This document shows positions 1 to 64,000 of a stretch of 64,000 nucleotides of DNA, piece after piece (within the stretch, counting starts at the first letter, position 1; every line of letters starts with the position of its first letter). The stretch is from contig CAWJTV010000027.1 of the NCBI GenBank assembly GCA_963845755.1, positions 263,571-327,570 on the forward strand, in the 5' to 3' direction. The notes beneath the pieces are model-generated. The model did not search any database. It saw nothing but the letters and a program-made list of their open reading frames with translations, and had not been told where the DNA came from. Source of the DNA: an uncultured Planctomycetota bacterium. GTDB lineage: Bacteria; Planctomycetota; Planctomycetia; Isosphaerales; Isosphaeraceae. Made by a program: the position numbers and the translations under genes.

Positions 1-58
1 TGGCCCACACCGGCCCCACGACCCGCTCGACGTGATCTCCGAAGAGGTTTGCACTCAT
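1..58 (-). CDS. 5' end of a gene translationally coupled to the PadR regulator (runs off the window)
   Basis: ATG at 58-56 overlaps the PadR-gene TGA (ATGA); reads MSANLFGDHVERVVGPVWA to the window edge. Confidence 0.55.
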   Translation of the reverse strand, partial: MSANLFGDHVERVVGPVWA

Positions 59-399
59 GCCGGTGCCCCCAGAATACCGCCCACGATCGTCACGAACTGC
101 GACCAAGCTTCTCGGCGATGGGCCAGGTCGCGCCGGCCCTTCTCGGTGAGATGGTAGATCCGCCGCCGCGGGCCGCGCCGGCCGCCGGTGTCGGCTTCCC
201 ACTCCGCACGCACCATCCCCGCTTCCTCGAGGCGATACAGGACCGGGTACAGCGTCCCTTCCTTCAGGCTCAGCGCCCCGCAGCCCAGTTCCTCCAGCCG
301 GCGCAAGACCTCGAAGCCATGGGCCTCGCCCCGCGACAGGGACGCCAGCACCATGCCCTCCAGATGGCCACGCAAGGTATCGCCTTCGATCTTTTGCAT
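55..399 (-). CDS. PadR-family transcriptional regulator
   Basis: LRGHLEGMVLASL..HGFEV..EGTLYPVLYRLEEAG..RRIYHLTEKGR winged-helix PadR signature. Confidence 0.93.
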   Translation of the reverse strand: MQKIEGDTLRGHLEGMVLASLSRGEAHGFEVLRRLEELGCGALSLKEGTLYPVLYRLEEAGMVRAEWEADTGGRRGPRRRIYHLTEKGRRDLAHRREAWSQFVTIVGGILGAPA

Positions 400-643
400 G
401 ACTTATTATTTAGCCAGGCTAAGTATCATGTCAAGAGGGCCGTTCGAGCTCGCGGGAACTCCTGGACTTCGAGGCGCGAGTCGATTCGGTCGATGGAGAA
501 GACGAGAAGGGATGGGGAGAGGAGATCGGCGTTGAGATGATCGATCAGGAGGATGGGCGAGCGGGCCTCCCGGCTTCAGCCGGCGCGGGAAATGCCGCGC
601 CATCGAGCTGAAGCCGGGAATCCCAGACGGTCGAGGGCGGCCG

Positions 644-838
644 TCAGATACACGCTGCAACGGTCCCTTCCGACGGGGCGCGGCGCGCGGTTCCGGCGAT
701 CTCTTCGCGGAACACGGGGATATGGCCCGGGGCCTCGATTCCCAGACGGACCTGGTTCCGGTCGATCTTCACGACCGTCAACACGATGTTCCCATCGATC
801 ACGATCTTCTCGTTCGCTTTGCGGCTCAGAACCAGCAT
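644..838 (-). CDS. csrA: Carbon storage regulator CsrA/RsmA
   Basis: MLVLSRKANEKIVIDGNIVLTVVKIDRNQVRLGIEAPGHIPVFREEI; RBS CAGGAGG upstream. Confidence 0.95.
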   Translation of the reverse strand: MLVLSRKANEKIVIDGNIVLTVVKIDRNQVRLGIEAPGHIPVFREEIAGTARRAPSEGTVAACI

Positions 839-1247
839 GACGGCCTCCTGGATTGGTTAACCTGGGTTCTTCTCGATTCCGGTTTCGCGTTTCCCTCGCA
901 ATCCCTATTGCTCCCGCGATCGGCTGGATCTCCGGGACCTCCTTGCTCGGGCCGCGTTGTGCATTTGGGCTATTGCATTCCCGATGCCGACGCGACACAA
1001 TGAGACGTCGAATGTTCCCAAGTTATTACAGGAAAAAGAGTTGCGACATCGCATTCTCGCGAGACGCGATGTCGCCGAATTGGCAGGTCTTCGAAAACTT
1101 GAAACTTTTCTTCTCAACTGGAAAATCGGTTCGCCGGATAATGGGAAAAGGCTAATCTGGTCAGTGGCCATGGGTCATTGGTAGGATCTCCGTGCCGTGC
1201 GCAGGCTCCTGGGGAATTCGAGATTCCCGATTCCAAAGGGATGACCC

Positions 1248-1727
1248 ATGACTAATCTCCGAGTCGGCATCGGCCACGACACCCACCAGTTGGAGGAAGG
1301 GCGGCCGTTGGTCCTGGGAGGCGTGCGGATCGACCACCCGCGGGGATTGGTGGGTCATTCCGACGCCGACCTGGTCTGCCACGCGGTGGTCAACGCGATC
1401 CTCGGCGCGGCTGGTCTGGGCGACATCGGGGAGCATTATCCGGACACGGATCCCCGATGGCGCGGGGTGGACAGCACGACGCTCCTGGCGGAGGTGGTCG
1501 ACCGGGTCGAACAGGTCGGCTGGCGGGTGGTCAACTGCGACGCGATCATCCACGCCCAGGAGCCCAAGCTGACCCCCCACAAGCCGGCCATCCGCGCCAA
1601 CCTCGCGCGGCTGCTCCGTGTCGCTGAGGCGGCCGTGAACGTCAAGGCCAAGACCGGCGAGCACGTCGGGCCCGTCGGCCGGGGCGAGGCCATTGTCTGT
1701 GACGTTGTGGTGCTCATCTCTCGATAG
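1248..1727 (+). CDS. ispF: 2-C-methyl-D-erythritol 2,4-cyclodiphosphate synthase
   Basis: RVGIGHDTH, GHSDAD, GLGDIGEHYPDTD, NVKAKTGE motifs. Confidence 0.97.
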   Translation: MTNLRVGIGHDTHQLEEGRPLVLGGVRIDHPRGLVGHSDADLVCHAVVNAILGAAGLGDIGEHYPDTDPRWRGVDSTTLLAEVVDRVEQVGWRVVNCDAIIHAQEPKLTPHKPAIRANLARLLRVAEAAVNVKAKTGEHVGPVGRGEAIVCDVVVLISR

Positions 1728-1741
1728 GCGGTGGCCGGTTC

Positions 1742-1806
1742 GTAGGGTGCTCAGCGAGCACCGAGGTGCAGGCCCCGGCCGTCCCGGTGCTCACACGGCA
1801 CCCTAC
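1742..1806. repeat. GTAG-type REP-like inverted repeat between ispF and cysS
   Basis: GTAGGGTGC...GCACCCTAC outer arms with an internal GGTGCTC/GAGCACC palindrome. Confidence 0.65.
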
Positions 1807-1826
1807 CAGGTTGGAAAGATTGATCC

Positions 1827-3304
1827 ATGCCATTGCGCGTTTATAACACACTGAGTCAGTCCAAGGAGCCATTCCAGACGGTCCAACCCGGCAAGGTCGG
1901 GATGTACGTCTGCGGCCCGACGGTCTATTCGCCCAGTCACATCGGCCACATGGTCGGGCCGGTGATCTTCGACACGATCAAGCGATACCTCGTGTATCTC
2001 GGCTACGAGGTCGCGTGGGTGGTGAATATCACCGACGTCGATGACAAGCTGATCGTGCAGGCCCACAAGGAAGGGACGACCGTCCTGGAGCTGGCCGAGC
2101 GGGTGACCCGGGATTATCTCGATTGCCTGGCGGCGCTGGGGGTCGACGGGATCGACCAGATGCCGCGCGCCACCGAGCACATCGGCGAGATCGTCGGGAT
2201 CAACCGCGAGCTGATCGCCAAGGGGTTCGCGTACGAGTCGGGCGGCGACGTGTATTTCGACGTCGGCAAGGCCCCCGAATACGGCAAGCTCAGCCACCGC
2301 GACCCGGAGGACCTGCTGGCCGGCGCGGATCGAGCCCACGGTGCTGAAGCGCCATCCCGGCGACTTCGCGCTGTGGAAGCGGTCCAAGCCCGGCGAGCCG
2401 TCGTGGGAGAGCCCCTGGGGACCGGGCCGGCCCGGCTGGCACATCGAATGCTCGGCCATGAGCATGAAGTACCTGGGCCGGCACTTCGACATCCACGGCG
2501 GCGGCCTCGACCTGGTCTTCCCCCACCACGAGAACGAGCTGGTCCAGTCCGAGTCCTACAGCGGCGAGACCTTCGCCTCGTACTGGCTGCACAACGGCCT
2601 GCTGACCAAGCAGGGCCGGAAGATCTCCAAGTCCGACCCCGACACGATCGTATTGATGAGCGACCTGCTCGCGGCCCACGCGCCGGACACCCTCCGCGCG
2701 CTCTTGCTCTCGAGCCACTATCGCCACCCGATCGATTTCGGCCCGAATCGGCTGGAGGAGGTCGAGCGCGGGCTCCAGACGTTCTACCGGGCGTTCGAAC
2801 GGTTCGCCGAGCTGACCGGCACGCGGTTCGACCAGCTCGAAGCCCCGACGCGCCGGCAGGACCCCAACGACGGCGGCACGCCCTTGCTCCAGGAGATCGG
2901 CGAGCACCGCCTGCGATTCCTCGACGCCATGGACGACGACTTCAACACCGGGGGGGCCCTCGGCGAGCTCTTCGAGATCGTCCACGCGCTCAATCGCTTC
3001 GCCCATCAGGCCGGCCTCGACCCGGGCCGCGCACGCCCTGGGCGTGCTCGACGAGTATCGCGCCGGCATGCTCGTGCTCAAGGAGCTCAGCCAGATCCTC
3101 GGCCTGTTCCGCCGGCCCGTCGAGCCGCGCACGCAGACCGGAGACACGCTCACCGAGCCCCTCCTCGGTCTCCTCGTCGAACTCCGCAACCGGCTCCGCA
3201 AGGAGAAGAACTTCGCCATGGCCGACGAGATCCGCAACCGCCTCACCGACCTCGGCGTGACCCTCGAGGACCGGCCCGACGGCACCCGCTGGCGCATCTC
3301 CTGA
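1827..3304 (+). CDS. cysS: Cysteine--tRNA ligase (two frameshifts near 2325 and 3035, probably sequencing errors)
   Basis: [73 protein letters not shown] across ORFs 1827, 2341 and 3044. Confidence 0.96.
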
Positions 3305-3305
3305 T

Positions 3306-3436
3306 GCCGGGATCCGGGATTGGGCTGCGGCACTCAGGATCTTCGATCCGGAATCCGGGATCGCGAAACCGGAATCCCACAGATGGAGCGACGATGTCCA
3401 GCGACTTCAATCCCAAATCCCAGATCCCAAATCCAA
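3306..3436. repeat. Degenerate heptamer-periodic repeat tract (GGAATCC / AATCCCA-like)
   Basis: gatccggaatccgggatcgcgaaaccggaatccc and aatcccaaatcccagatcccaaatcc; extends into the ruvC 5' end (NPKSQIPNP). Confidence 0.7.
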
Positions 3437-3948
3437 GAACCGAAGAGACGAGGGTCGTGGGGATCGACCCGGGGCTGAACGTTACCGGCTATGCGGTGGT
3501 CGAACCCTCGTCGCGCGGGGCATTCGTGGTCGAGGCAGGGGTGATCCGGCCGGGGTCCGGATGCCGGGCCATGGGCGAGCGGCTCGCCTGGATCCATCGG
3601 GGGATCGTCGAGGTGCTCGACGCGTTCCCGCCCGCGGCCGTCGCGCTGGAGCAGGTCCACAGCCATGTGAAGCATCCGCGCACGGCGATCCTGATGGCCC
3701 ACGCGCGCGGGGTGATCGTGCTGGCCGCGGCGCAGCGCAATACGCCGGTCGTCGGCTACGCCGCCACGCGGATCAAGAAGACCCTCACCGGCAGCGGACG
3801 CGCCCCGAAGTCGCAGGTCCAGCACGCGATCATGGCCGAGCTTGGCCTCGACCGGCTCCCCGAGCCCAACGACGTCGCCGATGCCTGCGCGGTGGCCCTC
3901 TGCCACTTCCACATCAGCCGGAACCAGCGACTGTTGAAGGATATCTAA
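3394..3948 (+). CDS. ruvC: Crossover junction endodeoxyribonuclease RuvC
   Basis: VVGIDPGLNVTGYAVV, ALEQV, AHARGV, IKKTLTGSGRAPKSQV, DVADACAVALCH. Confidence 0.95.
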   Translation: MSSDFNPKSQIPNPRTEETRVVGIDPGLNVTGYAVVEPSSRGAFVVEAGVIRPGSGCRAMGERLAWIHRGIVEVLDAFPPAAVALEQVHSHVKHPRTAILMAHARGVIVLAAAQRNTPVVGYAATRIKKTLTGSGRAPKSQVQHAIMAELGLDRLPEPNDVADACAVALCHFHISRNQRLLKDI

Positions 3949-4129
3949 TAGTACCGGGCGACGGTAACCTCGATCAGACACCCAGGCCCAAGGTCCGTCG
4001 GGAGCGTCGTGATTCCGGGTTCGGTGGCAATGACGAGATCCCGCTTGCCTTGACCGCTCGCATCCTCGACGATTGAGGCCGTTCACGGGCGATCGCCGAA
4101 CCCTCAATCCGTCACGAGGAGGAATCACG

Positions 4130-6281
4130 ATGTTGCGCGCGAGCTTGCTGGTCGGCGTGATCCTGGCCATTGCCTCGGCCGCCGGCGCGGTCGAGGATCC
4201 GCCCAAGTCCCTGGACTTGCGAGTGCTGAAGTTGGGAGGAGACGCCCGGAATCCGCCTGCACACGAGATGCTCCATCGCTATCTCCTCGACCAGGCGCGC
4301 GGGCAATTCGACGCTCGGCGCAAGGCGATCGCCGCGATCAAGACACCCGAGGACATTGCCAAGCGGCAGAAGGCGATGCGGGCATTCTTCCTCCAATCGC
4401 TGGGCGACCTGCCCGAACGCACGCCGTTGAACGCGCGCGTCGTCGGGACACTTCGGAAGGACGGCTACCGCGTCGAGAAGATCCTCTTCGAGGGCCGGCC
4501 GGCCCATCACGTGACGGCCAACCTCTACCTGCCCGAGGGGAATCCGCCGTTCCCCGGCATCCTGCTGCCCTGCGGCCACAGCGACGACGGCAAGGCCTAT
4601 GAAGGTTATCAGCGCGCGTGTATCTTGCTGGCGAAGAACGGGATGGCGGTCCTCTGTTATGACCCGATCGGCCAGGGCGAGCGATTCCAGCGCCTCGATG
4701 CGCAGGGCAAGCCGGTGATCCGCGGCACGACCGAGCACACCATGGCCGGGATCGGGGCGCTCTTGATCGGCCGGCAGTTGGCGAGCTATCGGATCTGGGA
4801 CGGCCTGCGCACTCGACTACCTCGCGAGCCGGCCCGAGATCGATCCCCACCGCCTGGGCTGCACCGGCAACTCGGGGGGCGGCACCATGACATCCTACCT
4901 CATGGCGCTCGACGACCGGATCGCCGTGGCCGCGCCGTCGTGTTTCATCACCTCGCTGGAGCGGCTCTTCGCCACGATCGGCCCGCAGGACGCCGAGCAA
5001 AACATCACCGGCCAGGTCGCCGCCGGCCTGGATCACGCCGATTACATCACCCTCCACGCGCCGAAGCCGACCCTCCTCACGGTCGGCACCCGCGACTTCT
5101 TCGATATCCAGGGGAGCTGGGACACGTTCCGCGAGGTCAAGCTGATCTTCGGACGACTCGGCCACGGCGAACGCGTCGACCTGTTCGAGTCGGATGAGGA
5201 ACACGGCTTTACGCGCCCCCGGCGCATCGCCACGGCCCGATGGATGAAACGCTGGCTCTTGAAGCAGGACGAGGCCGTCGATGAGCCCGATTTCCCGATC
5301 GCCACCGACGCCGAATTGCAATGCACCCGGACCGGCCAGGTCCTCACCGAGTTCAAAGACAAGTCGGTGTTTGATCTGAACGTCGAGTATGCCGGCTTGC
5401 TGCGGTCGCTACGGCCGTTCGCCAATGCCCAGTTATCGGCCACCGAGTTCCGCCGATCTGTCCAGGAGCGGCTGGGCCTGGCGAACCGCCGCATCGCGCC
5501 GGCCAAGCCGCGATCCGTGGGGAAGATCTCCCGACCGGGCTTCACCGTCGAAAAGCTGATCTTCGAGACCGAGCCGGGGATCGTCATCCCGGCGCTCGAC
5601 ATCACCGCGGCCCAGCCCAGTCAGCAGGCGACGCCCGTCGTGAAGGTCGGCGTGGACTGGAATCGAGAGCTGACGTCCGACGCGGCGATCGAAGACCTGC
5701 TGCGGAACGCCGGGCGGATCCTGCTCGTAAATCCCCGGGGGATGGGCGAGACCGATCCCGGCGCCGGGGCCCAGCGGCGCGAGTCGCCGTTCGGACGCGA
5801 CGTGAAGGAAGCATTCCTGACGATCCATCTCGCCCGGCCCTTGCTGGGCCAGCGCGCGGCCGACATCCTGGCCGTGCTGGATGGCCTGAAGGCCGGCTCC
5901 GGCCCGAATTCCGGGTTCACGCTGATGGGCGCCGGGGCGGCCGGCCCGATCGTGCTCCACGCCGCCTTGCTCGACGAACGGGGCCTGGTCAAGGACGTCG
6001 TGCTGGAGCGGTCGCTCGTCTCCTGGGAGGACGTCGTCACGAAGGGTATCAGCCGCGATCAACTCGGCAACGTCGTCCCCGGCGTACTCCAGGGATACGA
6101 CCTGCCCGACCTCGCCGCCCGGCTGGCGCCGCGCCCCTTGCGAATCGAATCGCCGGTCGATGCGATGGGTCAGCCAATCTCCGCACCGACGATGCAACGT
6201 GCCTACTCGGCATGCATCAAGGCTTACCGTTCGTCGAACGGGCTCGAGCTGCGGGCCGGTCGATCCACGGGATCGAGGTGA
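4130..6281 (+). CDS. Secreted two-domain alpha/beta-hydrolase (acetylxylan-esterase-like), frameshift near 4810
   Basis: Signal peptide; YRVEKILFE..VTANLYLP, YDPIGQGER, GCTGNSGGG nucleophile elbow after frame correction; second degenerate hydrolase domain. Confidence 0.85.
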
Positions 6282-6636
6282 CCCGGCCGACGTAGGTGTT
6301 GAGGACCCATGCCGTCGGTTCGTTACTTTCAGAGTGAACCAGAGCGGTTCACCCGGTGCGGTGGACATCTTTTTTCGAACCAGTCGACCGCCACACCGGC
6401 GAGGGAGTCGATCATCGCAACCGCACTTCTTTATTTTGCGTTTTGTAGAACATTTTAAGCCATCAATAACGTCGCTTCCCGGTTTCTTGTTGCGAAAATG
6501 AGGCATTAATAAAGATCAAACCGGTCAAAAAATGCGGGTGCTTTCTGAAAAGACGGGGATTCTCGTCGGCCCGGCGAGTGTGGCTTCAAGACAAGACCGA
6601 AGGAGGCGAAAAGCCCGATCTGGTTGCGTTTCCCGA

Positions 6637-6694
6637 ACCCCGCAGGCGCGACATCACGCCACGCCGAACCGGCGGTGATGTCGCCTCTGCGGGG
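6637..6694. repeat. REP-like hairpin
   Basis: CCCCGCAGGCGCGACATCAC...GTGATGTCGCCTCTGCGGGG inverted arms. Confidence 0.65.
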
Positions 6695-7105
6695 CTTTTC
6701 GGCAGGGAGGAAGTTGGTCCTGGGGTTATCAGCCGGGGTTTGCGATGGTGGGTTGCAGCCGCCCTACGAAGCTCAAAACCGGACTTCTCAAACAGGGGCT
6801 TACCGAATCCAGACGATTTTTGTCCGCAACCTATTGTTTGGAATTCGCTGTCTTGAAAAACGATTCGTGTATGAGCGATAATCGCGGCGATCCAGGAGGA
6901 GACTTTCGGCACCGGGTCGCTGTCGCTCGGAAATTGAGGCCGTACGCCCTGGTTTTTTGCGAAATCGGTTTGACGCCGAAAGTGGATGCTTGTTTGGGTC
7001 TACAGCGGACCTCGTGCGGGTCCAGCGGGTGATCGGGACGATCAGAGCCCAGGTTTGAGTCACCTGACCGAGCTGCAATCACCTTCCTCGGAGTCGTATC
7101 GAGAA

Positions 7106-8126
7106 ATGCTCGATTACGCAATGCGCCTGGGTGGGGCTCTGCTATTCCGCGCCAGCCGGCGTACGGCCTGGAACCGTCGATGGCTGGCTGGGGGCACCAC
7201 GGGCCTTCGGATCCTCACCTTTCACGAGGTGGGCGGCCGGCAATTCTCGCCATTCCGGCGGCTCATCGACTGGTGCCGGGATCGCTTCGAGGTGGGCGTG
7301 CCGGAGGACTGCGACGCCCTGCTTGAGGGCAGAATGGTTCCGGGGGCCCGCGACAAGTTTCTCGCGACGTTCGACGACGGCTTGAGGAGTCACTATACCG
7401 CTGCGGAATGGCTCGCCGACCAAGGGATCCGCGCCAGCTTCTTCATCGTCCCCTCCTGGCTTGACCGAAGCGTCGGCGAGTACTTGTCCCACCATAGACA
7501 TCATGGGGTCACGGCGTTCGAATTCGATTCTTCCGCGCGGTCGCTCGCCTCGACGCAGGTCCGCGAGATCGCGGCGATGGGGCATCGGATCTGCGCTCAC
7601 AACGATGCCCACCGAAGCCTGGCCGACCTGAGGACCAGAGCCGACCTGGATTACGAGATTTCGCAGGCGGTGGAGGCGGTGGAGCGGCTCACGGGTCGCG
7701 CCTTGCCACGACTTCGCGTTTGCGTTCGGGCAGCCGGACAACCTGTCCGACGAGGCAACAGAGTTCCTCCTCCGAAAATGCAAACGTGTCTACTCTTGCG
7801 TCCGGGGTCTGAACGTTCCGGGGCGGACGCCTCGTTTTCTGCTTCGAGGCCACATCGTCTTCGAGTATCCCGGCACCTTCACCCGGCTTTGTGTCGAGGG
7901 GGGAGCGGACCACTTGATGACGCCGCGACATACCTGGTTGGTCGATCGGACCGGCCTCCTTCCCCCAAGTCGCAACGGTGTCATCGGCGAGGCCCCAGCC
8001 ACGATGCGAAGCCGCGAGTCGGTGCGATCCCCAGAGACCGGGTGTGCCGAGAGCCGGTCGCCAAACGAGCCAACCTCGATCAGAGACCGATCCGACGACC
8101 AATTCGCGGCCGGCCCGGACGCTTGA
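7106..8126 (+). CDS. Polysaccharide deacetylase (NodB/CE4-like), frameshift near 7700
   Basis: ILTFHEV, ATFDDG, ASFFIVP, ICAHNDAH; continues FAFAFG in the next frame. Confidence 0.82.
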
Positions 8127-8145
8127 ACTGGGAGGACATGATCCG

Positions 8146-9432
8146 ATGGCTTTGCATGGCCTCCGCATCCTTCTTGATCTGATCGTTCTTGGCTCTCTCG
8201 CGTTGACGCTGATCCTCATTCCACCGTTCATCTACCTTGCCGTGATTACGGTTGCGGCGCTGCTGGGGCGGCGTGTGATGAAGGGGCCGCTCAGAGGCCC
8301 CACCGATCCCATGCGGATCACTTTCGTGATTCCCGCCCATAACGAGGAGGCCGGCATCGGCGCCACCATCGCGAGCTGTCGCGAGGTGGACTACCCCAAG
8401 GACCAGTTCCGCGTCGTCGTCATTGCTGACAATTGCGCCGACCAGACGGCCGAGGCGGCCCGCCTTGCCGGCGCCGAGGTCTTGGAGCGGACTGACCCGG
8501 ACCATCGCGGCAAGGGCTACGCCCTCAAGCACTTCTTCCTGGCCGATCCTCCGGACGACCCCGGCGCGGGGTACGATGCGGTGGTCATTGTCGATGCGGA
8601 CTCCCAGGTGGATCGGACGATCCTCACCGCCTTTACGGGGCGGCTTGCCAGTGGACAGGACTGGCTCCAGTGCATGAATACCGTGGGGAACCCGCATGAA
8701 TCCTGGCGAACCCAATTGCTGACCATCAGCTTCGACCTGCATAACGGAATCCAACTCCTCGGGCAGGACCTGTTGCGCCTGAGCGTCGGTCTCAGGGGCA
8801 ACGGAATGTGCCTGTCCCGCCGCGGGCTGGCCCGGCACTCGTGGAACGCATACGGCCTGACCGAAGACTTCGAGTTCTCGTGGATGCTTCGCGCCAGGGG
8901 CGAGCGGGTCCGCTTCGTCCCTGAAGCCCGGGTCGTCAGCGATATGATCAGCGATGATGCTCCTGCCGCAAAGGTGCAGAGGCAGCGTTGGGAAATCGGT
9001 CGTCTCTCGATGCGAAGGAAGTTCGTCCGTTCCCTGATCGTGTCGGATCGCCTGACGATCTTCCAGAAGTTGATGTACTTGCTGGACCTGTTTTCCCCAT
9101 CTCTTGTAATCTTGATGCTCGACTTGCTGCTCGCGGGAAGTGTGGGCCTGATCCGAACAGGCGATTCCGTCTTCGGAGTCATCGTGCCGTGGTTGCTTCT
9201 CATACAGGGACTCATGGCCGCTTTGCTCCTGCTCTATGTACTCAGCCCCATGGTTGTGATGGGACTCTCGGGCCGTTTCCTGTGGAGTCTGCTCCATCTG
9301 CCCCAGTACGCACTCTGGAAGCTGATCGCGATGCTGGACCCGAGACCGTCGGGATGGGTGCCGACCCCGCGCCAATCGAGCAAGGGTCCCAGGGTCGAGC
9401 CAAGGCTCCCTTGTTCCGGGGGCGAGTTGTGA
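8146..9432 (+). CDS. Family 2 glycosyltransferase with membrane segments
   Basis: VIPAHNEE, ADNCAD, GKGYAL, VDAD, LTED, QRQRW motifs. Confidence 0.92.
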   Translation: MALHGLRILLDLIVLGSLALTLILIPPFIYLAVITVAALLGRRVMKGPLRGPTDPMRITFVIPAHNEEAGIGATIASCREVDYPKDQFRVVVIADNCADQTAEAARLAGAEVLERTDPDHRGKGYALKHFFLADPPDDPGAGYDAVVIVDADSQVDRTILTAFTGRLASGQDWLQCMNTVGNPHESWRTQLLTISFDLHNGIQLLGQDLLRLSVGLRGNGMCLSRRGLARHSWNAYGLTEDFEFSWMLRARGERVRFVPEARVVSDMISDDAPAAKVQRQRWEIGRLSMRRKFVRSLIVSDRLTIFQKLMYLLDLFSPSLVILMLDLLLAGSVGLIRTGDSVFGVIVPWLLLIQGLMAALLLLYVLSPMVVMGLSGRFLWSLLHLPQYALWKLIAMLDPRPSGWVPTPRQSSKGPRVEPRLPCSGGEL

Positions 9433-9696
9433 GGCCGCTCGGAATCGTCGGGCCAACGATGATCGGAGTGAGCGACTTGGCCTCGGACTGGAGCCGGGGG
9501 GCCGGCTCGGATGGTCATAACCTTCGTAGGACCTCTCACCGGCGAAGGTACAAGGTCCTCCTGAAAGGACGATCTCGAATCCAGGTCAGGACAACCTGGC
9601 AGCCAGTCCTCGAAGAGCCGGTCCCATTGCGGATTTCGAACCGCTGTGCGGAACCGCGATTCCGCGTTGATACCCGCGGGGGAACCAAGTTCAGCC

Positions 9697-10919
9697 ATGC
9701 TTGTACTTAGCTTGCTCGAGCCTGAAGAAGCGATCCGCGATGCCGAATTGCGAAGACAGTGGGAGCTCTCCCTGGGTCTTGTCAATCCCTTGAACCGGAT
9801 CTTCGCCTCACCGGACTGGTTCTTCCACCGTTGGCGAGTCTTTCATCGAGGGAACCGTCTCGCGATCCTGCGGGACGGCGAACACCGGGTGATCGGCATC
9901 TGTCCCCTCGATTTCTATCCCGTCACATTGAACTACGGGGTGAGGAAGTGGATCTTCCGTACGATCGCGTTCCCGGCCGCAGTGCTCATGGGGGGCGAAC
10001 CGATGCTGGCCGCCGAGCCGGCACTGTACCGTGCGCTGTTCGATGGCCTCTTCAAAGAATTGAAAGGGTGCGGCTGCATCACCCTCGAGTCCTCGCCGCT
10101 GGAGAGCATGACCTGGAAGTATTTCCAGGGGCCAGGCGGTCGCAGCCGGAACTATTACACCTATGACCCGATTGGGGAGCGGCGGACCTGGTATTATATT
10201 GAACTCGGTCAGGACTTTGATCGGTACCTCGAGTCTCTGCCTTCCAAGTCACGAACCAACATCAAGAACAAGGAGCGCAAATTCCGTAAGAATAGTCCGG
10301 CGCGATCGCATGTCAGCAGGTACGGACCGAGGACCAGGTTGACCGCTTCTACGAATCCGCATGCCAGATCGCCGAACGATCGTGGCGACATCGAGAATTC
10401 GGCCGGGAATTCGGCCATCCCGCGCTGGTCCTCGACTCACTCAGAGACCTGGCTCGCTGCAACCTGCTCCGAGCGTACTTGTTAACGTGCGGCGGGGAGC
10501 CGCTGGCCTACGTCGTCGGCTACCAGTTCCAGGGCGTTTACGAATATGCCGAGACGGCGTATGTGGAAGACTTCGGTTCGCTCGGGCCCGGAACGTTCTT
10601 GCTCTACTCCATCCTCCAGGAGCTGCACAAATACGACGCGCCTCAGTTCTTCAACTTCGGCGCGGGTGCGGGTGACCTCAAGAGACTCTTCGCCAACCGC
10701 AGCTCGTTCGACTCGGCTGTCCTCCTGTTCCGCCGCACTCCGGCCAATCGGATGCGGAGCATGACCCATGGAGCGTTTCGTTCGGCCCTGCTGCTAGCGA
10801 GGCGTCTCCTGAAAGGCCGGCGAAGCCGGAACTCACCACCGGATTCCAGGGCGTCCTGCGGCCCAGCCAACGGGGTAGAGAACGCGGGAGTTCCGTCGTC
10901 GAAGGGTTCCATCTCGTGA
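9697..10919 (+). CDS. GNAT-family acyltransferase (CelD/BcsL-like), frameshift near 10300
   Basis: FDRYLESLPSKSRTNIKNKERK; AYVVGYQ..ETAY..GPGTFLL..FNFGAG..KRLFAN. Confidence 0.75.
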
Positions 10920-11034
10920 ACGGCTGATGTCGGGTAGATTGTGCGGAGACACGCGAAAGAACGGGATGAGGCTGGTCGCGTCGTCCCTCATCGAAGCAAA
11001 GGTTGAGCGTCCGGTCTTCACAGGGAGCAGCGCG

Positions 11035-12118
11035 ATGCCAGGTCTGGAGTTCAAGCCGATTCTTGAGGGCGATCTGCCCGAAGTCGCCCGATTCCTCAAG
11101 GCGCAACAAGAACAGGCGATGCGGGACGACCCAACTCACTGGTATGCCACGGGCGACGATCTCAATTGGCTGCCCAAGAATCCCGATTGTCGCGAAGAGA
11201 TCCCGCTGGGCGAGATGCTTCGAGCGCCGGATGGAACGCTGCTGGGGGTGATCCTGGCCGTGCCGCGAAGTTACCGGCTAGGCGATCAGCAGCTCCTCGG
11301 CCTGGCAGGCCGGTAATTTCTTCGTCGACCGCCCCGACCGATTCAAGGCTTTTTCATGATCCGGCGGTTCCTGTCGTGCAAGGGGGTGGACTTCTGCTTC
11401 GCCAACTTCTGCCAATGCCCAGTCAGGGCCCCTTTGGGCCAAGTGTGCCGCTGCCCAGACGCCGGAGTCGGACGTCGAGTATCTGCTTCCGATCCGTCTC
11501 GGTCCGCTCCTCCAGGAAATCGCCCTCCGAAAGAACTGGCCTCGAGCCGCCGTTTCCTCACTCGGAGTCGTCGGACCGTTGGCTACGCTGCTCGCCGCTC
11601 CGCGTCGGCCGCGGACATCGCTTCCGCTTCGAGCGGTCCACGGATTGGGATCGCCTCGCCGCGATCGACGAACGAAATCGCAACCCCGACTTCCTCAACC
11701 CGTTCGCACGGTCCCTTTCTTGCATGGGCCTACAGCGAGGTGACCGATGAGTCCGCTGGCGAATCATATACGCCAGTCTATCAGTTTGCCGACAGTCAAG
11801 GCCACGAAGGTTGGTTCGCGTTGCGTTTCGGCCGACGAGGGCGAAACCGACAAATCCGCTCCACTCGGCTCGTTGATGTCGTGTGGCCGAATCAACGCAT
11901 GAGCTTTATCGACGTCCTGCCCATGATCATCGAGATCGCCGCCCCTCAGAGCGATGTCGTGAGTATCCGGGGCCAGATTATCGTTGGGGCTTCGGGAAGG
12001 GCTTTGGGATTGCGGCGCAGGCGGATTGCCCGCCGCCGAAGGTTACATTGTCGGGCGGTTCCGGCCGACCAGCGAACTCGTGGGACTGGCGGATTTCCCC
12101 TACATCGACCGTTATTGA
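11035..12118 (+). CDS. Hypothetical protein, possibly GNAT-like; multiple frameshifts
   Basis: MPGLEFKPILEGDLPEVARFL..GVILAVPR..; later frame FLAWAYS..GWFALRFGRRGRNRQIRSTRLVDVVWP. Confidence 0.5.
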
Positions 12119-12959
12119 CCTATTCCAATGGAAACCCATTCGCGCAATCCGAGGGGCAGAGGCGGCAACTCCCGAAGTGGCGACGGAGCGCTGCCGGGTA
12201 CGCAGGGCCGATGATGGAGGCGGCCTCCTCGGACAGCAGGAATCTGGCCGCTCCGACGTTGTCCGCCGGGACGCCGGGACGCCCGAATGGCGAGCGTCGA
12301 AGGATCCTTCCGGGCCGAGTCCCTTCGAGACTGAAGTTCTGGGCCGTCCGCAAGACACCTTGCGATCCGTTAATGTCACACCCGCCGATACGTTGTCGGC
12401 ACAAGAGCCGGCGATCTTCGCAGAGCGGGACGAGAGCGGAGTTGGTGCGAACGCGGAGGAGGATCGCCCGTGGGGACGCCCGACAAGTCATTTGACCCGA
12501 GTGGGTCATTGCCTCGCTGTCATCACAACGCTACGATGATCGATGGCTTGGGCGCAGGGTAGGACGACGTGACCGGAGCGCAGACCCATTGACCAAGTCC
12601 GGAAGGCGGCATCATGCCGCCCGGTCCGACTATCCGGAATTGGTACCAGGGCGAGAGTTCGTGACCATCCAATATCAACTCCAGGTTTAGTAACCCCGAA
12701 GTGCGGATACGCCATTTCACGCGGAACCTTGACGCAGCGGCAAGATCCTTCCTTCAGTGGAAGACGTAATCAGCCGGATGTTCTCGTAGACGGAAGCAGG
12801 TGTGGCACAAGCGTTTAGTCGCCATGCTGGGTTCCGGGTCAGGAATCCTCCGGGCCGACCGACGATGAAACCAGCACGTCTGGCTCTTGCGATCCTGCGC
12901 TCGCCTTCGCCTGATGAACCGACATTCCACGAAATGCCCCCGGGAGTCAAGCGATCATC

Positions 12960-14177
12960 ATGAGAACCGGCGACCTGTCGCAAGTGACCCGCATCGTCGA
13001 TCCCATGAACGACCCTCGGTCGATCCTCAGCGATACCCTGGGAGATCACGGCAAGGAACTCAAACCGATACGCGATACAGGCATTTCGTTGGACTTCTGG
13101 CCCGGGGTTCAACTCTATTACCCGCCCGTGAAGTTCGTGCCCAAGGTCGGAACATATGAAGATTTGGATGCGGCGAGCAAACGATTCCACAAGTACGCTC
13201 ACCAGACCCCGGCGCACACCTTGATCTTCGACCTCGAAGATGGCTGCGGCCAGAAAGAACTGAGCCGAAAGCTGCTTCGTCGCAAGCTGCCTTCGATGCC
13301 ACGCAGGAACTCGGTACAGGTGGCGATCCGCATCAGCAGCTTCCGGACCGGAGAGTACGAGAAGGACATGAAGCTTGTTCGCGACTTGGCCGACTTTATC
13401 GACGTCGTCATGCTCGCCAAGGCCGGCGAATCTTATGGGGCGGCCGAGATCCGCGACCTGTCGGCGCTCCTGTCCGGCTTCAATCATAAGATCTCCATCC
13501 AGCCGATCATCGAGCACCCGATCTCGCTCAAGATCGCCGCGGACCTCATGCAATACCCGATGGTCAAGCACGTCGTGTTCGGGATCCACGACTTTTCCAA
13601 GGCAATGGGTATTCGCATCACGCCGGAGTCCTGGACGGAGGATCTCAAGTTCTTCGTCAGTCAGTTGATCTTCGAGGCCCGGATCGCCGGCAAGGGCGTG
13701 ATCGGGGGCGTCGAGACACTCATCGGGCGGGCGGTGATTCCGGAAGAGCTGGTAGAGAGCGATGAAGTCCGCCGCTGGCTCGAACTGAAGGGCGATCACG
13801 AGTCGCGCGTGGTTTTCCAACACGCCTGCTACGAGGCATCGATGGGGCTCACCGGCAAGCAGGTGATACATCCCAATCATATTCCCATCTGTAAGCTGGC
13901 CCTAACCCCATCCCCCAAAGTCATCGCTCGCAACATCGCGATGCTCGAGGCCGCCATCAAGGCCGGCGTACTGCAGGGCGGGGCCATCAAGATCGAGAGC
14001 CAATTCGAGAGTCAAATGGTCGATCCTCCGATGTTCGCGATGGGCGTGCAGACTCTTCTGCGCGCTCACGCTTTCCACGCACTGAGCGACGAGGACACGT
14101 CTTTCCTGGTGATGTTGCTCCAGAAGCTCCCCGCGCAGACCGTCCGCGAACATTGGCCGTACGGCGTCATCCTCTAG
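12960..14177 (+). CDS. HpcH/HpaI aldolase / citrate lyase beta (malyl-CoA lyase-like) family protein
   Basis: LIFDLEDG, VMLAK, PIIEHP, FGIHDF, GLTGKQVIHP. Confidence 0.85.
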   Translation: MRTGDLSQVTRIVDPMNDPRSILSDTLGDHGKELKPIRDTGISLDFWPGVQLYYPPVKFVPKVGTYEDLDAASKRFHKYAHQTPAHTLIFDLEDGCGQKELSRKLLRRKLPSMPRRNSVQVAIRISSFRTGEYEKDMKLVRDLADFIDVVMLAKAGESYGAAEIRDLSALLSGFNHKISIQPIIEHPISLKIAADLMQYPMVKHVVFGIHDFSKAMGIRITPESWTEDLKFFVSQLIFEARIAGKGVIGGVETLIGRAVIPEELVESDEVRRWLELKGDHESRVVFQHACYEASMGLTGKQVIHPNHIPICKLALTPSPKVIARNIAMLEAAIKAGVLQGGAIKIESQFESQMVDPPMFAMGVQTLLRAHAFHALSDEDTSFLVMLLQKLPAQTVREHWPYGVIL

Positions 14178-14194
14178 CGTCAGGAATCTCTGAG

Positions 14195-15941
14195 ATGAGC
14201 GACTGGAGCCTCGACGCACCTTGGCGCTGGGACATCCCCGAGCGTTTCAATATCGGGGTCGCCTGTACGGACAAGCACTTGGGAACGCCGGTGGCCGACC
14301 GTGTTGCAATGATCATCGAGGACGACGAACATGGGACCGTCGCGGTTGACGTATGCGGAACTTGCGTCGCGTACAAGCCGCTTCGCGCGAATTGCTGCGA
14401 AAGCTCGGTATCGCGCCCGGCGACCGGCTGCTCATCCGGCTTCCCAATTCACTCGCGTACCCGACCGCCTTCCTTGGGGGATTGAAGTGCGGCGCGATCT
14501 GCGTGCCCGACTTCGACCTGCTCGCCGCCAGATGAGGTCGAATACATCGCCACGAGACTCGGTGCCATCGCGTTGGTCATCGACAAGACCGCCTGGCGCC
14601 AGTTCGCTCCGCGACTCGCGCAACGGACGACTCTCGAGCATGTCCTGCTGGTAGGGAGCGGCGAAATCGTCGGCGGCGGCCGGGATCAGGACTCATGATC
14701 TCGAGCACGCACTGGCATCCATCGAAAGCTGGTCGGCGCCCTATGCCACCGCCGCCGATGATCCGGCGTATCTGGTCTACACTTCGGGTACGACCAGCTA
14801 TCCCAAAGGCGTGCTGCACGCGCACCGCGGCGCTACTCGGCCGCACTCCGGCTGCAAGATACTGGTTCGATTTCCATCCCGACGGCGACCGGATCGTTCA
14901 CTGCGGCAAGTTCAATTGGACCTACGTCCTGGGCACGGCGATGATGGATCCGTTTTACTGGGGCAAGACCGTCATTGGCCTTTGAAGGCAAGAACGACGC
15001 GCGGATCTGGCCCAGGCTCATCGCCAAGCACGACGCAACCATCTTCATCGGCGTGCCGACGGTATTCCGCCAGATCCTTCAGAAGACCGAATATCGCGCG
15101 CGAGGATGTACCTACCCTGCGTCACTGCATGAGTGCAGGCGAACATCTGAGTCGAGGAAGTCCTGACGGAGTGGCAAGACCGCTTCGGAATGGGAATCTA
15201 CGAAGCGGTGGGAATGACCGAATTCTCGTACTATCTGTCCCAGAGCACGTTTCGGCCGATTCGGCCCGGTAGTGCGGGCTCTCCACAACCCGGTCATGAG
15301 ATCCAATTGTTGAACCCGGAGACCCTCGAGAAAGTACCCCCTCACGAGGCGGGGATGATCTGCGTTCCCGAGAACGATCCGGGACTGTTCCTGCGGCTAC
15401 TGGAACTTGCCCGAGGAGACGGCGCGGCTGCGACGCGATGGTTGGTTCCTCACCGGCGACTACGCTCGCTACGACGCCGATGGCTACATCTGGTTCCTCG
15501 GCCGCAAGGACGACCTCATCAATAGCTTCGGTTATCGAGTCTCCCCGTACGAGGTCGAGCGCGTCTTCAAATCCCACCACGCAGTTGCCGATTGTGCCTG
15601 TGTCGGCGAAGCGCACGGCGCGGACAAGATCTTCGTTGTCGCCTATGTCATCCTTCAGCCCGGCAGCGCGGTGACTCCCGATGATGTACTCGCCTTTGGC
15701 CGCAAGAAGCTGGCAAAGTACAAGTCGCCGAAGATCGTCTATTTCGCGCAACGAGTTTCCCCGCACGAAGAATGGAAAGATCCTGCGTCGGCAGATTACA
15801 CCCTGCATGGCGATCGCACGATCCCGCGTCGGTTCCATCGGTAACGGCGACATCTCGGCGGGGCCGCCTTCACCCGATGAGGACTGTGCCCGCATCGAGA
15901 GCATGGGTACTCCCGAGACCACTCTTCCGCGGATTCCTTGA
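14195..15941 (+). CDS. Acyl-CoA synthetase (AMP-binding, ANL family); many frameshifts
   Basis: WRWDIPERFNIG, YTSGTT, SAGEHL, YEAVGMTE, WFLTGD, GRKDDLINSFGYRVSPYEVE, PRTKNGKILR. Confidence 0.85.
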
Positions 15942-16018
15942 CGGTCAACACCATCGGTCGGCTTCAGGGTCCTGGCTTTGGAGATGTCCCGGCACTGGCA
16001 CAAGAAGAGGAAAAGGTC

Positions 16019-17022
16019 ATGCGCGCCATGGCTGATGGACTCCTATCGAGGTGTCGAAAACTGCGTTTGAGCGAGGTTGCCGATCCGCAACCTGGCCCGG
16101 GTCAGGTGCTGCTCGGGAGTACGGTTCGCGGCGCTGAATCCGGCGGATGCTTTCCTGGCGCAGGCCCTGTACCCGGCCAGGCCGCCGTTGCCGCACATCC
16201 TGGGCCGCGATGGTGTGGGTGAGGTCCTGGCCTCCGGCTCCGCGGTGGAGAACGTGCGTGTCGGCGAGACGGTGGGCATCTTGCGTTGCAGCGCGGGCGT
16301 GGAGATCTGGGGAACACTTGCAGAGAAGGTGGTGGTTCCCGCCGGCCAGTCTGGCCCCCGTGCCCCGAGGCTGGTCCCTGGAAGAGATGGCCGGTGGGCC
16401 TCTGGTCTTCCTCACCGCCTGGCAGGCTCTCACGCAGTGGAGCGAGCCGCCGGCGCCGCCGCGGGAGGGTTCGGTGCTGCTGGTGACCGGGGCCTCCGGG
16501 GGTGTCGGCACGGCCTCGGTCCTTCTCGGGAAATCGATGAACCTCACCGTGGTGGCTCTTTCTCGCGGCGCGGCAAAGGGCGCGAAGGTGAAGGAGCTTG
16601 GCGCTGACTTCGTCCTGGACCCTGAGGATCCGGACCTGCGTAAGGCGGTCCTGGCGGCGATCGCTCCCGAAGAAGATCGACCTCGCCGTGGACACCGTCG
16701 GCGGAGCGCTCGTTCGGCGAAGTAGTCACGATGCTGGGACAGGGCGGACGCATCAGCGTCGTCGGGCGGAGCGGCGGTGTCGTGCCGGAGTTCAATACCG
16801 CAACGCTCTTGTTCCGGAGGAATCGCATCGGCGGGGTTTCGGTCGGAGACTACGCCCCGGAGGCGGCACAAGCCGCGTGGAAGCAGATTGTCGGTCGTCT
16901 GGATGCGACGGGGAAGCGGCCGGTTGTGGACGGAGTTTTCCGGTTCGAGGATGTGACTGCGGCGTTCGCGCGGCCTTGCGAAAGGGCCGATGGGGAAGGT
17001 GCTCGTTCGCATCGCAGGCTGA
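16019..17022 (+). CDS. MDR-family NADPH:quinone oxidoreductase / alcohol dehydrogenase-like; frameshifted
   Basis: ALNPAD, PHILGRDGVGEV, LVTGASGGVG, DLAVDTVGG, GPMGKVLV. Confidence 0.85.
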
Positions 17023-17076
17023 ACGCGTCGGCGGCTGATCGCCCCGTCCGAGTGGAGCAAATCGGCAATCGTCGTC

Positions 17077-18703
<1,627 letters not shown>

Positions 18704-18844
18704 GGACGGTTCTCCCCAGAATGACCCGTTGTAGCAGGCGAACTCCGCCGCCAAGACCTGAATCCCTGAGACTCGGCTCCGTTTCACCGGCTCGATCAGC
18801 GACCATCGCTCGAGCGATGATCGACGGGATTGCGCAGTGCCGAC

Positions 18845-18928
18845 ACCAACCCGACGCGGCGGCGAGGGGGGGCTCTCGAGTGACAACCGGCTGCCCAGTA
18901 CTTCCCCTCGCCGCCGCGTCGGGTTGGT
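18845..18928. repeat. REP-like inverted repeat with perfect 25-bp arms
   Basis: ACCAACCCGACGCGGCGGCGAGGGG (18845-18869) and its exact reverse complement (18904-18928). Confidence 0.8.
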
Positions 18929-18968
18929 ACGAGGCGGCCGAGTGCTGAAGGTATGGACGAACGCCCGC

Positions 18969-20355
18969 TCAGAAGACCTTACGGATTTTCTTGTCGGCAT
19001 CCGAGAGCTCGATCGTCGCGACAGCCTGAACGAACCGAGGTCGCTCGTGGGCATCCAGTTGTTCGCGACACGTTTCGAGGATCGCCCCTCGACCTCTTTG
19101 GCGTCGAAACCCGGCTCGGTCACGTATTCGCATGCAACCATCTGGCCGACGAGCGACGACCTCCGAGCGAAAACGCGAACGTCGCGCACTCCAGGGACAC
19201 TCTGGATGACTTGTTCCACACGAAGGGGACGCACCTTGTTCCCGCCGACGTTGATCAGGTCATCCCGTCGGCCGACGAAGTAGCAACGATCGCCGACGCG
19301 TTCCACCAGATCACCCGTGGCAACCCAATCGGTCCCGCCCTTCTCGGTGGCCGCGGTGCCAGGTGATCCGATCATGGCGTTCGCCGATTGGACAAGAAGC
19401 TCGCCATCCTCGATCTTCAGCGCGATACCATCCTCGGAAGGGACGTCCAGGAAACGGGCCGGGAAGCCCGCTCGGCCATCCGTGACCGTAAAGCATCGGC
19501 CGACCTCGCTGCTCCCGTAGAGATGAACCAGCCGCGCCTCGGGATAGAGGCGCCGCAGAGCGTCCAGCAAGTGTTGGTCGGCGATTTCCCCTCCCAGGGT
19601 GATCTGTTCGAGCCGGAGGGCACCGAGAGCGGCGGGACTTCCCAGCGTGATCAGTCGGCGCCAGAACGACGGAGTGGCGGAAACCGAACGGACGTCGCTG
19701 CGGCGCATCAAGTCCAGGAGTGCATCGACGCTCATCCCCGGTTCCGGAATCGCGAGCGGGTCCTGGTTCACCAAACAATGCAGAAAGACCTGAAGGCCCC
19801 CGTAAAGATGCGGGCGATACGTCAACAACCAGCACTCAGATGTCGAAGCGTCCGTCTTTCGGACCGGCCGCGTCAGACTATTCCAATCATGCCGGATTGC
19901 CTTGGGTCGGCCCGTACTCCCCGAAGTGAAGATCGTCACTTCGCCTCGCCCCGAGCCCGGGCCCCGCGACCCACTCGAGCGGTCAGTGACCTCGATCTGC
20001 CCCTCCTTCCCGCAGGGATCGATGATCACGTCGATCTCATGGAGGCGGCCAGATCCTCGATCGCCTCGTCGCTCGACCGCTTGATCGATGACGAAGAGAT
20101 CTCCCTCGAGCAACGAAAAAGCCAGGAGCACGCATAGGAGATCTCCGACGATCGGAAGAGAATCCCCATTCGAGCCTGGGCAAAAGACTCGAATCGCTCG
20201 ACCAGACCGTCAATGATCCCCAGCCAATCCATCCAGGACACCGTCCGCGTCGGAGTGAAGAATGCGGGCCGTCGGGTCCGCTCCATCGCCTGGTAGATCG
20301 CGGAAACGAATCGGCCGGTATGGGGCTCGGACACGGAATGTGTGAAACGACTCAT
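18969..20355 (-). CDS. Adenylate-forming enzyme (acyl-CoA/acyl-ACP ligase-like); frameshifts near 20135 and 19085
   Basis: FTSGSTGRPK, SATPSFWR, TLGGE, LYGSSEVG, ATGDLV, GRRDDLINVGGNKV. Confidence 0.85.
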
Positions 20356-20359
20356 TGGT

Positions 20360-20617
20360 GTCCGCCTGGTAGAGCAAACAGAAGTCGCTGAGGGGTCCGC
20401 ATGCCGCGGATCGCAGCCTTCGAGGGCGAATGTTCCGAACACGTGCACCAGCCTCGCCAACCGCTCGGCGATGTCCGGGGAGCCCCGGCCGAGCAATCCG
20501 TCGAGCACCTCACCGGGGGTGAGGCCGGGAGCGTTCAATCCCTCGTTCAGGAATCCGGCTTCGAACTTGTTGAACCAGCTTCCGGTGTAGGCAAGGCGGG
20601 TCGGTCGGCTCGGACAT
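20360..20617 (-). pseudogene. Degenerate acyl-carrier-protein paralogue
   Basis: FEAGFLNEGLNAPGLTPGEVLDGLLGRGSPDIAERLARLVHVFG aligns by eye to FSTVFKHKGLNPPPLSSETVLDGSLGLESLDFAELVVRLEQVFG of the ACP at 22 kb; a shifted frame gives RTLSDFCLLYQ vs KTLADLAVLYQ. Confidence 0.6.
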
Positions 20618-21005
20618 GCCGGTCTGCTCCCCAAAACGCAAACGCGTGCGAATGTCTACGGACCTTCCTCCTGACCCGGACTTCGCCCCGAACACCACTG
20701 CACCTGATCGCAGAGCACACCGGTATGTAGGATTATTGTTGATGAGTTGGAGCCCGGTGTCAATAGCAAGGCAGTTTCATTATAAGATTTATTTTAATAA
20801 ATTATTGATATTACATATGTTTTATTTTCAAGCGATCGTCATGTCCGGGCCAGTCGAGCCTGCGGCAACGCCTCGCCCGGTCGCACCGGAGGTTCTTCGA
20901 CGTGCGTAGGTCGCCCGAGCCGCGGCGAGCGGCCGGGCAGGCCACTGGCAACTCGTTCTGCACGCTCGGCCTCGGATCTCCATAGCCGGCATGGTGCGAT
21001 GATCC

Positions 21006-21735
21006 TCAGACCGTGATGCCGCCGTTGACGACCAGCAACTGCCCGGTCACGAACGCCGATTCGTCGGACAGCAGGAACCGGACCGGGCCGACCACATCCT
21101 CGGGCGTCCCGAGCCGCTGCAAAGGGGTTCGGCGGAGGATTTTCCCCAACTGCTCATCCTTCAAGGGGGCACTCATCTCCGTGCGGAGGTAACCGGTACA
21201 ACGGAATTGACTCGGATCTTCCATGCCCCCAGCTCGCGGGCCAGGGCTCGGGTCATCGCATCCAGTCCCCCCTTGGTCGCGCCGTAGAGCGTCATCCCTC
21301 GATACCCTCGAACGCCCACTACCGATGAGATGTTCACGATCGAGCCGCCTCCCCGCCCGCATCTGCCGGACGACCTGACGAGTCAGGACATCGGTGCCCG
21401 CAGAATGGTCATCGCATTCGATCTGGCGTCGGCACAAGGACAGGACCCCACCGTCGCCACCGCGCGCAGTTCACCAGGCCATGGGGCGGTCCGAAACGTT
21501 CCCGAGCGGTGTCCAGGAAACGATTCATCGAGGGACCATCACAGGCGTCGGCCGACTGGTAAAGGAACGCGCTTCGGTCCGCGAGCTGATCGACGAACTC
21601 CGTGCGATTGCGACTGAAGGTCGAGACGTTGTAGCCGGCCTCGAGCAGGCCCAACACCAGGGCCTGTCCCAACCCCCGGCTGCCTCCGCTGATGACGACG
21701 TGCCGCCCAGACTCGCCTCGGCCTTCTCGGCTCAT
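21006..21735 (-). CDS. Short-chain dehydrogenase/reductase (FabG-like); frameshifted
   Basis: [50 protein letters not shown]. Confidence 0.85.
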
Positions 21736-21967
21736 CGATCTCACCACCCGGTTGTTATCCGCTACCCTCGATCTCCCGGAGCCGGCGGCCAGCCTGACCC
21801 CGACCTCAGGATGACATGCGGATCTCCTTGCCAGTCCCCGAAAACCCGATCTCCGACACGTTGAGGAAGGCGGGCGTGTCCACGTCTGATACGGCCAGAT
21901 CGAGTTCGTCCCAGGCACTTGGCCACGCCGTCTTGGCCGGCGACCCCCGGAGTGGCCTGATGGGCGA

Positions 21968-22229
21968 TCAATGACGTCGGTTGGTAGAGAACGGCGAGGT
22001 CGGCCAGTGTCTTCAGCTCTGGGATGGTATCACTGGCGAACGGATCCTTGCCGAAAACTTGCTCCAACCTCACAACCAGCTCCGCGAAGTCCAGGGATTC
22101 TAGGCCGAGTGATCCGTCGAGCACCGTCTCGGAAGATAAGGGCGGAGGATTGAGACCCTTGTGCTTGAATACTGTCGAGAATTCTTCGATCACCTTCTCG
22201 AGACTCGATCCTTGTATTGTTAAGGTCAT
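21968..22229 (-). CDS. Acyl carrier protein
   Basis: LGLESLDFAELVVRLEQVFG phosphopantetheine-Ser motif and TLADL C-terminal helix; stop position uncertain (likely indel). Confidence 0.8.
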
Positions 22230-22586
22230 AGGGTCCCAGTTCCTCGCTATCAAGTGTACAAAACACACGAGAACACTCGGCGGCGGTCAACCCAGAAGTC
22301 TCCAAGCATGATCTATCGGCCGCCGAAGATCCGTGCAGTGTTTCTGGCATCCCGGCTTCGCGTCGCATACACTGTTGCCAAAAAGCATCATCGCAGTTTG
22401 GCCAGAATGATCGATGACGCCGGCAAGTCACTCGGTCGGGTTGGAACGCCTAACCGACATCAGGTTCTTGGTTGCGCGGCTAATACGTTGGTATCACAAT
22501 CCCATTCCCACGATCGCGACCAATGCTTAAATGGGACAAAAACCTGGACCAAAAGTCAAGTCATGGACGGGCTATGAGAACAAATC

Positions 22587-24265
22587 GGGAGCAGGAACGC
22601 TAATGTCGCCACATCCGGGTGTAGCCAAACGTCAATAGGAGAACTCGACGAATTTTGATAGGGTGGAAGGACGTTGGGGCAAGATAGCTTGATCATGGAG
22701 GATCGTCATGTTTCGCGGCTCGCCTACCGATTCGGCCCAGGATGCCCGTCTTCAGCGACTTCTCGGGATGGTCAAGGAAGAATTCTTCGCGGTTGATCAG
22801 ACGGGTGCGGGGCTCGACTTCGCCACCATCGAGCAATGCGCTCGACGAAGCCGGTCGCAAGGTGGCACGCCTGCTCTGCGAGCAAACCGCGTCTCAATGC
22901 GCCGAGTCCGCCGAGCACGAGCAACCCTGTCCCGGTCGCGGCCAGGCTTGCGCCGGAACCATCCAAGAGCGACCGCTGGAGACCCGCGACGGGCCGATCT
23001 CCCTCAAAGAGGCACGGCACTCTTGCCCGCGATGCCGGCGGGTCTTTTTCCCCCAATAGACTGCGCCAGGGCTTGGATCACCGCGGCTATAGCCCGACGA
23101 TGCGGGCAATCCTGGTCGCGATGGCCATCGCCGCCCGCTCGTTCGCCGAGGCCGCGAAATTGGCCGGCATCGCTGCGGAACTGAAGATCTCACCCCGCCA
23201 CCTCCAGACGCTCTGCCAGGAACAGGGAGGCATCGGAGTCGATGAGCAAACCGAGCGGACGACGGCCTATAAAGATCGCCCGTTGATGACGCCGACGACG
23301 GCCGCGAATCCGCCGATCGAGTTGGCCGCCGTCATGATCGATGGCGGTCGTATTCAGGTGCGCCAACCCGACCACGGGCCGGGGGTCCACGAGCCGGCTT
23401 GGAGGGAGACCAAGACGGCCGTCCTGCTGCGGATGAAGCGTCAGGTATCCGACGTCGATCCACAGCCGAACCTCCCCACGTGCTTTGCTGGACCTCTGGG
23501 ATCGGCTGTCGAGCTGCCACCGGCGAGTGAATCGGCGACCCCGGCCGAGAAACCGGACTGGAGACCGGTCCCGGTGGTCCGCTCCGGGCTGGCCACCTTG
23601 AATGACAGCGAGACGTTCGGTTGGATGGCGGCTGCCGCCGCGGACCGGCGCGGCTTCTTCACCGCCACGGCCAAGGCCTTCGTCAGCGACGGCCTGCCGT
23701 ATAACTGGTCGATCCAGCGTCGTCACTTCGCCGACTTCGAGCCGATCCTGGATTTCGTCCACGCCGCGGAACACGTGCACGCCGCGGCCAAGGCCACTGG
23801 CCAAGGCGTTGAGTTGGGCCGGCACTGGGCGGAGTCGTGCTGGGAAGGTCGCGTCGGGGACGTCCTGGGCGAGATCGCCGATCACCAAAGCCGGATCGAT
23901 CCACCGACGAATCCCAAAGACGACCCCGACCATCCCTGGTGCGTGCTCGATCGCGAGCGCGGCTACTTGGAGAATAATCAGTCGCGCATGGACTACCCGC
24001 GCTACCGCCGGGTCGGATTACCCATCACCAGCAGCCCGGTGGAATCGTGGGTCAAGCAGCTCAACCAGCGCGCAAAGGGAGCGAGAAATTCTGGAACAAC
24101 AACGCCAACCCCGAGGCCGTGCTCAACCTCCGCGCGGCTTGGCTCAACGACGACGAGGAATTCATCGACCAGATTCGCAACCGGCCAGGTCATCCCTACG
24201 CGCGGCCAGGTCGCGACACGCAAGCACCCATCGCTGCGTGAAAAATCATTAGCGTTCCTGCACCC
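22587..24265 (+). mobile_element. Insertion sequence, ISKra4-like
   Basis: TIR GGG(A/T)GCAGGAACGCTAATG, 19 bp with one mismatch, at 22587 and 24265; 9-bp target duplication GAACAAATC at 22578-22586 and 24266-24274. Confidence 0.9.
22708..24241 (+). CDS. DDE transposase (ISKra4-like), split across frames
   Basis: CPxC..CPRCRRVFFP N-terminus; MIDGG, FVSDG..YNW, ILDFVHAAEH, YLENNQSRMDYPRYR..GLPITSSPVES. Confidence 0.85.
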
Positions 24266-24492
24266 GAACAAATCGGATGGGCATCGGCCAAAACCCTCTT
24301 GGCGGCGTCGCGGTCCGCCTTGGACCGGGCCCATGGCGCATCTCCGCTCCCAACCATTCCGACCCAGCGATCGATGCGGATCGGACGGAACGGTGTGATC
24401 GGGTCGATGCGGAATGATTGGGCGGGCTGGGCCGGCATTGTGAACGTCGGGCCTTCTGGATCGAACGAGGGCGAGTCCTGTCCAGGCTTGTC

Positions 24493-26860
24493 TCAGAACG
24501 TGGTACCGAGCCGCTGACGTAGCCGGATGAACTTCTCGCGGAGCTCGCCGCCGCCCAGGTCGGGGTGAAGGATGGCGATGCCGTCGATGAGGTTGGCGAC
24601 TTCCCTGATCTGGCCGGAGCGGTAGTAGGCCAAGGCCAGGGCATACTTGGCGTCGAACCAGGCGATCGATCCGGTGGGGTGGTTCTGGAGCCGCAGGCGC
24701 TGGACGTCGATGTCCAGCGTGTAGACCTCGAGCCGGCTGTAGGTGTCGCCCAGGTCGCGGAGGATTCCGTCGTCGGTCGCGGCGGGGGCGCCTTTCCAGG
24801 ACGAGAGCGAGCGGCGGGCGTCGGCATCGGCCCCGAAGAACAACAGGGCGCGGGTCATCCGCATCTTCAGCTCGCTGAACTGCTCGGCCGTGAAATCCCG
24901 ATCGGCGCGCAGGAGCGGCTCGAGCAGCTCTTTCAGCACCCCTCCGAATCGCCGCTGGCGCAGGTCGGTCGCGGCGGTCGCGGCGGAATGGTCGAGGAGC
25001 CGGATGGCGTCGAGCAGGGCGGGACGCTCGGCGGGGACATGCCAGTCGACATGAGTCCGAGACTCGCGTTCCGCGTCGGGATAGCGGCCGAGCTCGACCA
25101 GGGCGATCATGCGGAGGAGCCGGGCACGATAGTGGATGTTCGGGGCGACCGCGAGCCGTGCGACCCGGTCGCAGATCTCCCGGGTGACCTCCGGATGGCT
25201 CGTGGTCGGGGTCAGGTTCAGCCGCGCCCGGGCCAGGAGCAGGGCGGCGGTCGTGTCTTCCGCGTGGGATTGCCGGAGACTCTCGGACAGGAAGCGGTCG
25301 GCCCGCGCGAACTGCTCGCCGACGACGTGGCGGTCGGGGTTGATGAGCAGGCGATCGAGATCGTCGCGATCGAGCGCCGCGATGGCCAGCCGGGCATCGC
25401 GCCAGCGGCCAGCCCCGGTTGAGATCGCCGACCACAAAGCGACCGCCCGGTCGCGGTCCCCGGATACGATGGCCAGCTCGCCGAGCAGCCAGCGCGCCTC
25501 GTCGGTGGCCGGCTCGCGGGGGAACTCGCGGATCTGGCGCTCGAGGGCCTCGGTATAAGCCGCGGCCGACGAGCCGGGCAGGTGCAGGGCCAGGGCGCGG
25601 CCCCGGGCCAGGGCGCGGAGCATCCCGGCCCGGGCGCGCGCGGGCCCGGCGGCCGGGTCGTCGGCCACCCGCGAGAGCGCGGCGTCGGCCTCGGAGAACT
25701 TGCCTCCCTGGAAGAAGAAGGCCCCGGCACGGAGCCGGGCCCCGGCCGCCGCGCTCGCCTGGCCGAGTGCCGCGGCGCGGTCCGCGGCATGCAACGCCGC
25801 CTGGCCGGCCTTCCCGGGATCACCCGCGGCCTGGTAGGCTTCCGCCATCGTGTCCCAGGCCTCCGGCGGTTGCTGCGCACGGGCTCGATCCCGCCCCGGG
25901 CCAGCTCCAGCAGCGCCAACCTCAACTCCGGCGGCCGAGCGGCCCGCAGTCCCTGGACGTCCTGGAAGAGGTCCGACACGATGCGCGACCGGTCGGCTCC
26001 CTCCGGCGGATGGGCGAGCTCGGCCAGGTGGATGCGGGCCCTCCACAGCCCCTTCATCGGTCCATCCAGGTGCGAGCGATCGACCGCCTGGAGCGCCTCG
26101 CCGAACTGACCCTGGCCGATCCGGAGCGGGATCTCGACATCGAATCGGTCGCGCTCGGGGGCGCGGGCTTGGCCGTGGCCGCCGCGTCGAGCTCCTTGGC
26201 GGCCACGGCCGGTTCCCCCGCCCGGCGCGCCAGGTCGGCCTGGAGCAGATGCCAGTAGCCGGCCAACCCGACCTCGGTCGCCGCCGGTTGGAGCAAGGTC
26301 CGCGCCTCCGCCTCGCGCGTGCGGCGCTCGGCGGAGTCGGCCGGCTCGAGGCCGGCTCGATCGGCCAGGGCCTGTGCCAGGCGGAACCGCAGGTTCTCGC
26401 CCAGGGTCGTGCGATCGCCGAGGGTCGACACCGCACGCAATCGCTCGATCGCGTCGTCGAACAGGGCGATCGCCCGCTCGCGAAACGGGGCCTCGCCCGG
26501 CTCGACCAGCGTGGCATGGAGCCAGGTCTGGGCCTGGGCCCAGCGGAGCACCGCGGCCTGGAACCGGAGCTGACGCGCCAGGGGCAGCTCGGGATTCTCG
26601 CGCGAGAACCGATCGAGCAGGTCGATCGCCAGGGCCCACCGATGGCGCCGGACCTCGGGGTCGGTCACCGCCTGCGCCGCCCGATCGAGCGTCGCGGCCA
26701 TGTCCAGCGCCATCTGTTCGCGGCGGATCGGGTCGATCGTCACGTCGGCGATCTGCGTCCGGACGACCGTCAGGTGCCGCGACAGCTCCGCATCGTTCAG
26801 CGGCTCCTGGGCCATGGCGGACCCGGCGATGACCAACAGTCCCCACAACCCCGCCACCAC
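24493..26860 (-). CDS. Large secreted alpha-helical (TPR-like) hypothetical protein; frameshifts near 26150 and 25890
   Basis: Signal-like N-terminus MVAGLWGLLVIAGSAMA, Ala/Leu/Arg-rich helical repeats, C-terminal WFDAKYALALAYYRSG..LHPDLGG. Confidence 0.7.
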
Positions 26861-26902
26861 GGGCCGCTCCTTATGCCAATTTCAGATGAGTTGTCCTCCG
26901 GG

Positions 26903-28222
26903 TCAGTTTACCATGACCGGGACCTCTTCTGGTACCGGATCCTTGGCTCTCGGGTGGAAGAAGATCGCCAGGATCGCTGCCGCGAGCAGGCCGAAGCCGA
27001 GCGGGTAAAGGAATAGGGTGGAGAAGTCGACTTCCTTGGTCGCGGAGTCCGTCAGGTGGTCACCCAGCTTGCCCCACAGGGTATTTCCGATCAATGGCCC
27101 AAGGCCCAGGATCAGCAAGTTAAAGAGACTCTGGGCGCTGGTGCGCACGTCTTGTGGAAAGTTCTCGTCTACGAAGATGTAGACCGTGGCGAAGAAGAAC
27201 GCGTACGCGAATCCGTGAACGACGTTGCTCAAGATCACCAACCACAGCAAGCTGGGATTCCTACCGGCGAGCGAGTAGATGGCGAATCGCACCGTATGGC
27301 CGAGGACACCAATGATCATCGTCTTCCGCCAGCCGAGCCGCTTGAGGAAGAATCCCAGCCATGCCATGGTCGCAATCTCCGCCACCTGGCCGATGCTCAT
27401 CGCCGGCGCAATCCAGTTCTCCGATAGACCGATCTTCGAGAGGAACGGGGATGTCCAGAAGAAGTAGCAGAAGTGCACCAGGGAATCCATGAACGTCACG
27501 ATGAACAGGACGAGGATGCTCGGGACGAGCAGGAGTCGCAAGCATTCCAGCGGTGCGAAGGCGCCGCCGCCTTCCTTGACTGGGGGCGTTCGTGGAAGGG
27601 TCAGGCTGAAGGTCGCGAGGGCGAAAGAGGCGAGGGCGGCAACCAGGAACGTGCTGGTCAAGGCGGCTTCCATGGCGGACCCCGTCTTGGGCGTGGCGAG
27701 CGCCTTTCCCACCCAGGAGATGAAGGTCCCGGCCTGTTCCATCGACGGCACCTTCGCCCAGTCAATGGGGATGAAGATGAACGGCCAGCTTGCCGCAATC
27801 CAGCCGATCGTGCCCCAAACTCGAATCAGTGGGAAGTCCTTCTGAGGATCCTTGACGTAGGCAAAAGCGATCGCGTTGGTTACGGACATCGTCGGCACGT
27901 AAAAGAGACAGTGCACGAGCATAAGCGCGAACATCGGCCAAAATGTCTTGCAGTAGATCAGGCCCAGCATCGCGAGACCGCCAACCAGATGGCTGAATGC
28001 CAGGTACTTGGATTTTTCGAAGTAGCGGTCCGCGAGCTGACCACCGAAAAGCCATGCGGTTAACGACGCCACGGCGAAAGCATTGTTGATCCACGCTCGC
28101 TCATCGCCCGTGAAATGGAGGTAATTCCCCAGATAGAGATTCAACAGCGGGAGCCAGGCGCCATAGATCACGTACTCGAGGAACATCATCACGGAGAGCT
28201 TGACACGGATCGCTGGGTTCAT
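26903..28222 (-). CDS. MFS transporter, nucleoside:H+ symporter (NupG/XapB-like)
   Basis: KLSVMMFLEYVIYGAW, GQLADRYF, IRVWGTIGWI, MSIGQVAE; about 12 hydrophobic segments. Confidence 0.92.
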   Translation of the reverse strand: MNPAIRVKLSVMMFLEYVIYGAWLPLLNLYLGNYLHFTGDERAWINNAFAVASLTAWLFGGQLADRYFEKSKYLAFSHLVGGLAMLGLIYCKTFWPMFALMLVHCLFYVPTMSVTNAIAFAYVKDPQKDFPLIRVWGTIGWIAASWPFIFIPIDWAKVPSMEQAGTFISWVGKALATPKTGSAMEAALTSTFLVAALASFALATFSLTLPRTPPVKEGGGAFAPLECLRLLLVPSILVLFIVTFMDSLVHFCYFFWTSPFLSKIGLSENWIAPAMSIGQVAEIATMAWLGFFLKRLGWRKTMIIGVLGHTVRFAIYSLAGRNPSLLWLVILSNVVHGFAYAFFFATVYIFVDENFPQDVRTSAQSLFNLLILGLGPLIGNTLWGKLGDHLTDSATKEVDFSTLFLYPLGFGLLAAAILAIFFHPRAKDPVPEEVPVMVN

Positions 28223-28460
28223 CGCAGGGCTCGCAAGGAGTCGAACATGGGTGATTCACCGGCTGCGGACCTCACCAATACACGGAGGCCGCGCCGGACA
28301 TCGCAGGATAGCCAAAGACTTTACCGCCTGGCGGTTTGAGTTGCCATGAGGTGCTGGCTTTGCCAGGTCGGATCGGGCATAAGGACGTCGGGCGAGAGAT
28401 ATGGATCTTTTCCCGATGCCTCACGCCCCCCCTAACGCGGCCTTCGGCTGCAACCCAATC

Positions 28461-28542
28461 GGGATTCCCGATTCGCGATTCCGGATTCCCGAAGGGGAAT
28501 GATCCGGGAATCCGGAATCGCGAAACCGGAATTCGGAATCCC
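28461..28542. repeat. Inverted heptamer-periodic repeat (GATTCCG/CGGAATC units)
   Basis: gggattcccgattcgcgattccggattcccg ... cgggaatccggaatcgcgaaaccggaattcggaatccc; shares about 30 bp with 3346-3378. Confidence 0.75.
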
Positions 28543-28583
28543 CAGATGCGCGGCATGGCGCAGGGATCCTACGGAGGAAAACT

Positions 28584-29793
28584 CTAAGAGATCAGGTCGA
28601 GGATCCGCTCGCCGGCGTGATGGCAACTATGGGCGACCGCGAACGAATGCCGTAAGGCGGCGCGGCCGTCGTCCGACCCCTGATCGAGAATCTCTCGGAT
28701 CGCGGCCAGGAACGCGTCGTGGTCCTCGGCGACGTGGAACCGCTCGGCATGCAGACGGCACTCCGGTAGCGCCGTGGCGACGATCGGCCGCCCCGACCCC
28801 ATCGTATCCATGATCTTGGTCGGATTGCATGCCTGGTTGAACGGGTTGTCCAACCGGTACGGGATCAGCGAGATATCGAAACTCTGGTAGTAGCGGGCGA
28901 TGTCCTCCTGCCGCCGCCAGCCGATAGCGTGGACGTTGGGGCGGGCGAGGAAGCGCGCGGCAGACTTCCCACCAGGGTTCGCCGACCGGGCCACCAGTGC
29001 GTCCGACGATCACAAGCGAGGCGCGGGGGAACTCCCGGCTGATCCGGTCCATCAGTTCCCAGTCGACGCGATTCTCCATCGAGCCGATGTAACCCAGCAG
29101 TGGGCGAGGCAGGTGAGCAATATCGAGCGGCGTCTCGGCCGGTCGGACCAGCGGGGTCGGCGCCAGGAACGGGGTCGGCGCCCCGTGCGGGATGTAGTGG
29201 ATCCGGCCCGACGCTTCGGGCACCTTCGCCCGCAATGCCTCGGTCCGCAGCCGAGAGACGCACACCGTCACGTCCGCCGAGCGCACCAGCTCCGCTTCCA
29301 GATCCCGGATCCGTCGCGCCTGGTGCGGCCAGTACAAGGCATAGTCGTCGATGTTGTAATACAAGGAGACCTCGGGCTGCAGCAGGTCCCGCAGGTAGAT
29401 GTAATGCGGGTACGACATGACCAGCCCGCGCCGCCAATCCGCGGGCAGGTCTCGCCACCAGGAGCGGATGGACCGCGCGATCGGCCGCATCCCCCATCTC
29501 GGGTACCGCTTCATCCACCCGGTCGGCAGGACGAACTCCTGCTCCCAGGCCGACGGGCCACTGCGCCGGAGCCGGCAATCGTTCGACCAGGGCAGGAGGC
29601 CCCGGCGCCAGCCGTTGAGATAATCGTGGCATTTCAGCAGCAGGAGCGCGACCGAGTCCTGATCCATCTCCCGGAACAGGTTCTCGGTATTGGGCCAGCC
29701 CACATCGGCGACCGCCAAACTCAGTCCGTTCGAGGCTCCGAGACCCGGTCTCGTCGCCGGTCGGGCCCCCGTCCTCATCGTGGTGCTCATCAT
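28584..29793 (-). CDS. GT-B (family 4 / TuaH-like) glycosyltransferase; frameshift near 28960
   Basis: YYNIDDY, ADVTVCVS, IPHG, LGYIGSMENRVDWEL, CNPTKIMDTMGSGRPIVAT. Confidence 0.85.
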
Positions 29794-30457
29794 CGTCGCA
29801 TCCTTGCCTAGTTGCGGGACTTCCTTTTCCTTCTCGCGAAGACGGTGGAATCCGGAATCTCCCAGGAACGCCCCACTTCCGAGATTCCATGGAGGACGTT
29901 TCTATAACACGACCCGCCCGGAACGGTCAACATTAGGGCGGACGAGCCGAGCCTGCCGGCGACGAGGATGGTCCAACGTCGTGCTCCGCGCCTCCGCGAG
30001 GTCGCGGCACGGGTCTCATCGCCCCTCAGATCCAGGTCCGCGTCGGTCATGACCCCCGTGAACGCCTGATCGCCGACCACGGGAATAACCCTTGACCTCA
30101 CTCCGCATGACTCTATCATTCGGTAGGTTCCCGTTGCAGCGTGTTGGATTGTGGAAATACAATCAAGCGCGACCGAGCAACCTTCTCACACACACTCGCA
30201 GAACGATAGCCGTCAGGCGCACGATTGCATGCTTCTCGACTCTTGAATTGAGAGTTGGCGTGGCTGTTCGCGCCCTGGAGCATCCGCTGGCGGCGATTGG
30301 AGGGGGTTGCGTCGATCGGTCCCGGTTCCCGAGGCAAGGATGAGGTTGTTGGAAAAAGAGGTGGTATGCCGGCCCGGCCATGCCGCGATAGGGTGAGGAT
30401 CGCCCACCGAAGGATGAGAATTCGCGACTGGCTATTCGGGCCCGGAGGAGTGCCATT

Positions 30458-31917
30458 GTGCCCCGTCCTGTAAGACCGCGAGGCGTTGATTCCGAGCTTC
30501 CACGACTGGGCCTGGCGACCTGCTCGGCCGGTCCGGAGCCATCCGTGGCGTCCCTGGCGATGCTGGCCGGGTTGACTCAGTGGCGATGGCGGGTCCAGCA
30601 TTTCCGGACGCGCGCCTGCCCGACGGCCACCGAGGCGGTCGGCCAGGTGACCGGCCTGCCCGGTCGTCACCTCGATGCCTGGCTCATGCCCGCGCCGGTC
30701 TGCCGCAGCCTGTTTGCGCGGGCGGCGGCTTCCGCCGAGCTGTCGCTGGTCGAGGGGACGCTCGAGTGCGCGATGGGGGCCCAGCCGTTCCCCACGTGCG
30801 ATCATCCCGGCGACCTGGGTCCGATTGCCGAGGCGCTGGACCTGCCCGTCGTCGCCGTGGTTTCCTGCCGCGGCAGCGACTCCGAGGCGTTTCACCTCCC
30901 GCGGTTCCCGGAGGGCGTTGATGCCATCCTGCTGGACGAGCTGGCCGATCCGGAGCATCTGCCCCGGTTGAGGCGCCTGGTTCACTGGACGACCGGCCTG
31001 CCGGTCGTCGGAGCGATCGAGGCCATGCCGGGGGTCCGCGCCGCGCTGGAGCGAGTGCCGCGCAATCGCCATCTGCCGGACGACCTGATCGACGAGCTGG
31101 CTCGCAGCTTCCTCAAACATGCGGACCTCACGGCGATCGACGAGCTGGCCCGGTGCCGCCCCTTTCGCCGTCCGACCGCGGGGCTCGCGCTCTCGGGCCG
31201 CGGACGCCGACGGTTCCGCGTGGCCTACGCGCAAGACGAGGCGTTCGGCCGCTACTTTCCCGACACGATCGAGGCGCTCGAGGCGCTGGGCGCCGACCTC
31301 GTCGAGTTCTCACCGTTGCGCGACGAGGGCTTGCCGGAACGGGTCAACCTGGTGATGATCGGCTGCGGCTTGCCGGACCACCATGCGGACGATTTGGCCT
31401 CGAACCACAGCATGATCGCCGCGCTGGGGGAGCACGTCTGCCTCGGGCGTCGGATCTATTCCGAGGGCGGGGGGACCGCCTATCTGGGGCGTCGGATGAT
31501 GATCCGCGGCCGTTACTACCGGGCGCAGGGATCCTGCCGTTCGACGCCGAGCTGGTCTCCGACACACCGCCGCCGGCCCCGGTCTCGCGGCGGCTGCTCC
31601 ACGACTGCTGGCTCGGTTCCCGCGGGACGATGGTCCGCGGCTACAAGAGCGATCGATGGCGCCTCATCCCCGGGATCGAGCCGTTCGAATGCCCCGCCTG
31701 CTTCGGTGCCCTCTCCGCCGAGGGGGATTGGTTCTATCACCATCATGCCGTCGGCAGCCTGCTGCACCTTCATCTCGGTGCCCTGCCGGAGGTCGTCGCC
31801 GCCTTCGCGGGCCCGCACCGTCCCTCCCTCCGCCGGCCCACGGCCCGGGGACTGGCCGAACGCGACGCGGACCGCTTCCGCGACCACGACGAGGGTCGGG
31901 ATGCGCCCGAAGTCTGA
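30458..31917 (+). CDS. CobB/CbiA-like (cobyrinate a,c-diamide synthase fold) protein lacking canonical catalytic motifs; frameshift near 31520
   Basis: TGLPGRHLDAWLM, SLVEG, VAYAQDEAFGRYFPDTIEALEALGADLVEFSPLRDEGLP, HLH. Confidence 0.8.
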
Positions 31918-31944
31918 ACGGTCCGTTCCGTTTTCAAGACGATA

Positions 31945-32781
31945 TCAATGCGATCCCGTCGGCTCGATCTGCGCCTCGATGAGCCGGATTTCCTTGCGGA
32001 GCCCTTCGCGATACGGCTGGATCTTGAGCGCGTAGCGCAAGGTCTTGAGGGCCTCGGACGGGTGATTGAGCTGGATCTGGCACTGGGCGAGGCCCCCGAG
32101 TGCGCCGAAATGGTACGGGTTGCGGCTCAGGACGAGCTGGCAGTCCCGGGCGCTCTCGGTGAACCGGCCCCGGAAGAAGTAGATGATCGCCCGTTGGTTA
32201 TAAGCCTCCATGAAGCCGGGCGCGGCGGTGATCAGCCGGTTGGCCAGGGTTTCCGCACGGCTGAGCTGCCGGCTATCGATGAGCTGTTTCACCTCCTGGA
32301 GCGTCCGGTTGTTCTCCGGCGTGTCGGCCCGGGACCAGACGGACCAGAGGGCGTCCTCGGCGAGGCTTCGCACGGTCACGTCGCTATCCCGCAGGGCCCG
32401 GCCCAGCGAGGCGTTGCTCCGCGCGAAACCGCCCGCGAAACCCAGCGACACGACGGCCGCTCGGCGCGCGGTGACCGACGGCGAGTCCATCAGGATCCGG
32501 CACAGCATCTCCTCGCTGTACTCGGCGGTGACGCGATCGCGGAAGGTCTCGAAGTCGCGGTCGTCCAGAAGACTCTGGAAGTAATCCACGAGCAGGTTGG
32601 CCGAGTTCGCTTCCCAGGAGCCGCCGGCCGGGGCGCGATGGCGATCCGAGGCGCCAAGAGCCGAGCGCGACGAGTCATCGATCCACCACGGCGAGATCGA
32701 GATCCCGAGCACGACCAGGAACAGGGGCCGTCGCGGCCATGAGCGGGTCATGATGTTGTCTCCCCGGCCGTTGGCGCTCAT
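31945..32781 (-). CDS. HEAT + tetratricopeptide repeat protein
   Basis: ARRAAVVSLG..ALRDSDVTVRSLAEDALW; EAYNQRA..NPYHFGALGGLAQC. Confidence 0.85.
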   Translation of the reverse strand: MSANGRGDNIMTRSWPRRPLFLVVLGISISPWWIDDSSRSALGASDRHRAPAGGSWEANSANLLVDYFQSLLDDRDFETFRDRVTAEYSEEMLCRILMDSPSVTARRAAVVSLGFAGGFARSNASLGRALRDSDVTVRSLAEDALWSVWSRADTPENNRTLQEVKQLIDSRQLSRAETLANRLITAAPGFMEAYNQRAIIYFFRGRFTESARDCQLVLSRNPYHFGALGGLAQCQIQLNHPSEALKTLRYALKIQPYREGLRKEIRLIEAQIEPTGSH

Positions 32782-32802
32782 CGTAGAGGATCCCTCGGGA
32801 GT

Positions 32803-33933
32803 TTAGTCTATCAAGACCGCGGGAGACGTTCCAGGATCCGATGAGGCGTTCGACGACGGATCGTGCGAGTCCGGCGCGTGGAGTGCGAGGACCTCGGCCA
32901 TCGGGAGCCGGACGAGCGGAGCGGGGCGTCCGCCGTGGTCAACCGGCTCGGGCCCCATTTCCAGGGCGAGTGTCAGTCCGTGTCGCACGTCGAGGTCCAC
33001 GAGGCGTCCGTCACGGGGCCCGGTGGGCGTGATGATCCTGACATCGCGGCCGAGGTGTTCGCTCCTCGTACACCAGGGGGCATTGAGCGTCTCGCAGCCG
33101 AGTGACAGACTGGCCTCGTACCAGTGGTCGAGCCGCTGAATCAACTCGCGAGCGACTTCGGAACGATCGATCATCCCGGCCCCGCGTTCGATCCGCAACG
33201 AGGTCGCCAGAGGGCGAAGCTCGGGAGGAAAGGCCTCGTGATCCAGGTTGACGTTCAACCCGATGCCGATGACGACACCCCGGGCCGGCTCCCCCGTGCC
33301 GCCGGGCAGAGCCGTCCCGCGGTGGGGCGTGGCGCGTTCGACCAGGATTCCGGCGATCTTGCGGCCGTCGACGCGGACGTCGTTGGGCCACTTGATCGTC
33401 GCCTCGCGGCCGGTCCAGGCGGCGACGACCTCGGCGGTCGCGACCGCGGCCAGCGCGATCAGCCAGGCGCAGCCGAAGGCGGCCTCGGGTCCGGCCGGTG
33501 CCAGGTGAGCGGGCGGGAATAGCAGGACCGACATCAGGATCGCGGATCGCGGGGGGGCCATCCATTGCCGTCCACGCCGTCCCCGCCCGGCGGTCTGCTC
33601 CTCCGCGAGGACGACCAGCCCGTCATTGCTCGTCAACGTCCCCGCCCGAGCCGCCAGGTCGTTCGTGCTGGTAACTCGGCTCCAGACAGCGATCCGGAGC
33701 CCGATCCGGCGGGTCCCCAGCTCGTGCTCGATCTGGTCCGGGCAGAGCCGCTCGGCCGGCCCGAGATAGGCGGCTCCCCGATAGGGATGGCGCTCGATCC
33801 CGAAGCCGAACGCGGCCAGGGCCTCCAGGTCGCCCCGCACGCGCTCGGCGTCCGAGCCCAACCGGTCCATCGGCAGGTAATCGCCCGCGGAGGCTCGCAG
33901 CCGATCCAGTAGAGGGATGTTCAAGTCTGTCAT
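32803..33933 (-). CDS. birA: Biotin--[acetyl-CoA-carboxylase] ligase
   Basis: STND, AEEQTAGRGRRGRQW, IKWPNDV..GRKIAGILVE, IGIGLNVN. Confidence 0.93.
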   Translation of the reverse strand: MTDLNIPLLDRLRASAGDYLPMDRLGSDAERVRGDLEALAAFGFGIERHPYRGAAYLGPAERLCPDQIEHELGTRRIGLRIAVWSRVTSTNDLAARAGTLTSNDGLVVLAEEQTAGRGRRGRQWMAPPRSAILMSVLLFPPAHLAPAGPEAAFGCAWLIALAAVATAEVVAAWTGREATIKWPNDVRVDGRKIAGILVERATPHRGTALPGGTGEPARGVVIGIGLNVNLDHEAFPPELRPLATSLRIERGAGMIDRSEVARELIQRLDHWYEASLSLGCETLNAPWCTRSEHLGRDVRIITPTGPRDGRLVDLDVRHGLTLALEMGPEPVDHGGRPAPLVRLPMAEVLALHAPDSHDPSSNASSDPGTSPAVLID

Positions 33934-33973
33934 TTCACCCAGGTTGCTGTGCCGGCCAACCGTTTCGTTCTGG

Positions 33974-34474
33974 TCACCGAGCATCGCCGATGACCGGCTC
34001 ACATTGTGGCAGGATGATCCTCTCGTAGACTTCCCGGGTCTTGGCGGGGAACTGGGCGGGACCGAAATTCGCGATCCATTCGACCCGTCTCGTCGTCACA
34101 CAGGTCGAGACGATTTCCACGAACTCGGGAAACCGATCGATCGAGAACCACTGTGCGTGCTCCGGGCGAACGTCGTCGCAGATTCTCACTTCCATTCCGA
34201 GGCGCGCCATCAGCTCTCGCACGAGAGTGAGAAACGCCGAGTTCGACCGACGATGGATGACATATCGTGAATCGACAGGACACCTTGACAGGACTTGCTG
34301 CCACGTCGACTTCGATGATGTGGAGGCCGTCTTCCCACGTGTAGTCGGTCGAGCCTCGAGACGCAATCGCATCCGAATCCCGTTTGCGCCGGGGAGTCGG
34401 CGCACCCATTCGTCCACCCGGGCGTAGTCCGCAGCACCTCCACGGAGTTCGACTCGAAATGACTCAAAGCCCAT
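33974..34474 (-). CDS. Hypothetical protein (possible immunity-like), internal frameshifts
   Basis: Strong RBS (AGGAGG) before ATG; consistent reading MGFESFRVELRGG..SCRFTICHP..FLTLVRELM..; no recognised family. Confidence 0.55.
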   Translation of the reverse strand: MGFESFRVELRGGAADYARVDEWVRRLPGANGIRMRLRLEARPTTRGKTASTSSKSTWQQVLSRCPVDSRYVIHRRSNSAFLTLVRELMARLGMEVRICDDVRPEHAQWFSIDRFPEFVEIVSTCVTTRRVEWIANFGPAQFPAKTREVYERIILPQCEPVIGDAR

Positions 34475-34845
34475 GGCATCCTCCTACGTGGCTCTCCGGG
34501 AGATGGTCCTTGCGGAGGGAGTAACGGATTCGAAAAGACGATCAGAACACACGTCTGGCAACAAATCGATCCACTGGTACACTGAACTCGACCATCCGGT
34601 TGATCGTGTCACGATCGAAGTGCTGTTTGGATTGTGTCGGCTGGAGGCCCCTCGCAGTCAATTCGTTCGCAAGTTGTTGTCGACCGGCTGGATCGGTGGG
34701 ATCGTTCACGTTGTCTGCCCAGCCCGGGAAGCCTTACGGCGAACGTCCGATCAAATACCTATCATACCGTTCGATCTCCAGGTCGTGAACCGGTGGGGTT
34801 CTTGCCGATTCGAAACGGGTAAACCAGCAGGCATTTACGGCTTGT

Positions 34846-35767
34846 TCAGCCCTCCGGAGCCGGCTCGATCACAAGGTCCAGCGCCAGGTCCAGCGCCGGC
34901 GCCGAGTGGGTCAGCGCACCGACGCTGATCCGATCGACTCCCGTGGCGGCCAGGGCGCCCACGGTCTCCAGAGTCACGCCGCCGGACGCCTCGAGGTGGA
35001 TGGCCGGCGCCACGGCGTCGCGACGGCGCACGGCCTCGGACACCCGCTCCGGTCCCAGGTTGTCCACGAGGATGATATCCGGCCCGCATCGCAGGGCGAC
35101 GTCGAGCTGTTCGAGTGAATCGACCTCGACCTCGATGATCGTCCCCGACGGCGGCGTTGGCCCGCGCCGTGGCGACGGCCGCGACGATCGGGTCGGCCGC
35201 TCCGGGCCCGGTCGCCGACCGGAGCCACGCCAGGTGGTTGTCCTTGATCAAGACGGCGTCGTACAGGCCGAAGCGGTGGTTGAACCCGCCTCCGCACCGC
35301 ACGGCGTACTTCTCCAGCGCCCGCCAGCCGGGTGTCGTCTTTCGCGTATCGTAGATCGCCGCGCGGCTGCCGACGACCGCCGTCACGTACCGCGCCGTCA
35401 AGGTCGCGATCCCGCTGAGACGCTGGAGGAAGTTGAGGGCCGTCCGTTCCATGGCCAGCAGCGACCTCATCGGCCCGTCCAAACGTGCGACCACCGTCCC
35501 CGGCTCCAGGCGATCTCCATCGGCCTGATACGACGTCCACCCTCGGAACAGCTCGAACTCCGCGGCCAACCGCTCGACGACCGGCAGACCGGCCAGCACG
35601 CCGGACGACCGCGACACCAGCCGTCCGGCACCGAGAGCGTCGCGCGGTATCGTCGCCGTCGACGTGATGTCCCCGAACTGGCCCAGGTCTTCCGCGATCG
35701 CCGGCGCGAGCAGGTCTTCGAGGTTGCGCCGCTCCCGCTCGCCGAATTCGTATCGAGAACGACTCAT
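34846..35767 (-). CDS. nadC: Nicotinate-nucleotide pyrophosphorylase (quinolinate phosphoribosyltransferase); frameshift near 35145
   Basis: EDLG..GDITS, ERTALNFLQRLSGIAT, DTRKTTPG, NHRFGLYD..LIKDNH, EASGG, ISVGALTHSA. Confidence 0.96.
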
Positions 35768-35819
35768 AAACTGCGATCCACTCTCCGCCTGGATGGTGTC
35801 TTTGCCGTCGAGCCTCTCC

Positions 35820-37771
35820 TCATTCCGGAGGTGCGCTCACCTCCACAACGGGCAGGGCGTCGAACGGCTTGAGCCGATGGTCGGGGAGCGTATTATCGTG
35901 GACCAGCAGGCTGCTCGGACCGGCAAAGAACGTCCGCGACCCGGCGACGTCGAGGTTGTAGAGGGGCTGGACGGTGTCGGGTTCGATCGAGGCGACCTGG
36001 ACCAGGCCGCCGACGGTGCGGAGCGTCTCGCCCGTCTTGAGCTCCCGGGCCATGGCCCAGCCGACGTTGGCCCGCCAGAACCGGTGATAGACGCTGCATA
36101 CCAGCGACTCGCCGTTGGTGAGCGCGATGCGTAAGGTCTTGCCGGGCGGGTTATGGTGCACGAAGACCACCGGCTGGAAGCTCAAGGCCCCGGTGGCGGC
36201 ATCCTGGCTGAGGACCTGGTCGCCGGCGTGGATCGCCTCGATGTTCCGGAATCCGTCGAGCGTGCGGACCGGCGTGCCGGCGGCGAAGCAGGTCGTGATA
36301 TACGGGGCCGGGCGTTGGGATGGCGAGGCGTTCTGCTGGAAAACCACCTGGCGAGGCGCCTGGTAGCTGTAACCCAGTGTGTCGTACCACCAGACGTGCC
36401 AGGCGTCCTCGTCGTCCTTCAGGTCGGCCGGCGCACCCGCGGCGACCTCGAGCACCGGGGTGACCCGGGCGTTGTTCTCATCCGCCTGCTGGTTGAGCAC
36501 CTCGACCGCACTGAGGTCAGCGGCCATCCGCTGCTGCACGACCGTCGCCTTGATGTGGGCCTCGGCGATCATGACCGCCGTGCGCACCTCGATGTCGTGC
36601 AGCTTGTTCGGGTTCATGCCGCGGTCCAACTCCCGGCCCTGGACGATGACCGGCAGGCCGTTGTCATCGTAACCGGCATAGCCGCGGAACGTCGCGGCCG
36701 GCTGGAAGACCGCCGGCGCGTCGTAGGTCAGGATCATCCGGACCCGCGGCGTGTCCAGGACCAGCGCCCCGGTCGAGCCCGGCCCTTCCACCGGCTTGAT
36801 CGTATGGCGGATCTTCGCATGGATCATCTCGATCAGGGGGCCGGCGTAGTCGCGCCGCGGCCGCGCCCTGAGGATGCCGATCGCCATCTGGCGGACCGTC
36901 TCCACGCCGCTCATCACGGCCATTTCGGCCAGGGCCCGCGAGGATCGGGGATCGTCGATCTGGCCGAGCAATTGCACCCGCAGCGCCTGCTCGGCTCCCG
37001 ACCCGCCCGCGGCGAAGACCTTGAGGATCGCGGGGACCGCGCGGGGGTCCGTCACGGCCGCCAATTGCTCCCGGGCCTCCGCCCGATGAGCCGCGGAGGA
37101 AGACGGATCGCCCAGCCAGGTCTTCCATTTCTTCAGGAGCGGCTCCCAGCGGTGATTCGCCTGCCGCTGCTCGCGCTCGTCGCGATCGTCCGCGGCGGCC
37201 TGCTCGGGGCTCAGCCACCGCCCGTTGCGCTTCACCCATCCCAGGTGCCGCCAGGACTTCTCGCGGTACGGGTCGAGGTGGACGGCCGTCGTGAAGTGGG
37301 CCAGCGCCTCGGCCTTCAGGCCGTTCTTCTCGCACCAGAGCCCGAGGCGGTGATGCGCCTCCGCCAGCTCCGGATAGCCCTGCAATCGGGCGTTGACGGA
37401 GTCCTCGATGGTGGAGAGCCTGGCCCGCTGCCCCTCGTACTCGGCCAGCTTGGCCGCCCGCTTCTCGTCGGCCTTGAGCCGCTCGCCGATCCTGTCGGCC
37501 GACTCCCAGCGGCCGCCGAAGGCGACCAGTCCCAGCAGCCCGCGCCCGTCACGTTCTCGGGGTCGGACAGGATCGCCTGCGCCAGGTGCTTGACCCGCTC
37601 GGCATCCAGCCCATGCGCCTCGCACCATAGCGCCAGTTTGAGTTGGGCCTGGGAATCCGTTCGCGCCTTGGCCTTCAACGCTCGATACACTTCGAGATCG
37701 CGGGACGAGTCGGGTGCGGCGCCCACCAGGGCGATCAGCAGACCCGCGGAGAGCAATGCGACGTGGACCAT
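35820..37771 (-). CDS. Secreted protein with helical/HEAT-like region and C-terminal Hint domain, copy 1; frameshift near 37550
   Basis: Signal peptide MVHVALLSAGLLIALVGA; Hint from CFAAGTPV to LYNLDV..TFFAG..LLVHDN. Confidence 0.88.
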
Positions 37772-37876
37772 GGTCCCAACCTCCTGGGGTGGGTGAGATC
37801 GGGCGTGGATTTCAGCCCATTCTATGCAATCACCAAGGATCTTTTCAATGGATTCGGGACGCGCGGAATTGACTTC

Positions 37877-39883
37877 TCATTCCAAAGGAACGGCCACTTC
37901 CACCACGGGCAGGGCATCGAACGGCTTGAGGCGATGGTCGGGCAGCCTGTTATCGTGCACCAGCAGACGGTTGTTCCCCACGAAGAAGGTACGCGGCCCG
38001 GAGACGTCGAGGTTGTACAGCGGCTGCACCGCGTCGGCCTCGACCTTGGTCACCTTGGCCAGGCCGCCGACGGTGCGGAGGGTATCGCCGGGCTTGAGCT
38101 CCCGGGCCATGGCCCAGCCCTGGTTCGCCCGCCAGAATCGGTGATACACGCTGCACACCAGCGACTCGCCATTGGCGAGCGAAACCCGCAAGGTCTTGCC
38201 GGGCGGGTTGTGGTGCACGAAGACGACCGGCTGGAAGCTCAACTCGCCCGTGCCGGCTTCCTGGCTGAGGACCTGGTCGCCAGCGTGGATGGCCTCGATC
38301 GCCCTCGGCCCGTCGAGCGTGTGGACCGGCGTGCCGGCGGCGAAGCAGGTGGTGATCGACGGGGCCGGTGTCTGGGCTGGCGTCGCGTTCTGCTGGACAA
38401 CGATCTGGCCCCGCGCCTGGAAGAAGTAGCCCGCTTGGTCATACCACCAGGCGAGCCAGCCGTCCTCATCGTCCTTCAGGTAGGGCGGCCCCCCCGCGGC
38501 GATCTCGAGCACCGGGAGGACCCGGGCGTTGTTCTCCTCAACCTGCAAATTGTGCATCGCGACGGCGTTCAGGTCGGCAGCCATCCGCTGTCGCACGACC
38601 GCCGCCTTGATGTTGGCAGCGGCGATCAGCACCGCCGTGCGCGCCTCGACCTCACGGAGCTGGCTCGGCATGATGCCGTAGTCCAGCTCCCGGCCCTGGA
38701 CGATGACCGGCAGGCCGTTGGGGTCCAATCCTACGTAGCCGCGGAACGTCGCGTCCGGCTGGAAGACCGCCGGCGTGTCGTAGGTCAGGATCAGCCGGAC
38801 CCTCGGCGTGTCGAGGATCAGCGCCCCGGTCGAGCCCGGCCCGAGTAACGGCTTGATCGTCGGACGGATCTTCGCGCGGATCATCTCGACCAGCGGACCG
38901 GCATAGTCGCGCCTCGGCCGCCCCTTGAGGGTTTCAATCGCCATCCGGCGAATCGCGGGCCGGGCACTGAACACGGCCAACTGGGCCAGCGCCCGCGAGG
39001 ATGAGGGATGATCGATCTGGCCGAGCATCTCCACGCACATCGCCTGCTCGGCCTCCCTCCCGCCGACGAGGAAGACCTCGAGGATCGCGGTCACCGCGTG
39101 GCGGTCCGTCACGCTCGCCAATTGCTCCTGGGCCTCGGCGCATCGCGCCACGGAAGACGAGGGGTCCGCCAGCCAGGTCTTCCACTTCTTGAGGAGCGGC
39201 TCCCACAGGCGATTCGCCTTCCGCCGCTCGTCCGCCTCGCGTTCCTCCGCGGTGGCCTGCTCGGGGCTCATCCACCGGCCATCGCGCTTGACGTAGCCCA
39301 GGTGCCGCCAGGACTTCTCGCGCGTCGGATCGAGGTGGACGGCCGTCGTGAAGTGGACCAGCGCCTCGGCCTTCAGGCCGTTCTGCTCGCACCAGAGCCC
39401 GAGGCGGTGATGCCCCTCCGCCAGCTCCTGGTAGTCCTCCAATCGCTGCGCGTACGCGGGATCCGTCCCGCCACTGGCCCTTCTGCCGTTGTCCTCGCGC
39501 CTCCGAATGGCGTCCTCCATGCGGGAGAGCCTCGCCCGCCGCCGCTCGTATTCGGCGAGTTTGGCCGCACGACCCGCGTCGGCCTTGATCCGGTCGCCGA
39601 CCGTATCCGCGGACTCCCACCGGCCGCCGAAGGCGACCAGCCCCAGCAGCCCGCGCGCCGTCACGTTCCCGGGGTCGGACAGGATCGCCTGCGCCAGGTG
39701 CTTGACCCGCTCGGCATCCAGCCCGTGCGCCTCGCACCAGAGCGCCAGCTTGACCTGGGCCCCGGCATGATTCCCCGCCTTCGCCTTCAACGCTTGATAC
39801 GTCTTGAGATCGCGGGACGAGCCGGGTGCGTCGCCGACCAGGGTGATCATCAGGCCGGCCGAGAGCAACGCGACGTGGAGCAT
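37877..39883 (-). CDS. Secreted protein with helical/HEAT-like region and C-terminal Hint domain, copy 2 (tandem paralogue)
   Basis: Intact 668-aa ORF; same architecture; CFAAGTPV..SVYHRFW..LLVHDN. Confidence 0.9.
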   Translation of the reverse strand: MLHVALLSAGLMITLVGDAPGSSRDLKTYQALKAKAGNHAGAQVKLALWCEAHGLDAERVKHLAQAILSDPGNVTARGLLGLVAFGGRWESADTVGDRIKADAGRAAKLAEYERRRARLSRMEDAIRRREDNGRRASGGTDPAYAQRLEDYQELAEGHHRLGLWCEQNGLKAEALVHFTTAVHLDPTREKSWRHLGYVKRDGRWMSPEQATAEEREADERRKANRLWEPLLKKWKTWLADPSSSVARCAEAQEQLASVTDRHAVTAILEVFLVGGREAEQAMCVEMLGQIDHPSSSRALAQLAVFSARPAIRRMAIETLKGRPRRDYAGPLVEMIRAKIRPTIKPLLGPGSTGALILDTPRVRLILTYDTPAVFQPDATFRGYVGLDPNGLPVIVQGRELDYGIMPSQLREVEARTAVLIAAANIKAAVVRQRMAADLNAVAMHNLQVEENNARVLPVLEIAAGGPPYLKDDEDGWLAWWYDQAGYFFQARGQIVVQQNATPAQTPAPSITTCFAAGTPVHTLDGPRAIEAIHAGDQVLSQEAGTGELSFQPVVFVHHNPPGKTLRVSLANGESLVCSVYHRFWRANQGWAMARELKPGDTLRTVGGLAKVTKVEADAVQPLYNLDVSGPRTFFVGNNRLLVHDNRLPDHRLKPFDALPVVEVAVPLE

Positions 39884-40004
39884 GGCCCCAACCCCCTGAC
39901 GCGGGCGGGAAAGGTGATTGATTCAACGTCATCTTATGGATTCGAGCCGGAGTTCGTCAATGCATCGGTGCGGAGACGATTGCGATTGGCGCCCCACGGC
40001 GCGA

Positions 40005-42644
40005 TCAAAGCTCCCGATATTTCTCCTCGAACATCGCGACGCCGCAGCCGGAGTGGAATCGCCAGATCTTCATCCAGCGCATTTCGGGAGGCATCGCGAG
40101 GGTCTCGGCCACGGTGAGCCGCGCCCAGTTGGTCCGATCGTTGACGTCGAGGGTCCGGGCCGGCGGCAGGCTCTCGACCACCTCGACGGCGGTCTTGGGG
40201 TCGATCAGGGTGAGCGCCAGGATCACGGCGGGGATGATGTCGTTGCCGTCGCGGAGCGAGCGGCTGCGCACGTACGCCGCGATCGGTTCGAAGAGCATCA
40301 TGGCCACGTCGCGGTCGTATCGGCACAGGAGCAGCACCTCGGCGGCGAGCGGGTCGTCGCGGCCGAAGTCGCTGCGCGGGTCGTCGCCCGGCGCGGTCAG
40401 GGCGACTCCCCGCCAGAAGACCTCCGCGACCCGCTCGGGCGCGATCCGTTCGACCAGGGGCAGGATCGAGCCGGCAGGGTTCGGGTCGTAGACGTCGGAC
40501 GCGTTCCGACGATCGATGCCGTCGATCTCGCGCAGGGCCTGGTCGAGTGCGGCGGCGGCACCGGTGCGGTCGCTCGTTGCCAGGCCATCGGCCAGGAATG
40601 TCCAGGCATAAGCCCGGTCCGGGGCGTTCGGCAAGGAGGCCGCGATCCGCTTCGCCCGCGGTAGGTCGTTGCGGACCAGCCGCCGGCAGATCCGCGGCGC
40701 ACCCCAGATCCGCCAGATCGGCTCCTCGAGCTGGTTCAGCACAGCCTCGGACTCGGCCGGATGCTCGTACGCCAGCCGGATGGCGATGTTCCCGTAGATC
40801 CGCTGCCGCCATCGCATCGGCCCGACGTCCTTGATCAGCGACAAGGCGGCGTCCGGCTCGACCCGTGCGAGGTGAGCCGGGAACGAGCCGGCATCGGTGC
40901 GCTTCTGAGGCGGCAGCGTCTCCACCAGCTTGCGGCCCTCGGTGAACAGCGCCCGGGCCTTGTCCGATTCGCCCAGCTCGAGCCAGCGCTCGGCGACCTC
41001 GCCCATCTGGAACAGCTTGTTCGAAGACAGCACCGCGGCCCGCGCCTGGAGCGCGGCGCGGTCGAGTAGGGCGAGCTTGCGCGCACGGTCGTCGGCCGGC
41101 GTGAGGTCGGCCAGGTTGACCAGCGTACCGGCACGAGAGGCGGCGTTGGCGATGGTCTCGGCGATCGCGGCAGCCTCTTCCGGATCGTCGGCGACGAACG
41201 CCAGCGCGGCCTGGCCGCGCAAGTAGTCGGCCGTGGTCTCGCGTTCGAACGTCGTCTTCTGCACCTGTTCCAGGAGCGCGGCCGGATCCAGCCACCGCAG
41301 GATCTTGAGGCTCCACAACTTGGCCGCGTCGTCTCCCTTGGCAACGACCCGCTTGAGGTAAGGACCGAGCACCCGTCGCGCCAGCACGCGGCTCTCCTCC
41401 TGCGGGATCGGACCGGGGAGCGTTGCCATCATCCGATCGGCCGGTTCGCCCGGCCGGTTCAAGGTCAGCTCGACGGGGCCGGGATTCGTGTCGTCGATCA
41501 AGGCCCCTCCGAATCGGAACCCTTCTCCGCGCGCCAGGAGGATCGACCGGCCCGATCGGACAGCCCCGAGCTGGAACCGGCCGACCGCGTCGGTCGTCGC
41601 CGACGGACCGTCGCCCGGCGGGAAGACCTGGACCGACGTGATCGGTCGCCCTTGACGATCGACGACACGGCCGGTGAGGGTCCGCAACCTGCGGACGGTC
41701 AACGGCGGCATCGCGTTCGATTCGCCCCGAAGCGTGATCCAGTCGGAGATCGCCGCCGCGTACCCGGCCGACCGGACGACCAACCGATACGTCGATCCGG
41801 CCCGGAGCAGGGGAGGGGTCTGGAACGAGCCGTCCGCAACCGTCCGGACCGGGCCCGTGTCGAACCGAACGGCTTCCGGGATCACATAAACCGAGCGCCC
41901 GGCGCCGGTGGACAGGCCGCACCGGACCCAGACCTCGACCGCGACCCCCGGAATCGGTGCGCCCGACTCATCCCGGACCGCGCCAGCCAGTCGTGCGGGA
42001 CGCCCCAGTGAGAGCGACGCCTCGTGTTTCCCCTCGGCGTAGAGGAGCATCGCGACCTGGGCGCCCCCGACGGCGACGGACATCCGGACGCTCCGCAGGT
42101 CGATCCGACGCGTCAGGCCCGGCAGCGACGCCACACCCCGGTCATCGGTCACGGCCGTCAGCCGGTCGTTCCAGTCGTCGGGGACGGTCACGCCCAGATA
42201 GCCGGTCCGCTCCGTCTCACCGAGCCGCGCGGCCGTCTTGAGACCGGCGATCGGCTTCCCCTCGGCATCCCGGATCGTCACTCGACGCAACTCCTGGGGT
42301 TCCAGCACCAGCCGATGGACCTGGTCGGGCCGATCGACCCGGATCAGGTCGACGACGTCCAGTCCCAGACCCGCCTTGTAGGCCCAGACCACCCCCGGCG
42401 CCAGGAAGCCACGCCGCCGATCGGCCGACGGTCGATCGAGCCGGAACGCCCCCGCGGCATCGGTCGCCGTCGTTGCCAGGATCGGGACCGAGCCGTCGGG
42501 CGCCTCGCCCGCGGTGAAGACGACCTCGGCCCCCGCGATCGGCCGCCCCGAGGGATCGACGACAGTTCCGGTAATCGCTGGGCCGGCCCCGCTCTGCCCG
42601 ATCAGCAGGATCGCCGACCACAACGATACTCCGAATGCGCCCAT
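40005..42644 (-). CDS. Secreted protein with carboxypeptidase-regulatory-like beta domains and a helical C-terminal half
   Basis: Signal-like N-terminus; repeated GxVVDxxGRPI.G..V..ATTDA.G.F units. Confidence 0.78.
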   Translation of the reverse strand: MGAFGVSLWSAILLIGQSGAGPAITGTVVDPSGRPIAGAEVVFTAGEAPDGSVPILATTATDAAGAFRLDRPSADRRRGFLAPGVVWAYKAGLGLDVVDLIRVDRPDQVHRLVLEPQELRRVTIRDAEGKPIAGLKTAARLGETERTGYLGVTVPDDWNDRLTAVTDDRGVASLPGLTRRIDLRSVRMSVAVGGAQVAMLLYAEGKHEASLSLGRPARLAGAVRDESGAPIPGVAVEVWVRCGLSTGAGRSVYVIPEAVRFDTGPVRTVADGSFQTPPLLRAGSTYRLVVRSAGYAAAISDWITLRGESNAMPPLTVRRLRTLTGRVVDRQGRPITSVQVFPPGDGPSATTDAVGRFQLGAVRSGRSILLARGEGFRFGGALIDDTNPGPVELTLNRPGEPADRMMATLPGPIPQEESRVLARRVLGPYLKRVVAKGDDAAKLWSLKILRWLDPAALLEQVQKTTFERETTADYLRGQAALAFVADDPEEAAAIAETIANAASRAGTLVNLADLTPADDRARKLALLDRAALQARAAVLSSNKLFQMGEVAERWLELGESDKARALFTEGRKLVETLPPQKRTDAGSFPAHLARVEPDAALSLIKDVGPMRWRQRIYGNIAIRLAYEHPAESEAVLNQLEEPIWRIWGAPRICRRLVRNDLPRAKRIAASLPNAPDRAYAWTFLADGLATSDRTGAAAALDQALREIDGIDRRNASDVYDPNPAGSILPLVERIAPERVAEVFWRGVALTAPGDDPRSDFGRDDPLAAEVLLLCRYDRDVAMMLFEPIAAYVRSRSLRDGNDIIPAVILALTLIDPKTAVEVVESLPPARTLDVNDRTNWARLTVAETLAMPPEMRWMKIWRFHSGCGVAMFEEKYREL

Positions 42645-42899
42645 GCCTCGTATCCTCTCCCGTCTCCCAGGCGGCTCGACCGCCCGCGAGGCCGATCCCG
42701 ACGCTAGCTCCCAGGTTGAATCGTACAAGCGTCATAGGAGCGACGTCAATCGAATCCTCCACCTTCAATCGGATCCGGCCAACTGGCGAACCACGCAAGG
42801 GAGCCCCGGTTTTCCCGCGCAAGCCGGATTTCTTTGCCACTTCGCCCGCGACGACCCTCTATGATGGGGACATCAGTGAGGACCGAGGGAGTGATCGCC

Positions 42900-45573
42900 A
42901 TGGCGACGGCATTCCGGTCGGGTACGCTGGGATTGATCCGACACCTGTTCGAATCGGGTACGTGCACGGGTTTATCCGATGCCCGGTTGCTGGAGCGGTT
43001 CGTCACCAACCAGGACGAGGCGGCGTTCGCCGCGCTGGTGGCGCGGCACGGCGCCCTGGTGCTGAACACCTGCCAGGCGGTGTTGAAGGATCCGAACGCC
43101 GCCGATGACGTCTTCCAGGCCACCTTCGTGCTGCTGTTCCGCAAGGCCGGATCGATCCGCGGCCGGGATGCGCTGGGAGCCTGGCTGCACCGGGTGGCGT
43201 ACCGGACCGCGCTCGAGGCCCAGTCCGCCGCGTCTCGCCGCCGGGACGTCGAGAAGGCCGCGGGCGTGTTGCGTGCCGCCGAAACCCGGACACCCGACGA
43301 TACGGCCGCGATCCTGCACGAGGAGATCGAGCGGCTCCCCGACCGGTTCCGTTTCCCGATTATCCTTTGCGACCTCGACGGGATGACCCGCGACCAGGCC
43401 GCGGATTATCTGGGGTGGACCGAAGGCTCGGTGCGCGGCCGGTTGGCTAAGGGCCGCGCGCTGCTCCGCCGCCGGCTGACCCGCCGCGGTGTGACGATGG
43501 CCGTCCCGCTGGTTGTTCCATCGGGTCTTCCGGAAACCCTGGTCGCGACCACCCTCCGCGCCGCGGCCGGAGACGTGCCTGGCTCGGCCTCGGCACTCGT
43601 CTTGAGGGCCTCGCGCGGGTGGCTCCTGGCCCGGTTCCTGGTCGCCGGTGTGGTCCTGTTAACCTTGGGAACCGTGGCTGCTCAGTTAGGCGCAGGTCTC
43701 CCGACATCGGAAGGGTCGCCTCGCAGGCTCGAACCCAGGATCGCCCAGACGCCGGTCGCTGTCCCCAAGATCCAGCCGCCACCCCCCGTCACCGCGAAAC
43801 CAAAGGCCCCCCAGGCGAAGGCCGCGGCCCCCAGGACCGGGCCGCCGGTCGTCGAGGGTCGCATCCTTGACCTGGAAGGACGGCCGATCGCCGGTGCATC
43901 GATTCAGGTGAAATACGTTCAGTCGCCCCCGGATGGCAAGTTCGAAGCCTGGATCGACGAGGTCAAGCGATTGGGAAAACAACCATTCGGACTCCCCTAC
44001 GTGCTGATGCCGAGCCAAGGGCCATCCGCTCAAAAGCTGGCGCAGTTCGTCCTGGCGAACCTCGGCCTGCGGAGGAAGGGCCCGGATCTCTCTGCAACCA
44101 CCGGGGGCGACGGCCGGTTCCGTCTCGAGAACCTGCCCCGCGACGGCGTTGCCACCGCATCGATCACCGGTCCGGGGATCGAGACATCTGAAGTGTACAT
44201 CCTGACGCGCGCCATGCCCACGTTTCGCGTCAAGAACCCGATCGTCGCCGATGGTCCGATGATCGTCTACTACGGGGCGAAGTTCGACCATGTCGCCGCG
44301 AGGACGCAACCCATCGTCGGCACCGTCCGCGACAAGGACACCGGCGCCTCGATCCCCGGCGTCCATATCACCGGTATGCCCAACATTCCCAACAGCATGA
44401 TCCCGACGCAGGGCATCGAGGCGACCACGGACGCCCAGGGACACTATCAGATCGATGGTCTTTCCACCGCGCGTGGGTTCAAGCTCTTCACCGAGGCACC
44501 GGCCGGCCAGCCTTATGTGAACGGCGGCTTCATCTCCCCGGCGGGTGAGCCCAAGCCCGGCCCGTTCCCCTTCGACATCACCCTGAAGCCAGGGGTGCTG
44601 GTTCGCGGCACGCGTGACCAACAAGGCCACCGGAAAGCCCGTCACAGGCGCAGGAAAGCTTCCCACGTGCTTCGTGGAATACTACGCCTTCGCGGACAAC
44701 CCGTTCCTCGACGAGTTCCCGAACTTCAAACGGAATAGCCAGATCACTCGCGTTTACATCTCGGACCCTGAGGGCCGGTTCACCATTCCGGCGCTGCCCG
44801 GTCGCGGCCTGATCGGCGTCCGAGGGCCCGAGTACGAGGGTTACCTTCACGGCCGGGGCGCCGACGCCATCAAGGGCTTCGACAGACAGATGGACGCCTT
44901 CAAGACATACCCGAGTTATTGCCCGGCGTCCGACAAGCACGTCTTTGGCGAGATCAACCCGGCACCGGGAACGAAGGAGATCTCCCTCGAACTCCAGTTC
45001 GACCCCGGCCGATCGGTCAAGGGCACGATCGTCGGCCCGGACGGTCAGCCCATCGTCGGCGGCGTTGACGTCCGCACCCTCGACGTCTTCCAAGGTGTCC
45101 AGCAGACGCCCGGCGACGCCGCGACCTTCGAGGTCAAAGGGTTGCCCTCGGGCCCTTACCGCCTCGACTTCTTCCATCACGGCCGCAAACTCGCCGGCTC
45201 GCTCCGCCTGAACGGCGAGGAAACGGGCGGCCTCACCGTGAAGCTTCAGCCCTGGGGTGCTGTGGTCGGTCGAGTGGTTGACGCGGAGGGCAAGCCCCGG
45301 AATGATGTGACGATCTCCGGAGCACTTTCGATCCAACCCGATCCCGAGCGGGGCATGCTCGACAACCAGACGACGGTGGACGCCAAGACGACAGTGGACG
45401 CCCAGGGCCGGTTCCGAATCGAGGGGCTCGTCCCGGGCGTGAAATACGACGCGAACGGCGGCTCACCGAACTGGAACGACGGACTCGTCCTGAAGGATGT
45501 GATGGTCGGACCGGGCGAGGTGAAGGACCTCGGGGATCTCAAGCTCCCCCGGACGAAGAAAAGCGGGAATTGA
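42900..45573 (+). CDS. ECF sigma-70 factor with transmembrane segment and long carboxypeptidase-regulatory-like C-terminal extension; frameshift near 44612
   Basis: SDARLLERF..DEAAFAALVARHG..DDVFQATF..WLHRVAYR (region 2); LHEEIERLP..GSVRGRLAKGR (region 4); hydrophobic segment then GRILDLEGRPIAGA repeats. Confidence 0.88.
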
Positions 45574-45639
45574 GACGACTGCAAGTGGTCCGGTTAGATC
45601 GCTTCACGGTTGGATTGTGCACAGGTCTCCTCACGCCAA

Positions 45640-45722
45640 CCCTCTCCTCGTGGGGGCGAAGGCGACGGATCGCGTCCCCTTCTCCCCCGGGGAGAAGGTG
45701 CCCGAAGGGCGGATGAGGGGGT
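45640..45722. repeat. GC-rich multi-hairpin intergenic repeat
   Basis: CCTTCTCCCCCGGGGAGAAGG palindrome followed by TGCCCGAAGGGCGGATGAGGGG. Confidence 0.65.
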
Positions 45723-45769
45723 CCCTCCATCGGAATCGACGGCATGCGCGAATGCGCGTGTTAGGCGCT

Positions 45770-46016
45770 CTAATTCAATGCATCCAGGGAACGAATCCTT
45801 CGGCCGCAGCTCGGGCAGACGGCAACGCCGGCCGGATCCGGCGGCGGGATCCGGATAAACTTCCGGCAGATGGGACAGCAACCGCAACGGACATCGGATG
45901 CGTTGGCCCGATGATGCCGCGGCCTCGATGCGGACTTCCTCGGTAGCGGGAAGATCCACATCAGTTGGCGCAGGGCGTAGTTCGGGTCCCAGTTGGTCAC
46001 CAGCGCGACCCTCCAT
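45770..46016 (-). CDS. Small putative zinc-ribbon protein (likely frameshifted)
   Basis: CPICRKFIRI..VCPSCGRRI double CxxC; directly downstream of the beta-CASP gene. Confidence 0.35.
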
Positions 46017-46069
46017 CCCCGTGAGGGATTCGACGACTCGCTATTCGCTCCAGCTCGCTAAAGATTCGG

Positions 46070-47455
46070 TCAAACCTCGTAGCTCGCGAGCAACTGGGGC
46101 GTGTGGACGGTGTTCTGGACGAACGGCTGCAAGACGGGGACCAGGGCATCGATGGCCTCGGGCTCGCCGTGGACCAGGAAGGCGTTCTCGATGTTGCCGC
46201 CGGTCTGTTCGAACCACCAGGCCAGGTCGTTGCGGTCGGCGTGGCCGGAGAAGCCGTCCAGGACATACACGGCGGCATTCAGGTCGTACCACTGGTCGAA
46301 GATCTGGACCCGTTCGACGCCGTCGGAGAGCTTGCGTCCCAGGGTCCCTTCGGCCTGGTAGCTGACGATCACGATCGCGTTATCGGGCTCGGAGACGATA
46401 TGCCGCAGGTGGTGGCGGATCCGGCCCGCCTCGCACATGCCCGACGAGGCGATGATGACCATCGGGCCATTCAGGTAGTTCAGCCGCCGCGACTCGTCCC
46501 AGCTCCCGCAGAACTCGACGTACTTCGAGCCGAAATACAGCGGGTCCTTGTCCATCAGGCAGCGCGCCTGCCGCGTGTAGGCATCGGGATGGTCGCGGTG
46601 GATCTCGGTCAGCCGCGTCGCCAGCGGACTGTCGACATACACCGGGATCGGCCGGACCTTGTGCACGGCGAAGAGTTCCTGGAGGCAGTAAATCATGCGC
46701 TGGGTCCGACCCAGGCTGAAGGCCGGGATCACGACCTTGCTCTGGAGCCGGATGGCCCGGACGATGATCGCATGCATCTGCTTGACCAGCCGGTCGTACG
46801 GGTCGAGCTCGCGATTGCCGTAGGTGCTCTCGGAGATCAGGATGTCGATGTTCTGGATCGCGGTGGGATCGGGGAGCAGGTGCGTGTCGCGCCGGCCCAG
46901 GTCGCCGGTGAAGACGAAGCGGCGCTGCCGGCCGTCCTCGCGGAAATCGAGCTGGACCATCGCCGCGCCCAGGATGTGACCGGCGTTGAAATAGGTCAAG
47001 GTCACGCCCGGTACGACCTCGACGGGCGTCTCGTACGGCAGCCGCTTGAGCCGCTCGACCAGCCACTCCACGTCGGCCAGCTCGAACAGGGGCTCGACCG
47101 TCTCGAGGTGCGGATAGCGGATATGGGCGTTGCGCACCTCCTCGCGCCGGATCCGCGCGCTGTCGCGGAGCATCACGTTGGTGATGTCCCCGGTGGCCGG
47201 CGTGGTGTAGATCGGGCCATTATACCCGGCACGGATCAGGCAAGGCAGGCGGCCGATGTGGTCGTTGTGCGCATGCGAGACGATGACGGCATCCAGCTCC
47301 CTCGGGTCGAACGCGAGCTGGCGGTTGGGGCTGTCGGGCTCGATCCGCTCCGAATCGAACAACCCGCAATCGAGCAAAATCCGTCGCGAACCGATCTCCA
47401 GCAAGTGGGCACTGCCCGTGACTTGACGGGTCGCGCCGTGAAACGTGATTCGCAA
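46070..47455 (-). CDS. MBL-fold beta-CASP ribonuclease
   Basis: ITFHGA..VTGS, LLDCG, SHAHNDHIG, AGHILG, FTGDLG, ESTYG, SSGM, FSGHAD, LVHGE. Confidence 0.92.
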   Translation of the reverse strand: MRITFHGATRQVTGSAHLLEIGSRRILLDCGLFDSERIEPDSPNRQLAFDPRELDAVIVSHAHNDHIGRLPCLIRAGYNGPIYTTPATGDITNVMLRDSARIRREEVRNAHIRYPHLETVEPLFELADVEWLVERLKRLPYETPVEVVPGVTLTYFNAGHILGAAMVQLDFREDGRQRRFVFTGDLGRRDTHLLPDPTAIQNIDILISESTYGNRELDPYDRLVKQMHAIIVRAIRLQSKVVIPAFSLGRTQRMIYCLQELFAVHKVRPIPVYVDSPLATRLTEIHRDHPDAYTRQARCLMDKDPLYFGSKYVEFCGSWDESRRLNYLNGPMVIIASSGMCEAGRIRHHLRHIVSEPDNAIVIVSYQAEGTLGRKLSDGVERVQIFDQWYDLNAAVYVLDGFSGHADRNDLAWWFEQTGGNIENAFLVHGEPEAIDALVPVLQPFVQNTVHTPQLLASYEV

Positions 47456-47885
47456 CCAAGCTCCCTCCCGACGATAGTGGCCCGTTGATCCCACGGCGGC
47501 GTGCCGGGAATCGGGCCGCGCGATCGCCGTTTCTCGACTCCCTCGTCCCCTGTCACGCCACCTTCGTCGCCAGGTGTCGGACCCAGCCAGGGACGGTGAT
47601 CCGATCCCTCTTGTGCGATGATGGTTCCATCATGACAGGAACCCGCTTCGCCGACAAGGCGACCATGGATTCGATCAGGCCATTCTTGCGTCGCCGGGGG
47701 TGAGTGACGCTTCCGGAAAAACCAACGATCTAAGCCGCCAGGAACCACGGTAACAGCAATCCGCTCAAGGACATGAGGAGACCCGCTCCCCCTGGGCCGG
47801 CCTGGTCCCAGGACATGGGATTTCGGACGCCTCGGACCCTGACACCTCGGGTCGGCTCGATGCCAGCCCGACGCACCGGCGAGGT

Positions 47886-48197
47886 TTGCCGCATGTCCCT
47901 GCGATCGAATGGGTATACGATGAGCCGGAGCCGGATGTCTCAATCGTCCGGGGCATCCGTGCGGACTGCCGGCACCGAATCCCCGAGGCGGCGGTCGTGA
48001 CGCTCCCGATCGAGGTTTCGGAATCGGCGCTGGGCCAGGATCGCAGCAAGAAGCTCAGGGCCTATGCCAGGGATGACATCCCGGTCTACGGGATCGTGAA
48101 CCGGGTTGACCGCCAGGTCGAGGTGTACTCCGGCCAGGTTGCCGGCAGTTCCCCGAGAGCCGGGTTCTCCTCCGAGGGAGTAACGGTGGGTCCATAG
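47886..48197 (+). pseudogene. Uma2/DUF820-family endonuclease remnant
   Basis: EPEPDVSIVRG..IEVSES..DRSKKLRAYA..IPVYGIVN..VEVYS; N- and C-termini missing. Confidence 0.7.
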
Positions 48198-48234
48198 GAT
48201 CCTCGTTCCCACGCGGGTGCGTGGAAACGAGATC
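48198..48234. repeat. REP-like palindrome
   Basis: GATCCTCGTTCCCACGC-GGGT-GCGTGGAAACGAGATC immediately after the Uma2 remnant stop. Confidence 0.65.
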
Positions 48235-48930
48235 ACCCCGTGTCCTAGCTATAGTGTTTATTTGTATCCTATTCGTCTTCCAGGGATTTACGACGAAGAG
48301 TGGCCAAACACAACCGGAAATGTCTTACACAGGGAGGTTGCTGCGATTTAGCTCTGTCGGTTCGATGACCCCACGCCACGATCTGCCGGAATGTTGGGAA
48401 AAAACAACAAGGCTAAAGAAATTCCGTTGGAATAACCATGTCGGGTCCTTGTTGTCAGCCCACCCTGGCATTATCCTCATGGGTCGTGTGGTGTCTCAGG
48501 TGGATCGATTCGGCGTCGAGTCCAGCCCGTAGGGATCGCTGGACGAGGTCGGCTCCGAGATGACTCGATACCCCCGCGAGGGGTTTGTTTAGGGTTGGGG
48601 TTTCATCCCCGAATCTTATGCTCGCCCGAGCGAGCGAACGATGACACCACCGGCAGTTCGTGTCTCGATCGTTCAACGCACCGTGGGGCCCGTTGCGCTC
48701 ATCAACACGGACCGTTATGGCCCGCGCAGACGACCGACCGGTGCATCAGCAGGACAACCTGTCGACTGGCCCTCGTGTTTGATCGACCTTCGATTGACGG
48801 GTTGGAGTATCGCCTTCGGGCGGAACAGACCGGCTAAAGCCGGCAATCCAACCCTTCGTGCCAAGAGCGACGCGAGACGAGACGGGAATCGACAATTCCG
48901 ACTCGAACGATTTGAAAAGGGGGAATCGCT

Positions 48931-49956
48931 GTGACGACTCGGCGGAAGAATGGCTGGCGAATCGTGATGGGAATGGCGATCGTCGGGGTTGCGACCACCT
49001 CGCCATCGACGTGGGCAGGGAGCTTCACACCGGGTGATATTCTGGTCTCATCGACCACAGACCTCCAGACGAGCATCTTGCGCGAGTACACGCCGACCGG
49101 CACCCTCGTCCAGAGTTTCTCGGTGCCCATCGCTCCCGGTGGGGACTCTTACATCCGAGGCATTGCCACCGATACCTCGGGTAATGCTCAGATCTACAAC
49201 GGGACGTTTAATCCGTACTTGACGACGCTCAACCCCACAACCGGCACGTTCTCGAATTACACCACCAGCGGCTGGAGCACGATCAACGACATCTATTTTG
49301 GCGGTGTTGTCGTCAACGGCAATTACGCCTACGCGACGGATATGGCCACCAACAATTCCGGCGGCAGTCCGAATGGAATCGTTCGGTTCAACCTGACTGA
49401 CTTCTCGGCGACGCGGTTTGCCTCGGGGCCGGCGAACGGATCGGGCGATTATACGATGGTCGGCCTGGGACTCAACGGCTCGCTCTACGCCCCGTGGCCG
49501 GGCGGCAGCCCCGTGGGAGACCACATCGACGTGATCAACCCCGTGTCGATGACCAAGACGACGATCACCCTGCCATTTCTGTTCCAGGTCTCGGGTGTTA
49601 CGGCCGACCAATTCGGCAACATCTACGCCGTCGGCGCTTTGGGCGATGGGCATATCTATAAGCTGGACAGCAACGGCAACGTCCTCGCCAGCATTAACAC
49701 GGGTTTCACCGACCTCACCGGCCTGCAGCTATCGAACTCGGGGCAGTTGCTGACCGCATCTTCCAATGGTGAGGTCATCCTCACCAACACCACCTTCTCT
49801 CAATTGAGTTCATTCAGCGTGGGCTCACAAATTACCACATTCGACGCATTCGTGACCCCGCCGACCGTCTCGTCCGTGCCGGAACCGGCGAGCCTGACGC
49901 TCATGCTCATCGGCCTGGGAGCCGGTGCATTCCGCATCAGTCGCCGCCGGTACTGA
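48931..49956 (+). CDS. PEP-CTERM sorting-domain protein (beta-propeller-like)
   Basis: Signal peptide; C-terminal VPEPASLTLMLIGLGAGAFRISRRRY. Confidence 0.92.
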   Translation: MTTRRKNGWRIVMGMAIVGVATTSPSTWAGSFTPGDILVSSTTDLQTSILREYTPTGTLVQSFSVPIAPGGDSYIRGIATDTSGNAQIYNGTFNPYLTTLNPTTGTFSNYTTSGWSTINDIYFGGVVVNGNYAYATDMATNNSGGSPNGIVRFNLTDFSATRFASGPANGSGDYTMVGLGLNGSLYAPWPGGSPVGDHIDVINPVSMTKTTITLPFLFQVSGVTADQFGNIYAVGALGDGHIYKLDSNGNVLASINTGFTDLTGLQLSNSGQLLTASSNGEVILTNTTFSQLSSFSVGSQITTFDAFVTPPTVSSVPEPASLTLMLIGLGAGAFRISRRRY

Positions 49957-51499
49957 GAGTCTGTTCCAGGAGCGCGGTGCTCTTCCGCCTGGCGACGGAA
50001 TCGAACGGCTGGACGTCCGAGCGGCTCTGTTTCACGGCAGGGCCGCGTACGGGGCGGCCAGGGCCTCGAGGTCGCGGAGGAGTACGTCCTGGGGCGGCGT
50101 CAAGGAGTGTTTCCGCCCCTGGCGGGCGGCAGCCAGGACTGCGGCGGCATCGCCGCGCTCGGTGTGCAGCACGGCTAGCCCGAACCACGCTTCGCCCAGG
50201 GCGGGGTCGAGCTCCAGGGCGGCGCGGTAGGTCCGCTCGGCGGCGGCGAAGTCCAGGGCGGCCAGGTCGGCGGTGGCCAGGCGCGCCAGGCGGAGCGCCG
50301 GCGCGGGCGGATCCTCGGCGCTGGCCCAGACCCGGCGCGCCTTGGCCGGGTGGCCCAGGCGCAAGAGCGTCGCCGCCACGCGGTCGCACTCCGGCCAGTC
50401 ACGGCGGATCGGGCGCCCGTCGGCCTCTGCAGACTCGCGCTGTATCGGGATCGTCAGGGCAGGCTCGCCGTCGCTCGTCCCCTGGGCTCGCAAAGCCTGA
50501 TCGAGCAACTGGGCGGTCTCGGTCTCCTCGGGGTTCAGCTCCAAGGCGCGGCGGAAGCAGAAGGCGGCCTGCGCCGGCAGGAGCCCGCGGCGGGGTCCCA
50601 GGGCTCGACGAGGTGGGGCCGCAAGGCCGTCGGGTCGGCGACCATGGTCCAGCAGGCGACCCCCAGCGAGATCCAGGGGCCCGCCGCCGTCGGCTCAAGG
50701 ACGATCGCCCGCCGGAGGGAATCGCCGGCCAGCAGCACGAGGGAGGACGGGAGCTGCCGGGACCTCCCGGGCCGACTTCGCACCGCCCACCCGAGGTCGA
50801 GCAGCCGCCTTGGCCCGGGCGAACTCCGACGGCGCGGGGAGCACGGCCGGCCACGCCGGATCGTGAAGCGACGATTGGAAGTGCCGCGCCGCGAAGTCCA
50901 CACTCGGAAACGTGGCCTCGAGGTCGTGCCGGCGCCGCGAAACGAAGACCGAGGCGATCGCGTCGTAGTAAATGCAGCGCCAGTCGGGATCGGCCAGGAG
51001 CGTCGCCTCGGCGCCGATGTAAATCTCGTGTTCGAGGAGGATGAGGGGGTCACCCATCCGGGCCAGGGCTGGTTTCCATCCGGGTTTGCCCGAATTGAGC
51101 ATCCGATCGAGACGGACGTAGGTTTCCGAAGGTCTCGCGGAGGGGCACTTCGAGGCGACCGTCCAGGAAAACCTTCCGCTGGGGGCCATTGTGGAAGAGG
51201 TAGACACCGGCCTGGCGCGTGTCGTAAACCAGGGCTCGATCGGGGAGGCCCGGTCGTCCGGCGAAGTGCGCGGCGTCGTGTGCATAGGTCAACGGCTCGT
51301 CGGAGAAGCCGAACTGCCGCGAATCGCCCGTGCCGCGGGAGAACCGTCCGGATGCGATCGCGAGGACAATCAGCCCAGCCAGGCCGGCAAGGGCAGCCCG
51401 CATCGCCAGGCCCGTTGCGGACCGGATCCAGGGCGGCGCGCCCCGGAGCGGGGATCACGGCAGCGAGCTCAGTAACCCAGGGGCCGAGGTTGGCGGTTA

Positions 51500-52819
51500 G
51501 GAACCGCGAAAAAATAAGTTGAGCAATTTCGGGTTGCGGAATTATGCGGCTTCGACGATCCTTGCCGCATGCAAGACACAACCACCATTGAGTGTATCCG
51601 GCAGAAGTACCTGGCGCTGTCTCCTGTGATGGACGAGCAGATACGCAGACTGTGGGTAGCTACTGAGGCTTCCGCCTTGGGTTGGGGCGGCGTCACGGCC
51701 GTCTCCCTGGCTACGGGTGTGGCTCGTAATACGATCGCGGCGGGGCTTCGTGAACTGGAAGATCGTCGTGCTCATCCGGAGCCGAGCCCGCGTTGCGGAT
51801 TCGTCGCCCTGGTGCCGGTCGCAAGCTCCTGACCGAGACCGACCCGGGATTGCAACAAGCTTTGGAGGTCTTGGTCGATCCGGCGACCCGAGGGCATCCG
51901 GAGTCGCCGCCTGCGCTGGACCTGTAAGAGCACCAGTAAGTTGGCCGAGGAACTTCGGAATCAGGGGCACGCCGTGTCGGACCGCGCGGTCGCTCACCTC
52001 CTGAAGAAGGCCGGCTATAGCCTGCAAGCCAATCGCAAGACGAGAGAAGGCTCCTCGCAGCCGGACCGCAACGCCCAGTTCGAGTACATCAACCGACAAG
52101 TGATCGCATACCAGAGGCGCAGTCAACCGGTCGTGTCCGTCGACACCAAGAAGAAGGAATTGGTCGGCGAATTCAAGAACCCGGGTGAGGAATGGCAACC
52201 CAAAGGCGAGCCGGAGGAGGTCAAAGTCCATGACTTCCCGGACAAGAAGTTGGGTAAGGCGATCCCTTATGGGGTATACGACCTCGCTCATAACGAAGGC
52301 TGGGTCAGCGTGGGGATCGATCACGATACGGCGCGGTTCGCGGTGGCCAGCATCGGGCGCTGGTGGCGGGAGATGGGTTGCCGGCGCTATCCGCGAGCTA
52401 CGCAATTGATGATCACCGCGGACGGGGGCGGAAGCAATGGCAGCCGCAACCGACTGTGGAAGCTGGCATTGCAAGACCTGGCCAGTGACTTGGGTATGTC
52501 GCTGCGCGTGTGTCACTTCCCACCGGGGACCAGTAAATGGAACAAAATCGAACATCGGCTCTTCTGCTTCATTACCAAGAACTGGCGGGGCCGGCCGCTG
52601 ACGAGCTACCAGGTGATCGTGAACCTCATCGCGAATACGACGACGAAGACGGGCCTGACGGTGCGTGCCCTCCTGGATACCGACGTATATGAGACCGGAA
52701 TCGAGGTCAGTGACGAGCAACTTGCTAGCCTCAAGTTAACGCCGGCCAAGTTTCACGGAGAGTGGAACTACACAATCCGCCCCCAGAAATAATTGCTCAG
52801 GTTATTTTTTCGCTGTTCC
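51500..52819 (+). mobile_element. ISAzo13-family insertion sequence
   Basis: TIR GGAAC(C/A)GCGAAAAAATAA(GT/CC)TGAGCAATT at both ends; 3-bp TSD TTA (51497-51499 and 52820-52822). Confidence 0.92.
51569..52792 (+). CDS. ISAzo13 (Rhodopirellula-type DDE) transposase, frameshifts near 51790 and 51910
   Basis: YSLQANRKT.EG..PDRNAQF, ISVDTKKKEL-like VSVDTKKKEL, HDT..FAV, ADGGGSN, PPGTSKWNKIEHRLF, FHGEWNYTI. Confidence 0.92.
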
Positions 52820-54625
52820 TTAGCACGAAGCCGGCCACCACGGCGAAGAGGCTGACGTTGCGCAGCGCCTTGGAGAGCGAGATAGCTGAACGCCGCCGCC
52901 AGGCCCATCCAGAACAGACGACCGCCGGCGCGAAGGGTCAAGGCGGCGACCGCCAGGCCCAGGAGCATGGTCAACCCGCTCAGGGCCATCGAACCGGGCC
53001 CGGGCACCCCGAGCCAGGCCGCCGGCCCGGGCTCGGGGCCCAGCAAGTACGCTCGCAGCCAGACCACCCACGCCGCCGCGGCCAAGCCCCCCAGGGCCGG
53101 CAGCCACGCCGCCCTTGCGGACGACTTCCCTTGATGGACGGCGCCGGCGATTCCCAGCGCCACCAGCCCGATTGGGGCGAGCCGCCCGAGTCGGACGAGC
53201 CACCCCGGTGTCCCCAGGCCGGGAAATCCCAGCACGCACGCCCCGAGCAGGCCCACGGCCAGTCCGAACCCGCCGAGTGAGGCGATCGCTTCCGCCGGGC
53301 GCGCGGCCTCGGATCGCGGACGTGTGGACCGTCCGGACCGCCAGACGGCCGGTCCCAGGAAGCTCAACGGCACCGCCCAGAGCAGCCAGCACTCGCCTCG
53401 GAAATAGAGGTTGCCCGCGGTGGTCGGAACGTCTCTCTGCACGTACCCCCGCAGATCCGCGATTTCCGCGATGTACGATTTGTAGGATCCCCCCCAGGCC
53501 GTGATCTTGGGGAAGAGCTCCAGAGGGAGCAGGGCCCCGCGCAGGCCATAAGGGTTCACCAGGCAGGCGAGGCCCACCAGCACCGCGGCGCCCGCGTGTT
53601 GGCCCCACCCGCGTCTCCGCCGGAGCGGCCCCTGCAGACCGGTGGTCGCGTCCCGATCCCGCCACCCGGCCAGGCGATCGATCAGGTAGGTGCCCAGGAT
53701 GATCGGCCCCAGCACGAAGAGCCCATGCACATTGACCCACAGCACCTGGATGACAGGCAGGATCCAGGCCAGTTCGGGCCGGCGGTCGGTCCGCGACAGC
53801 ACCGCCAGATAGGCCGCCATTGCCAGGAGCGTCAGGATCTCGGGACGGGGATCGGCCCGATTGCTCATGACCACCAGCGCCGGCAGCCAGCAGGCCGCGA
53901 CGATCCAGCTCGGCCATCGACGATCTCGGGCCGTCCAGGCAATCAGGAACACACCCGCGTATGCCACGGCGGTCATCAGGATCATGCCAGGTACCCCGCC
54001 AATCGCGAAGACCGCCGCCAGGATCACCTGGAACAGCCAGTGCAAGTCGATCCAGGGGCGATCCGCCGAGGCGAACGTGAACGGGTCGAGCGCAGGGGCC
54101 CGGTGGTTGGCCCAGATCCATTGCCCGGCACGCAAATGCCACCAGACGTCCGCGTCGTAAAGCTTCTGGCAGCCCAGCGCGAAAGCGGCTGCGACCATGA
54201 GCGACAGCAAGGCGACGTCAGCCAACCGTCGGGCGCGGTCCACGGGCGCGGGGTTCGGTAGAGGTTCCATGGGCGATTCGGGGCCAGAAAAGCCGCCAGG
54301 ATGGGTTTGGGATAGGAACCCGAGTTTCGACTTGAGCCGATTCTAACCCCTTGATGCCCGCGGTGCGCAGCCCGATCGAGCGGACGCGCCGTACGACCGC
54401 AATCTGCCCCGTACTGGCTTCCCTCCGTGGCCCAGCGGATTACCTCAGAATGTCCCCTGGTATGCCCCCGAGTTGCGTCCCCGTCTCGGGGCCCGCGATG
54501 CCGCTGACAAAAAAGGGACAAAGGACAAAAAAGCGGGGACGTAGCGCTTTTGGGAGCGGCCCTCTCCGCTCGCAGCCGGACCACGAGCCGATGCTCTCGA
54601 ACTTCCTGGTATTTGAACACGACTA

Positions 54626-54747
54626 AGAGTCTGTCCCAGAAGGGGCCGGTCCGGGCGAGCGGGGGGCGTCAGCCCCCTGTCTTGGAGGTTCGTCGCTCAC
54701 CGGACAGGGGGCTGACGCCCCCGCTCGCCCTTCTGGGACCGACTCTA
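54626..54747. repeat. Nested palindromic element (REP doublet inside outer inverted repeats; MITE/REPIN-like)
   Basis: Outer AGAGTCTGTCCCAGAAGGG / CCCTTCTGGGACCGACTCT; inner GGGCGAGCGGGGGGCGTCAGCCCCCTGTC / GACAGGGGGCTGACGCCCCCGCTCGCCC. Confidence 0.8.
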
Positions 54748-55249
54748 ATAGCCGGAATGGCCGATGGTCGTGGCGTTGCAGCCGATCCCGGATAGGAATT
54801 GGCGGAACTTTGTGTGGATGTGGTCGTCGCAACGAGAGACGAGGAACTCGACGTCCTGGATGACTTTCAACACGGTCCCGCTCGTATCCATTACATGCGG
54901 CGATATCTTGGGGCGATTATAGTTGTGGATGCAGTCGTGCCGGCGCTGGAAGATATCCCGGAAACGATCTTGCAATCTGGTTCGCCAGCTTCCTCGCTTC
55001 GTTCTACTCCGCGGGGGTCATCGCCAGGTACGCCGTTCGGGTGACCCCCAACAGGCGCTCCTTCGCGTCGGGTCGGCTGAGCCAGTTGTCCAGGAGGCCG
55101 CTGAAGAACCGCTGATTCTCCCTGAAGAACTTGTTAAAGAGAGTCTGGATGGTCGAGAGACTCAGGACGTTCTCCCTCTCCATCATCTTGCGAGCGGCCA
55201 TCCGCCATCGCCAGTTCGGATTCTCATCCCTATGTCCATTCATCCTCAA
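54745..55249 (-). pseudogene. HEPN-domain protein remnant (N-terminally truncated, internal stop and frameshift)
   Basis: LQDRFRDIFQRRHDCIH Rx4-6H motif in a helical context; upstream NWRWRMAARKMMERENVLSL; TAG at 55004-55006. Confidence 0.55.
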
Positions 55250-55339
55250 ATGTCTCCTGGCTCCTTCCTCTCAGCGAGGCCGATGAAGGTAAGTGCTCAA
55301 CGTCCCGTCCCAAAACCATTCACGGCAGGCTTTTTAGAG

Positions 55340-55401
55340 GCCCTAACAAAGATGGGGACTGGCAGCTCGAAGACTCGGAGCCAGTCCCCATTTTGTTAGG
55401 G
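55340..55401. repeat. Palindromic element with GGGGACT core
   Basis: CCCTAACAAAGATGGGGACTGGC...GCCAGTCCCCATTTTGTTAGGG; followed by a further TTGTTAGGG. Confidence 0.75.
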
Positions 55402-58400
55402 CTTGTTAGGGACACTGCGGTTGTGGTTGTCGAAATCGACGACATAGAGCGAGACCTCGTGCGCCTTGCCGTCGGTGAAGTCGAGGTTAAAGCTCAATAG
55501 TGGTGGAGGAGTCCCAGGTCGAGGCGATCCGGCCGTTGCCGGCGGCGTTCTGCCGGCGCGGGCGTCGGTCGTGCTGGCGGCCCAGACGTAGGTGGAATTG
55601 CCGCTCGGCGAGACGGTGGGGTAGGAGGACAAGCTGGGCGTGTCGTCGATGACGTCGTAGCTTTGAGTGTCGTAAGTCCCGATCCAACTGCCCTGCGTCG
55701 TCGTGTCCGTCTTGACGACCGTGGCCGAGGAGCTTGCCGGATCGACGAAGAGGCCGCTGAGCACCGCGTTGGCGCCGGCCTCGTGCGTGATCGTGATCAC
55801 CACGTCGCCTTGCACCTTCCAATCCAGATACGCGCCACCGGTGAACGACGAGACCGTCTCGGTGTCCAGGACCGTCCCCGTCTTCGCGTCGCTGATCTGG
55901 ATCTGCTCGACCCGGCTCGGCGAGCTTTGCAGGTCGAGGAAGTACAGCTCGATATCGTGCGCCTGCCCGTCGATCAGGTTCAGGTTCACCGTGAAGCTGG
56001 TCGCGGAGTACCAGCACTCCTCGATCCGGCCGGAACCGCCCGGGTTCTGGAGCGCCTGGGGGGCGGTCGAGCTGGCCGACCAGACGTGGGTCAATTCGCC
56101 GCTGGGCGTGACGGTGGCGTAAGGGGACAGGCTGGGCGTGTCGCCGATGACGTCGTAGCCCTGCTTGCCGTAGGTCCCGATCCAATTGCCCTGCGTCGTC
56201 GTGTCCTTCTTGAGGAACGTGGCCGAGGAGGAGGAGGTCGTCGCAGCCGGATCGACGAAGAGGCCGCTGAGCACCGCGTTGGCGCCGGCCTCGTGCGTGA
56301 TCGTGATTACCACGTCGCCTTGCACCTTCCAATCCAGATACGCGCCACCGGTGAACGACGAGACCGTCTCGGTGTCCAGGACCGTCCCCGTCTTCGCGTC
56401 GCTGATCTGGATCTGCTCGACCCGGCTCGGCGAGCTTTGCAGGTCGAGGAAGTACAGCTCGATATCGTGCGCCTGCCCGTCGATCAGGTTCAGGTTCACC
56501 GTGAAGCTGGTCGCGGAGTACCAGCACTCCTCGATCCGGCCGGAACCGCCCGGATTCTGGAGCGCCTGGGGGGCGGTCGAGCTGGCCGACCAGACGTGGG
56601 TCAATTCGCCGCTGGGCGTGACGGTGGCGTAAGGGGATAGGCTGGGCGTGTCGCCGATGACGTCGTAGCCCTGCGTGCCGTAGGTCCCGATCCAATTGCC
56701 CTGCGTCGTCGTGTCCTTCTTGAGGAACGTGGCCGAGGAGGAGGAGGTCGTCGGGACCGTGGCGGCGTTGCTGAACTGCGAGGTCGCGGAGAGGCCGAGC
56801 GAGGAGGTCGCGGTGACGATCTGACCAGCCGGGACCGTCGCACTGATCGTGACGGTGAAGTTGACGTTGCCGTTGGTATCAGTCGTCACGTTCGCCTCGC
56901 CGATGTATGTCTTGCCCTGGATGGAGGCGGCCGAGGTCGAGTACGGGCTGGCGAAGAAGTCGAGGCTCAACTGGGTGCTCTTCGACGGCGAGCCGAAGAT
57001 CGAGCCCGTAATCGTCGTCTGGCCGTTCACCGAGGTCGCCGAGGTCAGTACCGGCGCCGGCTGGAGCGAGGGGTTGCCTTGCTCGAGGATCCCTCCCAGG
57101 GCGTTGTTGAAGATGTCGCTGTCGCGGAAGCTGTTGTTGGTCGCCCCGTTGGTCGTCAAGATGCCGTAGCCGGCGTTGTTGGCGATCAGGTCGAGCTGCA
57201 AGTTCGTGCCCACGACGCCGTTGACGAGCAGGCCGTCGCCGCCGTTGCCGATCGCCTTCTGGTCGGTGACGTCGGCGCCGACGGTGGTGAAATAGATGCC
57301 CGTGCCGGCGGCATCGACCTCGATGCCGTTGGCGGCATTGCCCGAGATGAAGTTGAGGGTCGCGAAGGTGCCGTTACCCGCGCCGATGGTCGTCCCCGAG
57401 GTCCCGGCGCGGACCAGCACGCCGTCGTTCGCGTTGGGCACGGCCCCGGTGCCGGCGGCGTTGGTGCCGATGAAGTTGCCGGCGATGCTGGTGCCGGAAG
57501 TCCCGCTGTCGGTCACCAGGATGCCGTTGGTGCCGTTGCCCGAGATGACGTTATACTGGGTGTAGGAGCTGGCGACCGGGTTGCCGATGGTGTTGTTGAC
57601 GGCGCCCAGGCCGACGTAGACGCCGTCGAGCACGTTGGGCACGGCGACGGTGCCGGTGTAGTCGGTGCCGATGTAGTTGCCCTCGACGACGTTCTTGTTG
57701 GCGCCGAGGCCGATGAGGACGCCCTCGTTCGAGTTGCCCGAGATGACGTTGCGGGCGGCCGACGGTGGTCCCGCCGACCGTGTTGCCCGCCGCCGAGTTG
57801 ACGATGTCCAGGCCGTTGTCGGCGTTGGGGACGGCTGCGGTGCCCGCCGCGTTGGTCCCGATGTAGTTGTTCTCGACCGTATTGTTGTCCGTGTTCGGGT
57901 CGCTGATGTACACGCCCCAGGTCTTGTTGCCCGAGATCACGTTGTTGTAGCCGGACGACGCGTAGCCGATGAAGTTGCTGGAGGACTGGCCTGAGATGAG
58001 GACGCCGTCCCCGCCGTTGCCCAGGGCGACCTTGCCACCGGCGGCGAGCCCGATGAGGTCATTCACGACGGCGTTGCTGTCGGTATTCGTCCCGGTGAGG
58101 CTGACGCCGTTGCCCGCGTTGCCCGAGATGATATTCGGGCTGTACCCCACGAAGCCGACATAGTTACCGGTCGCGCCGGAATTGACGGCCACGCCGTCGC
58201 CGGCGTTGGGCAGGGCATTCGCGCCGTTGATGTCGGCGCCGATGTCGACGCCGAAGATATCGTTGTAATCGCTGCCGGAGATCAGGACGCCGTCGCCGCC
58301 GTTGTTCGAGATGACCTCCGGGGCCGAGGAGGTGCCGGTGACCAGGTTGCCGGCCGCGCCGGCGTCGATGGCCACGCCGCTGAGGCCGTTGCCGTAGGAG

Positions 58401-59388
58401 GCGCCGGACCCGTCGGTCGCGTGCAGTCCGGTGAGGTCGGTGCCGATGACATTGCCCTCGACGTCGTTGGAGTTCGTCGAGGTGCCGGTGATGTAGACGC
58501 CGTAGCTCTTGTTGCCCAGGATGACGTCGCGGGCGCCGGCCGTGGTCCCGCCGATGGTGTTCAAGGACGCCCCGCCGTTGATGACGATGCCGCTGCCGCC
58601 GCCGCCGTGCTGACCGTTCCCCAGCAGGTTGCCCGGGTCGTCCACGACGGCCTCGCCGGTGTTGTCCGACCCGATGATCGTGCCGCTGACCACGTTCTGG
58701 ACGGTGCCCGGGCCCGAGAGGATGATGCCGTTGTAGGAGTTGGCCGAGACGATGTCGTCGGAAAGGAGGTCGCCGGTGGACGAGCCGCCGTTCTCACTCT
58801 GGATCGTCACGCCATAGGTGCCGTTGCCCTCGTAGATCGTGTTACCATTCGCATCGGGGCCGGTTGCGTTGGCGTTGGGGTCGATGCCGACCCAGTCGTT
58901 GCTGAGCGTGACATTCGAGGCGTTGTCGACGAGCACGCCGCCGGAGTTGAACCCGTCGATGGCCAGGGCCTTGACCTGCGTCCCCGAGGCGGTGATGTCC
59001 AGGCCGATGGCCGAGCCGCCCGCATAGTTCCCGATGAGCTGGACGAACGGGTGGGCGCCGTTGTAGCTCAGTTCGGTGGTCCCGTCGACGATCACCGGCT
59101 GCGTGATCGTCGGCAACTGGGACTGGAGCTGGATCCGCGCGACGTTGACGAGGCCATTGAAACTGATGACGTTGGGGTTGGTCGCCGTGGCGGCGGTGTT
59201 GTCCGAGTTGATGATGGCCTGGCGGAAGCTGCCACCTCCGCTGTCCGCTGAATTGTCGACGTAGAAGGTGTCAACAGGAGCTCCCGGGTCTCCAGGTGCT
59301 CGATCCCGCAGCGTCTGCGGAGCCGGGCGCGACGGGAAGGAGTGGTGGACCGGGCGGGGCGCAGCAGGGCATACCACGGCGTCTTCAT
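55396..59388 (-). CDS. Large secreted parallel beta-helix protein with planctomycete leader and tandem 170-aa C-terminal domains; frameshifts near 59270 and 57760; C-terminus truncated
   Basis: RRRCGIEHLETRELL leader; repeated GNxIGTxxxG..NVISGN motifs; repeats DTTTQGNWIGTYG..NAVLSGLFVD. Confidence 0.85.
55734..56753 (-). repeat. Two near-identical 510-bp intragenic tandem repeats (plus a diverged partial third copy at 55396-55733)
   Basis: GGCCGAGGAGGAGGAGGTCGTCG recurs at 56221 and 56731; only a few substitutions seen between copies. Confidence 0.9.
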
Positions 59389-59812
59389 GGTGGGAGTCCT
59401 CTCGGCGCGGCCGGCGACCGGATGCGGCGCAGGTGAACGACACCTGCGTCCGCACGACGACCCGAAGTCCGCGATGATGTGTCGCGAGGCCGGTTATGTG
59501 GAAGGATGACCGGTGTCGGGGTTCTTTCCCACCGCCCGGTCGGGCCTCGGTACACCTTGTAAATGGTCGTGCCGCACCTCGACCGGACACCATCCGTCAA
59601 GATTCCTTTCCCGCGACCCCGGGAAGCCCGCGAGAACACGGGCGTCGCGGCGGAGCCCCCGACTTTAGTCTTGGGGGGAGCCGCCCCTTGTTATGACGAT
59701 TGGATTCTGACACGATAGGACTAGCCGGTGATCCTTCGGGACAGTCCGGTGGCCGGAAGGCCGGGCCGCCGTCAAGCGTCCTATCGTCGTCCGTCTCGGG
59801 AAGGGGGAAAAA

Positions 59813-60556
59813 GGGGAAAAAGGGGACATAACGAATTACTCCAGCTTCTTAGGACGGCCTCGCCCCCGCAGGGTGAATTCCAGTCCCAATCTCCCGGCCG
59901 TCTCCCGGGTCCACGTTTCATCACCGTACGGTCGCCCCCGTTCCACGGACAGTCTGAGCCGCTGAAGATCCCCCGCCGATAACGGCTCATTGACTCGCTC
60001 CAACCACCGCTCATCCCGAACCGGAACCACCCCACTCCACAACAGCCGATCACCGCGGAGCCACCCCGGTAGGCTCGACCATTTCCAGTCCTCCGCTCGG
60101 GACACCAGTTCCGCCCGCAAGGCGTTGCGCTCCACGTAGCGAACCACGCCGATGAGATGGTCGTCGTCTTGCACCGGGAACGCTTTGAACCGCCCCTGCC
60201 AGACGTGGCCCGTGGTCTGATAGTGCCGATGATAACGCCGGACGTGAGCCATCAGCAGCCACTGCATCCACCGCCCGAGATCGCCGTCGGCCTGCGTCCG
60301 GAGCACCAGGTGGAAGTGATTGGGCATCACGCAATAGCCCAGCAGGTCGAACTCGGAGGCGCGCTTGGGCATCGGCGATGGCCTTGACGAAGGCGTCATA
60401 GTCGGCCGGTTTGTGAAAGACCTCCTCGCGACGGTTGCCGCGATTGAGCACGTGATACCAGGTGTCAGCGACCGAAGCTCGTGCGGTTCTGGGCATCGCC
60501 CCATCATAACAGAGAGAGCCGGGTCCACGCAGTATTCGTTATGTCCCCTTTTCCCC
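59813..60556 (-). mobile_element. RAYT unit 1: Y1/HUH transposase gene tightly bracketed by inverted repeats
   Basis: GGGGAAAA(A)GGGGACATAACGAA at 59813-59835 and its reverse complement at 60535-60556. Confidence 0.7.
59836..60496 (-). CDS. REP-associated tyrosine transposase (Y1_Tnp), frameshift near 60355
   Basis: MPRTAR..YHVLNRGNRREEVF, YCVMPNHFHL (HUH), GHVWQGRFK, YVERNALRA..WKWSS, RGRGRPKK. Confidence 0.92.
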
Positions 60557-60609
60557 CTACGCTGGTGGTCTCGGTGGTCGTTTCGGAATCGGTCGAGTCG
60601 GTGGGGAAG

Positions 60610-60654
60610 AAAGGGGTCAGGAGCCAAAACGCAGAATCGGCTCCTGACCCCTTT
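60610..60654. repeat. REP-like hairpin with GGGGTCAG core
   Basis: AAAGGGGTCAGGAGCC-AAAACGCAGAATC-GGCTCCTGACCCCTTT. Confidence 0.8.
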
Positions 60655-60882
60655 GATCCGTCCAACAACGGTGGCTCCCGCGAGCGAAGATTTCGGGGCT
60701 CGATCGCACGGCATTGGGACCCGCTGTCTACGCTTCGCAGTGGCGGTCGCCCGTCACCACGCAAGACTCGCTTCCGGCTGCTGGCTAGGCTCTGCCGGGT
60801 GGGATTCGTTCACCCACAGGGTTGCCATGAAAGGTTTCCGAGTTCGAGTCTCTTCCTCCCTTCTCGAGCTTACCTGACGCTA
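60655..60882 (-). ncRNA. 5' fragment (domain I) of a bacterial group II intron; no RT ORF or domain V/VI seen
   Basis: Minus strand reads (TA)GCGTCAGG..AAGCTCG..GGAAACCTTTC..AACCCTG..AATCCC..CCGGCAGAGC..GCCAGCAGCCGGAAGCGAGTCTTGCGTGG..GGGCGACC..TGCGAAGCGTAGACAGCG, recognised by eye as a group II intron 5' end. Confidence 0.65.
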
Positions 60883-60906
60883 TGACACCATTTATTCCCC
60901 TACTGT

Positions 60907-61222
60907 TTAATCCCGCTTTCCCCCTTTTGCGCCCGAGCTTGAGAGAAGGAAAATCGGAACGTCGGCTCCATCGACACTATCGTCAACATAAACGAGCATC
61001 AATCCTTGCAATTGAGCATCAGTCGTTGTCAAGGCATCCGGAAAGCCAAATTCGACATCACCGTACTTGTAGATGGACGGAGCATAATATTCCGGTTGTG
61101 GGAAGCTTATATCATCCGGTGTCGCCAAGTGTGTTCTGCAATTCCGTTCGTGTCATGCCGAGCCTGACCCGACCGCCCTCGATCAAGCTCGACACGAGGT
61201 CAAGTTTTCGGATCATACTCAC
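60907..61222 (-). CDS. Small putative immunity protein (frameshift near 61120)
   Basis: GTGA overlap with upstream stop; RLGMTRTELQNTLG.PDD..IYKYGDVEFGF; lower GC than flanks. Confidence 0.55.
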
Positions 61223-62752
61223 GCACCCCCCAATGCTTCCAGGGCCAATCGCACCTGTCGCAGCTCCTCGGCTCTTCGAACCGCTAGTTCCGAACCCTCC
61301 CCTCGGAGGTATCCCTCTGCACGTAGAGCGGTTCTTAGCAATTGCTGTCTAAAAGTGGCATTCTCTGCTAGCAACTTCTCAGCCTCTTTGATCGCCGGAC
61401 CAGCCATCTTGGCCTGCGAACTGAACGCTGGCTCGAAACCGACACCTCCAGCCCTCGGTACTACCCTCAACTCTATGCTCTTGACCTTGAAGTGTAGGCC
61501 CTTTACGGCATAGTCTTGAGCAACCGGTGAAATCTTTATAAATGGGGGCAGCCACCGGCCTTAATGCCGGCTTGGCCCGCAGTGGCGCCATTAAGAACCT
61601 CGTCTGGGTCACCTGAAAGAAGTCGCCTTCCCCCCGCAATCACTCGTCCCGGTGGCGTCTGGCTGACGACTGCCTCAGCCGTCTGCTTGCCCATGTGGGT
61701 TATCATGTTGACGGCATTCTGTCCAGCTACTTGGCCATTGATCCCCCCGTACCTTGGCTGTTCTCGAACATCATATATTGTCGATGGCTCGGTTGGAGCG
61801 GAGTTGCCGTAGTAGACCCCGCTAGCTTGGTCAGCTTGTTGATTCGCCAAGATCTGCTCATCAAGTTTTTGGCCCCTCGCGAATTCGGCGTCTTGTGCCG
61901 ACTTGGTAAATGGATAATAAATAAGGTTTCCAGAGTCCCGCAAGGAAACCGCCGCCGAGAATTATCGGCGACCTCGTGGCCTCCGCCGGGCGGGTCAACT
62001 ACCTCGCTGCCGACGGTGGGGATGGTGATGTCGGTGGGGTTTCGTCCGGCGGCGGCCAGGGTCGTCAGCGTCGCCGTCGGCGACGGCGGGGCACTACGCG
62101 AGACGCCGTCCGGCGCCTTTCGGTCTAGGGCCATGTTGTTCAGGTCGGTAACTTCCTGAGTCGGCAGGCCATTGGCGGTCGCGGCGTTGGTGTTCGGGGT
62201 GAAGCCAAAAGACTGATCGTAGACGATCTTCCCTAATGCTACCGACCCCCCCCGTAGGGCCCCGCAGACTCGGGAGCCGTGAAGTCGCCTTCTAAAAAGT
62301 CTGAAAGATAAATACTATCAGAATTCGATTCCGGACCGACCTCGTAGGGTCCTACCGCCCTCGAACGGATAAGTTGGTCTTGTATATCCAATAGTATACC
62401 ACCGTATGCGGCGCTCACCGGTGACACAGTTCCGGCACTCGAGAGGCCGGAACGCCCCCCCAGAAGCCAGATTCCGAGCCGTCGGTCTCACCCAACACGG
62501 CGTCAACACTCCCTCATGAATCCCGTGACATCGTCACCCGATTCAAATATTATATATAGGTCGTCTATAAATTCATATGTAGAAGCGCAGTCCACTGGTT
62601 CGAAACCCGCCCTCGGGCCAGCTAGCGTCCCCTGTGATATTATCCAAGAAAGAGCCGGTGTCTACGTCCGACATGGACGAGTAGCCGTCGCTTGTCGTAG
62701 CGCAACCGCCATCTTCCGTCAAGGAGGTGCTTTGCCAGTCGTCGCTTGCTCC
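61219..62752 (-). pseudogene. Orphan C-terminal part of a large secreted polymorphic-toxin-like protein
   Basis: Ser/Thr/Asp-rich reading with no start codon, then IKISPVAQDYAVKGLHFKVKSIELRVVP..LRQVRLALEALGGA*; several frame breaks; coupled small downstream gene. Confidence 0.45.
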
Positions 62753-62753
62753 A

Positions 62754-62904
62754 GGGAGGTCGGGTCAAGGGAGGTCGGGGTCAGGGAGGTCGGGGTCAGA
62801 CCAGGTTTCGGGTTTTTCCCTGGCGTCGCGAAGGTTGGGATGTTACCATCCCGAGGATGCCACAGGGAGGTCGGGGTCAGACCAGGTTTCGGTTTTTTCC
62901 CTGG
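62754..62904 (+). repeat. GGGAGGTCGGGGTCA tandem array and doubled left inverted repeat of RAYT unit 2
   Basis: GGGAGGTCGGG(G)TCA x4; CGGGGTCAGACCAGGTTTCGG(G/T)TTTTTCCC at 62791 and 62872. Confidence 0.85.
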
Positions 62905-62934
62905 CTCTGGACGGTCGTGATGTTAATCACGGGC

Positions 62935-63988
62935 ATGCCACGACGACTCCGAATCCAATACCCCGGCGCGATCTACCACGTGATGGCCCGCGGCAACGGT
63001 CGCCAGGACATCGTGCGCGATGACGCGGATCGCGACCGGCTCCAGCAGGAGTTGGGCCGGGCGGTCGGGCGTTGCGGCTGGCGCGTCTACGCGTTCGTGA
63101 TCCTGTCGAACCACCTCCATGTGGTCCTCAAGACGCCGCAGCCCAATCTCGCCCGCGGCATGCAGGCGTTCCTCTCCGCCTATGCCAACGCCTCGGCGCG
63201 ACGACATCGGTTTTGCGGCCATGTCTTCCAGGGGCGCTATCGGGCCGAACTGGTGGAAGACGAGACCTACCTCTGGACGGTGACGCGGTACGTGCACCTC
63301 AACCCGGTCCGCCCCGCTTGGTGGAGCATCCCTCGGCCTGGCGGTGGTCGAGTTATCCCGGCTATGCCCATCGCGGCCGCCGGCTTGAGTGGGTCGCGTA
63401 TGACGAATTGCTGGCGTCCTGGGGTGGCGAGTTCGGTGGTTCGGATCCGGCCGGGGCGTACCGACGGTATGTGACCGCCGGGTTGGTGGAGCCTCCGCCC
63501 TCGCCGTGGTCGGAGGCTCGTCAAGGCTGGATCTTGGGGAGTCTTGAGTTCGTGGCGAGGCTGGGGAGCTGGTACGTGGTGCCCCGCCGCGGGTGCTGCG
63601 TCGCGAATCGCGATTGATCCAAGGAGTCGAGTTGGAAAGGGTTTGCGAGGTGGTCTGTCGGGAGTATCGAGGTGGAGTCGTCGGAATTGAGCCGGCGTGG
63701 GAACTCGGCATGAGGCGCGGGCCGCATTGGCGTACCTGGCGCGCCAGCACACGGTGGCGACCCACGGGGAACTGGCCGCGTTGCTGGGCGTGTCCCGCGC
63801 CGGACAGCGTACCGAATCTGACGCGGCGGTTCGCCCGGTGGCTGGCTGAGCGAGACGACGTCCGCGAGCGTCTCGGCGTGTTGGAGGAGCAGTTGCGGTT
63901 GCTTCAGGTCTCGGCTACCCGAAAAAACCTGAAACCTGGTCTGACCCCGTCCTTCCTCCGTCTCGAAAAAACCAGAAACCTGGTCTGA
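62935..63988 (+). CDS. REP-associated tyrosine transposase with C-terminal helical (DnaA-C/HTH-like) extension; several frameshifts
   Basis: MPRRLRIQYPGAIYHVMARGNGRQDI, ILSNHLHV (HUH), GHVFQGRY, YVHLNPVR, WSSY; C-terminal ALAYLAR..ELAALLG. Confidence 0.88.
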
Positions 63989-63993
63989 CCCCG
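63921..63993 (-). repeat. Doubled right inverted repeat of RAYT unit 2
   Basis: AAACCTGGTCTGACCCC at 63932 and 63977, reverse complement of the left repeats. Confidence 0.85.
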
Positions 63994-64000
63994 ACTGCTG

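Follow-up and report, generated by a model that had tools for sequence, protein, structure and literature searches.

Hint domains are known in several functional types, namely inteins, the Hedgehog/Hog proteins, the A- and B-type BILs and the pretoxin Hints, and it is largely the last residue of the domain that decides its function. That Hint domains carry out thioester chemistry at their N-terminus is established, as is the behaviour of BILs (PMC4031507). According to the same account, A-type BILs need no +1 nucleophile for splicing, and the terminal Asn is replaced by Asp or Gln in some inteins, variant cases that still splice; Asp itself can cyclise in some of them (PMC4031507). BIL-A domains are described from proteins that are not conserved, where they sit in variable regions (PMC4031507, PMC7765530). 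The Hedgehog thioester is instead resolved by an external nucleophile (PMC2362128, PMC7765530); an active-site Asp or His of Hog is reported to activate the adduct (PMC7765530), and D46 is named in the title of PDB 6tyy. A BIL-type Hint can also move its upstream domain to a lysine of another protein through an isopeptide bond, as reported for BUBL BIL2 (PMC8616854). Here we analyse a planctomycete protein family in which the Hint ends in an invariant Asp followed by a short extension, and we compare it with these systems.

Results

Two tandem genes with a shared layout

According to the ORF list of the window (the whole stretch of DNA analysed, 64,000 nucleotides), positions 35820-39883 are occupied exactly by two tandem minus-strand genes, designated para1 and para2, which are 105 nt apart and whose proteins are 71% identical. 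Their features are as follows.

37877..39883, minus strand: para1, intact 668-aa gene with signal-like N-terminus, TPR/HEAT-like body, Hint and tail
39818..39883, minus strand: para1 residues 1-22, N-terminal hydrophobic segment, probable Sec signal peptide or signal anchor
38381..39817, minus strand: para1 residues 23-501, body, from AF2 secondary structure and profile matches
38348..38380, minus strand: para1 residues 502-512, Pro/Thr-rich linker ending in Thr512, the -1 residue
37952..38347, minus strand: para1 residues 513-644, Hint (Cys513 to Asp644), with block-B Ser578..His581-Arg582, block-F Asn624 and block-G His643-Asp644
37880..37951, minus strand: para1 residues 645-668, tail or cap, with N645, R646, P654, F655, D656 and A657, then LPVVEVAVPLE
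39931..39960, minus strand: sigma-70-like promoter match upstream of para1, a consensus match only
35820..37771, minus strand: para2, second copy with one frameshift
37541..37546, minus strand: para2 frameshift site, 1 base short of para1 (GACGG-GCGCGGG), a 1-nt gap in the DNA alignment
35895..36290, minus strand: para2 Hint, Cys447 to Asp578 of the 602-aa ORF
35823..35894, minus strand: para2 tail (NTLPDHRLKPFDALPVVEVSAPPE)
37819..37848, minus strand: sigma-70-like promoter match upstream of para2, 10/12 positions, a consensus match only

The scan for sigma-70-like promoters returned 4 sites where 0.3 were expected. A sequence-only reading of this DNA had described a pair of tandem paralogues. 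Two such genes do fill the interval, but para2 is split, its signal-peptide part being out of frame with the rest: that part, with the first repeat, belongs to ORF 37316-37771 and the remainder to ORF 35820-37628, with a 1-nt deletion relative to para1 at 37545/37546. Read in the old frame, codons 1-75 of para2 still have a dN/dS value of 0.46. Because the neighbouring nadC (34835-35767), which adjoins para2, is frameshifted too, near a G-run at ~35140, assembly indels are the likely cause, and the para2 frameshift is probably an assembly error. A programmed frameshift was also considered and set aside, given the frameshift in nadC and the broken family genes at many long-read MAG loci. Every motif quoted in the sequence-only reading is present at the positions given there, and TT|CFAAGT, SVYH(RFW), LLVHDN and LPDHRLKPFDALPVVEV all occur in both copies. 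The tandem pair is a lineage-specific duplication.

A planctomycete family of probably exported helical proteins

One search returned 542 family matches, and another gave 316 cluster representatives at 50% identity (E <= 1e-30). The records in which the family was seen are from Planctomycetota only, mostly from Isosphaeraceae. The genes often form tandem arrays, with 2-5 diverged paralogues in each. Among sequences with the Cys1 motif, 242/259 also match the body; the other 17 are 16 short sequences (<=395 aa) and one unrelated protein. As judged from these matches, the family has a single conserved architecture. Export is suggested by a hydrophobic 11-mer within the first 45 aa of 165/170 full-length members, in none of which a further TM-like segment was found.

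That the body would be helical and HEAT-like is borne out by the AF2 model of para1 (mean pLDDT 90.9) and by a profile search that matched TPR and alphaRep/HEAT proteins, while Pfam TPR_2 and HEAT_2 matches in the body stayed below the cut-off. The modelled secondary structure shows a pair of TPR-like units, marked by LWCE..GL motifs and beta-hairpins, as well as HEAT-like repeats, a small beta region at 340-396 and a long helix at 406-461. Residues 502-511, just before the Hint, are the sole segment with a pLDDT below 50. A search of the ESM Atlas with the body as query and Hint families excluded returned only unnamed or HEAT-repeat planctomycete clusters and no functional lead.

The Hint domain ends in an invariant Asp

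Both copies match Pfam PT-HINT (PF07591), para1 with 53.9 bits (E 2.9e-14) and para2 with 55.4 bits (E 1e-14), above the curated gathering cut-off of 27.7 bits. In NCBIfam no family-specific model was found; intein (TIGR01445) and TPR matches fell below the cut-off. The invariant positions in an alignment of 150 sequences, reaching down to 38% identity, are C513, F514, T518, H581, R582, N624, H643, D644 and D656, and the retention of Cys1 and the block-B His that had been read from this locus thus holds across the family. The same set from C513 to D656, with F655 in addition, is invariant in 44 sequences of Hint plus tail. The block-F position that is His in 2lwy varies in the planctomycete family, where R, D, S and H occur. 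Of 302 sequences, 175 carry S at the -1 position, 91 carry T and 28 carry A.

The Hint had been read as ending 'VHDN' instead of VHN. This was a mis-parse: it is the invariant D644 that occupies the position of the terminal Asn, both against 2lwy (in pairwise and profile alignments) and against all five of five long PT-HINT proteins of the HN type. N645 is Asn in 253/280 sequences and F, H, Y, T or V in the other 27, and these 27 retain every other conserved residue. In a regular-expression parse, HD was found in 292/306 sequences, the lone HN belonging to an unrelated protein. A single-base change would turn Asp644 back to Asn, and that HD prevails with Asn one base away argues for selection for the carboxylate. 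Loss of the terminal Asn also argues against ordinary release of the pretoxin type.

A short tail of fixed spacing

The tail is 24 aa long in para1 and para2, which is also the family median. The sequence-only reading had called it nearly invariant; family-wide this is true of HD-x10-FD(A), while the rest of the tail is clade-specific, including LPVVEVAVPLE at the C-terminal end of para1. In the family tree, a quick tree with SH-aLRT support, 'LPDHRLKPFDALPVVE' marks the window's clade only. HD-x10-FD was found in 280/348 unique sequences, with T/S at 646 in 269 and P654 in 253 of the 280, and the spacing from D to FD is 10 residues in 277/306; residue 646 is Arg in para1, the intact copy.

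Between para1 and para2, 17 tail codons hold 5 synonymous changes and 1 non-synonymous change, and dN/dS is 0.05 in the tail, the lowest of any segment, compared with 0.26 in the Hint and 0.59 in the body. By these ratios the extension is under strong purifying selection. Tail pLDDT was 88/92 in the full-length AF2 model and 82/79 with the Hint alone, models that also differ in alignment depth (150 and 44 sequences, respectively). Taken together, the fixed spacing, the lowest dN/dS and the confident placement indicate that this cap behaves as part of the domain and not as cargo. The somewhat lower tail confidence in the model without the body is an observation that counts against the mechanism favoured below. 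Predicting the complex of tail 639-668 with body 22-500 gave no verdict (score 0.00, mark 0.32) and speaks neither for nor against binding.

Housekeeping surroundings

In the window the genes have housekeeping neighbours (birA-like, nadC), and the only recurrent gene in all loci is the family itself. The absence of a toxin and of an immunity gene, as first read from this DNA, was upheld: the 24-aa tails hold no toxin domain, none was found in any family member, and the window has no small ORF on the same strand between para1 and para2 or beyond them, with nadC directly following para2. Clustering ORFs of at least 100 aa at 27 loci, a threshold that misses smaller genes, revealed no conserved small neighbour. 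PADLOC gave no defence-system match.

Housekeeping genes (HflX-like, TruB-like) recur as well, as do an exported beta-propeller-like protein near family genes at 7 loci and ECF-sigma-like proteins at 6 loci. In the closest loci, family genes are flanked by relatives of the following protein, which recurs at 4 loci:

40005..42728, minus strand: 907-aa exported protein with CarboxypepD_reg domains (Pfam CarboxypepD_reg E 2e-22) and a helical C-terminal half

Its cluster contains the window protein and ORFs in loci L001 (two), L002 and L004. None of these neighbours is convincing as a functional partner.

Discussion

We consider it probable, from the conservation pattern and the structural models, that the last 156 residues make up a self-processing module, a Hint of the A-type-BIL/pretoxin lineage with a fixed-length cap that packs back on it. 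On the same grounds it seems rather likely that a thioester at 512/513 cuts the body from Hint and cap, and that Asn-cyclisation has been replaced by a step assisted by Asp and the cap. According to this mechanism, after export Cys513 and the block-B Ser/Thr-x-x-His would bring about an N-to-S acyl shift at Thr512, a small residue in the -1 position, and resolution of the thioester would sever the ~490-aa body from Hint and cap. Classical Asn-cyclisation, which releases C-terminal cargo, would not be used. Asp644, with Arg582 and Phe655-Asp656 of the cap, would serve the second step by activating or positioning the incoming nucleophile, the contacts of D644, R582, F655 and D656 with the active site being assumed here. 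That nucleophile could be water, giving simple maturation, or another acceptor, giving ligation; we hold the two to be about equally likely, and the conserved catalytic residues do not tell which is used. Should water resolve the thioester, the family would be a clean natural case of a Hint re-tuned to N-terminal cleavage only.

The sequence-only reading had suggested autoligation of the body to a lipid, glycan or protein. A more tentative proposal in this direction is that the HD-x10-FD Hint may act in bacteria, after Sec export, as the Hedgehog and BUBL ligases do elsewhere, with an external acceptor attacking the Thr512-Cys513 thioester. Asp644 and the cap would then position the acceptor, for which a cell-envelope amine or hydroxyl, a glycan, a lipid or a lysine of a paralogue from the same array are candidates. 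If so, the TPR/HEAT bodies would become covalently anchored or cross-linked without sortase or ATP, and the 2-5 anciently diverged paralogues, with cap types of their own, would be subunits of a covalent surface or periplasmic structure. Transfer to an acceptor would amount to a new, sortase-independent attachment or polymerisation of envelope proteins, and would make the module a compact candidate protein-ligation tool.

Unlikely, in our estimate, is a BIL-like chemistry at the C-terminal end, in which Asp644 would form an anhydride, or Asn645 would cyclise, so that the tail is cut off and either released or joined to the body. Joining would occur by splicing via Thr/Ser646 or by BIL-type aminolysis, in which the freed amino group attacks the thioester, with body plus tail as the mature protein. 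The closest solved relative, 2lwy, is a splicing-capable A-type BIL, such domains require no +1 nucleophile to splice, and Asp or Gln replaces Asn in some inteins (PMC4031507); moreover N645 (253/280) and T/S646 (269/280) resemble an N|T/S junction, and a conserved tail would be sensible as the C-terminus of a mature protein. However, the terminal-Asn position is held by the invariant D644 and not by N645, which is replaced in 27/280 sequences; Asn, the more efficient residue, never stands at 644 within the family; the block-F position, His in 2lwy, is not conserved; the tail is modelled docked on the Hint; and para1, the window's intact copy, has Arg646. When the family is parsed as an intein ending at D644, the +1 residue is N, F, H or Y, a non-nucleophile, and when it is parsed as ending at N645 the +1 residue is T/S in 269/280 and Arg in para1. 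It should be noted that the nearest relatives, A-type BILs and pretoxin Hints, do cleave at the C-terminus, and that this, like the cyclisation of Asp in some inteins (PMC4031507) and the resemblance of N645 and T/S646 to an intein C-terminal junction, counts against the self-processing module as we propose it.

It is highly improbable that the Hint is inert or purely structural, a folded C-terminal module serving, for example, in binding. The lost terminal Asn and the variable block-F position would suit such a role, but Cys1, the block-B Ser/Thr-x-x-His and their neighbours are invariant in 150 sequences with identities as low as 38%, and only S, T or A occupies the -1 position in 294/302, the pattern expected for an active N-terminal junction. 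Finally, decay from a polymorphic toxin, leaving pretoxin-Hint remnants stripped of toxin and immunity genes, is suggested by the PT-HINT match and by database names ('polymorphic toxin-type HINT domain-containing protein') but is rejected as scarcely credible, given one conserved full-length architecture (542 matches; 316 cluster representatives), a short tail that is conserved and not variable, genes under purifying selection, a window with housekeeping surroundings and without toxin gene, immunity gene or PADLOC matches, and HN-type relatives that look different where examined. The database label is corrected accordingly: the domain is annotated as a polymorphic-toxin Hint, yet none of that system's other parts accompanies it.

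Comparison with known Hint systems

In the literature searched there is no description of a fixed terminal Asp combined with a cap at the cargo-less end of an exported scaffold. The A-type BIL 2lwy of Clostridium thermocellum is the best sequence match to the planctomycete Hint (phmmer E 2e-9, profile E 8.7e-22) and ranks first in Foldseek (TM 0.90, rmsd 1.7 A, 30% identity). Like the family, it has Cys1, the block-B His and a 'YN' motif in block F, and no homing endonuclease; however, A-type BILs end in His-Asn, whereas the family has an invariant His-Asp and then the conserved cap, and its Hint forms the C-terminus of one conserved architecture, unlike BIL-A domains in variable regions. Pretoxin HINT proteins (PF07591) resemble the family in passing the Pfam cut-off, in their apparent export and in carrying the Hint near the C-terminus, but the five long relatives end in VHN with 73-124 further residues, in contrast to HD and a tail of median 24 aa, and the solved 8w20 chain (1368 aa) has HN and ~130 residues beyond the matched stretch.

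The second-best fold match is Tetrahymena BUBL BIL2 (PDB 6y75/6tmm; TM 0.81, 20% identity), which differs in being eukaryotic, in its flanking ubiquitin-like domains and in keeping a C-terminal Asn (crystallised as the C1A-N143A mutant). Inteins that end in Asp or Gln likewise have a non-Asn residue in the last Hint position; in the planctomycete family, by contrast, the Asp is fixed throughout, there is no evident host protein free of an intein, and the +1 position lacks a nucleophile.

The Hedgehog-like architecture proposed in the sequence-only reading stands as layout logic and fails as descent. The layout shared with Hedgehog/Hog begins with a secreted N-terminal domain, which is followed by a Hint that has Cys1 and T/S-x-x-H and lacks a terminal Asn, and then by a conserved C-terminal extension. 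In contrast, Hedgehog structures rank 36-37 in Foldseek, with 1at0 at rank 36 (TM 0.79, 16% identity), and the matches to Pfam Hint PF01079 reach 17.9 and 19.4 bits against a cut-off of 29.7. Hog is described as carrying a sterol- or adduct-recognition region (SRR/ARR; PMC2362128), where the family extension has only ~13 conserved residues; the family is bacterial, with no adduct known. The planctomycete Hint is closest to the A-type BIL and pretoxin Hints, and not to Hedgehog.

The tandem genes and their surroundings

The interval 35820-39883 is filled by two minus-strand genes, para1 and para2, which bears out the tandem pair of the sequence-only reading. Their products, 71% identical as proteins (database protein P0013), comprise an N-terminal body, a Hint domain and a short tail, and residue numbers below are those of para1. 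The genes and their relevant neighbours are as follows.

37877-39883, minus strand: para1, an intact 668-aa ORF
37316-37771, minus strand: ORF with the front part of para2 (from the ORF list)
35820-37628, minus strand: ORF with the remainder of para2 (from the ORF list)
34835-35767, minus strand: nadC (quinolinate phosphoribosyltransferase), adjoining para2, frameshifted
40005-42728, minus strand: exported 907-aa protein, upstream of para1, that has CarboxypepD_reg/Ig-like domains and is helical in its C-terminal half
42834-44738, plus strand: ECF sigma factor, divergent from the 907-aa gene, extended at its C-terminus by a long stretch that carries a CarboxypepD_reg domain
48931-49956, plus strand: PEP-CTERM-tailed protein with a beta-propeller repeat, about 9 kb off

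In the DNA alignment para2 has one base fewer than para1 at 37545/37546. Its first ORF holds the initial 76 codons, that is the hydrophobic N-terminus and first repeat, and codons 1-75 give a dN/dS of 0.46 against para1 when read in the old frame. Because the neighbouring nadC is frameshifted too (near 35120-35173, at a GGGG run around 35140, with its C-terminal half, GTIIEVEVDSLEQ..., carrying on in a different frame), the break in para2 is more likely to be an assembly indel than the mark of a true pseudogene. Sigma-70-like matches lie ahead of both para1 and para2 (four sites against 0.3 expected; these are matches to the consensus only).

The neighbourhood is that of an ordinary chromosome, with a biotin-ligase-like gene, nadC, a nucleoside symporter and a beta-CASP RNase, and the window gave no matches to defence systems. 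The PEP-CTERM-tailed protein points to an exosortase-type sorting system in this organism. Proteins related to the ECF sigma/CarboxypepD_reg protein lie near family genes at six loci including the window (the others being L008, L016, L024, L025 and L027), and proteins of the 907-aa type flank Hint genes with the NTLPDH type of tail both in the window and at the three closest loci in other assemblies, where these relatives are about 900 aa long:

L001: 5200-7836 and 12355-15165
L002: 12357-14893
L004: 12225-14804

A planctomycete family with a single architecture

A word-indexed search returned 542 relatives, nearly all of the best 120 being 640-690 aa long, and an exhaustive search with Hint plus tail returned 15,529 Hint proteins at E <= 0.001, with 316 representatives of 50%-identity clusters at E <= 1e-30. 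Where database names exist they read 'polymorphic toxin-type HINT domain-containing protein [Isosphaeraceae bacterium]'. A genome scan found 27 loci in 20 assemblies, Planctomycetota throughout, a taxonomic range that is a lower bound since the scan patterns were derived from the query. By title the loci belong to Isosphaeraceae (12), Singulisphaera (1), Isosphaerales (2), 'Planctomycetales' (4), unclassified Planctomycetota (7) and Planctomycetaceae (1, a weak TPR match only).

A body match accompanies the Hint in 242 of the 259 sequences with the Cys1 motif. Of the remaining 17, all but one are short (395 aa or less), and some of these 16 have as many as 242 unmatched residues upstream; the last is P0122, an unrelated protein of 1435 aa. 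No second full-length architecture was seen among the 259. P0122 itself has four tandem Hints ending His-Asn within its last 630 residues, with short spacers rich in Pro and Lys between them.

Pfam PT-HINT scores 53.9 and 55.4 bits in the two copies (cut-off 27.7), and the Pfam matches to Hint_2, Hedgehog-type Hint, TPR_2 and HEAT_2 all lie under cut-off. The full-length AF2 model of para1 (alignment of 150 sequences; mean pLDDT 90.9, pTM 0.73) predicts the following parts, the TPR and HEAT-like assignments being backed by profile searches of the PDB.

Residues 2-13: N-terminal helix
Body: a pair of TPR-like units, an 'LWCE..GL' helix and a beta-hairpin in each
Residues 245-334: HEAT-like repeats
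Residues 340-396: small beta region
Residues 406-461: 56-residue helix
Residues 502-511: disordered Pro/Thr-rich linker (pLDDT 38)
Residues 513-644: Hint
After the Hint: non-regular tail, its first 16 residues placed confidently (pLDDT 88-92)

The family proteins are probably exported, since 165 of 170 full-length relatives have a hydrophobic 11-mer within their first 45 residues and no further TM-like segment was found in the 170. Two cysteines of the repeated 'LWCE..GL' helices, Cys50 and Cys165 (about 39734-39736 and 39389-39391), show 90% or more conservation across the family and could form a structural disulfide or serve as functional thiols of the exported protein.

The His-Asp end and the tail

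Ten residues are invariant in 150 sequences reaching down to 38% identity with para1: C513, F514, T518, H581, R582, N624, V642, H643, D644 and D656. The catalytic ones among the ten were again invariant across 44 Hint+tail sequences, as was F655; V642 was not. Of 302 sequences, 294 have S, T or A just before Cys1.

The earlier reading had the domain ending in VHDN rather than VHN. Alignment revises this parse, placing D644 at the position of the terminal Asn of HN-type Hints: phmmer aligns LLVHD to VLVHN in the Clostridium thermocellum bacterial intein-like (BIL) domain 2lwy, the family profile agrees, and the H-N of 'VHN' falls on H643-D644 in all five long PT-HINT proteins compared. A regular-expression parse, which left 36 fragments unparsed, found the His-Asp end in 292 of 306 family sequences; most of the 14 exceptions are offset parses, and the single His-Asn is the unrelated P0122.

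Beyond the Asp, 253 of 280 tails have N at residue 645 (F in 19, otherwise H, Y, T or V) and 269 have T/S at 646 (Arg in para1); 253 keep P654, 279 keep FD and 196 keep A657. The spacing from Asp to FD is ten residues in 277 of 306. The family signature as read from these sequences is VHD-[N]-[TS]-x8-FD-A. Past it the tails diverge, for a median of 12 more residues (range 2-39). The nearly invariant tail of the earlier reading thus holds family-wide as this short signature, and the longer LPDHRLKPFDALPVVE is confined to the window's clade. Between para1 and para2, codons 645-661 show five synonymous changes and one non-synonymous (dN/dS 0.05, from a small count), therefore conservation at the protein level, against a dN/dS of 0.26 for the Hint and 0.59 for the body. 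From pLDDT (82/79 for the first two ten-residue blocks of the tail in the Hint+tail model against 88/92 in the full-length model, from alignments of unequal depth, 44 vs 150 sequences) we read the tail as docking mainly on the Hint.

In 7 of the 280 tails an extra R-S-[VM]-L-G-[RH]-like motif stands at the extreme C-terminus, well past FD; para1 and para2 do not have it. The paralogues concerned are:

L006: 6032-6547 and 8286-8801
L010: 9585-10139, 11834-12382 and 13972-14508
L012: 5050-5559
L025: 9213-9761

Paralogue arrays

Two to five family genes lie side by side at 10 of the 27 loci (L001, L002, L005, L006, L009, L010, L012, L015, L016 and L023), and one MAG has six copies (L001, L012 and L017). 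Array genes are broken by frameshifts at several of these loci, mostly in long-read MAGs. Split family genes were seen at L002, L005, L008, L015, L016, L018, L023 and L024, especially in long-read assemblies, and the database proteins P0270 and P0110 resemble tandem copies fused by read-through; caution is therefore due before any family gene is called a pseudogene. An exported protein of some 370-390 aa, which by eye resembles a beta-propeller, lies directly upstream of multi-paralogue arrays on the opposite strand at seven loci (L005, L006, L010, L011, L012, L015 and L023; for example L023 6500-7672, minus strand).

In a quick tree of 30 intact ORFs of at least 590 aa with a recognisable tail, fragments among some 90 matched ORF pieces being excluded, the tail types fall into clades. 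Eight rows of the NTLPDH type form one (support 99), and the main clades of the other types take in five of seven rows for HDF (support 100), four of five for NTLPxLRE (support 100) and seven of nine for NSxxxP (support 99).

Para1 and para2 are sisters (support 98), and the order NSxxxP, NTLPxLRE, HDF recurs at L006 and L012. Because tail types correspond to clades and the window copies are sisters, the tree indicates that arrays mix anciently diverged paralogues and that the window pair is a recent duplication.

A proposed mechanism

As described in the Hint literature (PMC4031507, PMC7765530, PMC2362128, PMC8616854), Cys/Ser1 and a block-B T-x-x-H give these domains an N-terminal (thio)ester, and in inteins, A-type BILs and pretoxin Hints the last Asn cyclises, cutting the C-terminal junction. 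In the present family the N-terminal chemistry appears intact, because Cys1 and S/T-x-x-H are invariant and the preceding residue is small. The Asn-cyclisation step seems to have been given up, because Asp is fixed though one base from Asn, the block-F position (His in 2lwy) is free to vary, and a 24-aa tail is all that lies downstream. The tail, fixed in length, under the strongest constraint and docked confidently in the models, appears to belong to the domain. On these grounds we consider N-terminal cleavage the likeliest outcome, and on balance expect it: a thioester at Cys1 would allow the body of about 490 aa to be severed from the Hint and its cap, with Asp644, Arg582 and Phe655-Asp656 serving to resolve it.

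Ligation of the body to an acceptor other than water, the original suggestion, is a tentative candidate with the balance against it; it would fit a Hint at the extreme C-terminus without cargo, the flexible linker before Cys1 and the multi-paralogue arrays. The main rival is that, as in BILs, the C-terminal junction is cleaved or spliced by way of Asp644 or Asn645. It draws on BIL ancestry and on the N-T/S pair at 645-646, yet D644 is invariant while N645 is replaceable, para1 has Arg646 and the tail is modelled as docked, and we regard it as rather improbable. That the Hint is inert, or the protein a decayed toxin, fits the conservation pattern poorly, making the first very unlikely and the second scarcely credible.

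Comparison with known Hint domains

With the Hint+tail model (pLDDT 91.6, alignment of 44 sequences), Foldseek ranks the A-type BIL 2lwy first (TM 0.90, rmsd 1.7 A, 30% identity), followed by the Tetrahymena BUBL BIL2 domain (TM 0.81) and then mini-inteins, whereas Hedgehog 1at0 and 6tyy come at ranks 36-37 (TM 0.79 and 0.78, 16% identity). Profile E-values are 8.7e-22 for 2lwy, 1.1e-19 for the Hint in chain 8w20 (1368 aa), which is HN-type with more sequence behind it, and 0.005 for Hedgehog. On this ranking of folds and profiles the domain belongs by descent with the A-type-BIL/pretoxin Hints and not with those of Hog type. Neither the family nor an HD-ended Hint was found described in a full-text literature search on BIL/Hint domains, planctomycete Hint proteins and Isosphaeraceae pretoxin Hints, the original BIL papers lying outside it; the Hint hits inspected were the best 150 of the 15,529, and HD-ended Hints on other scaffolds are possible.

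According to the same sources, some inteins carry Asp or Gln in place of Asn, Hedgehog has no Asn step and passes its acyl group to cholesterol with the aid of a C-terminal region, and BUBL BIL2 passes it to lysine (PMC4031507, PMC7765530, PMC2362128, PMC8616854). The interest of the family is mainly that it may show whether bacteria have a self-ligating module in the style of Hedgehog or BUBL.

Follow-up and report, generated by a model that had tools for sequence, protein, structure and literature searches.

TIRs of TIRYT elements at gene breakpoints and orphan toxin cassette starts in an Isosphaeraceae genome

Orphan cassettes in one toxin family of the Isosphaeraceae repeatedly start at a TIR, the end of a mobile TIRYT element. 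We examined a 64,000-nucleotide stretch of DNA (the window) from an uncultured planctomycete of this family. Both RAYT-like genes of the window are TIRYT genes of TIRtrons, which belong to RAYT group 1 and TnpA-REP subclass 2.1. The unit from TIR to TIR is mobile: it was copied with its gene, as in TIRtron 1, and without one, as a 330-bp mini-element in genome G071. As judged from the sequences, mobile TIRYT ends likely trim and copy cassettes, notably in the toxin family of the window. We are evenly divided on the wider proposal, namely that GGGG(A/T)C marks TIRs of mobile TIRYT elements at gene breakpoints and orphan cassette starts, and that the predicted TIRYT nuclease likely cuts and rejoins single-stranded DNA there. 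The features of the window are listed in Table 1.

Table 1. Features of the window (positions in nucleotides from its first letter).
Feature	Position	Strand	Remarks
Lone TIR	54508..54549	+	Core 54535; A/G-rich tail of partial repeats
Miniature inverted-repeat element, 119 bp	54624..54748	.	TAA on either side; about 85 copies
HEPN remnant	54745..55225	-	Residues about 99-257 of 257; internal stop and frameshift; PF18735 in homologues
Terminal 88 bp of a longer, separate mobile element	55246..55333	.	Partner of HEPN 5' break
TTA-flanked miniature element	55334..55408	.	TTA + arm + 36-bp TIR-TIR core (55354-55389) + arm + TTA
Beta-helix/repeat protein gene	55396..59275	-	Frameshifted; cut mid-repeat
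TIRtron 1	59812..60558	-	TIRYT gene 59836-60496 flanked by GGGGACATAACGAAT TIRs
TIR dimer hairpin, GGGGTCAGGAGCC type	60610..60657	.	5 loci in genome
Group II intron fragment	60663..60896	-	3' end flush with hairpin
Likely immunity gene, frameshifted	60907..61216	-	Weak likeness to partners following this toxin tip elsewhere
Polymorphic-toxin C-terminal tip (predicted)	61219..61551	-	Last domain of proteins up to 1361 aa
Conserved pre-toxin region, Isosphaeraceae toxin family	61558..62250	-	13/121 genomes
Start-less fragment	62576..62752	-	Abuts TIR tail; weakly like inside of long toxin stalks
Left TIR array of TIRtron 2	62754..62898	+	GGGGTCAGACCAGGTTTC with tandem partial copies
TIRYT gene 2, long form	62935..63910	+	Several frameshifts
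Right TIRs of TIRtron 2	63923..63995	-	5 bp before contig end

The original prediction treated the two genes as RAYTs acting at REP hairpins; they are instead TIRYTs with the published GGGGWSAS TIRs. Both scored above the cut-off for PF01797, and their NF047646 scores of 62-75 bits were under the 80-bit cut-off. HUH and Y1 motifs were read in their translations (HFH/HLH and YVERN/YVHLNP). The TIRs of gene 1 form a 25-bp pair (96%) and those of gene 2 form 29-35-bp pairs (89-97%). The GGGG[AT][CG]A[CG] consensus is exact in gene 2 (GGGGTCAG) and differs at the last base in gene 1 (GGGGACAT). Both genes carry C-terminal extensions, and the frameshifted pieces of gene 2 had no Pfam or NCBIfam match. 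A 98% copy of TIRtron 1 lies on another contig (C47:224422-225157), relative to which gene 1 has one frameshift; the same genome also holds an intact copy of the enzyme (C47:224483-225139). Homology between the two copies stops at the TIRs, and target duplication is absent. A GGGGWS TIR pair was found in 32 of the 67 relatives having full flanks, with up to 31 matches per genome. The 330-bp element of G071 is gene-less, runs from TIR to TIR and is duplicated. TIR ends of different types are stacked side by side, and purine tails run into the middles of genes.

These elements correspond to the TIRtrons/TIRYT of Di Nocera et al. 2013 (PMC3733652), to TnpA-REP subclass 2.1 of Quentin et al. (10.1101/279083) and to RAYT group 1 of Bertels et al. 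(10.1101/119735). In the accessible portions of these sources, as in the window, an HUH/Y1 gene lies between long GGGGWSAS TIRs, TIR dimers and clusters occur elsewhere, and the duplication rate is above that of other RAYTs. The GGGG(A/T)C TIRs of TIRYT/TIRtrons are already published. Those portions give accounts of structure, whereas the boundaries defined by a duplicated copy, the truncation of genes at TIR tails and the link to toxin cassettes are reported here. REPtrons (E. coli TnpA-REP with REP/BIME; PMC8266576) share the enzyme superfamily of the window TIRYTs. In the available text of that article, REPtrons recognise GTAG-tagged hairpins and are described as non-moving, whereas the window unit was copied and its flanks are non-hairpin TIRs. 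Specifically, the flanks fold at -0.5 and -3.8 kcal/mol, and the 98% copy elsewhere means that the unit is not single-copy. The same text describes group 2 and 3 RAYTs that cleave single-stranded DNA at REP hairpins and transfer strands in vitro; our literature search found no TIRYT biochemistry.

As originally predicted, a GGGG(A/T)C core is common to the copy near 54530, the 55340 and 60610 elements, the 62754 array and the flanks of both genes. The cores lie at 54535, 55354/55384, 59822/60543, 60613/60646, 62777/62792/62873 and 63943/63987. Their description as palindromes is apt for 55337-55405 and 60610-60657 (-28.1 and -19.1 kcal/mol, respectively), but the flanks of the RAYT genes and the lone 54535 copy are single TIRs that scarcely fold (-0.5 to -6.0 kcal/mol). 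The bare hexamer was ruled out as the unit: with 21,389 copies in the genome, 11% of points would by chance lie within 40 bp of one. The A-tailed form is informative, occurring at 10.2 per 1000 hexamers versus 1.3-3.2 for seven control hexamers. Inverted pairs numbered 102 for GGGGWC, versus 18-68 for six control cores and 191 for GGCG[AT]C, a much commoner core. Genome-wide, bare TIRs were counted at 58 loci, a 73-bp type at 18 and the 36-bp core in 91 copies. The lone TIR differs by one mismatch from the TIR of a TIRYT on contig C34.

The expected genome-wide enrichment of truncated genes was borne out at bare TIR ends. Homology broke off inside a gene at 13 places no more than 1.4 kb from an outward TIR edge, and six of these places fell inside the first 40 bp (p = 8e-7); six TIR junctions were verified by alignment. 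Truncation was seen at 6/69 flanks of bare TIRs versus 3/146 and 3/116 for the miniature-element classes (p = 0.03 and 0.08, respectively). Homology ends gather at the edges of all three element classes (13/49, 14/82 and 14/73). A protein-level truncation test against random intergenic points gave no significant excess (6/22 versus 20/124); this control is biased, many of its points lying inside uncalled genes, and the distance test was used instead. A comparison with 40 relatives yielded no syntenic locus past the upstream gene and no close strain with an empty site.

Two of the four junctions claimed for the window are at TIRs: the intron 3' end and the toxin 5' end. The intron fragment (Rfam group-II-D1D4-6, 60639-60808, 85.6 bits) does lie flush against the 60610 hairpin, as its homology to a longer copy on contig C19 stops at 60663, no more than about 6 bp from the hairpin arm. 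Its 5' end starts at a TIR-like GGTGTCA motif with a purine tail. Similarly, the toxin fragment at the 62754 array lacks a start codon and adjoins the TIR tail, as had been noted. It resembles the interior of long relatives only weakly (30-43% identity, E 0.08-0.5), and it had no match across 120 family genomes.

The other two breaks most likely come from other elements. The HEPN remnant was said to break at the motif, but its 3' end is natural, with 88 of 88 full-length homologues aligning to the last codon (54748), and at its 5' break (55216-55249) it meets the terminal 88 bp of a separate mobile element, 108 bp from the core. These two findings rule out HEPN as TIR-captured cargo. The beta-helix gene does stop inside the 55337-55405 element, but its homology break is outside the TTA duplication, with the GGGGAC core 25-50 bp away; repeat homology ends mid-repeat at about 55414-55436. 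Both miniature elements have TIR arms and a 3-bp TNA duplication in the window (TAA/TAA and TTA/TTA), from which we take 54627-54745 and 55337-55405 to be candidate IS5-type MITEs. The former was correctly set apart as a different family: the GGGG(A/T)C core is missing and the duplication is TAA, which rules it out as part of the TIR system. The ends of the 36-bp core of the latter match both TIRs of a Geomonas TIRtron, and identical TNA surrounds 22 of 73 copies of this core versus 15% for swapped flanks. The 55337-55405 element behaves as a TNA-flanked miniature element that seldom truncates genes (3/146 flanks). Eleven long candidates for an autonomous partner were found; the one read fully is the same miniature element carrying another insertion.

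The toxin locus of the window has the layout of an orphan cassette: unrelated long proteins carry the same tip domain at their C-terminus, the pre-toxin region is constant and a small partner gene follows. The tip has 57 homologues and lies behind Rhs cores in 10 of the 15 long homologues scanned. It had no match in Pfam, NCBIfam or the Atlas; its single-sequence model reached a pLDDT of 78, with a top fold match (Z 6.4) that is not meaningful. The stretch 61539-61961 had no match among longer proteins. A copy in genome G001 is 81% identical to the window up to 61558, beyond which it carries another tip. In the database protein P0121, the window tip (99%) is fused to translated copies of the three TIR types of the window. 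The breakpoint of P0121 differs from that of the window; P0121 forms a single-member cluster and is known as protein alone, its encoding DNA not having been found in the metagenome collection searched. Polymorphic toxin loci, in the accessible portion of Zhang et al. 2012 (PMC3482391), likewise combine a constant pre-toxin region, a variable tip, an immunity gene and arrays of start-less cassettes. That portion puts cassette exchange down to recombination and does not describe TIR-bounded cassettes; it uses 'transposase' once, for a URI-domain relative, and 'HUH' never.

The association recurs in other Isosphaeraceae. In G001 (two loci), G093, G064 and G071, start-less fragments open directly on a TIR. 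In G001, a 2.0-kb TIR-headed toxin-immunity cassette is present twice at 97.7% identity. Of nine pre-toxin loci in five genomes, four had a TIRYT gene no more than 6 kb away (0.13 expected); a three-genome comparison put TIRYT genes at 4/5 such loci, versus 0/5 each for IS66 and ISAzo13. Counted as clusters, 5/45 of TIRYT versus 0/72 of IS66 and ISAzo13 were at pre-toxin arrays (p = 0.007). In the 16-Mb genome of G064, one TIR occurs in 11 exact copies, of which 9 lie in the two toxin arrays of that genome. TIR clusters numbered 22 in 317.5 kb of toxin loci versus 4 in 400 kb of control DNA that was hand-picked at round coordinates rather than drawn from matched variable islands (p = 2.7e-5). 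The 13 weaker toxin-family loci lacked TIRYT genes altogether and had just 6 TIR clusters over 134.5 kb (p = 0.02). From one genome to another, array-linked TIRYTs are mostly only about 36-50% alike (73% for G071 and window gene 2), so the link between TIRYTs and arrays is not one inherited event.

Our literature search, with supplements and most subscription journals outside it, found no link of TIRYTs or TIRs to toxin cassettes; nor did it find in print a TIRYT copy ending at TIRs, truncations at bare TIR ends or an association of TIRs with a toxin family. In marine picocyanobacteria, TnpA-REP is associated with prochlorosins, and a diversifying role was proposed (Laurenceau et al., 10.1101/2020.03.09.984088). 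As in the window, the same RAYT subgroup lies beside a diversifying, antagonism-type gene family. No inverted repeats turned up in that study, whose authors later wrote that strong evidence for causation was lacking, whereas in the window TIRs form the borders of cassettes that carry polymorphic toxin tips and immunity genes.

A TIRYT would nick at or beside GGGG and transfer the strand, generating no target duplication. In a one-ended reaction, a TIR joined to a nearby site would delete the front of a gene; alternatively, the downstream toxin tip and immunity gene would be moved to a new place. Arrays may be retained because immunity genes protect and tips can recombine into a full-length toxin. 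TIRYTs would then be cassette trimmers and copiers for this toxin family and ordinary insertion elements elsewhere. We are doubtful of a stronger version, in which they are a co-opted cassette engine whose predicted HUH nuclease uses the TIR as an attachment site, clips tip-immunity pairs out of resident or incoming DNA and pastes them into arrays. Such an engine would amount to integron-like acquisition by means of RAYT chemistry and would give group-1 RAYTs their first concrete host function.

It is possible, though we lean against it, that TIRtrons are ordinary selfish insertion elements which accumulate in dispensable islands, land preferentially beside other TIRs and delete adjacent DNA, the arrays being tolerant landing zones and the cassettes of no benefit. 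Indeed, the genes broken at TIRs include IS110 and other transposases, a glycosyltransferase and an S1/P1 nuclease, and TIRYT neighbours across phyla are mostly housekeeping genes (conflict-type, 6 of 70 annotated). The window toxin and both TIRYT genes are frameshifted, IS66 likewise gathers at Rhs loci (4/64 versus 0.85 expected), and the accessible part of 10.1101/119735 presents group 1 as the most IS-like RAYTs, with 6.3% duplicates. Against such passive accumulation stand the pre-toxin arrays that hold TIRYT clusters and are avoided by those of IS66 and ISAzo13, the confinement of most copies of one TIR to the two arrays of G064, and the copying of a TIR-headed cassette together with its immunity gene. 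The original prediction went further in the other direction, with RAYT activity capturing and stockpiling conflict modules generally (toxin tips, immunity genes and HEPN). Orphan tips, Rhs tips included, do begin at TIRs in several genomes, and toxin-antitoxin and restriction genes lie close to some TIRs. However, HEPN is uncut at the motif, bare TIRs are not enriched at HINT (0/5) or SMI1 (0/5) loci, TIR neighbours are mixed, and foreign DNA was nowhere seen inserted at a TIR. The genes broken at TIRs are not mainly conflict modules, and we consider general stockpiling very improbable.

Host recombination or replication slippage between repeated TIRs or TIR-like sites, rather than TIRYT catalysis, is an improbable origin of the junctions. 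TIR tails are tandem partial repeats, as expected of slippage, and the P0121 junction is at a TIR-end-like site approximately 16 bp past the border between conserved and variable sequence; against this, the intact paralogue has no TIR-like sequence at most aligned junctions, and TIRYT genes themselves are located in arrays. Assembly error at repeats is the most far-fetched source. Frameshifts are numerous in the assembly, TIRs mark the termini of some contigs (both ends of C27, the window's contig, and C24), and among public sequencing runs two had 11-13% of the words and three were too shallow to bridge any junction. Nevertheless, the same layout occurs in independent genomes with different TIR sequences, and the cassette junction is identical at two G001 loci.

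The proposed trimming and copying of cassettes by TIRYT ends bears on RAYT function, group 1 (TIRYT) being the largest RAYT group, and on how orphan toxin-immunity cassettes first originate. Because the locus supplies the element ends, an intact enzyme copy (C47) and natural junctions predicting cut and join sites, both questions are testable with the existing cleavage-and-strand-transfer assay.

Finally, Rhs loci were compared. TIRYT genes were not enriched there (1/81 versus 1.06 expected). Orphan Rhs tips start at TIRs at three loci (L030, L036 and L014), and 4 of 12 Rhs cores in this genome (background 2.8%) had a bare TIR no more than 6 kb away, as did 6 of 30 in G001 (2.2%).

The source assembly is a 14.3-Mb draft (64% G+C, 88% complete), and contig C27 ends with the window, stopping 5 bp past the last repeat. 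In a profile search, PF01797 matched both window genes called RAYTs, and each is bounded by long inverted repeats beginning GGGG(A/T)C. The closest named relatives of the window transposase are in Isosphaeraceae. The arrangement is the TIRtron/TIRYT layout published, with the GGGGWSAS motif, in the accessible part of PMC3733652; TIRtrons themselves are already known. Accessible parts of two further sources place TIRYTs in subclass 2.1 (10.1101/279083) and in RAYT group 1 (10.1101/119735). The original prediction started from RAYTs nicking REP hairpins. The genes are indeed of RAYT type, but the single TIRs of the window form no hairpins, so the nicking premise does not transfer directly. Contigs of the assembly begin or end at TIR clusters (C27 start, C24 end, window 64000); TIRs may thus break assemblies and hence be under-counted.

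The bare GGGG(A/T)C hexamer was uninformative, with 21,389 copies genome-wide, while its A-tailed form was enriched 3- to 8-fold versus seven control hexamers. Three element classes were distinguished (see table). In a Geomonas TIRtron, the TIRs match both ends of the 36-bp core. Arm self-complementarity scored at least 9 in 29 of the 91 core copies versus 5% of swapped pairs. Other REP dimers, including GTAG types, are also enclosed by similar TNA-flanked arms. Four paralogous empty sites lack arms and core, with a degree of target-base loss.

Features of the window and of related loci
Feature	Coordinates	Description
ISAzo13-family transposase (PF07592)	51490-52829	39-bp inverted repeats; adjoins the island
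Class 1, bare TIRs		58 loci across 36 regions, with purine tails
Class 2, shelled core	55337-55405 (window example)	36-bp TIR-TIR core within TNA-flanked arms; 91 copies
Core with arms	55334-55408 and 90 other sites	core nearly invariant; ~16-bp arms vary between copies yet remain self-complementary
Class 3	54627-54745 (window example)	119-bp TNA-flanked element without core; ~85 copies
1.4-kb insertion element	L159 (C11:280253-281770) and three similar sites	inside REP of 119-bp miniature element, same position in several copies
End of unclassified mobile element	55246-55333	long conserved non-coding terminus; also in G021, G015, G001
Group II intron fragment starts	60883-60896; C22:4683; C15:116057; C3; C14; C33	approximately the same point; GGTGTC motif
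IS110 element	L020:5143-5460 (C47:225157)	directly past right TIR of TIRtron copy
Small ORFs	L013:3934-4362; L025:4129-4590	related; found in two genomes, each after Rhs toxin, immunity gene and TIR

The TIR-bounded unit is mobile. Contig C47 holds a 98% copy of TIRtron 1; homology stops at both TIRs, and there is no target duplication. Genome G071 carries a duplicated 330-bp TIR-TIR miniature (98.8%) whose left boundary lies exactly at GGGG. Of 79 loci retained from 591 relatives, 67 had full flanks and 32 of these a GGGGWS pair; five family genomes contained 4 to 31 matches each. The IS110 element beside the TIRtron copy is in turn cut, 284 bp further on, by another TIR dimer; TIRs may be IS110 targets.

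Judged from its sequence, the domain at 61219-61551 is a real polymorphic toxin tip. The conserved pre-toxin domain upstream of it occurs in 13 of the 121 family genomes, within ORFs as long as 3518 aa and as tandem orphan copies. Sixteen TIR clusters lay in the 183 kb of the 11 stretches that matched best (10 independent loci), with TIRYT genes in four arrays; none were present at three loci, two of which have very long toxin ORFs. Thirteen weaker toxin-family loci lacked TIRYT genes and had six clusters over 134.5 kb, and 20 hand-picked control stretches held four clusters in 400 kb. Relative to this control, p was 2.7e-5 pooled and 0.02 for the weaker set alone; as related genomes are not independent, these and all other cross-genome p values overstate. 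In five genomes, 4/9 pre-toxin loci had a TIRYT gene within 6 kb (0.13 expected). Where controls were available (three genomes), this proximity held for 4/5 pre-toxin loci, versus 0/5 for IS66 and 0/5 for ISAzo13. Array-linked TIRYTs and their TIR sequences differ between genomes; in G064, two toxin arrays hold 9 of the 11 exact copies of one TIR.

Fragments start right at TIRs in two G001 loci, in G093 and in G064, where an intact paralogue continues through the junction. In G071, window gene 2 has a relative (73%) with an orphan fragment shortly beyond its right TIR. In G001, one 2.0-kb toxin-immunity cassette occurs at two loci (97.7%); its head is a dimer of the same TIR as that of window gene 2, and one copy ends ~6 bp from another such TIR. 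Database protein P0121, from another assembly, equals the window tip at 99% identity; its fusion partner is the translation of copies of all three TIR types of the window, joined at 61551 instead of 62752, ~16 bp beyond the conserved/variable border. This fusion is possibly a misassembly because P0121 is known as a protein alone.

Rhs loci gave a split answer. Bare TIRs lay within 6 kb of 4/12 Rhs cores here and 6/30 in G001 (backgrounds 2-3%); three stretches (L014, L030, L036) contain Rhs genes cut at TIRs. TIRYT genes were not enriched near Rhs (1/81 loci, matching chance); IS66 was near 4/64.

We read the element ends, the copied units, the TIR-to-mid-gene junctions and the co-location with the toxin family, all of them observed, as follows. 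TIRYT would nick beside GGGG and transfer the strand, by analogy with the HUH chemistry demonstrated for group 2 and 3 RAYTs (accessible part of PMC8266576). One-ended events would yield adjacent deletions, tandem tails and copied cassettes, which would be retained through their immunity genes. We give this joint reading an even chance. Host recombination is an improbable source of these patterns, and assembly error a highly improbable one. The island (54.5-64 kb) is decayed, and that it is a neutral graveyard is somewhat unlikely. Breakpoints were mapped genome-wide, with homology breaks judged against paralogues within the same genome. The predicted enrichment at TIRs was borne out: of the 13 in-gene breaks lying up to 1.4 kb from outward TIR edges, 6 fall in the first 40 bp (p = 8e-7). 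Per flank, bare TIRs scored 6/69 versus 3/146 for shelled cores (p = 0.03) and 3/116 for the 119-bp element (p = 0.08). Homology ends pile up somewhat at the edges of all three classes, so some of the signal reflects mobile elements in general. A protein-level truncation test at TIRs, with a biased control, gave no significant excess; alignments confirmed six sharp cuts at TIR tails.

General capture of conflict modules, as originally proposed, is quite improbable. The nameable genes cut at TIR tails (an IS110 transposase, a glycosyltransferase-type gene and an S1/P1 nuclease) are not conflict genes. The 121 ORFs near 12 hand-chosen TIR-rich loci formed a mixture: Rhs, IS transposases, intron RT, glycosyltransferases, toxin-antitoxin and restriction genes. 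Among 146 neighbours of TIRYT relatives in various phyla, 70 could be assigned a Pfam family, and 6 of the 70 were conflict-type. A link of subclass 2.1 to lanthipeptide diversity was proposed and later qualified by its own authors (10.1101/2020.03.09.984088); our search of the literature, supplements excluded, found nothing on TIRs as toxin-cassette borders.

Finally, the original prediction placed four gene breaks at the motif. Two fit: the intron fragment ends at most ~6 bp from the hairpin arm, and the toxin fragment, which weakly resembles the inside of long relatives, begins at a TIR tail without a start codon. The beta-helix break is ambiguous, being a mid-repeat cut 25-50 bp from the core, just beyond the TTA duplication of the shelled element. 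The HEPN break does not fit: 88/88 full-length homologues share its end, and the 5' break joins the terminus of another element, 108 bp away from the core. In G021, two copies of the 55246-55333 element have a further 260 bp or more in common and diverge directly past its end. The GGTGTC motif at intron fragment starts, possibly a variant TIR or else a cryptic cut site, also forms the left end of a G001 TIRYT gene (L111:12830-12860).
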